A DNA stretch of 44,825 nt from Escherichia phage Gluttony_ev152: the sequence record NC_073087.1. One strand, 5' to 3'. A program made the translations under genes and the position numbers. This document shows, piece after piece, positions 1 through 44,825 of the stretch. Each line of letters starts with the position of its first letter. Position 1 is the stretch's first letter. The notes under the pieces were generated by a model. That model was not told the origin of the DNA and made no database searches. It worked only from the letters and a program-made list of their open reading frames with translations.

Positions 1-381
1 CTCGCGAGCGCAACGCGCCTCAACCAGTCCGCGACGGATGCCGCTGGTGGCTTTTACCTCATAGGTCCAGACGGCATCGATCACATGCTCGCGGAAGTCG
101 GGGCCGGACTTTACCTTGCGCTTGCCGACCATGATGATATCGCCGCGGTCGATGGTATTGGCGCTAAACAAGCCGGTACGCATTAGTAAGCCTTGCGGTA
201 TGCAACTACGCCCGCCCGCCTGCCCCTCAAGGTACATACCTGCAAACATCTCGCCCAGAACACCGACAAGACGGCTTTGCTTGCACGCGTCAGACTTTAA
301 GCGCCACTGGTCAAACTCGATGCTTGCTATCATCGCCGCCAGGTGGAATTGTTTACCGGATATTTCATATTCGCCGTACAT
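1..381 (-). CDS. hypothetical protein, 3' end truncated by window edge
   Basis: Minus-strand frame open from ATG at 379-381 to position 1 (begins MYGEYEISGKQFHLAAMIAS); not in supplied track; the + strand ORF 116..421 lies antisense to it. No family recognised. Confidence 0.45.
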   Translation of the reverse strand, partial: MYGEYEISGKQFHLAAMIASIEFDQWRLKSDACKQSRLVGVLGEMFAGMYLEGQAGGRSCIPQGLLMRTGLFSANTIDRGDIIMVGKRKVKSGPDFREHVIDAVWTYEVKATSGIRRGLVEARCARE

Positions 382-423
382 CGTGTGGTCCTCATTGATG
401 CGGGCCGAAGCCCGCGATTAGAA

Positions 424-918
424 TTATTTCAGTGCGCTACGTACCAGTGTTTTTTCCATGTTGCGGAAGTCTTCCGGCGTCATGAGGATTTTGGATCCGT
501 CTTCGCCGGTGAGCACGACCATAGGCTGGACGTCCTGGGCTACAACTCCGAAATTGGCGGCATTGAAATTAGTGGCTTTGATCTTGATAGGCCAACCTTT
601 AAGGCTGTCGTATTGAGCTGCCGTTGTATCGATCTGAATCTCATCATGCACGGTCATGTAAGACTCGCCCAGCAGGGCGGCATACGCCACCAGGTCCACG
701 ATGTTATCTTCCTGGTGTTTACGGTGCTGGCGTACCAGCTTTAGGCAGATCAAGAAGTTCCAGGCTTCTTGCTCGGTCAGGTCGCGACCGGTAAGCGCGT
801 TAAACACGGCGGCAATTTGTTTCGCGCTGCGTTCCTCTTTCGCGTTGTCATAGCCGTTTTCTTTCCCGCGCTGTTCCATAGTGGTGGCGGCGTTTTTGCA
901 GTATTCGTATGCTTTCAT
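424..918 (-). CDS. hypothetical protein (164 aa)
   Basis: Track ORF; ATG start; promoter-like TTGCAA-N18-TATAGT upstream on minus strand (965-994). Function unknown. Confidence 0.65.
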   Translation of the reverse strand: MKAYEYCKNAATTMEQRGKENGYDNAKEERSAKQIAAVFNALTGRDLTEQEAWNFLICLKLVRQHRKHQEDNIVDLVAYAALLGESYMTVHDEIQIDTTAAQYDSLKGWPIKIKATNFNAANFGVVAQDVQPMVVLTGEDGSKILMTPEDFRNMEKTLVRSALK

Positions 919-964
919 GATGTGGTCCTGTTTATGGGAGGCCGTATTGCCTCCCGACGCGTTA

Positions 965-994
965 ACTATAGTGCAACCAACCTATTGGTTGCAA
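965..994 (-). promoter_or_regulatory. sigma70-like promoter candidate, TTGCAA-N18-TATAGT (minus strand)
   Basis: Minus-strand -35 TTGCAA (989-994) and -10 TATAGT (965-970), 18-nt spacer ending in TTGGTTGCAC. Confidence 0.5.
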
Positions 995-1452
995 GTGAAT
1001 TTTGCAACGTTTATTGAGTAAATTTTCGGGACCAAATCACCACACGCCCGACGAATTGCCGCGATGTTCTTCGGACAGTCTTCAATGATGACCAGTTCCG
1101 ACACGTCCGCATAGCAGACCATTTTGAAAACGGCGCACGCCTTAAACTCAGGCGGCGGGGTGTCGTCCAGCATGTGGCGCATGAACAATCGACCTACGGG
1201 GAAGACCTCCAATTGCTCGGCGGTGGTGTCCCAACATTCGCGCTGCCGGTTGGTCAGATACGCGATCTCGAAGCCTTGCTCTTTGTACATGCGCAGCAGC
1301 GGCAGCATATCCATGTTCAGATCTTCGCGGACGTGCGCTTTGTGCCACTTCGCCCAGAAGGTTGATTTCGTTTTTATCCCCGGCACCAGGTCGGCACGCG
1401 CATCGCTTGAGCCGTTAATAACGCCATCCAAATCGCAAATCAGTAATTTCAT
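982..1452 (-). CDS. HAD-superfamily hydrolase/phosphatase-like protein
   Basis: N-terminal LICDLDGV (DxDGV-type HAD motif I) in 156-aa track ORF; co-oriented with replication module. Confidence 0.7.
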   Translation of the reverse strand: MKLLICDLDGVINGSSDARADLVPGIKTKSTFWAKWHKAHVREDLNMDMLPLLRMYKEQGFEIAYLTNRQRECWDTTAEQLEVFPVGRLFMRHMLDDTPPPEFKACAVFKMVCYADVSELVIIEDCPKNIAAIRRACGDLVPKIYSINVAKFTCNQ

Positions 1453-1673
1453 TTTAAACTCTCAATAAGGGTGTAACGGGCGCTTCGCGCAGTAAAGGAG
1501 TTGCACACGAAATGGCAACGCTGAGTCATGACAAGCCAACCGGTGAGGTCAAGGCCCAGGATGTATTCGGGGCGAGACGCGCGCACCACACGATTGCGTC
1601 GCGGGTCAATACCGTAGTCTTTTTGCATTTGGTCTACTACCGCGGGGTCGCGGTCAACGATTAAGATATTCAA
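1449..1673 (-). CDS. hypothetical protein (74 aa)
   Basis: Track ORF overlapping neighbours by a few nt in an operon-like arrangement; no motif recognised. Confidence 0.45.
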   Translation of the reverse strand: MNILIVDRDPAVVDQMQKDYGIDPRRNRVVRASRPEYILGLDLTGWLVMTQRCHFVCNSFTARSARYTLIESLK

Positions 1674-2139
1674 GGAGTTCTCCTTCGCTCATTATTTCAA
1701 TTTGTGCGCTGCCGATGGGCGGCGCTTCGTCAAATATTATCAATTGCTGGCATTTGTTATTGCTCGGCCCGACTTCACCGGTGACGGCGTGAATGAATCT
1801 AATCCGCCAGTCCAGAAGAATTATCAGGTTTGCAGTCTTCCGGGCCAGCCTCGCCCACTTCGTCGACGTGTCCTGATTCAGCAGCATGACAGTCCGGCGT
1901 CCGTGCGCTGCGCACTCTACCCACGGCAGCGGATCGGAATACGGCGGATTGCACCACTTCCACCCTTTCAACTCGGACCAGTCCACATCAAGCGCGCTGT
2001 GTTCCGCCGTGAAGTAACGCGGTAGCAGGTGGTTTGCATCGCTTGCCGCCATATCGTAACGGAATCGGTACTTCCGACGAAGCGGTTTAAATAAAGCTGG
2101 CGGCGTGCGCCAGCTATCTTTTTGCTCACTCTTCTGCAT
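1654..2139 (-). CDS. DNA N6-adenine methyltransferase (phage Dam family)
   Basis: DSWRTP near N-terminus and NPPYS catalytic motif, hallmark of phage Dam-type MTases; 161 aa. Confidence 0.8.
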   Translation of the reverse strand: MQKSEQKDSWRTPPALFKPLRRKYRFRYDMAASDANHLLPRYFTAEHSALDVDWSELKGWKWCNPPYSDPLPWVECAAHGRRTVMLLNQDTSTKWARLARKTANLIILLDWRIRFIHAVTGEVGPSNNKCQQLIIFDEAPPIGSAQIEIMSEGELLEYLNR

Positions 2140-2584
2140 GATCTGGGTCTATCGCATACAGGGCAATTTTCTTGTCGCTGGACAGAACGCGCCGGACTCG
2201 GGCCATATCCGCCGGACCCAGCGGTCGGCCATCGGAATAGTAGCTGCCGTTCGCACGCCACGCTATCAGCACCAGGTCTTTCCGGTCGATCTTAGACTGG
2301 CGGCCCTTCGGGCGCACGTACGCCTCGGCCCGTTTGCAATGCTCGCGCAAACCTTCGGCTGTGAGTCGATTTAGTGCGACGGTGGTTGTGTACCCGGTGC
2401 GCTGCATAATACCCATCAACTCATACAGCAGATCGAAGCGCTCCTCTAATTCCTTGCGCGCCTTCTCCTCGCCTTCATAGCTCGCCAGGTAGGTGTCTGC
2501 CAGCGCGCTAACACGTTCGACCTGTTCGCGGGCTTCGAGGCATTGCGCGGCCCAGTAATTTTTCTCTTCTTGTAAAATTTTCAT
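2126..2584 (-). CDS. hypothetical protein (152 aa)
   Basis: Track ORF, tight coupling with flanking minus-strand genes. Confidence 0.55.
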   Translation of the reverse strand: MKILQEEKNYWAAQCLEAREQVERVSALADTYLASYEGEEKARKELEERFDLLYELMGIMQRTGYTTTVALNRLTAEGLREHCKRAEAYVRPKGRQSKIDRKDLVLIAWRANGSYYSDGRPLGPADMARVRRVLSSDKKIALYAIDPDHAEE

Positions 2585-2827
2585 TTATTTAATCTCCGTA
2601 GTGCGGATTTCCTTGCGAGGAATAAATTTGCCGTCTTTCTCGACCCAGCAAGTTCCGTAACGCCATTGGGTATTACGGCCTGTTTGCTCGACATATACGG
2701 TCTTGCATTCGTAGCGTTCCGTGTAGTAAATAGCCGCGGTAGGTACGAAAATACAAACGGCGATCATGAGGGTGAGTATCACCCAAAATCGAAGGTCGCC
2801 GTCGTAGTCGAAAAATAATGATTTCAT
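2585..2827 (-). CDS. small membrane protein
   Basis: Internal ATG (M15 of track ORF 2585..2869) preceded by GGAGA at proper spacing; hydrophobic segment WVILTLMIAVCIFVPTAAIYY. Confidence 0.5.
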   Translation of the reverse strand: MKSLFFDYDGDLRFWVILTLMIAVCIFVPTAAIYYTERYECKTVYVEQTGRNTQWRYGTCWVEKDGKFIPRKEIRTTEIK

Positions 2828-2871
2828 CGTGTTGTCTCCAGGTATTAAAAAGGGCGTCCAACCGGACACCC

Positions 2872-2900
2872 TTAAGATAATGCAACCAATCTAATTATGC
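2872..2900 (-). terminator. putative intrinsic terminator (minus strand)
   Basis: Forward AAAAAGGGCGTCCAACCGGACACCCTT; on minus strand a GC hairpin followed by T-run, downstream of gene ending at 2908. Confidence 0.4.
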
Positions 2901-2907
2901 AACCAAT

Positions 2908-3231
2908 TTACGAATAAAAATTTGGGTCGCGTGCAACGTCTACCAGATACAGATTGCTGATTCGGTTGCCGTAGTGGCCTGGTGTTCGCTGGCGGCACAC
3001 AACGGCGTAGCCTGGAGGAATTGTATTGCCGGTCGCGATAATCCACGCCACGCGTGCGCCCGATAGAGTTTTGCCGTTGCATTCGATGCGCGTTCCGCCA
3101 TCGGCAGTGTTAAGGTTGCCGATTTTGCAGCCGGTGGACTTCAGACGAATGACGCCGGTTTTGCTGTCGTAGGAGAATAACTGGTTAGTCATTGCAACCG
3201 AAAAATCAATGGCTTCGAATGTAGTATTCAT
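2908..3231 (-). CDS. putative AP2/HNH-associated DNA-binding protein
   Basis: IECNGKTLSGARVAWIIATG resembles the G-K-x-AHR-AW-x-G pattern of phage AP2-domain/HNH homing-endonuclease accessory domains; by eye only. Confidence 0.4.
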   Translation of the reverse strand: MNTTFEAIDFSVAMTNQLFSYDSKTGVIRLKSTGCKIGNLNTADGGTRIECNGKTLSGARVAWIIATGNTIPPGYAVVCRQRTPGHYGNRISNLYLVDVARDPNFYS

Positions 3232-3938
3232 TTTAAATTTTCCTCATTGACCGCTATCGCGAAGCCGCGCGGGGTGAGCGACCGGATTAATTTTGTGCGT
3301 GCTGATTTGCCTCCGAGGCGACTATACTGCTTCGAGTACCCTTTTTCAACGAAAACAGGTTTCTTCTCTGGCATACGGAAGCCGTTGCCGGTCCATAAGC
3401 AGGTCAGCTTCGGATATGAATCGCGGGCGTTGATGTATTCCGGGAAGAGCGGGTGTACGTCATCCTCCGGCAGATATCCCCCATACTCCCACGGGTCGAA
3501 TGAGTGATCCGGCTTGCGCCACTGGGTGGAAAGCACACTGCGCGGATTCTCAATCATATATGGCACTTCGAAGAAGTCACCCAGGTAAGCGGCGATCTTC
3601 GCGGTGCGCACCGCCTTAAGCTGAAAGGCTGGGTCTTTAGCTCGCTTGCGCGGGAAAGCGGGCGCACCGCTCACTGCCAGATCCGTGCACGGAGGAAACG
3701 CATAGATGATATCTGGCGTACCGAAATCGCCATTCATCGCACGGTCTACAAAGTCCAGATCGATAAACTCATTGCGATACCGGATTCCGCGACCATAAAT
3801 CCGGTAGTCAAGGTAAGACCCGTGGTCGGCTTCGGAGTAGTTGAAGCAATAACACTTATGCCCCATCTCGGCAGCACGCTCAATCATCAAGCCGCTGCCG
3901 TCAAACAATGACCAGATTGTCATTTTAGCAATAGTCAT
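3228..3938 (-). CDS. putative DNA methyltransferase (C5-cytosine-like)
   Basis: LFDGSG (SAM-binding FxGxG-like) and FPPCTDLAVSG (PC catalytic-type motif) plus ENPR; 236 aa is short for a canonical C5-MTase, so the assignment is tentative. Confidence 0.5.
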   Translation of the reverse strand: MTIAKMTIWSLFDGSGLMIERAAEMGHKCYCFNYSEADHGSYLDYRIYGRGIRYRNEFIDLDFVDRAMNGDFGTPDIIYAFPPCTDLAVSGAPAFPRKRAKDPAFQLKAVRTAKIAAYLGDFFEVPYMIENPRSVLSTQWRKPDHSFDPWEYGGYLPEDDVHPLFPEYINARDSYPKLTCLWTGNGFRMPEKKPVFVEKGYSKQYSRLGGKSARTKLIRSLTPRGFAIAVNEENLK

Positions 3939-5359
3939 TTGCGCGCCTTTTTAGCTTTCATGTATTCCATCAAGTCGTCCTGTATATCTTGCTTACTGTC
4001 GCGACGCTCGGCGACCAATTCGTCCAGTGTCCCGCGCGCCTGGATAATGTAGACGAATACCGGTCGAGGGTGTCCGGCCTGCATCTGGCGAACCGGCCCG
4101 ATACGTTCAACGATCTGCGAAAAGTGCTCAAAGTTCCAGGTATCGGAGAAGATTGCCAGGTGATGTCCGCCGTCCTGCAAGTTAAGGCCGTGGCCTGCCG
4201 ATGCCGGGTGTGCAAACATGATGGGGATCTCGCCTCTGTTCCACGCTTCCATATCCTTATTGCCCTGCTTACCCTTACCCAACGCGACGCCGTGCGGAAA
4301 TTTCTTCTTAAGACGTGCCAGGTCATGCTTATACTGATACGCAACGAGCAACGGCGCGCCGTTCAACTCCTCCACGATACTTTCCAGCGCGTCCAGTTTG
4401 GCGTCGTGAATCTTCACCCACTCGTCGGTCCTTTCGCCGTCTTCGTCCACCTTATACACAGCGCCGGAAGCAAGCTGAAGGCACTTAATTGTCTTAGATG
4501 CCGCGTTCGCCGCTTCCACTGTTCCGCTTTCCAGTTCGGCGAATAGCTCCGCTTCGAACTGGTCATAAATCTTGCGGGCTTTCTTCGGCAGGTCCACAAC
4601 AACAGGCGTATAGATTGGCTTGTCGCACCCGAAGTATTCAGCCGCGTCAACGGTGAGGGATACATCTGACAGACGTTGTTGTATTTCTTTCTCGGAGTTC
4701 TTTAGCGGGGCGTGCTGCATAGTGAAGCTGCCAGGCTTAACCGGCTTGCTAATGAACCAGCGATCGGTAAATGCCTTATAGCTACTGCCGAGGCGTTCGC
4801 CACCGTCGACAAACCACGTCTGACCCCATAAGTCTTTAAGCCCGTTTGGCGCTGGTGTGCCGGTAAGGTTAATCCAGCGCTTGACGTGTTTATGTGCAAT
4901 CGCTGCCAGTGCGCGGGCGCGCTTGCTCCCCTGCTTGCTACGATAGCCTTTCAGCTTAGTCGATTCATCGGCAACAACGACCGTAAAGGGCCACGCATCG
5001 CCGTAATAGTCGACCAGCCACTCAACCACATCGTAGTTAACACAAACCACGTTAGCGTCGCTCTCAAGCGCGGCAATACGGTACTTCTCCGGTCCGGTGC
5101 CGTCTACGACCAGCAGGGATGAGAACCGCCATTTCTCCTGTTCCGGGGGCCATGTACCCGACGCAACACGCAGCGGGGCCAGCACCAGTACGCGGTCCTC
5201 ATGATGGGACAGGACGCCAGTCTGGAACATTTTATTCAGCGCCCACATTGTCGCGCCGGTTTTACCGGATCCCATTGTCGCCCAGATATTACATCGCTTA
5301 TGCTTGAGGATGAACGCGGTTATCAACTTCTGATATTCGCGGCGTCGGAATCTTGCCAT
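3935..5359 (-). CDS. SNF2-family (DEAD/DEAH-like) helicase
   Basis: Walker A GSGKTG, DExx-type VVADEST, LTGTPAPN motif typical of SNF2 helicases; start set at internal ATG (M31 of track ORF) abutting upstream stop. Confidence 0.8.
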   Translation of the reverse strand: MARFRRREYQKLITAFILKHKRCNIWATMGSGKTGATMWALNKMFQTGVLSHHEDRVLVLAPLRVASGTWPPEQEKWRFSSLLVVDGTGPEKYRIAALESDANVVCVNYDVVEWLVDYYGDAWPFTVVVADESTKLKGYRSKQGSKRARALAAIAHKHVKRWINLTGTPAPNGLKDLWGQTWFVDGGERLGSSYKAFTDRWFISKPVKPGSFTMQHAPLKNSEKEIQQRLSDVSLTVDAAEYFGCDKPIYTPVVVDLPKKARKIYDQFEAELFAELESGTVEAANAASKTIKCLQLASGAVYKVDEDGERTDEWVKIHDAKLDALESIVEELNGAPLLVAYQYKHDLARLKKKFPHGVALGKGKQGNKDMEAWNRGEIPIMFAHPASAGHGLNLQDGGHHLAIFSDTWNFEHFSQIVERIGPVRQMQAGHPRPVFVYIIQARGTLDELVAERRDSKQDIQDDLMEYMKAKKARK

Positions 5360-5363
5360 GTCG

Positions 5364-5582
5364 TTATTCCGCCTTTTTCCAGACTTCGGTTTCACTGTTC
5401 CAGTTCCTTTTTGTAGCGTCGTAGTTGGTGGCGTGTCCGATGTGCACACCGGTAGCCCGGAAGCTCTTAAATTTTTGCCAGCACACCGTCAACGGCAGCG
5501 GATCATTCATGCCCGCGATAAACCATACGCGATCGCCCGGTTTACATTCGCCCAGCTTGGTGAGTCGGTAATGTTCTTTCAT
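5364..5582 (-). CDS. hypothetical protein
   Basis: Track ORF 5364..5597 begins at a TTG; ATG at 5582 has GGGAGA 7 nt upstream. Confidence 0.45.
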   Translation of the reverse strand: MKEHYRLTKLGECKPGDRVWFIAGMNDPLPLTVCWQKFKSFRATGVHIGHATNYDATKRNWNSETEVWKKAE

Positions 5583-5625
5583 CGTCATGTCTCCCAAAAA
5601 TGGCGGGACAAGCCCGCCGTATTAA

Positions 5626-5799
5626 TTATTTTTGTTCTGCACGGTAGCGGCGCTGCCGTTCGCGCTCTTTCTTATTGCGGCACGATTTGCACTCTGCCCG
5701 ATACCCGTCTGGACTGCGCGCAGTCTTACCGGTGTATTTGTGGAACTGGGATAGCGGCTTTACACAGCCGCAATTACTACAACGTTTTTCTTCAATCAT
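5626..5799 (-). CDS. small zinc-ribbon protein
   Basis: CSNCGC ... CKSCRN (two CxxC pairs) in a 57-aa product starting at internal ATG with AGGA RBS. Confidence 0.45.
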   Translation of the reverse strand: MIEEKRCSNCGCVKPLSQFHKYTGKTARSPDGYRAECKSCRNKKERERQRRYRAEQK

Positions 5800-5839
5800 C
5801 TCTAAAATCCTCGATGTGGCTAACCGGCACACTATACCG

Positions 5840-6118
5840 CTATGCGACCAATTCAGCAACCAATAAATCGCAGTCGGATATGTTGTCGATAACGCGAACG
5901 TCAGCACCGCGGCGGGCCATTCGATCATGTTCACGTACCTGGTGCGGCTTAGGTTTTCCTCCGGGGCGCTTCACTTCGACGAACACTATTTTGCCGTTGA
6001 TGATAATAATCAGGTCGGGCGCACCCGCGCGCCCCTCCCATGCCAGTTTTCGGCAGAATCCGCCGACCTCTTTCACCCGTTTCATCAGGTGACTTTGAAT
6101 CTTGCCTTCTGGTGTCAT
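5840..6118 (-). CDS. VRR-NUC domain nuclease
   Basis: PDLIIIINGKIVFVEVKRPGG fits the PD-(D/E)XK VRR-NUC signature; ATG overlaps the polymerase stop (TAATG). Confidence 0.65.
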   Translation of the reverse strand: MTPEGKIQSHLMKRVKEVGGFCRKLAWEGRAGAPDLIIIINGKIVFVEVKRPGGKPKPHQVREHDRMARRGADVRVIDNISDCDLLVAELVA

Positions 6119-8409
6119 TACTTCCTGTACCTGTACATGATGTCGCCTTCGGCGGCAAGTGGGAAGCCCTTCGCCCAAATAGGCAGGTCGCACATCAGCG
6201 CGCAAAGCTCCTCGGTCGTGTAGTCGTCAGTATCCGGCACTTCGGTGATCAATTCATCATGCACCGACAGGACGATTTTATACCCCGCAGCTTCAACGCC
6301 AGGCATGGACCACGCGAGAATATCGCGACACAACGCCTGTACGATGTTCTCCGTCAGTTTGCCGCCGTAGGTATACTGGAATCCCCACTGGCGCGTCGTC
6401 TGATTCTCGCCCTGATATTTAATGCGTGTGCTGGTGCGCTTCTTGCCGGTGTCTTCGTCAATCTCGGTAGTGACAGACAGCGCGATGCCGGGGTAGCTCA
6501 TGATGCGCCCCGACGGCAACTCAATTTTCAACCACCACCCCGCGGCGTCCGGGTCGTCGCGCTCCTCGTCGAAGGTTGGGTCGTGCTTCGCCTTCGTACG
6601 GACAATCTTGAGCGCTTTTCTACCGTCCGGGCGAACGTTCGCGCCAGCCCAGTATGCTTTGCCAGGATTGCGGATTGCACACAACACCGCGTCCTCAAGC
6701 TCGGCCCAAAAGGCTACCGTCTTCGGGTGCGCCTCACGCCACATACGTTTGATTGCGTCACAAGTAAGCCATACGTTTTTCGGCAGTATGTATGTTGGGC
6801 GCTCGTCTTTCTTACCTGGCTTCGGCGGGCGTTTCGCTTCGTTAATGCGGGCGTACTCATAGCCGCGTTTCGCCGCCGCCCAAATGTGATCCGGGAACGT
6901 GCCTTTCATCACGTCCGCCATAGTGTAAAGGTCGAGGCCCAGGTTTTTAGCGAACTGCAAGAACGCCGCGACGCCGCCACCATAGCCCAGTCCCAATTCG
7001 CACGCCTTACCAATCTGGCGTAAGTCCTTGCGGTTGGCTTTAATGTAATCCGGGTCGAGGCCGAACATCTTACCGGCAGTCTCGCAATAGATATCGCGAC
7101 CGGCCTTAAAGACCATTAACGCTGTTTTCTCGCCAGCGATCCAGGCAAGGCCGCGCCCTTCCACGTTGGAGTAGTCAGCTACGACAAACTTCTTGCCCTT
7201 TGCAGGGATGATGCACCCGCGAACGGTCGAGGCTGTCAGCTTCGATATGTCATACGCCCAGTGCGCTTTCCCACGTAACAGGGAGTTGATTCCGTTGGTG
7301 AGCATGTGCGACCGGACCCAAAAAGCGACGTCGCTCTCGCCTTCGCGGCGCTTAATCTTCCCTTCGTGGTCGTCGCTGTACTCGCCGCGTGCCAGGTTTT
7401 GAGGTTGAAAGCCTTTACCGGCCCAGCGTAGCGTGCGCTTTGCCCCACCATACTGAAGACAACCACGGCGGCGACCATCGGCGGACAGGCCATTGACAAG
7501 CGGATTGTATTTAGTAGATGCCGTTGATGACGCACCGAGGCGCATTTCGATAAGCGCTTTGCCCTCGTCCGGGAAGTCCGGGTCTTCCAGTAGGTCGTTT
7601 AGCGTGGATTTCTGCGCGTTGTGTATCGTGAATGCTGGCGCAATATCACGCAGGATTGGCAGGAAGTCATTGCCGGTCAGCTTACCGCCAAACCGCTCCC
7701 AGGCTTCTTCCTTCAATTCTTCCTTATGCGCCTGCACCGCTTTGATCGCGGCGTTCGCCAGGTCAACGTCAACGTAGAAGCCGCGGTCGTTAATCAACTG
7801 GTCGATGAGCAGGATTTCATCTTCCTTTGGTGAGTTGCCCCAGTCCGGTATGCGCCAGTAGACTTCACGCATGGCAACAATATCCAGCGCGGCATAGCGC
7901 AAGAATTTGGCCCATTCTTCGGGGTGCGTCTCGCGTGTGTAGCGGCGGATTTTGTAGGTCTTAGGGGTGGGCTTACAGAATCGTTTAATCAGCGCCTTGC
8001 CTGCCTTATCCTTCGCGTGCTCTGCGTCAACGCCCAGCACCTGGCACTGCATATCGAGGCTACCGGGCAGCGCGTGGCGAAAGGCCATAATCATGGTGTC
8101 TTCGATCTGGCTTACCGGCAGGTCAATACCCCACTTCTCGCGAATAACCAGGCGGTCAAACAGTAGGCCGTTAGCCATCACGATTTTTGCTTTCTTGCGG
8201 GATACATGGCGGAGCGCTTTGCGCAGTTCACGCGGCATTGTGGGGGATTCAGTGCAATCCCATGTCTGCACGCGGCCCTCGTCGATGGCGTATGTGCAAA
8301 TCATAATCTCGGTGGTTGGGTGCTCTGCGTAGGCGTACGCCCCAACTTTCTTCAGGTCCACCCCGCTAAATGTCTCGGTGTCGAGAAACAGGCGTTCGAA
8401 GTCTTTCAT
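6118..8409 (-). CDS. DNA polymerase, family A (PolI-like) with 3'-5' exonuclease domain
   Basis: 763-aa ORF; N-terminal LFLDTETF exo motif; C-terminal SVHDELITEV polymerase motif; largest minus-strand gene. Confidence 0.9.
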   Translation of the reverse strand: MKDFERLFLDTETFSGVDLKKVGAYAYAEHPTTEIMICTYAIDEGRVQTWDCTESPTMPRELRKALRHVSRKKAKIVMANGLLFDRLVIREKWGIDLPVSQIEDTMIMAFRHALPGSLDMQCQVLGVDAEHAKDKAGKALIKRFCKPTPKTYKIRRYTRETHPEEWAKFLRYAALDIVAMREVYWRIPDWGNSPKEDEILLIDQLINDRGFYVDVDLANAAIKAVQAHKEELKEEAWERFGGKLTGNDFLPILRDIAPAFTIHNAQKSTLNDLLEDPDFPDEGKALIEMRLGASSTASTKYNPLVNGLSADGRRRGCLQYGGAKRTLRWAGKGFQPQNLARGEYSDDHEGKIKRREGESDVAFWVRSHMLTNGINSLLRGKAHWAYDISKLTASTVRGCIIPAKGKKFVVADYSNVEGRGLAWIAGEKTALMVFKAGRDIYCETAGKMFGLDPDYIKANRKDLRQIGKACELGLGYGGGVAAFLQFAKNLGLDLYTMADVMKGTFPDHIWAAAKRGYEYARINEAKRPPKPGKKDERPTYILPKNVWLTCDAIKRMWREAHPKTVAFWAELEDAVLCAIRNPGKAYWAGANVRPDGRKALKIVRTKAKHDPTFDEERDDPDAAGWWLKIELPSGRIMSYPGIALSVTTEIDEDTGKKRTSTRIKYQGENQTTRQWGFQYTYGGKLTENIVQALCRDILAWSMPGVEAAGYKIVLSVHDELITEVPDTDDYTTEELCALMCDLPIWAKGFPLAAEGDIMYRYRK

Positions 8410-8591
8410 TGCTTTATCCTCACTACGGCGTCAGCGCTGCCGATCATGGCGAAGATGCCGTCTGACAGGGCGATCTCTTCGCCGTTGTTGCGAATCTCGG
8501 CAACTGTGAAATATTCCCCCAGTAGCTTGGACCATACTTGCATTCCGACTTTTACTTCGCTGGCTTTAATACGCATTTTTCATTGTCCTAT

Positions 8592-8617
8592 TAAAAAGCC
8601 CGCTTAATGCGGGCTTG
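8592..8617 (-). terminator. intrinsic terminator (minus strand)
   Basis: Forward AAAAAGCCCGCTTAATGCGGGCTT; minus-strand hairpin GCCCGC/GCGGGC plus T-run after SSB-like gene. Confidence 0.6.
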
Positions 8618-8634
8618 AATAGTGGGCTTTGCCC

Positions 8635-9438
8635 TTAACGGCGGCGACGTTTGCGTGGTGCTTCGTCTTCGTCGTCGTCCTCATCTTCGTCATCGCGTGG
8701 CTTACGACGTTTGCGAGGTTTTTCATCTTCCTCATCGTCGTCGTCATCGCGGCGCTTGGATTTCTTGGACTTGCGCGGCTTGTCATCTTCATCATCGTCA
8801 TCACGACGTTTTGACTTCTTAGCCTTGCGCGGTGCTTCGTCTTCGTCGTCGTTGTCCAGGTCTTCATCGGAGCAAGAAGACCCGCCACCGCCGAAGGCTT
8901 CACCGTCATCACGGAAGCGTAAACCCAGCAAGCCAGCGCCGAGTCCCTTGCCGTTGGTGTTGTTCCACGCCCAAATATCAAGGGACACGTTGCAATAACA
9001 ACCAGAGTAGATCTCCTGGCCTTCAATCTCGTCGCCGTCTATGGTCAGACCTTGTTCAGTCTGCTTCTCGCCGAGTGACGTTTGAATGATTGGTTGTTTG
9101 AACGATTTGGCGTTGATATACAACATGCCTTCGAATTCTTCGGTTACTTCATCGCGCTCGTCGCCGTCGCGAACTGCACATTCCTTAGAATCCTGGGCGT
9201 AGTGGCGGTCCATCCACTTATCGGCATTCTTCTCGGATTTCAGCTTATCGGTGAGCACTGCGCGCGCTGCCGCTTCCACTTTGTCCACCTGCGGATCTTC
9301 TTTATCCAGAAGAATCACGGCACGGTATGCCGGTTTTTGTCCATCCTGTTTAGGGGTATCACGTTCCCAAATTTTCAGGAAGCATACGCGCACATTTTTC
9401 AGGTTGACTTTAGCCATTTTCCAATTCCTCATTTTCAC
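8635..9438 (-). CDS. DUF2815-like phage single-stranded DNA-binding protein with charge-block repeat tail
   Basis: Position between polymerase and Cas4-like nuclease as in DUF2815/DUF2800 replication modules; C-terminal 90 aa of alternating poly-acidic and poly-basic blocks; sigma70-like promoter upstream (9483-9511). Confidence 0.6.
   Translation of the reverse strand: MKMRNWKMAKVNLKNVRVCFLKIWERDTPKQDGQKPAYRAVILLDKEDPQVDKVEAAARAVLTDKLKSEKNADKWMDRHYAQDSKECAVRDGDERDEVTEEFEGMLYINAKSFKQPIIQTSLGEKQTEQGLTIDGDEIEGQEIYSGCYCNVSLDIWAWNNTNGKGLGAGLLGLRFRDDGEAFGGGGSSCSDEDLDNDDEDEAPRKAKKSKRRDDDDEDDKPRKSKKSKRRDDDDDEEDEKPRKRRKPRDDEDEDDDEDEAPRKRRRR
8640..8870 (-). repeat. low-complexity GA/GAC-type repeats encoding acidic/basic tail of SSB-like protein
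   Basis: Reiterated TTCGTCTTCGTCGTC and GCGTGGCTT/GCGCGGCTT units on forward strand. Confidence 0.5.
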
Positions 9439-9482
9439 ATGTATCGGGGTTATTGTGAGCCACCCCGTCCGGCTTGGTTGCT

Positions 9483-9511
9483 AATCTACTTGGTTGCGTC
9501 TGAGCGGTCAA
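9483..9511 (-). promoter_or_regulatory. sigma70-like promoter candidate, TTGACC-N17-TAGATT (minus strand)
   Basis: Hexamers read on minus strand upstream of SSB-like gene; GCAACCAAG motif in spacer and just downstream of -10. Confidence 0.45.
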
Positions 9512-9750
9512 GCATTTTTATTAAAAAGATTTCGTGTCACGTAGTTGGTGGCGTTCTCGATCCAGCTTAACGGCGGGCGGTCGATGTTCTTCCCCACCCA
9601 GTCGACGGCAGCGTCGCTATATCCGTCGTCCAGCCAACGGGTTGGATGACGAATCATCCAGGCCACCATCAACACGCCTTGCACGCAATGCAGGATAAAG
9701 CCCAGCGCGCCGAGCAAAAACATCAATAAGATTGCGAATACTTTATTCAT
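9508..9750 (-). CDS. small membrane protein
   Basis: 80 aa with N-terminal hydrophobic helix FAILLMFLLGALGFIL; overlaps start of downstream gene. Confidence 0.45.
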   Translation of the reverse strand: MNKVFAILLMFLLGALGFILHCVQGVLMVAWMIRHPTRWLDDGYSDAAVDWVGKNIDRPPLSWIENATNYVTRNLFNKNA

Positions 9751-11173
9751 TGCTTAAGTCCTCGTCAGTAGCTACAGACCACGCAGGGCGCGGGTCGTCG
9801 ATGGGTGCTAATACCGGTTTAGCTGGTGCGCGCGTGATTTTATCACACAACTTTGCCCACACTTTCGGCTTCTCGTCCTTCAATACCTTCTCGGCATCAG
9901 TAGGGCTGAGTAATGTTTCTTTGTACATAACATCGCGCTTGATCCGGGCCTTCGTGAAGATTTCAATCACTTCGCTTTCGTCCGCCCACTTGCGGATCCC
10001 TTCCTTACCGGCAACCATTTTGAGGCCCAGCGATTCGCCATCGCCAGCCATAACCGCCTTGAATACCGCGGACTCGATAGCCTTGATGTGCTGGCGCATT
10101 GCGTCTAAACCTTCATACGCCTTGCGCAGTTCCGCGGCAGTCATAGCGCCGGAGGCCGCTTCTTTCTTGCCACGCTTCGCACGTCGTGCCGCTTTGCGGG
10201 CTTCGCGGGCCATATTGCGGTCATGATTGGCGCATTCTTCCTCTGTCGCAATACTCACGTCGTCGCCCAGGTCTTCGTCTGTTGCCGTTGGTTGGGTCAT
10301 CGTGTCGATTGCGGCCTTAGCGCGGGCGCTACACTGATCCGCAAATCTGCACCACTGACACGCATCAACGCTCGGTCGGAAGTCGGCACGGGTGAGTCCC
10401 TTTTTGCCGCGGGCGTACGCTTCCAGGGCGGCGATAGCACGCTTGGACGCAAACTTCGCGAATATCTCCAGGGCTTCTACCGAAATATCCCACTCCGACG
10501 CCCCGCCGCAATACGGCTGGAAGATAACCAGGCGCACGGTCGTGATGTCGTACATGGATTGCAGCTTGCGCAGCAGGCCGAGCGCATACAGCATAAGCTG
10601 TTTGTTTTCTTTCGCCTCGACCTTATGCCGCCCCGTCTTCAGGTCGCCAACAATCAGCATGTACGTGCCGTCGGTCTTCTTCATGACCATGACCATATCC
10701 GCAGTGCCGAACGTCTTAACCCGGTTGCCGTCGATCTCGAAGCCAGAGTGTAGGACGCGGGTCAGATCGGCGCGCATCTCAAGCTGAACAAACTCCGCCA
10801 CTTCGAGGAGCGGTCGCCAGTGGTCGATGTACGCGTCGCACTGTTTCACCATGTCGTCGTTGACCAGTACGCCGCCTTTCGGCGCTTTCGGGTGCGCCTT
10901 TACCGGCCCCTTACCTTCGTTCTCGACGTAACACCCTTTGTACGTCTTAGCGGTTATCAGCTTCTCACCGGCGATAATACGGTTTAGCACGACTTCAGAT
11001 ACGGTGTGCATACTCGTACCGTTAATCGCCGCTTGCCCGGATTCGTTCGGGATACCCTGTTCTACCACCAGGGCGGCGGGGCAACCCATCCATTTTTTAG
11101 CACCGGATGGCCCGAGTAATGAATGTTCCGTATTGCTACCGGATTGCGTTTTACGTTTTGGTTTAATCGCCAT
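9743..11173 (-). CDS. PD-(D/E)XK nuclease, Cas4/DUF2800-like
   Basis: 476 aa; cysteine cluster CQWCRFADQC typical of Cas4/RecB-family Fe-S nucleases; conserved neighbourhood with SSB and polymerase. Confidence 0.7.
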   Translation of the reverse strand: MAIKPKRKTQSGSNTEHSLLGPSGAKKWMGCPAALVVEQGIPNESGQAAINGTSMHTVSEVVLNRIIAGEKLITAKTYKGCYVENEGKGPVKAHPKAPKGGVLVNDDMVKQCDAYIDHWRPLLEVAEFVQLEMRADLTRVLHSGFEIDGNRVKTFGTADMVMVMKKTDGTYMLIVGDLKTGRHKVEAKENKQLMLYALGLLRKLQSMYDITTVRLVIFQPYCGGASEWDISVEALEIFAKFASKRAIAALEAYARGKKGLTRADFRPSVDACQWCRFADQCSARAKAAIDTMTQPTATDEDLGDDVSIATEEECANHDRNMAREARKAARRAKRGKKEAASGAMTAAELRKAYEGLDAMRQHIKAIESAVFKAVMAGDGESLGLKMVAGKEGIRKWADESEVIEIFTKARIKRDVMYKETLLSPTDAEKVLKDEKPKVWAKLCDKITRAPAKPVLAPIDDPRPAWSVATDEDLSNE

Positions 11174-11361
11174 TATTCCACCCTTGAAAACTGAGCAATG
11201 TAATAATCATGTTCAACATTGGCCCGCTTAGCGGCATTGTTCATGGTAGCCGCCAGTCCTCGAGCTTGCATCCAGCAGCAATTCCAGTTTTGATTCATAA
11301 TAATTTCTGGTTGCTCGTCGCCGGTAATACGGCAACGAAATAAAACAAAGAAGATAGCCAT
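11173..11361 (-). CDS. hypothetical protein (62 aa)
   Basis: Track ORF in operon context; weak. Confidence 0.35.
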   Translation of the reverse strand: MAIFFVLFRCRITGDEQPEIIMNQNWNCCWMQARGLAATMNNAAKRANVEHDYYIAQFSRVE

Positions 11362-11613
11362 TTATTTTGTCTCCCAGCGGTCAATTGTTCTTGCTTCGGA
11401 TGCAACTGCGAAGCGAACATATTCCAGATTGGAATCCGCCCAAATATAAAAGTCGGGATTAGTAAAGGTGGTGCGCTTGATTTGCGCGGGTGTATTGCGG
11501 CGTTTATCTATTACGGCAACTCGCGACTGAAAGCTGCCGATGCGTTCGAATAGCCAATAATAAGGGCGTTGGTCGCGTGAATCCACCGCCTCGATTAGCG
11601 TGAAGCGTGCCAT
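11362..11613 (-). CDS. hypothetical protein (83 aa)
   Basis: Track ORF directly following terminator-flanked repeat protein gene. Confidence 0.5.
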   Translation of the reverse strand: MARFTLIEAVDSRDQRPYYWLFERIGSFQSRVAVIDKRRNTPAQIKRTTFTNPDFYIWADSNLEYVRFAVASEARTIDRWETK

Positions 11614-11625
11614 TGTCTCGTCCTC

Positions 11626-11654
11626 TAAAAAGAGGCCCGCTAATCTGCGGGCCG
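11626..11654 (-). terminator. intrinsic terminator (minus strand)
   Basis: Forward AAAAAGAGGCCCGCTAATCTGCGGGCC; hairpin plus T-run on minus strand after gene ending 11662. Confidence 0.55.
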
Positions 11655-11661
11655 GAATATA

Positions 11662-12180
11662 TTAATCTTCCAGTTCGAAATAGGTTTCGACGATTTCTTT
11701 TAGCTCTTTGTGGAAGTCTTCGACGTCGTCATCTTCCAGCTTGGCGATTGATTTGATCTCGAACGATTCCAGCAGGTCGTCGAATTCGTCGTTCGCATCG
11801 TCGTCGTCACCACCGGCGATAATCGCGGCATACTGTTTGATCTCGTCGCGCATCTCTGCCAGCGGATCGGCATCTTTCTTACCTTTGCCTTTCGCCGGTG
11901 CTTTTTTAGACTTAGCCGGTTTTTCGTCTTCGGCGTCTTCGTCGTCGTCATCTTCTACGACTTCTTTTTTGGCCTTACCCTTCGCCGGTGCTTTTTTAGC
12001 TTTAGCCGGTTTTTCGTCTTCGGCGTCATCGTCGTCATCTTCGACAACTTCTTTTTTGGCCTTAGACGGCTTCTTGTCTTCCTGTTTACCAACGGCAGCG
12101 CCAACGGTTTCATAATGTTTAGCGATGGTTTCCAGTGCTACTACGCCGCGAGTGATCAGGTTTACGATTTGCTCAAACAT
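11662..12180 (-). CDS. acidic/basic charge-block repeat protein
   Basis: ATG at 12180 with GGAGATATACC upstream; two tandem 31-aa repeats KKEVVEDDDDDAEDEKPAKAKKAPAKGKAKK; first gene after the leftward promoter. Confidence 0.6.
   Translation of the reverse strand: MFEQIVNLITRGVVALETIAKHYETVGAAVGKQEDKKPSKAKKEVVEDDDDDAEDEKPAKAKKAPAKGKAKKEVVEDDDDEDAEDEKPAKSKKAPAKGKGKKDADPLAEMRDEIKQYAAIIAGGDDDDANDEFDDLLESFEIKSIAKLEDDDVEDFHKELKEIVETYFELED
11880..12070 (-). repeat. tandem repeat of about 93 nt in charge-block protein gene
   Basis: Two near-identical units (CCTTCGCCGGTGCTTTTTTAG...TTCTTTTTTGGCC), each encoding one 31-aa repeat. Confidence 0.6.
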
Positions 12181-12376
12181 GGTATATCTCCGATTGGTTA
12201 AGTTTAGGTGTCGGCAGTTAACTTCGTCGGTGGCCTTAACATATTGCCAGGTTACGCGTTCTCCCGTTCGGGTAGTGGACCTGGTTATATAATCACGGTT
12301 GGGAATCCTGACACTTCGATCCGGCCCCTGCGTTGCCCCTCTCCAGTTTGCGTCCTGCATCCTGTCGACGGAGTGA

Positions 12377-12406
12377 ATGATAGATTGGTTGCAGGATGGG
12401 TGTCAA
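12377..12406 (-). promoter_or_regulatory. leftward promoter candidate, TTGACA-N18-TATCAT
   Basis: Consensus -35 and near-consensus -10 on minus strand, TGCAACCAAT in spacer; about 200 nt upstream of first leftward gene. Confidence 0.55.
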
Positions 12407-12416
12407 CAACTAATTT

Positions 12417-12454
12417 CAAAAAAAAAAGCGCCGAGGCAAAATGCGACGGCGCTA
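12417..12454 (-). terminator. intrinsic terminator (minus strand) upstream of leftward promoter
   Basis: Forward A10-AGCGCCG...CGGCGCT; on minus strand hairpin followed by T10. Confidence 0.5.
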
Positions 12455-12523
12455 ACCAATAAGAGACAATGAGACGAGAATTATTATTACACGCGTGCGC
12501 GCCCGTTTCAATATCCAAAGGAT

Positions 12524-12552
12524 TTGACACCGTGCAGTTTTGGGTGTAGTTT
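12524..12552 (+). promoter_or_regulatory. rightward promoter candidate, TTGACA-N17-TAGTTT
   Basis: Consensus -35 with weaker -10; followed by inverted repeat TTGGTcattAACCAA and GAGGG RBS of HTH gene. Confidence 0.45.
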
Positions 12553-12583
12553 CGTTGGTCATTAACCAACTGAGGGCAGAGCA

Positions 12584-12913
12584 ATGAATGTAAACGACGC
12601 AATCGAAATGTTAACGAAGACTGTTTGCAGTGAGACAAGCCGGTCATGGGCATACACCGATGCCGTGGGGGCTGTGTTATTTGAAATCGAACGACTGCGG
12701 CTTACCGAAAAAGAATTGCGCGCCAGGCTGGAACTACTCAACGGTACAGCAGCAAGCAAGCTGCAAAAACACAATGAAGAAATGGAAGAATACAAAAAGC
12801 AGGTTATCCGTTTGCGCGCCGAGGGCAAATCTTGGGCGATGATTGCCGAGTTGACCGGAATTAATCAGAGCACAGTGCGCTCCTGGGTACGCAATAATAA
12901 AACTTCTAAGTAA
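12584..12913 (+). CDS. helix-turn-helix DNA-binding protein (putative regulator)
   Basis: C-terminal GKSWAMIAELTGINQSTVRSWV resembles resolvase/sigma-region-4-type HTH; first rightward gene after divergent promoter. Confidence 0.65.
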   Translation: MNVNDAIEMLTKTVCSETSRSWAYTDAVGAVLFEIERLRLTEKELRARLELLNGTAASKLQKHNEEMEEYKKQVIRLRAEGKSWAMIAELTGINQSTVRSWVRNNKTSK

Positions 12914-12923
12914 GGCCACGGCA

Positions 12924-15188
12924 ATGAGCTTGATTAAATTCGCTGTAACAAAACCCGCTAAAAAAGGCGAAAAAGCCAGGGCGGAAAACTTCCAGATGAC
13001 GACCGATGAGTTTTTCGAATTTATCAAAGATGCGAAAGAAATATCCTCGGTGCATATCAACAAGACGGAAGATAAAGCCGAGTATGCGCGCCGCAAGCGT
13101 AAGGCCGATGGCATCGTGGCGTATACCAGTGACGGATTGCGCCGCAAGACCAGTGCCGTGGACCGCTCGATCCTGTTCTTCGATATTGACCGCACCGACA
13201 CCCGCACCCTGCGCCGCTGCCGTAAGGCGTTCATCGACGCGGGTCTGGAACACGTATTTCACACCACCACCGGCGACCGCCACCCGCTGAAGGGCGGCAC
13301 GCGTTGCGCCCGTTTCCTGGTGCTCACTGACAAGCCTGTACCGGCTGAAGACCTGGGCCGCGTCCAGTATGCACTATTACACCAACTGGGCCTGTCAGAT
13401 GTGGACTTCGACGATTGCACGAAAGACACTAACCGCCTTATGTACCTACCACACCAGCAGTCTGTTATTAAGTGCCACTATGGCAAGCGCGCCCGCGTCC
13501 GTCGTCTGCTCCGCCTGGCTGATAAGCTGGGAGTGGAAAAAGAGGAAGTACGCCGCGAGCTTACCCAGGGCGACGACGCAGTGGCAGACGGCATTCTGGA
13601 CTGGTGCTTCCAGGCCGGATTCGAGGAGTTATCTTCTGGTCGCGGTTATGAAGTGCCGTGCCCGAACGAACATCTGCACAGCGGCGAAGGGTCGACGGCT
13701 ATCATGGTCAAGGATGGCGAGATCCGTTTCAAGTGTATGCACACCGGCAACGAGTGTTGCTCGGAGCTAAATAGACACCAGCACCTTGCGCTACGTCTCA
13801 TCGGGATACCGGACCACCTGAACGTCGAACCGCACAACATGTCACGTAAGCAAATCGCCGCCATCCTCCCAGGGCTGGACGACGAGGAAGTCGAATCCTT
13901 ATATGAACATATTGTTGATGCGGTTGGCGACGGCGAAGAATACGGCGTGTGCACCGATGCGGATCTGGATAACGAGCCGGTTGCGCTGTTCAGTAAGCAC
14001 GACCCGATTATCGAGGGGTTGGTTAACTTTAAATCAACCTGGTATATGGCGGGTGAGTCGAACATCGGTAAATCGTTCTACGTGCTGGGGCAAATGGGTG
14101 CGGTTGCCGCGGGGATTCCGTTCGGTGGCGCGAAGGTCGTCCAGTCTCATTGCTTCTATTTCGACGCGGAAGGTGGCGAAGCCTCTAACCAGCGCAAAGA
14201 AGCATTGCAGATTAAATATGAGCACGACCTGGACAAGCTGCACATTATCGATCTGCAATCACGCGGCTGGGATATCACCAGCAAATCCGGCTTGCGTGAA
14301 GTTATCAGCTTCATCAACCGCACCGCTAACGGCGAGCCGGTTGGCCTGGTGGCGTTCGACTCACTCAACCAGACTGTTGCGCTGCGGTCCGCCGATGCAA
14401 AACCGTTCGACGAGAATAACGCCAGCGATATGGGTGAAGTGGTCAAAGCGCTGAAGGCCATTGCGGAAAATACAGGCGGCAGTGCGGGCGTCATCCACCA
14501 CCCGGCGAAGGGTGCAAACGGCAGCAGATCTCCCCGTGGGTCCGGCGCGCTGCATGGCGCTGTCGATTCTGCGTTCTTCCTGGAGCAACCGGACGACAAT
14601 CAGCCGGGCCAATTGAACCTGTATCACGAAAAGGCACGTAACGGCATCAAGCAAGCGCCGCGCGGCTTCGTCCTGCTCAAGTGCAAGGTTAAGGTGGATC
14701 TCCGCAAGTCCGAAGCGTTCGAATCACACCAGTCCACCAGCACCGGGCCTGACTTCGGCGACGTGGTTGCCGGTTGGGACGTCAAGCCAATTGCATCCAC
14801 GCCACGCGACGAGACTCTTTATCTCGTACCGGTCGCCCTGGCACCGTTCGCCATCGAACAGGCGAAGGCCGCGGGCAAGGCCGCAGTTAAGGATGAGAAC
14901 GCCGCAGGACCGCGCAATGAAAAAGAGAAAGTGCTTTATGCGGCACTGGAAAAACTGATGGAAGATAACCCGGACCATACCGGATTCAGTAAATCGGCAA
15001 TTGTCCGCCAGGCGGGATTGGCAAAAGGTGGCACATCGACGAAGGCAATAGACGATATGGTCGAGCGCGGCGTGCTTGGGTTTTACACAGACCCACACAC
15101 CGGGGCCATCTATGGGTCGTCTAATATCGTCATCAAAACGAATATACCCATCACGCTTTCGGCTACCGATGACGACCTGAAAGATTAA
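12924..15188 (+). CDS. primase/helicase (RecA-like P-loop ATPase domain)
   Basis: 754 aa; Walker A GESNIGKS; IHHPAKG motif typical of RepA/AAA_25-type helicase domains; N-terminal region may be the primase part. Confidence 0.8.
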   Translation: MSLIKFAVTKPAKKGEKARAENFQMTTDEFFEFIKDAKEISSVHINKTEDKAEYARRKRKADGIVAYTSDGLRRKTSAVDRSILFFDIDRTDTRTLRRCRKAFIDAGLEHVFHTTTGDRHPLKGGTRCARFLVLTDKPVPAEDLGRVQYALLHQLGLSDVDFDDCTKDTNRLMYLPHQQSVIKCHYGKRARVRRLLRLADKLGVEKEEVRRELTQGDDAVADGILDWCFQAGFEELSSGRGYEVPCPNEHLHSGEGSTAIMVKDGEIRFKCMHTGNECCSELNRHQHLALRLIGIPDHLNVEPHNMSRKQIAAILPGLDDEEVESLYEHIVDAVGDGEEYGVCTDADLDNEPVALFSKHDPIIEGLVNFKSTWYMAGESNIGKSFYVLGQMGAVAAGIPFGGAKVVQSHCFYFDAEGGEASNQRKEALQIKYEHDLDKLHIIDLQSRGWDITSKSGLREVISFINRTANGEPVGLVAFDSLNQTVALRSADAKPFDENNASDMGEVVKALKAIAENTGGSAGVIHHPAKGANGSRSPRGSGALHGAVDSAFFLEQPDDNQPGQLNLYHEKARNGIKQAPRGFVLLKCKVKVDLRKSEAFESHQSTSTGPDFGDVVAGWDVKPIASTPRDETLYLVPVALAPFAIEQAKAAGKAAVKDENAAGPRNEKEKVLYAALEKLMEDNPDHTGFSKSAIVRQAGLAKGGTSTKAIDDMVERGVLGFYTDPHTGAIYGSSNIVIKTNIPITLSATDDDLKD

Positions 15189-15265
15189 ATCCTGCGCGCA
15201 TTGGTTGCCGATATGGGAATTCCCATATCGCTAAAAGGTTAAATTTTGCGCGCATTGGTTGCCAT
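15189..15265. promoter_or_regulatory. direct repeat - 20-bp perfect palindrome - direct repeat, candidate protein-binding or origin element
   Basis: TGCGCGCATTGGTTGCC twice flanking GATATGGGAATTCCCATATC, immediately after primase/helicase stop. Confidence 0.4.
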
Positions 15266-15348
15266 TTTGAGTGTTTTTATCAGGTCGTATTGGTTGCCGT
15301 GTAGTGTGAATATAGTGAATAGTTATGCAGTTTTGTTGCATAAAGTAA

Positions 15349-15510
15349 GCGGGACAAAAAGCGGGACAAACAAGGGGCGGGACAAAGCGGGACAGCACCC
15401 CCGTCCCGCCCCTGATGGCGCGGCCTGGAGAGGAGCGGGACAGGCGGGACAACCCCCAGTCTTTCAGACTAGACGGGGGTCAATGGCCCCCCTCGTCTGA
15501 GACTGAATAA
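15349..15510 (+). repeat. noncoding cassette A: GCGGGACA direct-repeat array plus conserved 53-nt element
   Basis: Six direct and one inverted copy of GCGGGACA(A/G) within about 100 bp, followed by AGTCTTTCAGACTAGACGGGGGTCAATGGCCCCCCTCGTCTGAGACTGAATAA (15458-15510). Confidence 0.7.
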
Positions 15511-15665
15511 AATCCGGGGATTGCAAAATACACGGCAGCATGATGCGAATTGCGGTCGACGATGAACTAGGCAACCAATGCGAGTTGCATTATGCTGAGT
15601 GAAAAATGCGGTTTGCAGTCGCAGCAGATAGCGATCAACTTTTTCATGCGCGTGATTAATATTGG

Positions 15666-15694
15666 TTGCGCCCAGCCTGGCACCTTGCTATATT
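15666..15694 (+). promoter_or_regulatory. promoter candidate, TTGCGC-N17-TATATT
   Basis: Hexamers with 17-nt spacer; ATTGGTTGC motif overlapping -35 and again immediately after -10; leader TATATTGGTTGCACACCAACATGAGGAC nearly identical to the leader at 26033-26061 on the minus strand. Confidence 0.55.
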
Positions 15695-15722
15695 GGTTGC
15701 ACACCAACATGAGGACTGAACA

Positions 15723-16028
15723 ATGAAAGCAATTATCTGGAATTACGCAATGGCGATGGCGAAGCTGTACGAAGCAAAACACACAAACGGCAACGCAGAC
15801 GACGCGCGCCAGGCTGTCATCCTGGCCCAGCAGGGAATCATGAACGCGTTCGACGATATGTTTGCCAGCCTGGACGAACTGGAACCTCTGCGCGTGGCAA
15901 TCTGCGAATATGCTATGGCATTTGCCCGTGAACGCCTGGCGTATCGCTTCGGGATCGGCGAGACGGCAGTGACAAACGTTGCCCGGATTAAAGCCCAGCG
16001 TGAGCTATTCGCCCAGCTTGCGAAATAA
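15723..16028 (+). CDS. hypothetical protein (101 aa)
   Basis: Track ORF with GAGGAC RBS and upstream TTGCGC-N17-TATATT promoter. Confidence 0.55.
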   Translation: MKAIIWNYAMAMAKLYEAKHTNGNADDARQAVILAQQGIMNAFDDMFASLDELEPLRVAICEYAMAFARERLAYRFGIGETAVTNVARIKAQRELFAQLAK

Positions 16029-16037
16029 GAGGCCAAA

Positions 16038-16307
16038 ATGACCCGTAGACGCGCAAAACAGCTTTCGTGGCATATCCCCCTGCATTGCATACGAATATGG
16101 GCTAAGAATGCGAATGAGGGGGATTCTGTATTCTGGTGCTATCGCGATGATGTGAAGCCGTTAACGCAGACTCGCTACTTGCACCAGTTCGCAGCAAAGC
16201 ACGGATTCTATGTGCGGACCTCCTTGCAACCAATGGGGATCCGTATTACATTACGCCGGAAGCCCGCCGTTGAGCGGGTAGGCAAACACTGGAGACTGAG
16301 AAAATGA
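16038..16307 (+). CDS. hypothetical protein (89 aa)
   Basis: Track ORF, tight spacing with neighbours. Confidence 0.5.
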   Translation: MTRRRAKQLSWHIPLHCIRIWAKNANEGDSVFWCYRDDVKPLTQTRYLHQFAAKHGFYVRTSLQPMGIRITLRRKPAVERVGKHWRLRK

Positions 16308-16852
16308 AATTACTATTCCGCCGCAACCACGACGGCTGTATCGTGGAGCCGGTCCAGGTAATGGCCTTGACTAAGAACGTGCTCCTATGCCACCAGGCAA
16401 GCGGCAAAGTATTCCGCACGCCAACCAGCACGCTGCCGCAGTTCTTCACAGTCCACACCCACGATATTGAGCGCGGCGATGTGCTGCGTGATATTCGCGA
16501 CGGGCAACTGTGGGTCGTCGAGTACACCTCCCAGCACGGCTTGCGTATGCAGACCCGCAAGGGCGGCGTAGTGGGTAACGTTCAGAGGGGTATGACCTAC
16601 TTCGGGCTAATCCACTTTGAGCGAGTGGGTCGCAAGTACAGCCTTCGCGACCGCCAGCCGCATGAGTGCGCTACTTACGACGCGACCCAGGTGCAATCTA
16701 AAATTCGCCGGGCCACGCGTGAGATAGTCAATCGCTTTGATGCCGTGACGAATGCGCAGCGCCATGCGCAGGAATACGGCGTTGGATTCATCCGGGTAGA
16801 ACGAGACGGCAGCATGAACGCCATTGACCCGCGCTCGGTGATTCTGAAATGA
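16304..16852 (+). CDS. hypothetical protein (182 aa)
   Basis: Track ORF with ATGA start overlap to upstream gene. Confidence 0.55.
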   Translation: MKLLFRRNHDGCIVEPVQVMALTKNVLLCHQASGKVFRTPTSTLPQFFTVHTHDIERGDVLRDIRDGQLWVVEYTSQHGLRMQTRKGGVVGNVQRGMTYFGLIHFERVGRKYSLRDRQPHECATYDATQVQSKIRRATREIVNRFDAVTNAQRHAQEYGVGFIRVERDGSMNAIDPRSVILK

Positions 16853-16989
16853 GTGCGGCTATCCGTGATATGCTGATGCACAACCGCTTTGAGATCGGCG
16901 GTCGGGTGTTTCGTAACTACTTCGTGGCGCGTGCCTGGGCGCGCCATATTGGCAAACCAGAGGGGGCAATACGATGCTACACGATTTGA
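16849..16989 (+). CDS. small hypothetical protein (46 aa)
   Basis: ATG overlapping stop of upstream gene (ATGA); not in track (below 60 aa); begins MSAAIRDMLMHNRF. Confidence 0.3.
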   Translation: MSAAIRDMLMHNRFEIGGRVFRNYFVARAWARHIGKPEGAIRCYTI

Positions 16990-17261
16990 TATATTGGTTT
17001 GGATTGGGGTGCGCGACACTCTTTGCTACGGTGCTGGCGCTGTTGGTATGGGTATTCCTGATTTGGCCCGCCGTAGAAGCTGCCAGCATTACCCGGATGA
17101 CGTTCCAGATATACAAGCGCCGGGGCATCACGGAGCACCCTACCAGGTTGCGCATGTGGTGGCTATGGTATCGGGATATGATAGGGGGCAGGATGTTCGA
17201 GGCCGTCCGATCGGAAGGGTGGGAGTGGAAAGGCGTCGGCAAGTGGTCAATTTTCGATTAA
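16974..17261 (+). CDS. small membrane protein
   Basis: 95 aa with long hydrophobic N-terminal helix LGCATLFATVLALLVWVFLIW. Confidence 0.45.
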   Translation: MLHDLIYWFGLGCATLFATVLALLVWVFLIWPAVEAASITRMTFQIYKRRGITEHPTRLRMWWLWYRDMIGGRMFEAVRSEGWEWKGVGKWSIFD

Positions 17262-17312
17262 TTATGCAAGCGTGATATAGTCCCAGTGAGATAAACTTAC
17301 TGGGACTTTTTT

Positions 17313-17603
17313 ATGGATAAGCTAAACGAGTGGTTATTCGCCCTCGCATGTCTGGCTGGCGGCTTCGTAGGCGCACGCATTCACGGCGAGGCTACGAAGG
17401 GGCCATTAAACTTCGTTTTATATATCGTGGTAGGCTTTCTGTGTGCCATATTTGGTGCGCCAGCTATTGCCGAGTGGGCTGGCTTATCTGGCGAGCGCAC
17501 TGTCGCCGGTTTGGGCTTCGTAACTGCAATCTTCTGGATGCCAATCGCCGACCGGATCAGGGAGACTATTGCGTCGTTCCGACTTCCGGGGGGTGCAAAA
17601 TGA
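17313..17603 (+). CDS. putative holin (multi-TM membrane protein)
   Basis: 96 aa with about 3 hydrophobic helices, immediately upstream of the endolysin. Confidence 0.5.
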   Translation: MDKLNEWLFALACLAGGFVGARIHGEATKGPLNFVLYIVVGFLCAIFGAPAIAEWAGLSGERTVAGLGFVTAIFWMPIADRIRETIASFRLPGGAK

Positions 17604-17845
17604 TTATCTCCGTCCTGTTGTTTGTTATCATAGGGGCTTCGTCCCTGTTTAACGTGTATGCGCCGTCCGTACAGGATGGCATTTTAGGCCGGGTGCTGTA
17701 TCTGTTAACGGCAATGGTCTGTATTATCGGATTGTTGCAAACAGGAGACGTATCTGACACCACCTGGACCGCGTTAATCTGGCTGTTTGCATTGCGCACG
17801 CTGCGTAATGCTGTTTTGAATGGGGTAAAACATGCGATTCAGTGA
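17600..17845 (+). CDS. putative holin/antiholin-like membrane protein
   Basis: In-frame ATG at 17600 (ATGA overlap with upstream gene) within track ORF 17330..17845; 81 aa with about 3 hydrophobic helices; overlaps endolysin start. Confidence 0.45.
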   Translation: MIISVLLFVIIGASSLFNVYAPSVQDGILGRVLYLLTAMVCIIGLLQTGDVSDTTWTALIWLFALRTLRNAVLNGVKHAIQ

Positions 17846-18323
17846 CAACGGTCTACGATTTACGGCAGCATGGGAGACGTTTAGCCCGGTGCCGTATTTC
17901 GCGACTAAGAAAGAGCAGGCCCGCGGCCTGTACACCTGGGGTTATGGTCACACTGGCACTAACCCGCCTCGAAGCATTACCCGCGAGGAAGCGCTGGAAC
18001 TGCTCAAGCGCGATGTGGCGTATGCGGAGGATTGGGTGAACAAATACGCACATCCGAGCATTAACCAGGCGCAATTCGACGCGCTGGTGGATCTGGTAAT
18101 CAACGCCGGTCCGGGTCCGATCGTACCGGATGACGTCTCGAACGACTTTGATGATGCGGTGCGACTGGGAGACTGGGAGAAGGTCCGTGCTATTCTGCCG
18201 CAGTTCCGCAAGCAAGGCGGGTCGGTGCTCTTAGGTCTGGTCCGTCGCGCAATTGGCAGACAGGCGTTGTTTGATGGTAAGCAGTGGGACGTTGCCGAGC
18301 GAATCGGGCGTAACGCAGCATAA
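17832..18323 (+). CDS. endolysin, phage lysozyme (GH24-like)
   Basis: AAWETFSPVPYF ... GLYTWGYGHTG matches the E-x8-D/T ... GYGHT core of T4/lambda-type lysozymes; no SAR-type hydrophobic N-terminus. Confidence 0.8.
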   Translation: MRFSDNGLRFTAAWETFSPVPYFATKKEQARGLYTWGYGHTGTNPPRSITREEALELLKRDVAYAEDWVNKYAHPSINQAQFDALVDLVINAGPGPIVPDDVSNDFDDAVRLGDWEKVRAILPQFRKQGGSVLLGLVRRAIGRQALFDGKQWDVAERIGRNAA

Positions 18324-18339
18324 TACGAGGTAACACAGT

Positions 18340-18750
18340 ATGTTAAAAAGCATTCTTGATCATAACGCTGACGCGCTCGCCGCGCTGGCTAAAACCGAAG
18401 ACCCTGGCGCACGCGCTATCATCGCGGACACTATCAGCCACGCCGGGGTCTTCGATGCGAAGCTGCCTAGCGTGCCGGAAAGTAAGCCGGTGGCAAGTGC
18501 GACCATAACCATCACCCCAGTGTCAGCCGCAGTCGGTGCGAAGGCCGCCGCGTCTGTTGCCGTCCTGCCATCCGACGCAACTAACAAGGCGGGGAAGTGG
18601 GTGTCCGCAAACCCGGAATGCGCGGCAATCAATCAGGCTACCGGCGAAATCACAGCAAAATCGGAGGGTGGTGTCCACATCTTTTGGGTGGCATCCGATG
18701 GTAGCGGGGCGATGGCGTCCGCCATCTTCACCGTAACGGAAGCAGGATAA
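18340..18750 (+). CDS. bacterial Ig-like (Big_2-type) domain protein
   Basis: C-terminal VLPSDATNKAGKWVSANPECAAINQATGEITAKSEGGVHIFWVASDG resembles Big_2 fold signature; followed by intrinsic terminator. Confidence 0.55.
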   Translation: MLKSILDHNADALAALAKTEDPGARAIIADTISHAGVFDAKLPSVPESKPVASATITITPVSAAVGAKAAASVAVLPSDATNKAGKWVSANPECAAINQATGEITAKSEGGVHIFWVASDGSGAMASAIFTVTEAG

Positions 18751-18759
18751 TAAAACCAC

Positions 18760-18786
18760 AAGCCCGGTTAATTCCGGGCTTTTTAT
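18760..18786 (+). terminator. intrinsic terminator
   Basis: GCCCGGTTAATTCCGGGC hairpin followed by TTTTTAT after Ig-like gene. Confidence 0.65.
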
Positions 18787-18849
18787 TGCTTGACTTGCAA
18801 CCAACTATCAGACCATACTGCGACCAACCAACGAGAGGAGTAGTAAACT

Positions 18850-18930
18850 ATGGCACGTAATGATATTTGGGTATTGGCAATCTGGTCAGCCGCCGCATTT
18901 ATCGGTATGGTTATTTGCGAATTGCTATAA
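18850..18930 (+). CDS. small hydrophobic peptide (26 aa)
   Basis: Strong RBS GAGAGGAG 8 nt upstream of ATG; MARNDIWVLAIWSAAAFIGMVICELL; not in track. Confidence 0.3.
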   Translation: MARNDIWVLAIWSAAAFIGMVICELL

Positions 18931-18991
18931 CCAGCCGCAGTAGGGACCGTGGTATATTGTCCTCGGACCAATAACCAGGAAGTTAATTAAT

Positions 18992-20134
18992 ATGCACCCG
19001 CAAACTAAAATCACCGACGAGCAATTGATCGACGAGTTGCAATCCGGCACTACCGCGAAAGAGATTGCGAAGAAGTACGGAATTGCTCTTCGAAACGTCT
19101 ACATGCGCAAAGCCCGCCTATCGAAGAAAGGGATTGGTCACGGCAACGATGACGTAATCCGTAAGCGCGTTGCCGATGGCTTTGGGGTTAAGCGCGTATC
19201 GGCCCTGGTGCGCGGTAATGGCGAAGAGGTCATGTCGTGGGTCATCACTGAGCAGGACAAGGAGCGCCAACTCGAAGCTATGCGCGCTGTTGTCGAGGGT
19301 ATGAACAGCGAAATCACACCGGCAGCGCCAGTAAACGCCCCGCCAGTACCGATCCAGGCGCTAGACTTGCTCAACTTGTACACCGTGTCCGACTTCCACC
19401 TGGGCATGTTGGCCTGGGGCGAGGAGACTGGCGAGGATTGGGATATGGCGATTGCCGAAGACCTGTTCTACCGCTGGTTTGTCGAAGCCTTCGCACGCGC
19501 ACCGGACGCAGGCACTGCCGTAATTAATATCCTCGGTGATATGGCGCATTTTGATAGCCTTGATGCCGTCACACCGGCAAGTGGTCACGTACTGGACGCG
19601 GATACCCGCTACCAGAAGCTGGTCCGCTACATGATTCGCATGGTGCGCAACGTGGTGGAACTGGCGCTGCAAAAACACCACAAAGTCAAACTGCTAATCG
19701 TCCAGGGGAATCATGACGAGTCTGGCATGATTTGGCTGGCTGAAATGTTCAATACGCTGTACGAGAACGAGCCGCGCGTCGATGTGGATACATCCCCGGA
19801 CGTATACAAAATGGTGCAGCACGGCAAGACAACGCTGTTCTTCCACCACGGGCACAAAGCGCGATTCGATGTTATCGAGCAGGTTATGATCGCTAAATTC
19901 AGACAGGCGTTCGGGTCGAGCGAATACAGCTACGCGCACGTAGGCCATTTGCACCACCAGAAGATTGTTGAATCCCGCAACATGATTGTTGAACAGCACA
20001 GGACGCTCGCAGCGAAAGACGCCTACGCCAGTCGTGGTGGTTGGATGTCCGGTCGCAGCGCCAACGTCATTACCTACAGCGCCAACTACGGCGAAGTAGC
20101 GCGCTTAACCATTAGCCCGGAAATGTTGAAGTAA
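18992..20134 (+). CDS. HTH domain fused to calcineurin-like metallophosphoesterase
   Basis: N-terminal TAKEIAKKYGIALRNVYMRK HTH-like segment; phosphoesterase motifs SDFHLG, GDMAHFD, GNHDE, HHGH, GHLHH in canonical order. Confidence 0.7.
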   Translation: MHPQTKITDEQLIDELQSGTTAKEIAKKYGIALRNVYMRKARLSKKGIGHGNDDVIRKRVADGFGVKRVSALVRGNGEEVMSWVITEQDKERQLEAMRAVVEGMNSEITPAAPVNAPPVPIQALDLLNLYTVSDFHLGMLAWGEETGEDWDMAIAEDLFYRWFVEAFARAPDAGTAVINILGDMAHFDSLDAVTPASGHVLDADTRYQKLVRYMIRMVRNVVELALQKHHKVKLLIVQGNHDESGMIWLAEMFNTLYENEPRVDVDTSPDVYKMVQHGKTTLFFHHGHKARFDVIEQVMIAKFRQAFGSSEYSYAHVGHLHHQKIVESRNMIVEQHRTLAAKDAYASRGGWMSGRSANVITYSANYGEVARLTISPEMLK

Positions 20135-20146
20135 CGGCAGCCAGTA

Positions 20147-20181
20147 AGCCACCCAGCCTGCCGATTTGGTGGGCTTTTTTG
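20147..20181 (+). terminator. intrinsic terminator
   Basis: GCCACCCA...TTGGTGGGC hairpin followed by TTTTTT after phosphoesterase gene. Confidence 0.55.
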
Positions 20182-20264
20182 TGCCTGTTATAATCCACCT
20201 TAGATGGCAGGGCCGTCTCCTATGTTGCCGATGGTCGGCGCATATGCACAAAAGGGCTTATATC

Positions 20265-20816
20265 ATGGCAGAAATTAAAGTTAAGGGCCGACGCGCCAAA
20301 CTGGACGGACGAGTAGCAGTAACCCCGCGCCGCAAACCAGGCGAGCAAACCGAGCATACCAATCTCGGACCTGAAATCGAGTACGGAAAGCGCCGTAAAG
20401 GCGGCAAATGTGGACGCCCTACTGACTACCGATCCGTTTACTGCGACCAGCTTCGCCGCTATTTTGCCGACGCCGACGCCTGGCAGGTAAACTACTCCGA
20501 TAAAGGCGCTGCGCAAGTAATCCCCCGCAACAAAATGCCAACCTTCGGTCGATTTGCCGCGGAAATCGGCGTGGGCGTAGCTTGCCTGTATCGCTGGGCG
20601 CGCGCACATGAGGAGTTCGCCGAGGCTATGGCTGACGCTATGGAGCTACAGAAAACATTCCTGATGGAAGCTGGCGGCGTGACCATCGCGGCAGGCTTCG
20701 CTACCTTCCTGCTTAAAGCCAACCACGGCGTCCGGGACGATGTGCCGCTGGATGACGACGAAGATGATAACGGCGACGTCGTTGTGGAACCTACCGGCAA
20801 AGGCCAGGGTGATTAA
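20265..20816 (+). CDS. terminase small subunit
   Basis: Immediately upstream of and overlapping terminase large subunit (TAATG); GRPTDY segment and acidic C-terminus typical of TerS; start at internal ATG (M34 of track ORF), first ATG lies in terminator region. Confidence 0.6.
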   Translation: MAEIKVKGRRAKLDGRVAVTPRRKPGEQTEHTNLGPEIEYGKRRKGGKCGRPTDYRSVYCDQLRRYFADADAWQVNYSDKGAAQVIPRNKMPTFGRFAAEIGVGVACLYRWARAHEEFAEAMADAMELQKTFLMEAGGVTIAAGFATFLLKANHGVRDDVPLDDDEDDNGDVVVEPTGKGQGD

Positions 20817-22201
20817 TGCGTAACTATGCGGCAGAACATCGCGCCCTTGAACGAGCGATCGCAAAGCGAAACCGACCGCCGCGCCCGACACGCGTTGCGC
20901 AGGCCGTCCGCCTTTACCAGCCTGATTGCTTGCCGCACCAGGTTGAACTACTGCGCGACACGAAGACTAAAATACTCGGCCTGTGTTCCGGCTTCGGCGG
21001 TGGAAAGTCGTGGGTCGCTGCGCGTAAGGTCATCCAGCTTTTAACCCTGAACCCAGGTCATGACGGCATCGTTACAGAACCGACTATTCCGCTCCTGGTT
21101 AAAATCATGTATCCGGAACTGGAGAAGGCATTCGACGAGGCTGGATTCCGGTGGAAGTTCAATAAGCAGGACAAGATTTATAGCGTGCTGGTGAAAGGGA
21201 AATGGACCCGCGTTATCTGTGAATCAATGGAGAACTATACCCGCCTGATCGGGGTCAACGCCGCATGGATTGTCGCCGATGAATTCGACACTACTAAGCA
21301 AGACGTCGCGCTGGCGGCGTATCACAAATTGCTCGGTCGTCTGCGTGCGGGCTTTGTCCGCCAGTTCGTCATCGTGTCCACCCCGGAAGGCTACCGGGCG
21401 ATGTATCAGATTTTCGAAGTGGAGAAGGATAGCCAGAAACGTTTGATCCGGGCGAAGACTACCGATAATCACCACTTACCGCCAGACTTTATCGACACGC
21501 TGCGCAGTCAGTATCCCGCTAACCTGATCGATGCGTACCTGAACGGCCTGTTTGTAAACCTTACGTCGGGCGCGGTATACAAGATGTTCAACCGGGAGGA
21601 GAACGCAAGCACCGAAGAAGTGCAGCCCGACGACACGCTGATTATCGGTATGGACTTTAACGTCACGAAAATGGCGGCGGTCGTGTACGTCAGACGGCAG
21701 CGCATCACCGAAAACAAGGAGTTCCGCGACGAGATACACGCAGTGGATGAATTTGTGGACCTGTTTGACACCCCAGCTATGATTGAGGCGATCGAGGAGC
21801 GCTACCCGGAACATTGTGCCGCCGGTAGGGTCGTCGTTTACCCGGATAGCAGCGGCAAATCCCGCAAGACGGTCAACGCGTCGTCGTCCGATATCGCACA
21901 ACTGGAAGACGCGGGCTTCGAGGTGGAGTATGACAGCGTTAACCCGCCTGTGAAAGACCGACTGATCGCGATGAATACGATGATGTGCAACTCGAAGGGC
22001 GTGCGCCAGTATTTTGTCAACCTGGATAAATGCCCTACACTAGCGAAATGTCTGGAACAGCAGGTTTACGACCTGAAGAAAGGCGAGCCGGATAAAACCG
22101 CCGGGGTGGACCACATGAACGATGCCGCGGGTTATCCAATTGCGCACCTGTTCCCTGTGATTCGTCCAATCGCCGTTGTTCCTACCGTAGATTTCTACTA
22201 A
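20816..22201 (+). CDS. terminase large subunit
   Basis: 461 aa; Walker A-like GFGGGKS; ATPase plus C-terminal nuclease region; canonical position before portal. Confidence 0.85.
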   Translation: MRNYAAEHRALERAIAKRNRPPRPTRVAQAVRLYQPDCLPHQVELLRDTKTKILGLCSGFGGGKSWVAARKVIQLLTLNPGHDGIVTEPTIPLLVKIMYPELEKAFDEAGFRWKFNKQDKIYSVLVKGKWTRVICESMENYTRLIGVNAAWIVADEFDTTKQDVALAAYHKLLGRLRAGFVRQFVIVSTPEGYRAMYQIFEVEKDSQKRLIRAKTTDNHHLPPDFIDTLRSQYPANLIDAYLNGLFVNLTSGAVYKMFNREENASTEEVQPDDTLIIGMDFNVTKMAAVVYVRRQRITENKEFRDEIHAVDEFVDLFDTPAMIEAIEERYPEHCAAGRVVVYPDSSGKSRKTVNASSSDIAQLEDAGFEVEYDSVNPPVKDRLIAMNTMMCNSKGVRQYFVNLDKCPTLAKCLEQQVYDLKKGEPDKTAGVDHMNDAAGYPIAHLFPVIRPIAVVPTVDFY

Positions 22202-22212
22202 GGAAACCGACC

Positions 22213-23733
22213 ATGACCGTTAACGTTGACAACCAGCACCCGCTCTATGCGCGCATCGCGCCAGAGTGGAAAATGATCCGTGACTGCGTAGCAGGGGAGC
22301 GCGCCGTGAAGGCGTGCGGGCCATTGTACCTGCCACACCCAGCCAGCGGCGACACTACCGACACGAAATCGCGGGCGCGGTATAAGGCGTACAAGCAACG
22401 CGCTGTATTCCTGAACGCCACCGCCCGCACACTTAACGCGCTGTTAGGCGTCGCCTTTGCAAAACCTGTAAGTCTGGACCTTTCCGGGGCGATGGCTGAC
22501 CTGATTGACGACGTAGACGGCAGCGGTATGCCATTGCCGCAACTTCTGCGCGGTGCTATGTCGGAAGTTCTGCAATCGGGACGCGCGGGCTTTATGGTGG
22601 ACTACGACCGCCAGGCTAACTTTGATGAACTGGGTAACGTAGTGCCACAGACAGCCGCCGAGATGGCGGCACACCGACCGCTTATCCGCCTGTATACGGC
22701 AGAGCAGATCATCAACTGGCGGCAGACACACGGCGTCGATACGCTAATTGTGCTGAAGGAAACGGACGAAATCAGCACCGAAGACCCGGACGATTTCGCA
22801 AACCACGAAGTAACAATCTGGACCGAGCTTCGCATGATTGACGGCAAGGCACACGCCCGCCGCTGGTTTTACAACGCGGACACGTCCGAAGTGAAGATGG
22901 ACTTGCCGCGAGGATTCACCAGAACCGATCTTGTGCCGTTGGTGGATGCTTCCGGTAATGCGCTTACGCAACTACCGTTTTGCTGGTGCGGTGCGGTGGA
23001 CAACAACGCAACGCCTGACGCCGCTCCGCTGGCGGATATCGCATCCATCAACATTAAGCACTACAACGCCGAAGCGGACGTCGCCGAGATCGCGCACATC
23101 GTGGGTCAGCCTACCCTGGTTGCGACGGGCTTGACTCAATCATGGGCTGACAAGAACCTGAAGGGAGGCATTGCCCTCGGTGCGACTAAGGGCGTTATCC
23201 TGGGCCAGAACATGGACGCTAAACTGATCCAGGCGGAGGAGCGCAACTTGTCGGTTGCACTGTGTGAGCGTCGCGAATTGCAAATGGCTAAACTAGGCGC
23301 AGCCCTGGTCGAGAAGGGGACCGCACCTAAGACGGCAACCGAGGCGGCCTACGATGCGCAGACTGATAACAGTATCCTGTCGCTTATCGCCGGTAACGTT
23401 GAGAAGGCTTTCAACCGTGCGCTGCAAATCGTGCAGCTATTCACGGGCGACACCGCCGACCAGCGCGTGACGCTGAACAAGTTCTACACTGAAATCACGG
23501 TTGATGCGCAGCTTATGACCGCGATGATGTCGGGTGTGCAGACTGGCACGGTCCGCCTAGCTGACTTCATCAAGTGGATGATGGCGCAGGGCGTCATCGA
23601 CGACTCGCAAACCGTCGAGCAGGTGGAAGACGAATTGCGAAATCAGAATCCATTGCCTCAAATGTCCCCGGATGCGGTAGAATCGACCGAAGAAGACCCG
23701 GACAAGGTAGCGGACAATGGCGAAGACAATTAA
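22213..23733 (+). CDS. portal protein
   Basis: 506 aa following terminase; acidic C-terminus; gene order. Confidence 0.8.
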   Translation: MTVNVDNQHPLYARIAPEWKMIRDCVAGERAVKACGPLYLPHPASGDTTDTKSRARYKAYKQRAVFLNATARTLNALLGVAFAKPVSLDLSGAMADLIDDVDGSGMPLPQLLRGAMSEVLQSGRAGFMVDYDRQANFDELGNVVPQTAAEMAAHRPLIRLYTAEQIINWRQTHGVDTLIVLKETDEISTEDPDDFANHEVTIWTELRMIDGKAHARRWFYNADTSEVKMDLPRGFTRTDLVPLVDASGNALTQLPFCWCGAVDNNATPDAAPLADIASINIKHYNAEADVAEIAHIVGQPTLVATGLTQSWADKNLKGGIALGATKGVILGQNMDAKLIQAEERNLSVALCERRELQMAKLGAALVEKGTAPKTATEAAYDAQTDNSILSLIAGNVEKAFNRALQIVQLFTGDTADQRVTLNKFYTEITVDAQLMTAMMSGVQTGTVRLADFIKWMMAQGVIDDSQTVEQVEDELRNQNPLPQMSPDAVESTEEDPDKVADNGEDN

Positions 23734-24820
23734 TCAAGATATGGCGGATCGAATGATTCGCCGTCACATCTTCACCCAGCGCCTGAGCAATGACCAGGCG
23801 CGAAGGGTGCTGGCTATGTGGGAGAAGTTCCGGCCCGCTTTACTGGGTAAGCTGACCGAGTTACTTGATGGTAAAAAGTCCATGAGCAACAAGGCACTTA
23901 CCACACTTTTAACGCAACTCGACAAGACCGTCAAAACGGAACTGCGCACCGAGTTTAAGGCGCTGGCTGAAAGCCTTCAGGAGTTCGCCGACACCGAGGC
24001 TGATTATCTCGCCGACACATTAACGGCAGCGATCCAGCCAGCGGTCGCCGTACCAGCGGTTGAGGTGGTGAGCGTAGTGACGGGCGCGCAGATTGCAGCG
24101 ACGGCAATGAAAAACCCGTTCCAGGGGAACACCATGATGCAATGGCCTGATTCACTTTCCGAGTGGACCAGGACGCAGATCGGCAATCAGGTGCGCGCCG
24201 GATTCATCCAGGGCAAGCCAACGATGGAAATTATTGCGGACGTGAGGCGCGCGCTAGGCGGTCGTAGTGCGCAAGCAATCTCAAGCGTTGTTAAGTCCGC
24301 GGTCAACCACTATGCGGCGACCGCCCGCGAATTAATGGTAAAAGCTAATGACGATATTCTCGAAGGTCGCCAATGGTTGGCCACATTGGACACGCACACT
24401 TCTCCCATGTGCCAGCTACGCGACCGCCTGTTCTATCCGGTTGATGTTACTCCCGCGACAAAAGGGAAGCGCGGCGGGAAAGTGGTGGCTGGATCACAAT
24501 ATGGCGCTGGTCCTGGCAAGCTGCATTATTGCTGCCGTTCTACGGAGACGTGGAAAGTCAAAGGCATGGAAGATTGGCCCAGTGGTAAGCGTCCGGCACT
24601 GAAGGCTGACGCAGGCAGATTGCTGAGTGAGCAGGTCGACGCGCAGACTGATTTCTTCTCATGGGTGCAGCGCCAGCCGCGCCATATCCTGGAAGAATTA
24701 TATGGAGTGCAACGCGCCGACCAGATTATGCGCGGCATGAAAGTGCCGAAGATGTTCACCGATTCTGGCGAACTGATGACTATTGCACAGCTTAAAAACC
24801 GGGGGTTATGGCGTGATTAA
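23717..24820 (+). CDS. head morphogenesis protein (SPP1 gp7 / Mu F-like)
   Basis: 367 aa directly after portal, overlapping it; typical position and size of minor capsid/head morphogenesis protein. Confidence 0.7.
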   Translation: MAKTINQDMADRMIRRHIFTQRLSNDQARRVLAMWEKFRPALLGKLTELLDGKKSMSNKALTTLLTQLDKTVKTELRTEFKALAESLQEFADTEADYLADTLTAAIQPAVAVPAVEVVSVVTGAQIAATAMKNPFQGNTMMQWPDSLSEWTRTQIGNQVRAGFIQGKPTMEIIADVRRALGGRSAQAISSVVKSAVNHYAATARELMVKANDDILEGRQWLATLDTHTSPMCQLRDRLFYPVDVTPATKGKRGGKVVAGSQYGAGPGKLHYCCRSTETWKVKGMEDWPSGKRPALKADAGRLLSEQVDAQTDFFSWVQRQPRHILEELYGVQRADQIMRGMKVPKMFTDSGELMTIAQLKNRGLWRD

Positions 24821-25142
24821 ATATGCAGCGATTGGACTGGTTATCGGTCTGGCGGTAGGATTCTGGCTAGGTGACTCCTATCGCGCTGGCGTAGTGGCGG
24901 AGGCGGCGCAAGAAGCGCAAGCCCAAGCCCAACGGCAGCAAACTAAAGTAATCGAGCGCTCCGTGCAGGCAGAACAAGCCCGCGACGTGGAATACCGGAC
25001 TATCACAAAAGAGGTTGTTAAATATGTTACGCGCCCTAACCGCCCTGATTGTAGTTTTGACGCTGAGCGCGTGCGGATCAAGCAGCGTGCCGTTGATGCC
25101 GCTAACGGAGTCGGCACTGCGACCGCCGTGCAAGTTCGATAA
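24783..25142 (+). CDS. i-spanin (Rz-like)
   Basis: N-terminal TM helix AAIGLVIGLAVGFWL followed by QA-rich coiled-coil; completely contains the o-spanin ORF in another frame. Alternative start GTG 24813 with GGGGG RBS. Confidence 0.6.
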   Translation: MHSLKTGGYGVIKYAAIGLVIGLAVGFWLGDSYRAGVVAEAAQEAQAQAQRQQTKVIERSVQAEQARDVEYRTITKEVVKYVTRPNRPDCSFDAERVRIKQRAVDAANGVGTATAVQVR

Positions 25143-25254
25143 CCCGTCTGCGGACCCCGACGAAGATTTGATGATTGACGTGAAAAATATGGAATGCGGG
25201 GCGAAGCTGAGGGCGCAGGTGTTGGAGTTGCAGCAAATAATTAAGGGGCCGTAA
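25015..25254 (+). CDS. o-spanin (Rz1-like outer-membrane lipoprotein)
   Basis: Signal peptide with lipobox LTLSAC, Pro-rich mature part; embedded in +1 frame of i-spanin gene; AGAGG RBS. Confidence 0.6.
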   Translation: MLNMLRALTALIVVLTLSACGSSSVPLMPLTESALRPPCKFDNPSADPDEDLMIDVKNMECGAKLRAQVLELQQIIKGP

Positions 25255-25266
25255 TGGCCCCTTTTC
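25243..25266 (+). terminator. intrinsic terminator
   Basis: GGGGCCGTAATGGCCCC plus TTTT overlapping o-spanin stop. Confidence 0.6.
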
Positions 25267-25268
25267 CG

Positions 25269-26033
25269 TTAGCGAGGAATGCCGCAAATCTCGTTGAGTG
25301 TTTTCACATCCAGCGCCACCGCCGTGGATTTTGGCTTGTCCGGGTAAGGGATGAATTGCTCAACTTCAGGCCATGCCTTGATCAGCTTCTTATCGGTATT
25401 GTGCATATCCAGCACGCCGGTAACAGTTAGTTTGAACGCGTCATACTTAGCTCGCAACTCGCGTCGGGCCTTGTCGTTACGGTCCAGGCGCTTGCAGAAA
25501 TCATGATCCGCCGGAAAATCAGCACGGCAGCGGGGCTTATAGATCGGCAGCGCTTTCCCATCCTCGTCCAATTCGCACACAGAAGCCAGCATAACTTCTT
25601 CGTACCCAGGCACAATATCGCCGAGATCGGGAGACAGCTTATTCATGTATTTATATTCCCAGTATCCGCGATGTACGCGGTATCGGAGACCGTCACCGCT
25701 CAAGGACAAGGTGCGAACATTTCCTCCTGCGTTGATTTCGAAAGTGGCGTCGTAAACTCGGTCGATACCTTTTGGGCGGTCGTGGTTATAGTAATACGTC
25801 GCCTTGTTGGTGTAGACGCTTACGCCGTACATCTGCGACTTGTCGTCGTGGATTAACTGTATATGCTCGCGTAGCGCGGCGAACGTGCGAATGCCTTTTG
25901 GCATACAGTCCATCGTAATTGCGTACGCCAGGTCGCGAGAGTCCATCATGATGGATTTGGCTTCGGTCGCGATTTCGTGGTCGCGCAGGATGTTAGCCAG
26001 AATCTGGTTTTTAATGTCTTTCGTCAGTCTCAT
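25269..26033 (-). CDS. hypothetical protein, reverse-oriented moron candidate
   Basis: 254-aa product from internal ATG with GAGGA RBS; own minus-strand promoter TTGCAA-N18-TATATT (26056-26085); lies between rightward spanin terminator and rightward scaffold gene. Confidence 0.55.
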   Translation of the reverse strand: MRLTKDIKNQILANILRDHEIATEAKSIMMDSRDLAYAITMDCMPKGIRTFAALREHIQLIHDDKSQMYGVSVYTNKATYYYNHDRPKGIDRVYDATFEINAGGNVRTLSLSGDGLRYRVHRGYWEYKYMNKLSPDLGDIVPGYEEVMLASVCELDEDGKALPIYKPRCRADFPADHDFCKRLDRNDKARRELRAKYDAFKLTVTGVLDMHNTDKKLIKAWPEVEQFIPYPDKPKSTAVALDVKTLNEICGIPR

Positions 26034-26055
26034 TTGTGTGTCCTCATGGTTGGTG

Positions 26056-26085
26056 TGCAACCAATATAGTGCAACCAATATGCGG
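26056..26085 (-). promoter_or_regulatory. promoter candidate for reverse-oriented ORF, TTGCAA-N18-TATATT
   Basis: Minus-strand hexamers with TTGGTTGCAC abutting -10 and repeated after it; drives ORF 25269..26033. Confidence 0.55.
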
Positions 26086-26182
26086 ATTGCAAGCGAATTT
26101 TGCGATTATTTTTATCACTGATAATATTAGAAGCGTGAAGTCGAGCGGGAGGCCTGCTCTGCCACAATCCCAGGGGGATAGC

Positions 26183-26887
26183 ATGAAACTTACTAAAGCA
26201 GAATATGACGCGTTGCCGGAAGGTATGAAGGCGCTTTTTGTTGCCGATGGTGACGGGTATAAATCAACGTTCATGACCGCAGAAGAAGTACAGGCGGAAA
26301 TCAAGGGTCTGAAAGACAACAACGCGAAGCTGGTGAGCGAGAAGAAAGCAGAAGCCGAACGCCGCGCCGAAGCTGAGCGCCTTGCGAAAGAGAAAGAGGA
26401 AGCCGCCGCGCGCAAAAACGGCGACCTCGAAGCGATCGATAAGTCCTGGAAGGATAAGTTTGCGAAACACGAAGCAGACACATCGGGAAAAATCGAAGCC
26501 TACCGCAAGCAGATCCACGATCTAACCATCGGCAGCGCTGCCAAAGACCTGGCATCGAAGCTATTCGGTAAGAATGCGGGCATCATGCAACGCCACGTAA
26601 TGGACCGCCTCACTCTGGAAGACGGCGAAGACGGCAGCTTGAAAGTGCGTGTCTTGCAGGATGGCAAACCGTCAGCGCTGACTATGGAAGAGCTTGAAAA
26701 AGAGTTCCGTAATAACGCCGATTTTGCATCCGTCCTGGCTGGCACGCCAGCCGGTGGCGCGCCTAGCAAACCGACGCAGGTTGTCGAAGATGTGAAGTCG
26801 AAAATCACTATGGGCCACAGCTTCGGTATCACTGACCTTACGAAACAGGCAGGTGAAATCATCGCTAAGATGGGCGACGACGAGTAA
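26183..26887 (+). CDS. head scaffolding protein
   Basis: Internal ATG with GGGGG RBS; KAEAERRAEAERLAKEKEEAAARK coiled-coil-rich sequence; directly upstream of major capsid gene; terminator follows. Confidence 0.65.
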   Translation: MKLTKAEYDALPEGMKALFVADGDGYKSTFMTAEEVQAEIKGLKDNNAKLVSEKKAEAERRAEAERLAKEKEEAAARKNGDLEAIDKSWKDKFAKHEADTSGKIEAYRKQIHDLTIGSAAKDLASKLFGKNAGIMQRHVMDRLTLEDGEDGSLKVRVLQDGKPSALTMEELEKEFRNNADFASVLAGTPAGGAPSKPTQVVEDVKSKITMGHSFGITDLTKQAGEIIAKMGDDE

Positions 26888-26891
26888 GCCG

Positions 26892-26917
26892 ATTGCCCGC
26901 GAAAGCGGGCAATTTTG
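26892..26917 (+). terminator. intrinsic terminator
   Basis: TTGCCCGCGAAAGCGGGCAA plus TTTT after scaffold gene. Confidence 0.6.
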
Positions 26918-26984
26918 CGAGCGCGTAAATCTAAGGTAACATTAACGTCACTGGGCGAATGCTCACAACTCAAAGGATTTCGAT

Positions 26985-28085
26985 ATGTCTTTAACAGTGT
27001 TCCAGCGTAAACTCGTTACCGCGGTTACGCAAATGATCCCCGACAACCTGAACGTTTTCAACGCCGCCGCCAATGGCGCTGTTGTTCTCGGTACTGGTGA
27101 AGTGCTGAAGGATGTTATTGAGAAAATGTCCGTAGGCTTGATCGCCAACCTCGTTACCGACCGTAACGCCTACGCCCCTGTCGGCACTCCGGCAACCGCG
27201 AAAGTTCTGGCGCGTATGCTGACCAACTCGGTTAACCTTTCCGCAAAAGTGGGTCCGGTAGCAATCACTAAGGCTATGATGGCTAAGATCGAAACCAACG
27301 TTAACAGCGTTGCGGCTGAGATTGCGGCACAGGCTACTCAAGCGATTATGCTGCATTACCTGAAGGCTGGTATTGGCGCAAGTAAAGCGGCGATCGAAAG
27401 CAACGCAGCGGCAAAATACACCCAACCGGCGCGCGTTGACGGCGTTGGCGGTCGTACCTTCCCGACCCTGGCAGACTTCCCGCTGGCGGCATCCAAGTTC
27501 GGCGATCAGGCGTCTTTGATTAAATCCTGGTTTATGGACGGCGTTACCTGGGCAAACTTCATTGCGTACCAGGCACTCCCTTCCGCTGAACAGGTATTCG
27601 CAATTGGCGATCTACAGGTAATGGGTGATGGCCTGGGCCGTCGATTCATTATCTCCGATGCCGCTGCCGATGCTATGGGCGCTGGTAACATGCTGGGTCT
27701 GGTTCCTGGCGCGGTTGCAGTTACCACCAACGGCCTCGATATGCTGGCGCAGGAGAAAGGCGGTAACGAGAACATCGAACGCTGGTGGCAGGGCGAGTTC
27801 GACTTCAACGTGGCCGTTAAAGGCTACCGTCTGAAGGCGTCCGCTCGTACCCCGATCGAAGGTGTGCGCTCGTTCAAGCTGGACGATATCACCACTTCCG
27901 CTAACTGGGAACTGGACCAGGGCCAGGTAGACAACGCACCGGCAACCGTGCAGGATGTTGGCGCTGTGGGGGATGGCGATACTAAAGGCCGTCGTAAGAC
28001 CCAGGCCGCACAGGCAGTGCCTACCCGCCACATCAAGGAAACGGCTGGCGTACTGGTTACGCTGACTGCGACTACCGCGTCTTAA
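26985..28085 (+). CDS. major capsid protein
   Basis: 366 aa after scaffold gene; followed by strong intrinsic terminator (high-expression gene pattern). Confidence 0.8.
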   Translation: MSLTVFQRKLVTAVTQMIPDNLNVFNAAANGAVVLGTGEVLKDVIEKMSVGLIANLVTDRNAYAPVGTPATAKVLARMLTNSVNLSAKVGPVAITKAMMAKIETNVNSVAAEIAAQATQAIMLHYLKAGIGASKAAIESNAAAKYTQPARVDGVGGRTFPTLADFPLAASKFGDQASLIKSWFMDGVTWANFIAYQALPSAEQVFAIGDLQVMGDGLGRRFIISDAAADAMGAGNMLGLVPGAVAVTTNGLDMLAQEKGGNENIERWWQGEFDFNVAVKGYRLKASARTPIEGVRSFKLDDITTSANWELDQGQVDNAPATVQDVGAVGDGDTKGRRKTQAAQAVPTRHIKETAGVLVTLTATTAS

Positions 28086-28101
28086 CGGGCGCAAATCCCA
28101 A

Positions 28102-28128
28102 AGGGGCGGGCTTATGCCCGCCTTTTTT
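28102..28128 (+). terminator. intrinsic terminator
   Basis: GGGGCGGGCTTATGCCCGCC plus TTTTTT after major capsid gene. Confidence 0.65.
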
Positions 28129-28143
28129 ATAGGAGTGAATACA

Positions 28144-28644
28144 ATGTATGGCGACCCGCAAACCTTTATTGATTATGCCGCTGCGCGAGGCGTTGAAGTC
28201 ACGCTGAGCGATGCAACGCGACACCTTACCGTCGCTAATGACTTCCTTAACGGCATCAACTGGATCGGAGAACCCGCAGACCAGACTGGCATCGACGCAT
28301 GGCCCCGCATCAATTACCCATCGGACGGTAAGCCGGTGCGCGACACGCTCACTGAAGTTGTGGCAGTAGTGCCTGCAGGGCAGATCGTAGATTTTGCATC
28401 AATCCCCATTGCCGTCGAGCAAGCCGTTTACAGGTTGGCGATGTTGGTGGCGGACGAGGTCGATATTTCTCCTGTTGGCAGTGGTAAGGAGACTATCCGC
28501 GAAACTGTTGGCCCGATCACGATGGAATATGACCCTGCGACGATTGGTAGCGGTGTCTCGTTCCCGTGGTGGGATGGCTTGCTGGGCCACTGGATTGACT
28601 CAGACGGCAACGCAGCGGGTAATTTTGATGTATTCCGGGGGTAA
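28144..28644 (+). CDS. putative head-tail connector/head completion protein
   Basis: ATG with AGGAG RBS (first ATG of track ORF sits inside terminator hairpin); gene order after capsid. Confidence 0.55.
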   Translation: MYGDPQTFIDYAAARGVEVTLSDATRHLTVANDFLNGINWIGEPADQTGIDAWPRINYPSDGKPVRDTLTEVVAVVPAGQIVDFASIPIAVEQAVYRLAMLVADEVDISPVGSGKETIRETVGPITMEYDPATIGSGVSFPWWDGLLGHWIDSDGNAAGNFDVFRG

Positions 28645-28645
28645 T

Positions 28646-28762
28646 ATGAATCCTGCATTACTGGCGGCTATTATCGCCGCAAATACTAAACGCCAACCAG
28701 AACCGGAACCAGCGCCAGAACCGGAACCACCGGTACAGGAGGATGATAATGGCGGGCTTTAA
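28646..28762 (+). CDS. small Pro/Glu-rich protein (38 aa)
   Basis: ATG 1 nt after upstream stop with GGGGG RBS; in-frame tail of track ORF 28394..28762; MNPALLAAIIAANTKRQPEPEPAPEPEPP. Confidence 0.3.
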   Translation: MNPALLAAIIAANTKRQPEPEPAPEPEPPVQEDDNGGL

Positions 28763-29102
28763 TTACGCGGGGTTAAAGCGGAAAGTCAATACGCTGATTA
28801 AAAAGTTCGGCATGATGGCTACGGTGACGCGTCCGGGGTCGGTTGACCGCGTAGACGGCGACGAAGTGATAATCCCGCCAACGTCGTTCGACGTCATCGG
28901 TCTTCGAGAGGAGTACAAGCCGAGCGAGATCGACGGGACGCGTATCGTTGCCGGTGATGTGAAGTTTTTGTGTCAGGCCGTCAAGCAGGTAAAGGTCGGG
29001 GATTTGGTTAGCCTGAACAATACAGACTACCGGGTTATCAATCCCAACCCCCTGCAACCGGCGGGCCAGACCATGCTGTTTCAACTACAGCTAAGGGGCT
29101 AA
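28749..29102 (+). CDS. putative head-tail joining protein
   Basis: ATG at 28749 has AGGAGG at optimal spacing (track start 28743 is too close to the RBS); gene order. Confidence 0.55.
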   Translation: MAGFNYAGLKRKVNTLIKKFGMMATVTRPGSVDRVDGDEVIIPPTSFDVIGLREEYKPSEIDGTRIVAGDVKFLCQAVKQVKVGDLVSLNNTDYRVINPNPLQPAGQTMLFQLQLRG

Positions 29103-29103
29103 C

Positions 29104-29697
29104 GTGGCTGAAGTCTACTCGTTCGCCGCCACTATTGCTACGTGGGTGGATAAGACGAAGGAGAACAACGACAAGGCGGTGCGGGCGTACGGTATGCAAA
29201 TACTCGGACGCCTGATCGAGATCTCCCCAGTGGGCGACCCCCGCCGGTGGAAAATTAACAGGGCTTACGCGCTCGCCCGCCAGCACGCAAACAAGGTGAA
29301 CGCCGCACAGCGTCGCAAGAATGGCGGCAAACTGAAGCGTGGACAGAAGAAGCACGCAAGTGTGCTGGTATCGTTCAAGACTAAAAACGGCAATGTAACA
29401 TTTCGCCAGCGTGGCTGGGCCGCGAAGAATTACACCGGCGGGCGCTTCCGGGGGAACTGGCAGGTGACATTTGATCGCCCGGCTGTCGGTGCTATTGACC
29501 GCGTTGACAAGGCCGGAACGGCAACATTAGCCGCGGGGCGTGAAGTGCTGGCGCATTACGATTCGAGTGAATACGGGTCGATCTGGTTTACTAACAACGT
29601 GCCATACGCGCAGCGACTTGAGTATGGCTGGAGTAAACAAGCGCCCGCGGGGATTGTTCGCGTCGTAGCGGCAGAAATTAATTCGAAGGTGAAATAA
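29104..29697 (+). CDS. putative tail/neck component (HK97 gp10-like position)
   Basis: GTG start with AAGGGG RBS; gene order between connector and tail terminator. Confidence 0.55.
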   Translation: MAEVYSFAATIATWVDKTKENNDKAVRAYGMQILGRLIEISPVGDPRRWKINRAYALARQHANKVNAAQRRKNGGKLKRGQKKHASVLVSFKTKNGNVTFRQRGWAAKNYTGGRFRGNWQVTFDRPAVGAIDRVDKAGTATLAAGREVLAHYDSSEYGSIWFTNNVPYAQRLEYGWSKQAPAGIVRVVAAEINSKVK

Positions 29698-30119
29698 TGA
29701 GCAATACCGCAATCCGCAAAGCGCTTAACAGCGTGGTAGAAGAGTTATCGGTAAGCCTGAGCACTAGCCAGCGCCCGATCCAGGTTAACTGGGAGAACGT
29801 GAGCGGCGACCACGCAAACGGCAGCGGTGTCTACCTGGAGCCGTACCTGCTACCGGCCCCGACCCAGTTTGTGGGCTTCCAGCAGAAGGGCCGGATCTAT
29901 GCTGGCGTATATCAAGTTGCCGTAGTGTTTCCCGCGGGCACTGGTACACAGTATGCGAGCGAACTGGCGGACGCCATCGCGACGTCGGATAAATGGCAGG
30001 CCGTAGGGATTTCCGGAGCGGCCTTCCAGCTTCAGGACTCGCCTTATACCAGTTCGGTGGTCGAGGACGTTGATCGCGCCCGCATCGTGGTTACAGTACC
30101 CTACACCTGTTGCGCCTGA
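29697..30119 (+). CDS. putative tail terminator/completion protein (gpU-like position)
   Basis: 140 aa, ATGA overlap with upstream gene, immediately precedes major tail protein gene. Confidence 0.55.
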   Translation: MSNTAIRKALNSVVEELSVSLSTSQRPIQVNWENVSGDHANGSGVYLEPYLLPAPTQFVGFQQKGRIYAGVYQVAVVFPAGTGTQYASELADAIATSDKWQAVGISGAAFQLQDSPYTSSVVEDVDRARIVVTVPYTCCA

Positions 30120-30179
30120 TTTGGCGCAATTCTGCGCGTGCTGTATCATTAAACCGTATATCTAAACAGGAGCTTTATT

Positions 30180-30905
30180 ATGGGTTATCAACTTCCCAAC
30201 GGGTCCAGCGTCCAGATCGGGTCCGTATTAGGCAGCGGCATCGCGGTTACGGCAGCTACCAACGCCGCCGCGTCGATCTCCGACCTTACGCAAGGTTGCG
30301 TAATTACCTGCGCGGCTTCGCATGGTCTGGTTGTTGGCGACGTTGTTATGTTCACTAAAACCCCGTGGGTCCGAGCGCTTAACCGCGCGTTCATCGTGGG
30401 TAAAGTGGATACTAACGACGTGACGCTGGCGCGCTTCGATACTCAAGACGTCACAAAATACCCTACCGGCGCTTTCGGCGTAGGCACGCCGGGCGAAGTG
30501 GTGAAGGTGTCGAGCTTTATCGACTTCCCGTTTATCACTAACGTTGCCGTGTCTGGTGGCGACCAGCAGACCACCACCTTCCAGCCGTTGCAGGTGAATA
30601 CCGCGATCAGTCTGAACACCACGAAAAACCCGTTGGTACAGACTTACACCTTCACCCACGACGAAGAAGACCCGATCCGCCCAATCCTGGAAGACCTGGA
30701 CGACACACAGAAAACCACTGTGATTAAGTTCACTAACCCAGCGGCAGCAAGCGGCAAAGGTGAGATTCGTATTTACCCAGCTAAGGTATCTTTCCAGAAG
30801 ATTCCGTCCGCTGAAGTAAACAACGTGGAAACGGTACAATCCACTCTGACCATGCAGTCTGATATGGTTATCTACCGTAAGGATCTGGTCGAGGCATTGT
30901 CTTGA
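30180..30905 (+). CDS. major tail (tube) protein
   Basis: 241 aa between tail terminator and G/GT chaperone; followed by strong terminator; gene order as lambda V. Confidence 0.7.
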   Translation: MGYQLPNGSSVQIGSVLGSGIAVTAATNAAASISDLTQGCVITCAASHGLVVGDVVMFTKTPWVRALNRAFIVGKVDTNDVTLARFDTQDVTKYPTGAFGVGTPGEVVKVSSFIDFPFITNVAVSGGDQQTTTFQPLQVNTAISLNTTKNPLVQTYTFTHDEEDPIRPILEDLDDTQKTTVIKFTNPAAASGKGEIRIYPAKVSFQKIPSAEVNNVETVQSTLTMQSDMVIYRKDLVEALS

Positions 30906-30933
30906 TTTGGTCGCTTAAATAGCGAGTGATAAT

Positions 30934-30959
30934 ATGGGGCCAGCACGGCCCCTTTTTTA
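30934..30959 (+). terminator. intrinsic terminator
   Basis: GGGGCCAGCACGGCCCC plus TTTTTT after major tail gene. Confidence 0.65.
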
Positions 30960-30974
30960 TTGGAGAATACTACA

Positions 30975-31337
30975 ATGGCTAAAGCACCACTCTTCACACT
31001 TGACCCTAAGCCAACCTTTAAGCTGCCGATTGAGATCCCGCGCCCTGGTGAGAACGAACCAGGCAAGATGACTTTCACCGTCCGCCACCGCCCTATCGAC
31101 GAATTTTCGCAGACCATGCAGGACACCGAACGCAAGTTGTCGGAATATGACGACAATGACCCGGACGGCTTTAACGTTATGGTCGAGGCCATCATGCACG
31201 TCGCAGAAGGCTGGAATCTGCCGGACGAATTTAACGCGGAGAACGTCCGCCGCCTGGTGGTCAACTATCCACGCGCGTTCGGTGTGTTCCACACGTCGTA
31301 CTATCTCGAACTGATGGGGTTGCGTGAAAAAAACTAA
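30975..31337 (+). CDS. tail assembly chaperone G
   Basis: ATG at 30975 with GGAG RBS (track ORF begins at a TTG at 30960); acidic protein between major tail and tape measure; slippery heptamer at 3' end. Confidence 0.65.
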   Translation: MAKAPLFTLDPKPTFKLPIEIPRPGENEPGKMTFTVRHRPIDEFSQTMQDTERKLSEYDDNDPDGFNVMVEAIMHVAEGWNLPDEFNAENVRRLVVNYPRAFGVFHTSYYLELMGLREKN

Positions 31338-31651
31338 TTGAGGCGGCGCGACGCTTTTATGGGCCGCCGCCACCCTCCGAAGATTTAGCCGCAAGTTTAT
31401 GGGGTGCGACCCCCGAAGATGTTTGTCCGCCTGTTGCGCTGTGGCCTGACAACGCGAAGATAGTCGCAGTCTTCACAGATTGCGCTACACAATGGCGCAC
31501 CGGATTTGGTGGCGCATACGGCATCGACTACGGCGTGCTGGAGTGGTTATTTAAGATGCACGGTATCGAAAACGAGCAGCGCGCGTTTAAAGATATCAAG
31601 CTAATGGAACGAATCGCGCTTGATGAGATGGCGCAGCAGAACCCCGCATAA
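30975..31651 (+). CDS. tail assembly chaperone GT, predicted -1 programmed frameshift product
   Basis: Heptamer A_AAA_AAC at 31328-31334 just before the G stop; the -1 frame is open for 105 codons from 31334 (LIEAARRFYGPPPP...) to TAA at 31649-31651 with no ATG start; matches lambda G/GT paradigm. Confidence 0.5.
31328..31334 (+). other. -1 ribosomal frameshift slippery heptamer A_AAA_AAC
   Basis: Located 1 codon before G stop; downstream -1 frame open without start codon. Confidence 0.5.
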
Positions 31652-31655
31652 TGAA

Positions 31656-31973
31656 GCGGGACAAAACGGGACGTCCCGTTTTGTCCCACCCCTGTGAAAC
31701 TGCATACCTACTCACTTCCATTGCATAATCTAAAAGCGGGACAAGCGGGACGTCCCGTTTTGTCCCACCCCACAAAAGTGCATACGTATTCGGTTTTCGT
31801 GCATAAAACAAACGGGACAAAAAGCGGGACAAACACTAGGCGGGACAAAGCGGGACAGCACCCCGTCCCCGCCAGTGCTGCCGCGGTTTTCAGCCGATCG
31901 GGACAGCGGGACAGCACCCCAGTCTTTCAGACTAGACGGGGGTCAACGGCCCCCCTCGTCTGAGACTGAATAA
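31656..31973 (+). repeat. noncoding cassette B: GGGACA repeat array with two 30-bp palindromes plus conserved 53-nt element
   Basis: Perfect palindrome GGGACAAAACGGGACGTCCCGTTTTGTCCC (31658-31687), near-copy at 31738-31766, about 10 direct GCGGGACA copies, then the same 53-nt element as cassette A with one substitution (31921-31973). Confidence 0.7.
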
Positions 31974-32036
31974 GGTTTGTTTTGAAATCGCTGATACAAT
32001 ATCCATCGGCAACTGCATAAAAAAGGGGACTGCATA

Positions 32037-34679
32037 ATGGCAGATCAGGCAGCAGGCATCACGCTAAAGGCTGATGTTGCACAAATCAGAACGGCAAATA
32101 CTGTGCTGGACTCCTTCGCACAGAAATCCGAGAACACAGAAAACAAGGTTAAGAAATTAAACGACACCCTCGGCAAATCCAAAAAGGTGACGAGTGACGC
32201 CGCGGGCGGAATGGAAAAGCTGGCAAACGAATCGCAGCGCGCCGCCGATGGCATGACGAAACAGGAGCGACTCGCCAACAGGTTAGGCATGTCGACTAAA
32301 AACCTGGGCTTTGCCTCGCGTAACGCCGCATTCCAGCTACAGGATATTGCGGTAACGCTTGAGATGGGGATGCCGGTTCACCGCGTCATGCTTCAGCAGT
32401 TACCGCAGCTAACTGGGGCGTTCGGTGGACTGGGTAACACGCTGCGTTATGTTGCGGGCTTCCTCGGCCCAGTAGGGATCGGCCTCGCCGCCGTAACGGC
32501 AACGTTAGGCGTGGGCGTGGCAATTACGTCCCGCGCAGAGAACCAGGTCGCCGCGCTTAACAAGACGCTGGCGCTGTCAGGTAACATTTCCGGCCTCACT
32601 GCAAACCAGATCCTGGTGTTATCCGAGAACGCCGAGCGCATGGGCGGATCATTCCGCAAGACGCGTGACACAATCCAGGCGCTGGCGGCGGCGGGTGTGA
32701 AAGCGGGTGGTGACTTCGGCGCATTGGCTAAGGTAGTTAATGACTTTGCGAAGGTGTCCAGCCAGCCGATCGAGGATGTGGTAGCGGCGGTGGCGAAGCT
32801 GTCAACCGACCCCGTTGGCGGACTGCGTGCGCTGGCGGATAAGTATCACGTCGTAAACGAAGCGCAGATCCAGCAGGTGCAGTCACTAGTGACGGCTGGT
32901 CGCGAAACCGAAGCGGTGGCGCTGGCTAACAAAACAGCCGCAGCGTCGTTTACCACTATGACCAATGAGATCAAGTCCAACATGGGTACGCTTGAGCGGT
33001 CGATGAACGTCGTTACATCGGCAGCTAAATCTATGTGGGATGCCATCCTGGATGTCGGGCGCGCGCAGTCCTCGAATGAGTCAGAGATGAAAGCGCGTGA
33101 ATCATTGCAGCGACTGACCACGGCTTACTATGCCGAGATGAAAGCGGTAAACGCTGCCGGTGGGGTGATGACCGAAGCGCAGAAAGCGCGTATTAACATG
33201 CTTTACAGCGAACTGGTAGCCCAGGAAAAAGTAGTGGCGTCGCTCACCCTGCGCAACCGTGCAGAGCGAGACAACGCAAGTGCCGCTGACGAAGCAGCAA
33301 AGGCGAACGAAGAGGCAAACCGCACCGCCCGCGACCGCGCCGCGTTCGAGAAGGAGTACGCAACCAACGCGAAGAGGCGCGCCGACGAGATCGCCCGCCT
33401 CAATTTGCTTAATAAGCGCGGCGTTATTGATGAGAAAGAACTAGCCGAGGCGGTTAAGCAGGTCAACGAGCGTTACAAAGACCCGGCACCGAAGAAGGCC
33501 GCCGCTGTTCGAGTCGATGCCGGGCTGAAAATGCTGGAGGTCGCACGGAGCGAACTGGCACAGCTTCGAGAATCAGGCAAGCAGATCGAGGCCAACTCTT
33601 CGACGCAGACCAGAACGCAACGCGCGCAAGCGGCCCTTAACAAGCTGATTGCCGACAACGAGCAGTTAATCGCTGCGAGCAAAGAAAGGGCGCTGACGGC
33701 AGCAGAGAAGCAGCAATTAGTCGAGTTCGGGCGCGTGAAGGAAGTCCGCGAGCAGATCGTCGAAGAAGCCAAATTGCTGGACGCGAAAGAGAAGCAGGTC
33801 AAGGCGCACGCGCAGATCGACGCCTTCGTTAAGAACCAGAACGCCGAGCTAAAAGCCACCGCGGCGGGCTATGCGCTTTCCACTCGCGAAGCGGCTAACC
33901 TGCGCGAAGAATTGCAGCTAATTGACCGCCTTAAGCGGGTGGGCGCTAGTGATACCGATATTGATCTGGCGGTGTCTAAACTGCGCGAAGTGCAGGAAGC
34001 ACAGACCGGTGCTAACGCCTCACTATGGGATGGATTCAGCCGTGGGCTTAAGGATAGCGTGGATGAAATGGGTAACGGCTATACGCAGATGGCGTCACTC
34101 ACAAAATTCACGTTCGGCGCTATGCAGGACACGATGAACGAGTTTTTCGAGACTGGCAAGCTGAACGCAAAGGATATGGTTAAGTCCATCCTGAGCGAAT
34201 TAATCAAGCTGGCTACCTCGCAGGCGTTCAAGTCCATCGTTAGCGCTTTCGGTGGCGACGGCGGCAAAAACGGATTGTTCGGCGCTATCTTCTCCGGCCT
34301 CACTAAGAATGCGGACGGCGGAGCGTACTCAGGGGGCAATCTCGCGGCCTATTCAGGGAAAGTGGTAAGCCAGCCTACCTTTTTCAGTTATGGCGTCCAG
34401 GCGTTCGCTAAGGGCGCAGGATTGATGGGCGAGGCTGGTCCTGAGGCCATCATGCCACTGAAGCGCGGGCCGGACGGGAAACTGGGCGTTGCCGCGTCTG
34501 GCGCAGGCGGAGGTATGGTCGTGACGACTAACGTTTACACGGGGACCGGTAAAACGGATACCAGTGTCAGCGGGCCGGACCCCCGTACTGCGCAGGCGTT
34601 CGGCAAGCAAATCACCGAGGCGGTGAAGGCCGAGATCGTGAAGGCGACGAAACCGGGTGGTGTACTTTACAAACGATGA
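32037..34679 (+). CDS. tail tape measure protein
   Basis: 880 aa, long alpha-helical Ala/Gln/Lys-rich central region, Gly-rich C-terminal part; canonical position. Confidence 0.85.
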   Translation: MADQAAGITLKADVAQIRTANTVLDSFAQKSENTENKVKKLNDTLGKSKKVTSDAAGGMEKLANESQRAADGMTKQERLANRLGMSTKNLGFASRNAAFQLQDIAVTLEMGMPVHRVMLQQLPQLTGAFGGLGNTLRYVAGFLGPVGIGLAAVTATLGVGVAITSRAENQVAALNKTLALSGNISGLTANQILVLSENAERMGGSFRKTRDTIQALAAAGVKAGGDFGALAKVVNDFAKVSSQPIEDVVAAVAKLSTDPVGGLRALADKYHVVNEAQIQQVQSLVTAGRETEAVALANKTAAASFTTMTNEIKSNMGTLERSMNVVTSAAKSMWDAILDVGRAQSSNESEMKARESLQRLTTAYYAEMKAVNAAGGVMTEAQKARINMLYSELVAQEKVVASLTLRNRAERDNASAADEAAKANEEANRTARDRAAFEKEYATNAKRRADEIARLNLLNKRGVIDEKELAEAVKQVNERYKDPAPKKAAAVRVDAGLKMLEVARSELAQLRESGKQIEANSSTQTRTQRAQAALNKLIADNEQLIAASKERALTAAEKQQLVEFGRVKEVREQIVEEAKLLDAKEKQVKAHAQIDAFVKNQNAELKATAAGYALSTREAANLREELQLIDRLKRVGASDTDIDLAVSKLREVQEAQTGANASLWDGFSRGLKDSVDEMGNGYTQMASLTKFTFGAMQDTMNEFFETGKLNAKDMVKSILSELIKLATSQAFKSIVSAFGGDGGKNGLFGAIFSGLTKNADGGAYSGGNLAAYSGKVVSQPTFFSYGVQAFAKGAGLMGEAGPEAIMPLKRGPDGKLGVAASGAGGGMVVTTNVYTGTGKTDTSVSGPDPRTAQAFGKQITEAVKAEIVKATKPGGVLYKR

Positions 34680-34685
34680 TAAAAT

Positions 34686-34716
34686 GGCCCTCACATCCAT
34701 CGTGGGGGCTTTTTTA
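34686..34716 (+). terminator. putative intrinsic terminator
   Basis: CCCTCAC-loop-GTGGGGG followed by TTTTTT directly after tape measure stop. Confidence 0.5.
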
Positions 34717-35315
34717 TGTCACAAGGTACAATCACTTTAACTAAGGGTAGTAAGACCGTTACAGGAGCGGGGACGGCGTTCCTTAGCGAGATCGGGAAGG
34801 TACTCGTATTCGCCCGCATCGACGGCAACGACTACACCGGCAAAATTGCGGCGTTCAACTCGAACACGGTCATTACACTGAAAGATAACTGGGCTGGCCC
34901 GACGAAATCCGGTGCGGCATATGAGCTAATCGAAGCACACGACCCGCGATCAAACGAATGGCCTTATTACTGGCACATGCAATTGCAGGGCGGTGGCGAC
35001 GTGCAGTTGGCTTTCCGGTCCGAGGAATTGCAATTCGGTAATGGCTACGGGCAGAACATCGCGGACGGCCCGAACGCCGAAACGAAACAATTCCCCGTGC
35101 AATTCGTCGGGCTAACTACTGATAAGTGGTGCGACCCCAAACTGGTTTATAACTTCCTTCGCGGGCACTTCGTCAAGCCGTTTGTCGTCACCGCGCCGGA
35201 TGGTGAAACAGGTTTATTCGTGGTCGAGCGTTCGAGCTTGTCGTACACGGACAACGGGCACTACACGGCAACGGTATCCGCCACCCTTAAGACTGCTATT
35301 GGATTCGTAAGATGA
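34716..35315 (+). CDS. minor tail protein (gpM-like C-terminal half, N-terminal extension)
   Basis: C-terminal FG-GYGQ ... FLRGH ... PDGETG resembles lambda gpM; N-terminal 25 aa share about 11/22 identities with the N-terminus of tail fiber ORF 42191. Confidence 0.6.
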   Translation: MSQGTITLTKGSKTVTGAGTAFLSEIGKVLVFARIDGNDYTGKIAAFNSNTVITLKDNWAGPTKSGAAYELIEAHDPRSNEWPYYWHMQLQGGGDVQLAFRSEELQFGNGYGQNIADGPNAETKQFPVQFVGLTTDKWCDPKLVYNFLRGHFVKPFVVTAPDGETGLFVVERSSLSYTDNGHYTATVSATLKTAIGFVR

Positions 35316-36100
35316 ATAAACTATATCGCGAGGCGACACGCTTCGACCCATCGGGCCGCGTTCGCCTGATTCACATTGACGCTCAGGACGTGGAACCTGG
35401 AGACGGCGCGATCGGAGCGGGGCATCACTATTTTCACTACTGCTTTATTCCGCACACTGCGGAGGATATTGCTGCCGCTGGGGGTGACGAGGATAAGCTG
35501 AAGCCAAAATCCATCTTCTTCGGCGGGCAGGAGTTCGAATTCTGGCCCTTCGATCTGTCTGGCCTTAACTTCTCCACATCGACGGCAGCAGAACCGCAAC
35601 TAACAATCGTCGATATTGGCGGCATAATAACCCGGCTGTCGCTGAACCACGACCAGCTACTTGGCGCGAAGGTTGAGATCATTGATACGTTCGCGAAGTT
35701 CCTGGACAACGGGACAGATCCAGACCCGACGCAGAAACGAGTTCAGGAGTATTACATCGACTCGCAGGTCGGGCGCAATCCGGGCAAGCAAATTACCTTC
35801 GCACTATCCTCGCCTGCGGATATGGAAGGGCAGGTCGTTCCCCGTCGCCAAATCATGAATATGTGCGAATGGGCGCTCAACGGGAAGTACGCCAGCGGGG
35901 ACGGTTGCACCTGGAACCTTGCGAAGCCCGGTATAAAGTATTACGACGAGCGAGGTAATGAAGTCATTGCGATGAATATGGACCGATGCGGCGGCTGTTT
36001 GTCCGACTGTTATCTTCGATTTGGGCAAGGGCTTGCGGACCCGAAAGCGGCGGTGCTGGACTTCGGCGGCTTTCCTGGGTCCAGATTAATTAAGGGGTAG
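35312..36100 (+). CDS. minor tail protein L
   Basis: C-terminal CGGCLSDC ... FGGF parallels the Cys cluster and FGGF motif at the C-terminus of lambda gpL. Confidence 0.75.
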   Translation: MNKLYREATRFDPSGRVRLIHIDAQDVEPGDGAIGAGHHYFHYCFIPHTAEDIAAAGGDEDKLKPKSIFFGGQEFEFWPFDLSGLNFSTSTAAEPQLTIVDIGGIITRLSLNHDQLLGAKVEIIDTFAKFLDNGTDPDPTQKRVQEYYIDSQVGRNPGKQITFALSSPADMEGQVVPRRQIMNMCEWALNGKYASGDGCTWNLAKPGIKYYDERGNEVIAMNMDRCGGCLSDCYLRFGQGLADPKAAVLDFGGFPGSRLIKG

Positions 36101-36102
36101 CC

Positions 36103-36843
36103 ATGTTAACGAAAAAGGTTAAAAGCGATATCGCCGCGCACGTTGCGGCATGTCTGCCGGAAGAAGCCTGTGGGTTGGTAGTCATGGTGGGTCGCAAGCA
36201 AGTATTCGTACCATGTCAGAACGTATTCGAAGACCCGACCGGCGTGCGTTCACGCAAAGACGCGTTTACGATTAGTGATATGGCCTGGATGGATGCCGAG
36301 GATATGGGCGACGTCGTGCGCGTAGTCCACTCGCATCCGGGCCAGCGAGAGCTTACCCCCTCACTGGGCGACGTTAACGGATGCAACGGCAGCGGCGTAG
36401 TCTGGACCATCACTAACGAATATGGCGACTTTATCGAGATCGACCCCGAAGACCCTCCGCTGGTGGGGCGTCGATTTGTTCTCGGAATTACGGATTGTTA
36501 CGGCCTCGTCATGGACTGGCACAAAAAGCAGGGTGTAAACCTGCCAGACTTCCGCGTGCCGTATAACTGGTGGGAGACAGGCGAAAATCTGTATATGGAT
36601 AATTGGTACGGCGCGGGCTTCAGGGAGTGTGAGGAAAATACTCCGGGGGCAATGGTCATCATGCAGATTAGCGCGCCAGTGCCTAACCACGCTGGGATAT
36701 TCCTTCCGGGCAACCAACTACTACACCATATCTACGGCAGCCTGTCGAGCGTGATCCCCTTCCGGGCAGGATTTTTCCGCGACAATGTGGTTAAATGGGT
36801 CCGGCATAAAGACCTACCGGGGAATATCACAGAATGGCAATGA
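36103..36843 (+). CDS. tail assembly protein K (JAMM/MPN + NlpC/P60 domains)
   Basis: HSHP (JAMM-type metal site) in N-terminal half and DCYGLV ... H (NlpC/P60 Cys-His) in C-terminal half, as in lambda gpK. Confidence 0.75.
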   Translation: MLTKKVKSDIAAHVAACLPEEACGLVVMVGRKQVFVPCQNVFEDPTGVRSRKDAFTISDMAWMDAEDMGDVVRVVHSHPGQRELTPSLGDVNGCNGSGVVWTITNEYGDFIEIDPEDPPLVGRRFVLGITDCYGLVMDWHKKQGVNLPDFRVPYNWWETGENLYMDNWYGAGFRECEENTPGAMVIMQISAPVPNHAGIFLPGNQLLHHIYGSLSSVIPFRAGFFRDNVVKWVRHKDLPGNITEWQ

Positions 36844-37451
36844 CAACGTTTAAATTGTACGGCGTCTTAGGACGTCGATTCGGTAAAGTGCATAAGCTGG
36901 ACTGCTTCACACCGGGCGAAGGAATCACCGGCTTGTGTGTGAAGTTGCCAGGGTTACAAGACTTTTTAATGTCAGCCCACCTGGACAACATGATGTTCAA
37001 AGTGCGCAAGGGCAATCACACCATGACCGGCTACGATGAGCTGGGCGAGTTCCACGGCGACCGCGTAGTGACCATCGCGCCGGTTATGACGGGCGCAAAA
37101 AGCGGACTGGGCCAATTGCTGGCGGGTGTAGCGATCGTGGTGGCGTCGTTCTATACCGGAGGGCTTGCAACTGCCGCTTTCGGAGCTTCAGCGGCTACCG
37201 CGGCCTCTATCGGCGCAGCGACGTTTTCGTTCGGGATGTCGATGGCGCTGGGTGGCGTTATGCAATTGTTATCACCGCAACCGAAAGGATTGCAGACACG
37301 GCAGGACGTGGATAACAAGGCGTCGTACGCGTTCGGCGGGCCGGTGAACACAACCGCGCAAGGCACGGCACTTGGTGTATTATGGGGCGAGCGTGAGATC
37401 GGCGGCGCTATTATTTCCGCCGGAATCGTAACCGAGGACTTGAACGAATGA
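36834..37451 (+). CDS. tail assembly protein I
   Basis: 205 aa with Gly/Ala-rich hydrophobic C-terminal part, overlapping both neighbours; position between K and J. Confidence 0.65.
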   Translation: MAMTTFKLYGVLGRRFGKVHKLDCFTPGEGITGLCVKLPGLQDFLMSAHLDNMMFKVRKGNHTMTGYDELGEFHGDRVVTIAPVMTGAKSGLGQLLAGVAIVVASFYTGGLATAAFGASAATAASIGAATFSFGMSMALGGVMQLLSPQPKGLQTRQDVDNKASYAFGGPVNTTAQGTALGVLWGEREIGGAIISAGIVTEDLNE

Positions 37452-40400
37452 CGATTATCTACGACGTCACGGGCCATAAAGGCGGCGGCGGAAAACAGCA
37501 CACCCCACAGGAGACGCCAGACAGCCTGCATTCGCTGGCTAAAATCCGCATCTTGCTCGCACTGGGCGAAGGGGAGTTCGAAAGTATTACGAGCGCCAGC
37601 GAATTACGGCAGCGCGTCTACCTGGACGGAACACCGATCCAGAACGCCGACCTGTCGGAAAACTTCCCCGGCGCGCGCGTGGAGTTCCGCCCGGGCACAC
37701 AGCACCAGGATGTGATCCACGGATTTTCAGCGGTGGAAAGTGAGCAATCTGTCGGCGTAAAACTGGAAAACGGCACGCCGTGGGTGCGCCAGGTTAACGA
37801 CACCAGTCTTGACGCCGTGCGCATTCGAATCGGCATTCCGGCCCTGTACACTAACGAAGATAATGGCGACCTGGTGGGCGGGCGCATCGACTATAAGATC
37901 GTTGTGTATACGGATAACGCCGACCCGCGTGAGTTCAGATTCGCCGCCGTTGGTAAAACAATGTCGCTATATGAGCGCGACCACCGCATCGAATTACCGC
38001 CGAACGTGAATACCGGCTGGCGAGTGGAGGTGCACCGCATAACGGCAGACTCCACATCGGCGAAAGTGGTTAATGATATCCAGGTGCAATCCATCACTGA
38101 GATTATCGACGCCCGCCTGCGTAACCCGCTAACCGCGCTGTTGTTTGTGGAGTTCGACGCCAAAGCGTTCCAGAACATCCCGCGCGTGTCCATCAAGTGC
38201 AAAGGCCGCAAAGTTCTAATACCGAACAACTACGACCCGATTAATCATACCTATTCCGGGGACTGGGACGGCACGTTTAAACGCGCATGGACGGATAACC
38301 CCGCGTGGCACTGGTACGATATTTGTATTACTGAGCGCTTCGGCCTCGGTCGGCGTATCAAACCGCAAATGTTAAACCGGTACGCGCTCTACCAGATTGC
38401 GCAGCGCTGCGATCAGTTGGTCAGCGACGGCAACGGTGGTCGAGAAATCCGCTTTAAGAATGATATGTACATTCAGTCACAGACGGATGCTTGGACCGTG
38501 CTTAAGGATTTAGCCGCTATCTTTGCCGGTATGACCTGGTGGGGAAATCAGATGTTGAATATCGTCAGTGACCAGCCGGTCGCAGCGGTATCGCACACCA
38601 TCACCAACGCTTCGGTCATTGATGGTCGATTCGACTACGCGTCCGGTAGCCAGAAAACTCGGTATTCCACATTCGCGGTAGCATACGGCAACACGAAGAA
38701 CCACTATGAAGATGCCATTGCTACGGGGCAGCGTGTCGAACTGGTACGCCGCCATAAGATTAACCGTCTGGATATAACGGCGATCGGCTGTACGCGTGAG
38801 TCAGAAGCGCAACGACGTGGGCACTGGGCGCTAATCTCCAACCAGCTTGACCAGCAAGTTAGCTTTAAGGTTGGCATGGAGGGACTTTTCTTTATTCCGG
38901 GTAGCGTAGTCGCGATCGCCGATACAAACATTTCTGGCGGCTTCGAGACACGCGGCGGTCGCCTGTTGCCGGACCCTGGCACGCGTACCGTGCTTAACAC
39001 GGACAGCGAAATCACGTTCCGCCCAGGTGATAAATTCCTGGTACGCACCGATAGCGGTAATGTGGAGACTCGCGAGATCGCCAGCGTCAACGGCAACAAG
39101 GTTACGCTAAAAACCGCACTGGACGCCGACCCGATTCCTGATCAGCCGTTTTGCGTCGATGGCAACGATATCCAGTTGCAGAAGTTCCGCATCACCGACC
39201 TGGAATATGACGACTCTACCAGCACTTTTTCAGTGCGCGGGATCGAGTACAACGATAGCAAATATGATGCCGTTGATAATGGCGCTCGCCTTGATCCGGG
39301 CATCTTTACTCAAGTGCCGGACGGCGTAATGAAGGGGCCGGAGTCCGTGACCATAACCCCGTCGCAGATTTCATCGCAAGGCCAGCTAATCACCAACGTG
39401 GATATTGTTTTCCCGCCGGTTAAGGACGCCGTGGTGTATGAAATCCAGTGGCGACGTACCAGCTTGCAGAATATGGAAATCCAGTGGGGTAACGACTGGG
39501 TGAACATCCCCCGCACGGCATCGAACGGCGCGCACATCCCTAACGTGTTCTCCGGTAACTACCAGGCACGCGTCCGCGCAATCGGTATGGGCGAGATTTC
39601 ATCCCCGTGGGTGTCGTCTGCCATCACGCCGATAGAAGGTCGTCTCGGCGGGCTTAACGCGCCTATCATCACCAACGCGATTTCGGGCCTCCACCAAATT
39701 TTGTGGAAGTGGAACCACAACAACGCCGCGACGGATATTTCGTACACCGAGCTTGAAGTGCGCAAGACCGGTGAAACGGAGTGGAAATTTCTTACCAACG
39801 TCCCATATCCGGGGGCGGAGTATGCGCAAACGTCACTGGAGTTCGGGATCTATCAGCAGTTGCGCGCCCGTGTAGCGGATAAAATCGGCAACCTGTCGGA
39901 CTGGTCGGCCCCGTTTGAAGGGCAGGTGAGTGACAAAGTTGACGAATACATGAAGGGGCTTGATGACGAGTTCTTGACTTCCGAGGACGGTAAACGCTTC
40001 CAGGAAGCGATCGACACCATGCCGCAAGGTATCTATGAGTCTATGCTTACGGACGCCCAGCAGCTATTCAATGCCCGCGCCGAGTATAAAGGGATTTATG
40101 CGGAAATCACGGTGGCGTATAACGTGGCGGCGGACGCGCATAAAGCCGTAGCGCAACTGGAAACGTTGATCGGCACGCGCCTTGATGACGCTGAAGCATC
40201 AATCCACACGTTGCAGACTGCGCAAAGCACACATGAACAAGCGTTCGCCCAGTACCAGCAAACTGTTGCCGCTAAGTTTTCGGGACAGGAAGCCGCCATC
40301 CAGCAGGTACAAACGGCAACGGCGGACGTGGCTGGCGCACTGGCGGAGTATAAGACCCAGGTCGCGGCGCAGTTCGGACAGCAGTCCGCAGCTATCGAGC

Positions 40401-40894
40401 AGAAGATGACGTCTTCGTTTAACCATGCTGGTGGCAGCGCCACGTACAGTCTTAAGGCTGGCGTGACGTATAACGGGACTTACTATGACGCCGGTATGCA
40501 GCTTTCAGTTGTGACGTCTGGCAACGCAGTTAAATCGCGTATTGCGTTCAAAGCCGACCAGTTCTATATCATGCACCCATCTAATGGGTCGCTTTCGTCC
40601 GCGTTTATCGTTGACGGCGGGCAGGTGTATATTGACACGGCACGCATCAAGGACGCGTCAATCAACTTTGCGCAGATCACGGACACGCTGCAATCAAATA
40701 ACTACGCTTCAGGGTCACGCGGCTGGCGTATCCAGAAAGGCGGCGCTGCGGAGTTCAACGAAGTAACGGTCCGCGGCAACCTGTACGCCACATCCGGTAA
40801 CTTCGGATTCTCCGGTGGGACCGTGACGATTGACAAGACAGGAGTAAACGTGCCGTTACCTGGCGGGGGAAGGGTTAAAGTCGGGACGTGGTAA
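37448..40894 (+). CDS. central tail fiber / host specificity protein J
   Basis: 1148 aa; N-terminus HKGGGGKQHTPQETPDSLHS resembles lambda J N-terminus (GKGSSKGHTPREAKDNL); follows M-L-K-I order. Confidence 0.85.
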   Translation: MTIIYDVTGHKGGGGKQHTPQETPDSLHSLAKIRILLALGEGEFESITSASELRQRVYLDGTPIQNADLSENFPGARVEFRPGTQHQDVIHGFSAVESEQSVGVKLENGTPWVRQVNDTSLDAVRIRIGIPALYTNEDNGDLVGGRIDYKIVVYTDNADPREFRFAAVGKTMSLYERDHRIELPPNVNTGWRVEVHRITADSTSAKVVNDIQVQSITEIIDARLRNPLTALLFVEFDAKAFQNIPRVSIKCKGRKVLIPNNYDPINHTYSGDWDGTFKRAWTDNPAWHWYDICITERFGLGRRIKPQMLNRYALYQIAQRCDQLVSDGNGGREIRFKNDMYIQSQTDAWTVLKDLAAIFAGMTWWGNQMLNIVSDQPVAAVSHTITNASVIDGRFDYASGSQKTRYSTFAVAYGNTKNHYEDAIATGQRVELVRRHKINRLDITAIGCTRESEAQRRGHWALISNQLDQQVSFKVGMEGLFFIPGSVVAIADTNISGGFETRGGRLLPDPGTRTVLNTDSEITFRPGDKFLVRTDSGNVETREIASVNGNKVTLKTALDADPIPDQPFCVDGNDIQLQKFRITDLEYDDSTSTFSVRGIEYNDSKYDAVDNGARLDPGIFTQVPDGVMKGPESVTITPSQISSQGQLITNVDIVFPPVKDAVVYEIQWRRTSLQNMEIQWGNDWVNIPRTASNGAHIPNVFSGNYQARVRAIGMGEISSPWVSSAITPIEGRLGGLNAPIITNAISGLHQILWKWNHNNAATDISYTELEVRKTGETEWKFLTNVPYPGAEYAQTSLEFGIYQQLRARVADKIGNLSDWSAPFEGQVSDKVDEYMKGLDDEFLTSEDGKRFQEAIDTMPQGIYESMLTDAQQLFNARAEYKGIYAEITVAYNVAADAHKAVAQLETLIGTRLDDAEASIHTLQTAQSTHEQAFAQYQQTVAAKFSGQEAAIQQVQTATADVAGALAEYKTQVAAQFGQQSAAIEQKMTSSFNHAGGSATYSLKAGVTYNGTYYDAGMQLSVVTSGNAVKSRIAFKADQFYIMHPSNGSLSSAFIVDGGQVYIDTARIKDASINFAQITDTLQSNNYASGSRGWRIQKGGAAEFNEVTVRGNLYATSGNFGFSGGTVTIDKTGVNVPLPGGGRVKVGTW

Positions 40895-40899
40895 ATGCG

Positions 40900-40924
40900 A
40901 TGGGGCCAGATGGCCCCATTTTCA
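40900..40924 (+). terminator. putative terminator between convergent genes
   Basis: GGGGCCAGATGGCCCC followed by ATTTTC; lies between J (+) and minus-strand ORF end. Confidence 0.45.
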
Positions 40925-41887
40925 ATACATATTCGGGATGACGAGTAGCGGTGTTGGTACTGCAATATTTTTACTTGGCATCTGGAATTGCTGCCGTGAG
41001 TAGTTGCCGATGACGCGGTTTTTAGCGACGCGCACATTATTACCCGCCATGCGTATGCCGTTCATGCGGACGTGGTTATAGCCACCGTTGTTCTGAATCA
41101 GTGCGCCGGTGTATGAAAGCTGGATCAGGCTGTTTCCAATATTCTGGTCGCCCGTTCCGATGTTAATAGTGCGGTCATATACGAACGGCTTGTTCACCGT
41201 CGAGAACGTAACCTGATTCTGGTTATTCGTCATGGTGATTCCGGCCCCCGGAGTGGGTGGTGTGTTGTTGAATATCACCAAATCCATGTCCACCGAAGCC
41301 GCCACATCGTCGATGCCTCCATAGGACGCGTTGCGGACGATAATACTGCCGCCATCGAAGCCTACTGATACGTTGCCATCATCCCATCGGGCGAACGGAA
41401 CACCGCCAACCGGCAAGGCCATACTACCGTTGACGCGCACGCGCTGTGCGTATCGGCAGGTCATTAGCTTAGACACGTTGGATATGGCGGTGAAGTCCGT
41501 CGAGTTAGCCACCAGTAAACCTGCGTTGCGCGAACCAACCGGCAGCACTTCCATTATGACGCCCGCCCATTGTGGTAAACCAGAGTACGCGCCATACGCA
41601 TCCTCCCCGCGCAGGGTGATACCACTATTACCGTTGCGAGTAACCGACGTAACGTAAAACGGGTCGGGAATTACCAGGGTCTGGTCAAACACCTCAATCA
41701 CTTCTACCGGGCGAGTGAGCGCGACGATGACCTGCGACCCATCCGTAAGCGGGGTGTTAATGGTTAGCGTCTTGTTGGACTGTGCCCGCTGGTTAAAGCT
41801 GGTGCAGTATGACGGCGCGCGGAGTCCCGCGGTTATCTCCATGCGCGGCCTTCCGTCGTTATAGTCGATAAGTATTCCAGCGCCCAT
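40922..41887 (-). CDS. hypothetical Asn/Gly/Thr-rich protein (beta-helix-like)
   Basis: Reverse-oriented; starts right after the lipoprotein gene stop (ATG 41887 with GGGAG RBS, alternative GTG 41896); repeated N/G/T-rich segments; no signal peptide. Confidence 0.5.
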   Translation of the reverse strand: MGAGILIDYNDGRPRMEITAGLRAPSYCTSFNQRAQSNKTLTINTPLTDGSQVIVALTRPVEVIEVFDQTLVIPDPFYVTSVTRNGNSGITLRGEDAYGAYSGLPQWAGVIMEVLPVGSRNAGLLVANSTDFTAISNVSKLMTCRYAQRVRVNGSMALPVGGVPFARWDDGNVSVGFDGGSIIVRNASYGGIDDVAASVDMDLVIFNNTPPTPGAGITMTNNQNQVTFSTVNKPFVYDRTINIGTGDQNIGNSLIQLSYTGALIQNNGGYNHVRMNGIRMAGNNVRVAKNRVIGNYSRQQFQMPSKNIAVPTPLLVIPNMY

Positions 41888-41889
41888 TA

Positions 41890-42111
41890 TTACCACTCCC
41901 GTGATTTAACTGATACTGTGCCTGAGAAATTGCCGTCGCTATCTGAAGACAGCCCAGTGAATCGCATGTCTACATCTCCTGCCGGTACTTTTTGCCCGTC
42001 AACGTAGCGCAACATGCAGCTACCGTAAGCAACCGTAACGCAATCGCCATTGTTGCGTTCTACGGCGCAACCGGACAAAAGAACCGCACAAATCATAATT
42101 AAAGTTTTCAT
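41890..42111 (-). CDS. small outer-membrane lipoprotein (Cor/Llp-like superinfection-exclusion candidate)
   Basis: 73 aa from internal ATG with AGGGGA RBS; signal peptide MKTLIMICAVLLSGC with lipobox LSGC; reverse-oriented between J and tail fiber genes. Confidence 0.55.
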   Translation of the reverse strand: MKTLIMICAVLLSGCAVERNNGDCVTVAYGSCMLRYVDGQKVPAGDVDMRFTGLSSDSDGNFSGTVSVKSREW

Positions 42112-42190
42112 GGTATCATCCCCTATATTTGGTTGAGTTTTAGTATTACACCGCTCAACCAGGATTGCAACCAATTACGAGGATTTAGCT

Positions 42191-44602
42191 ATGGCAGCGG
42201 GTACGCTATCCGTAACGAACAATAGCAAGGCGGTAGTAGGGGTCGGCACCACGTTTACCGCGTTTAAAGCTGGCGACTTCTTAACGTTGGTGGTAGGACA
42301 AGTCCCATACACCGTGGCAATCGCGTCCATTGAAAGCGCAACCGCGCTTACGCTGGTGCTGCCGTTCGACGGCCCAACGGCAACCGGCCTTGCGTGGGAC
42401 GGCGTTAAGCGCGATACCATGTCACTGGCAACGATGGGCGTTACCGTACAGGCACAGAAAGCGTTGCGATTGATGATCGCAGATGAAAACAACTGGCGCG
42501 CTATCTTCGGCGAAGAAGAAGAAATCTCGGTCACGCTACCGAACGGTCAAGTGGTGCAGGGTATGTCGTGGGGCTACCTGTCAAAACTGCTTAAAGACGT
42601 AGATCCTGTTGAATTGCAGGCTATCGCGGACCAGACCATCACGGCTAAAAACCAGGCGCAAGGATTCCGTAACGAGGCGGAAGGCTTCAAGAACACCGCG
42701 AATACCGCGAAAGATGCCGCAGTAGCTGCGAAGACAGCGGCGGAGACAGCTAAGTCGCAGGCCGTAACCGCTAAAGCGAAGACAGCGGCGGAGACAGCTA
42801 AGTCGCAGGCCGTAACCGCTAAAGACCAGGCCAAAGGATTTCGCGACGAGGCTGAAGGCTTCGCCAACAGCGCGGACGCGTCAAAGAAAGTGCCGTATGC
42901 TGGCGTAACATTACCGGCACCGACTGGAGTAAGGGATATGCTCAAGCGGTTGCGCGATTCGGTTAAGGGCGGCTTCTGGCGCGTCGATGATATTGCGCAG
43001 TTTCCATCTGGCGAGATGACCCCTTTCAGATACGGACCTGGCGTATGTGGCGGCGCGGGGGATACATTCTTTGCAATCAACGTTGACTGGCAAACCTCGC
43101 GCGTTAAAGTTTTCTCGGGAAACAACAACGCGATCAACGGTGCGTCGGGAAGTGTTAGCGCTATCGAACTGGCTAAGCTGGGGGCTAACGGGGACGTGGC
43201 GATCGGGGACGGCGGGACCGGTGCATCGAACGACCAGGGCGCGAGAAAAAACCTTCAGGCAATGCACGAGCGACAGGCATCGTTGGATACTGAAGATCTT
43301 AACGTCCTTCAGGGTGATAAGGCTGGGTTTTATTATCAGTCCCTGTCGGCTAACGCCACCCCCGAACGTAACTATCCTATTAACCAGGCGGGTTGTTTAC
43401 TGGTGCAAAGATCCGGTGCTAACGATCCGAAAAGCTGCATACAAACGTACACCTCATACCTTAACGGTCGGCGCTGGATTCGATGGCTGAGCAACGCGAC
43501 TACTGGCACTTGGTCCCAATGGTACGAATTATATAACGCAGGGTCGTCGCCGACTTTTTCTGGAGTAATTACTGGATCTGCGGTGCGCGCTTCCGTTGAC
43601 GGAAAGATCATAACTATTAAACCTGGCGTCAATGATGTAGTTATTCACAACTCGGCATCTAATAAATTTTTGCAATTAAAGGACGATGGCGGTCTTTCGT
43701 ATGACAACAAGCTGATCGCGTATAACGGCCTTGCCGCCAGTGGCACATTTGCTATGACCGTCCCTAGCATTAAAGTTACAACAGCCAATGGCGGATTTCG
43801 TATCGACGGAACAACGTCGACAAACAACCAGCCACTTCACGTAACAGGCTACAACTCCGCAGGCACGCGTCTTTGGTTTTTAGGGAAGGACACCGGGACG
43901 AACGCGCTATTCCTGAACGATGTTACATCGTCTAAGGTTGAGCTGATCACAGACGGCGTTGTGCTTGGTACAAAGAATTTTGCGGGCAAGGCATACGTCC
44001 AGGCCGCAAGTTTAGAGATCGACCGACCGAGCGGCAAGTATTTCAAAATGCAGAACGACGGCACCTCGTCGCACCCTGCAACCTTCAAATTATGGGGTAA
44101 CGGGTCTGAGAGGGCGTCGGTTATTGAGTGTGGTTTTGATAACGGCCCTGGGTGGGTGTTTTACGCGCAATATAACAGCAACGGCACGCGCCAGATGAAC
44201 GTTAACGGTACGGTAAACTGCACGACGGTAAACCAGTCGTCTGACCGCGAGTTGAAGGATAACATCAAGCCGATCGAGAACGCTCGCGCGGGCCTTGCTA
44301 AGATGGGCGGTTATACCTACACCCTGAAAAAAGACGGTATGCCGTACGCCGGGGTGATTGCACAGGAAGTAATGGACGTTGTGCCGGAAGCGGTGAGCAC
44401 GTTCGAAGACTACGAACACCTTGCGGGGCCAACGCAAGACGGCGAGGAACTGGTAGGGCGTCAGCGCTTCTTCCAGGTGGACTACGGCGCTATTGCGGCG
44501 TACGCGGTGCAAGTGTGTAAAGAACAGGAAGAGGAACTGGTGTCATTACGCAGCGAACTGGAGGAATTAAAAGCTGCCGTAGCGGCACTGACTAAAGCAT
44601 AA
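42191..44602 (+). CDS. tail fiber protein with C-terminal intramolecular chaperone (peptidase S74-like) domain
   Basis: 803 aa; C-terminus SDRELKDNIKPIENA ... GGYTYTLKKDG ... GVIAQEV ... QVDYGAIAAY ... coiled-coil matches the autoproteolytic chaperone domain of endosialidase and T5 L-shaped fiber type; internal 48-nt tandem duplication. Confidence 0.8.
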   Translation: MAAGTLSVTNNSKAVVGVGTTFTAFKAGDFLTLVVGQVPYTVAIASIESATALTLVLPFDGPTATGLAWDGVKRDTMSLATMGVTVQAQKALRLMIADENNWRAIFGEEEEISVTLPNGQVVQGMSWGYLSKLLKDVDPVELQAIADQTITAKNQAQGFRNEAEGFKNTANTAKDAAVAAKTAAETAKSQAVTAKAKTAAETAKSQAVTAKDQAKGFRDEAEGFANSADASKKVPYAGVTLPAPTGVRDMLKRLRDSVKGGFWRVDDIAQFPSGEMTPFRYGPGVCGGAGDTFFAINVDWQTSRVKVFSGNNNAINGASGSVSAIELAKLGANGDVAIGDGGTGASNDQGARKNLQAMHERQASLDTEDLNVLQGDKAGFYYQSLSANATPERNYPINQAGCLLVQRSGANDPKSCIQTYTSYLNGRRWIRWLSNATTGTWSQWYELYNAGSSPTFSGVITGSAVRASVDGKIITIKPGVNDVVIHNSASNKFLQLKDDGGLSYDNKLIAYNGLAASGTFAMTVPSIKVTTANGGFRIDGTTSTNNQPLHVTGYNSAGTRLWFLGKDTGTNALFLNDVTSSKVELITDGVVLGTKNFAGKAYVQAASLEIDRPSGKYFKMQNDGTSSHPATFKLWGNGSERASVIECGFDNGPGWVFYAQYNSNGTRQMNVNGTVNCTTVNQSSDRELKDNIKPIENARAGLAKMGGYTYTLKKDGMPYAGVIAQEVMDVVPEAVSTFEDYEHLAGPTQDGEELVGRQRFFQVDYGAIAAYAVQVCKEQEEELVSLRSELEELKAAVAALTKA
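42730..42825 (+). repeat. 48-nt tandem duplication inside tail fiber gene
   Basis: GAAGACAGCGGCGGAGACAGCTAAGTCGCAGGCCGTAACCGCTAAAG occurs twice back to back, encoding KTAAETAKSQAVTAK twice. Confidence 0.7.
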
Positions 44603-44605
44603 CGA

Positions 44606-44632
44606 GAAGGGGCCGCACGGCCCCTTTTTTTT
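44606..44632 (+). terminator. intrinsic terminator
   Basis: GGGGCCGCACGGCCCC plus T8 after tail fiber gene. Confidence 0.7.
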
Positions 44633-44825
44633 AGTTTGAGTTTTCCCAGTCCATTTTGCGCCTAACCAGCGGGCTTTCGTAATATTCCTTTCCTTCCACT
44701 TCCACTAAGGGCCAATCATTAACAATCACGTATGGCTCTGCGATATCCTCAATCACGCCGTGCGCGCTTTGCGGCCCTAACGATACACCCACCAGGATAA
44801 CACCGGCAACGCGACGTAACAGATA
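44631..44825 (-). CDS. hypothetical protein, 5' end outside window
   Basis: Minus-strand frame open from window edge to TAA at 44631-44633 (ends ...KEYYESPLVRRKMDWENSN); terminator hairpin directly downstream. Confidence 0.35.
   Translation of the reverse strand, partial: YLLRRVAGVILVGVSLGPQSAHGVIEDIAEPYVIVNDWPLVEVEGKEYYESPLVRRKMDWENSN

Follow-up and report, generated by a model that had tools for sequence, protein, structure and literature searches.

A perfect tandem repeat in the lateral tail fibre stalk of Escherichia phage Gluttony_ev152 as the probable scar of a 15-nt deletion

The lateral tail fibre gene of Escherichia phage Gluttony_ev152 contains two identical 48-nt copies that directly abut one another in the segment encoding its stalk, which raises the question of how this repeat arose and what it does to the fibre. 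We examined the gene within the window, i.e., the whole 44,825-nt stretch of phage DNA analysed here, to which all coordinates refer. A previous sequence-only reading had described a tail fibre with a self-cleaving C-terminal chaperone and had explained the repeat by recent slippage duplication in a length-variable stalk. The gene and the element that follows it are:

42191..44602, + strand: lateral (side) tail fibre gene, an ORF of 803 aa assigned to PHROG tail-fibre families
44604..44629, + strand: intrinsic terminator hairpin (11-bp stem, then a T run), directly 3' of the stop codon and between convergent genes

The encoded protein was identical to VUF54124.1 / YP_010742484.1, annotated as 'Phage tail fibers' of Escherichia phage Gluttony_ev152 (exact protein match). 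PHROG tail-fibre families matched the ORF with E-values down to 1e-93, and the gene lies downstream of a J-like gene, a synteny shared with other Dhillonvirus genomes; on both counts the assignment to a tail fibre held. The two features looked for in a Dhillonvirus lateral fibre, a genus-conserved N-terminal anchor and this position downstream of the J-like gene, were both present, and the product is the trimeric lateral tail fibre of the Dhillonvirus Gluttony_ev152. Lateral fibre genes of Dhillonvirus and Tunavirus in the BASEL collection likewise follow the gene of the J-like central fibre, and the N-terminal anchor is conserved across the genus. Antisense ORFs over the fibre gene (42175-42534, 42574-43137 and 44090-44512) were without family matches and were taken as spurious. 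The promoter scan gave 5 sites, not above the shuffled expectation of 2.5 +/- 1.8. We also considered that 'ev152' might denote an evolved phage that acquired the fibre in an evolution experiment. This was rejected, since Gluttony_ev152 (GenBank LR597646) was isolated from human infant faeces (PMC9737526, PMC6969025), and it was further ruled out by the presence of the same genome in several metagenome samples. Taken by itself, the gene is a routine, already deposited lateral fibre with a well-known self-cleaving chaperone and changes little; the fibre type, the chaperone and the module mosaicism are all already known.

At its N-terminus, the fibre shares a domain with a second tail protein of the phage:

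42191..42409, + strand: N-terminal small beta-barrel domain of the fibre (aa 1-73, AF2 model), presumed virion-attachment domain, genus-conserved
34716..35315, + strand: distal tail protein (Dit, 199 aa); residues 1-73 are paralogous to the fibre N-terminal domain and residues 86-187 are gpM-like (PF05939)

The AF2 model of the fibre N-terminus placed strands within aa 5-72 (pLDDT 82-89), and nt 1-504 of the gene matched approximately 130 Dhillonvirus records at 84-92% identity. A resemblance between the first 25 residues and the protein at 34716 had been noticed previously; we found that it is longer, with 26 of 74 residues identical (35%, E=2e-7). The 'gpM-like' label of the latter protein was also correct for its C-terminal half, which matched PF05939. 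The Dit matched a solved structure, 23gd_B ('Distal tail protein gp20'), with an E-value of 1e-130, and the fibre itself matched the same structure at E=9e-5 to 5e-4. In addition, the N-terminal domain of the Dit was similar to the N-terminus of PyoF13, the side fibre of an F2-pyocin (25ve_A, E=1e-4); the direct match of the fibre to 25ve_A was not significant (E=0.37). A Foldseek search with the N-terminal model returned weak beta-barrel matches alone (E of at least 0.04), in a library that is possibly older than 23gd and 25ve. The beta-barrel at aa 1-73, also found at the Dit N-terminus, presumably attaches the fibre to the tail tip. The Gluttony_ev152 J-like protein is strongly related to the central fibre of the same F2-pyocin (25vf_A, E=5e-223), in which the OB-like attachment domain at the PyoF13 N-terminus forms a ring around the central fibre (PMC13455828). 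However, pyocin attachment is to the shaft of the central fibre and not to Dit.

The opposite end of the protein carries the chaperone:

44240..44599, + strand: intramolecular chaperone Peptidase_S74 (PF13884, aa 684-803), with S684 at 44240-44242 and K689 at 44255-44257

PF13884 matched aa 684-735 with an E-value of 2.3e-13, covering positions 1-57 of the 58 in the profile and scoring 50.6 bits where the cut-off is 22, which agrees with the S74-type chaperone previously placed in the last 120 residues: aa 684-803 make up exactly 120 aa if the chain is cut before S684. A Ser-Lys dyad of the form S-x4-K (S684-D-R-E-L-K689) was present at the start of the domain; S684 was invariant in 56 of 56 aligned homologues, and D685 and K689 were conserved in at least 90%. 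The corresponding dyads are S911/K916 in endoNF and S587/K592 in MyRF, and MyRF is cut between P586 and S587 (PMC8326128). Judged from sequence, the predicted scissile bond lies between S683 and S684. The chaperone would drive trimer folding and then cut itself off there through S684 and K689, leaving a mature chain of ~72 kDa and a free fragment of ~13 kDa. Endosialidase endoNF, the T5 pb1 L-shaped fibre, S16 gp37 and MyRF all share with the Gluttony_ev152 fibre the Pfam S74 family, an SDxxxK sequence with Ser and Lys five residues apart, a G(V/L)IAQE segment, a C-terminal place on a trimeric fibre and a terminal helix, the last being putative in Gluttony_ev152. Unlike in endoNF and pb1, autocleavage is here a prediction, and the upstream fold is neither that of an endosialidase nor a pb1-like tip; the upstream region had no sequence match to endosialidase or pb1 entries in PDB.

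Between these two ends lies the stalk with the repeat, followed by the distal region:

42605..42886, + strand: Ala-rich alpha-helical heptad coiled-coil stalk (aa 139-232) with an a/d pattern and weak T7 gp17 similarity
42662..42688, + strand: proximal junction motif GFRNEAEGF (aa 158-166), read from the sequence
42728..42775, + strand: 48-nt repeat copy 1, AKTAAETAKSQAVTAK (Tandem Repeats Finder and direct check)
42776..42823, + strand: 48-nt repeat copy 2, identical to copy 1; homology to Tunavirus fibres begins here
42836..42862, + strand: distal junction motif GFRDEAEGF (aa 216-224), read from the sequence
42887..44239, + strand: beta-rich distal shaft and receptor-binding region (aa 233-683), a module common to Tunavirus (T1-like) lateral fibres

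Tandem Repeats Finder reported a period of 48 with 2.0 copies and 100% match at 42728-42824, and direct comparison revealed one extra matching base beyond the 48-nt copies. The perfect repeat is thus real, although the coordinates claimed previously (42730-42825) start 2 nt too late and end 1 nt too far downstream, and it cannot be attributed to chance. The GFR(N/D)EAEGF motif is also present, yet not as the 'series' in which the repeat was said to be embedded: the Gluttony_ev152 fibre has two copies, which have 23 of 27 nt in common and flank the Ala-rich segment. Some relatives possess an extra adjacent copy, KYRYEAEGFRNEAEGF.

We compared the gene with its uncultured counterpart, represented by L034, L043 and L037 from the 44,895-bp scaffold or vOTU. 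This gut-metagenome scaffold matched Gluttony_ev152 at 44,825 of 44,825 positions, with no mismatches and a single 15-nt gap, and the fibre genes of two further loci (L031 and L032) differed from that of Gluttony_ev152 by the 15-nt indel alone. The 15 nt missing in Gluttony_ev152, ACGGCAGCCGAGTCC (TAAES), fall exactly between the two copies, at the junction of 42775 and 42776; in the uncultured counterpart one copy follows the other at a distance of 63 nt, or three heptads, and the register is kept. The same spacer was found at the corresponding site in welsh, LF50P3, SD276, L005 and L006 and is therefore ancestral, so that the simplest reading of the tandem repeat is a repeat of 63-nt period minus its spacer and not a fresh duplication. 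The junction at which the two copies abut (R-R) was absent from IMG/VR and JGI metagenome contigs in exact-match scans, none of 50,697 phage records had a stalk-region match without the 15-nt length difference, and the 803-aa allele was found in the NCBI record only. Because an otherwise identical genome has the same two copies plus the spacer, the simplest event is a 15-nt deletion, and because this is the only difference between isolate and metagenome, it arose very recently. A recent origin, as suggested by the sequence-only reading, was thus supported, whereas slippage duplication was not. We put the probability of the overall reading, a Dhillonvirus lateral fibre with an S74 chaperone whose tandem repeat is the scar of a spacer loss that shifted the stalk register, at approximately 0.78.

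A fresh 48-nt duplication could still have produced this arrangement through a six-heptad intermediate, that is, from X-R-S-R-Y to X-R-Y by a repeat-mediated 63-nt deletion and then to X-R-R-Y by slippage. The copies are perfect and in tandem, direct repeats of 48 nt without a mismatch would readily allow the loss of 63 nt, and the R-R junction shows microhomology of 1 nt, whereas the one-step 15-nt deletion has none; neither microhomology nor a hairpin that might explain it was found at the deletion flanks. However, this route needs two rare events, yet there are 0 substitutions across 44.8 kb, an X-R-Y allele of the Gluttony_ev152 sequence was not found, and the deletion in P0048 and P0049, relatives with six heptads, is another one. 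We therefore consider it improbable.

Alternatively, the deposited genome might lack the spacer through a mistake in sequencing or assembly, the real phage having an in-register 808-aa fibre. The allele is present in a single record. Moreover, independent assemblies of the same phage break in the repeat (L044 ends at 42757 and L045 at 42678), so the region is hard to assemble. Graph and overlap assemblers, however, collapse or break repeats and do not invent R-R junctions that are absent from the k-mers of the reads, and the reading frame is kept exactly, with precisely the spacer removed. An error of this kind is very unlikely, and a true deletion of the spacer remains our preferred reading.

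The consequence of the deletion is best seen from stalk lengths. When the first 260 aa served as protein query, the Ala-rich stalk of low complexity dominated the result; scoring covered 8,000 word-sharing candidates and missed close relatives, which were therefore gathered from IMG/VR loci and by a distal-region search. In all 49 other Dhillonvirus-type cluster representatives the stalk was 28, 70 or 91 aa long, always a multiple of 7. Forty-six of these had a nine-heptad stalk, and the rare variants differed by whole heptads; likewise, the distance from the anchor to the distal motif was 77, 84 or 105 aa in 21 of 21 related loci. Beside these 49 representatives and 21 loci, the Gluttony_ev152 stalk of 86 aa (remainder 2 on division by 7) was the only one whose length is not a whole number of heptads, which sets this allele apart from the lateral fibres of its genus. 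The corresponding stalk of Tunavirus-type fibres was 114 or 121 aa. In the undeleted 808-aa allele, Ala or Phe occupied every one of the 21 a/d positions between F159 and F229, these two included. In Gluttony_ev152 the heptads are not continuous, and the register breaks after A194 (A194/A196). The loss of five residues shifts the register by +2 at A194-A196. In trimeric coiled coils, a register shift equivalent to a 2-residue insertion is the most straining kind (PMC4786415), and the stalk would be expected to break or hinge locally near these residues. The alpha-helical trimeric coiled-coil shaft of T7 gp17 (7boz, aa 166-191 and 196-276) has an FRxEAExF(K/R)N-type motif in common with this stalk, but the similarity is weak and motif-level (E=0.015), and its anchor and tip domains differ from those of the Gluttony_ev152 fibre.

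These lengths also bear on the length-variable stalk proposed previously, which in its strongest form would be a programmed contingency locus, with high-frequency changes of repeat number that alter fibre reach or host range. Natural stalks of 0, 6, 9 and 12 heptads between the motifs do exist, and PC2 has a perfect 21-nt duplication of its own. However, the 48-nt unit was constant and not seen in other copy numbers, one length prevails in 46 of the 49 representatives with all variants being whole heptads, and some short variants come from short-read assemblies in which the repeat is possibly collapsed. Such a programmed mechanism is extremely unlikely here, and the length-variable stalk was not upheld.

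The stalk is also where fibre modules meet. DNA homology to most Dhillonvirus fibres stops just past GFRNEAEGF (gene nt 504), and the distal module was 80-89% identical at the nucleotide level to Tunavirus fibres; the two GFRxEAEGF motifs that bound the stalk coincide with points of fibre-module exchange between phages. Dhillonvirus lateral fibres are described as helping to cross the O-antigen barrier before porin binding and as facultative on rough hosts (PMC11990801). The most likely role of the distal region (aa 233-683) is recognition of a surface glycan that would serve as a facultative first receptor.

This raises the question of where the spacer was lost. The infant-virome isolates, which include a Gluttony-homologous virulent phage, were obtained with the rough hosts MAC1403 or E. 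coli C (PMC6969025), and we infer that the metagenome samples (label LIXU21-1, SAMN18354172 to SAMN18354237) are linked to the source cohort of the isolate. The deletion could have occurred among the phages of the gut, or later, while plaques were purified and the isolate was amplified on hosts that lack O-antigen and do not need this fibre. In the latter case, it might be a non-neutral 'domestication' mutation that was selected when the phage was plaque-isolated on laboratory E. coli lacking O-antigen and that weakens or re-hinges the lateral fibre by breaking the coiled-coil register, a tentative proposal that we regard as doubtful. There is a parallel in laboratory lambda PaPa, where Hendrix and Duda reportedly described in 1992 a stf frameshift in the lab-propagated stock but not in its wild counterpart, the side fibre being dispensable on K-12-type hosts. 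In both phages a side-fibre lesion is found in the cultured stock and not in the wild counterpart, and the fibre is dispensable on laboratory hosts. However, the lambda frameshift abolishes the fibre, whereas Gluttony_ev152 has an in-frame deletion of five stalk residues for which selection in culture is hypothetical.

The stalk deletion is a small curiosity and possibly a change associated with culture, in a fibre that rough hosts do not require. It nevertheless provides a clean case in which a single event, located in the host-recognition fibre, separates the genome of a cultured phage from that of its uncultured counterpart, and it calls for caution when receptor-binding proteins are inferred or engineered from isolate genomes. 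If the deletion was indeed selected in culture, it would represent a natural single-mutation test of how far a phage fibre stalk needs register continuity. Among the relatives, stalk length changes in whole heptads and modules are swapped at conserved motifs, which offers a practical rule for the design of chimeric fibres, and the out-of-register Gluttony_ev152 allele is a ready-made test of this whole-heptad rule.

The 803-aa protein encoded by the ORF at 42191-44602 (plus strand) was identical to VUF54124.1/YP_010742484.1, "Phage tail fibers" of Escherichia phage Gluttony_ev152, and PHROG tail-fibre families spanned it entirely, in agreement with its initial assignment as a tail fibre. Many Dhillonvirus coliphages matched the gene and its surroundings, the window being a Dhillonvirus genome, and antisense ORFs inside the gene had zero family matches. 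Gluttony_ev152 (GenBank LR597646) is a human faeces isolate (PMC9737526). It originated from a study of coliphages in faecal viromes of 1-year-old children, which used two O-antigen-less strains, MG1655 hsdR (MAC1403) and E. coli C, for plaque purification and amplification (PMC6969025).

Features of the window discussed with the fibre gene
34716-35315, plus strand, two-part distal tail protein: aa 1-73, paralogue of the fibre domain; aa 86-187, gpM-like tail-tube fold
37448-40894, plus strand, J-like central fibre protein, equal in length to PDB 23gd_D ("J-like tail tip protein gp24") and almost the same in sequence
40922-41896, minus strand, DUF6453 gene
Likely true start ATG at 42111, minus strand, PF24052 lipoprotein gene, 73 aa
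44604-44629, strong GC-rich terminator hairpin followed by a T run, directly 3' of the stop codon of the fibre gene and separating two convergent genes; possibly a terminator for both directions

Tandem Repeats Finder detected a 48-nt unit in 2.0 copies with 100% identity at 42728-42824. Direct comparison placed copy 1 at 42728-42775 and copy 2 at 42776-42823, plus one more matching base; the perfect 48-nt tandem repeat of the sequence-only reading is thus present, with coordinates that were wrong by 1-2 nt. A protein search with the distal region identified an 808-aa homolog (P0042) with 100% identity across the queried region. Its gene, present on two ENA metagenome contigs (L031 and L032), had a single difference from that of the window, a 15-nt insertion, ACGGCAGCCGAGTCC (TAAES), located precisely between both 48-nt copies. 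Three pieces of one 44,895-bp scaffold/vOTU (L034, L043 and L037) covered 44,825/44,825 window positions with 0 mismatches, and the sole gap was the 15-nt spacer. The lengths (44,895 - 15 - 55 = 44,825) are consistent with a circular contig whose ends overlap by 55 nt in the assembly. The homologous place in welsh, LF50P3, SD276 and two further loci (L005, L006) also had the spacer, which is therefore ancestral. No junction of abutting copies was detected in IMG/VR or JGI metagenome contigs, and a 50,697-record phage collection contained no stalk-region match that lacked the 15-nt difference in length.

Two identical 48-nt copies 63 nt apart also occurred in three other fibre proteins (P0044, P0050 and P0060). 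A two-step history is the most economical: two identical copies 63 nt (three heptads) apart would first have arisen by in-register gene conversion or duplication, and the Gluttony_ev152 genome would then have lost the spacer, so that the copies abut. A 63-nt deletion followed by a 48-nt duplication is possible, but would require two rare events with zero other change in 44.8 kb. The repeat, previously taken for a recent slippage duplication, is therefore better read as a recent 15-nt deletion within an older in-register repeat, since an otherwise identical metagenome genome has the spacer between both copies. Nothing but this deletion sets the isolate apart from the uncultured genome, and the isolate was propagated on rough hosts, so the deletion may be a culture-associated change. 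It would then be comparable to the side-fibre defect of lambda PaPa. The metagenome sample labels (LIXU21-1, SAMN183541xx/2xx; vOTU_10783) suggest that these samples may come from the same infant cohort as the isolate. COPSAC2010 papers cite PRJNA715601. A polymorphism in the gut is also possible. The 803-aa allele was found in the NCBI record only; an error in that record is possible but less likely.

Independently made short-read assemblies of this phage, or of a near-identical one, broke within or just ahead of the 48-nt repeat: contig L044 ended at window position 42757 and L045 at 42678, and the fibre of L035 was partial. These breaks could be due to the repeat itself or to allele heterogeneity in those samples.

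The deletion also disrupts the heptad register of the coiled-coil stalk. In 21 related loci, DPVE, at the end of the anchor region, was separated from the distal motif by 77, 84 or 105 aa (79 in the window) and the two motifs by 63 or 84 aa (58 in the window), all distances in these loci being multiples of 7. Among 50 cluster representatives with a Dhillonvirus-type anchor, including the window's own protein, the final Phe of the distal motif lay at a distance of 28 (n=1), 70 (n=2) or 91 (n=46), the window's protein (86) being the only exception; Tunavirus-type fibres had 114 or 121 aa, seven apart. The stalk, earlier described as length-variable, thus varies among relatives by whole heptads only, and the window is therefore an outlier, not a case of a variable repeat. 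In the 808-aa allele, Ala or Phe filled all 21 of the 3-4-spaced positions from F159 to F229. In the window, the N-side pattern fails after A194 and the C-side pattern before A196, and the allele lacks a continuous heptad pattern and a stalk length that is a multiple of 7. In register terms, loss of 5 residues equals a 2-residue insertion. Hartmann et al. reported that, in parallel trimeric coiled coils, no discontinuity causes more strain than insertions of 2 or 6 residues, which break helices locally (PMC4786415); by analogy, the Gluttony_ev152 stalk would respond likewise to an out-of-register deletion.

The proposed GFR(N/D)EAEGF series consists of two copies in the window, GFRNEAEGF (aa 158-166) and GFRDEAEGF (aa 216-224), with 23/27 nt in common, and is clearer in relatives. 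Some of these contained two distal-motif copies seven residues apart, KYRYEAEGFRNEAEGF, including P0065, P0075, P0083 and P0089 (Dhillonvirus type) and P0071, P0074 and P0080 (Tunavirus type). Variants with 0 or 6 heptads between the motifs, P0043 (745 aa; proximal motif joined straight to the distal motif) and P0048/P0049 (787 aa), were all derived from Logan short-read assemblies, in which repeat collapse is possible. PC2 (L004) had a different perfect tandem duplication, of 21 nt (SQAVTAK twice, stalk ~1080-1125), and was missing another heptad, leaving the total stalk length unchanged at nine heptads. Length-conserving reshuffling at the heptad level appears to recur.

The S74-type chaperone noticed in the C-terminal 120 aa was confirmed by a Pfam Peptidase_S74 match at aa 684-735 (E=2.3e-13, 50.6 bits, cut-off 22), and the predicted start at S684 defines the same 120 aa. 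S684 is profile position 1, and NQS-S684-DRELK689-DNIKPIEN aligned with LNVSSDRRIKKDIKAFEN of S16 gp37 (6F45). Among 56 aligned homologues, S684 was invariant and D685, L688 and K689 were at least 90% conserved. Catalytic dyads are S911/K916 in EndoNF and S587/K592 in MyRF, which is cut between P586 and S587 (PMC8326128). By homology, the fibre is predicted to be cut at S683|S684, giving a 72.2 kDa mature chain and a 13.2 kDa fragment.

At the other end, an AF2 model (pLDDT 78.5) had a small beta-barrel (aa 5-72) followed by a helix (79-105); a Foldseek search with the model returned weak beta-barrel matches only. By sequence, the suspected resemblance to the protein at 34716 proved real (74 residues, 35% identity, E=2e-7): the domain matched aa 1-73 of the distal tail protein, whose gpM-like part is PF05939 and whose near-identical counterpart has a solved structure (PDB 23gd_B, "Distal tail protein gp20"). 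In the F2-pyocin side fibre (25ve_A), the N-terminal domain matched that of the distal tail protein (E=1e-4); the pyocin domain is described as OB-like and as the part that makes an attachment ring (PMC13455828). The first ~850 residues of the J-like protein showed a strong relationship to the F2-pyocin central fibre (25vf_A, E=5e-223). It is reasonable to infer that the fibre docks via its N-terminal domain.

The receptor module (window 40728-44599) was unlike that of wild-type Gluttony (L033, KX534336). The fibre gene shared no more than its first ~390 nt with this phage, which has a different 592-aa fibre and different neighbour genes. In place of the two minus-strand genes (DUF6453 and PF24052 lipoprotein) between the J-like gene and the fibre gene, Gluttony and welsh have two plus-strand genes and cor. 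Most Dhillonvirus fibres had DNA homology only up to gene nt ~504, just past the proximal motif. The Tunavirus (T1-like) fibres of AV106 and ULIM2 have a different anchor and shared sequence from the repeat unit, AKTAAETAKSQAVTAK, onward (gene nt 586-589), and sharing with JLBYU41 and Poky began at nt 699, just past the distal motif. Because sharing among phages starts or stops there, the coiled coil and its motifs are the seams of a mosaic gene, a pattern familiar for phage fibres.
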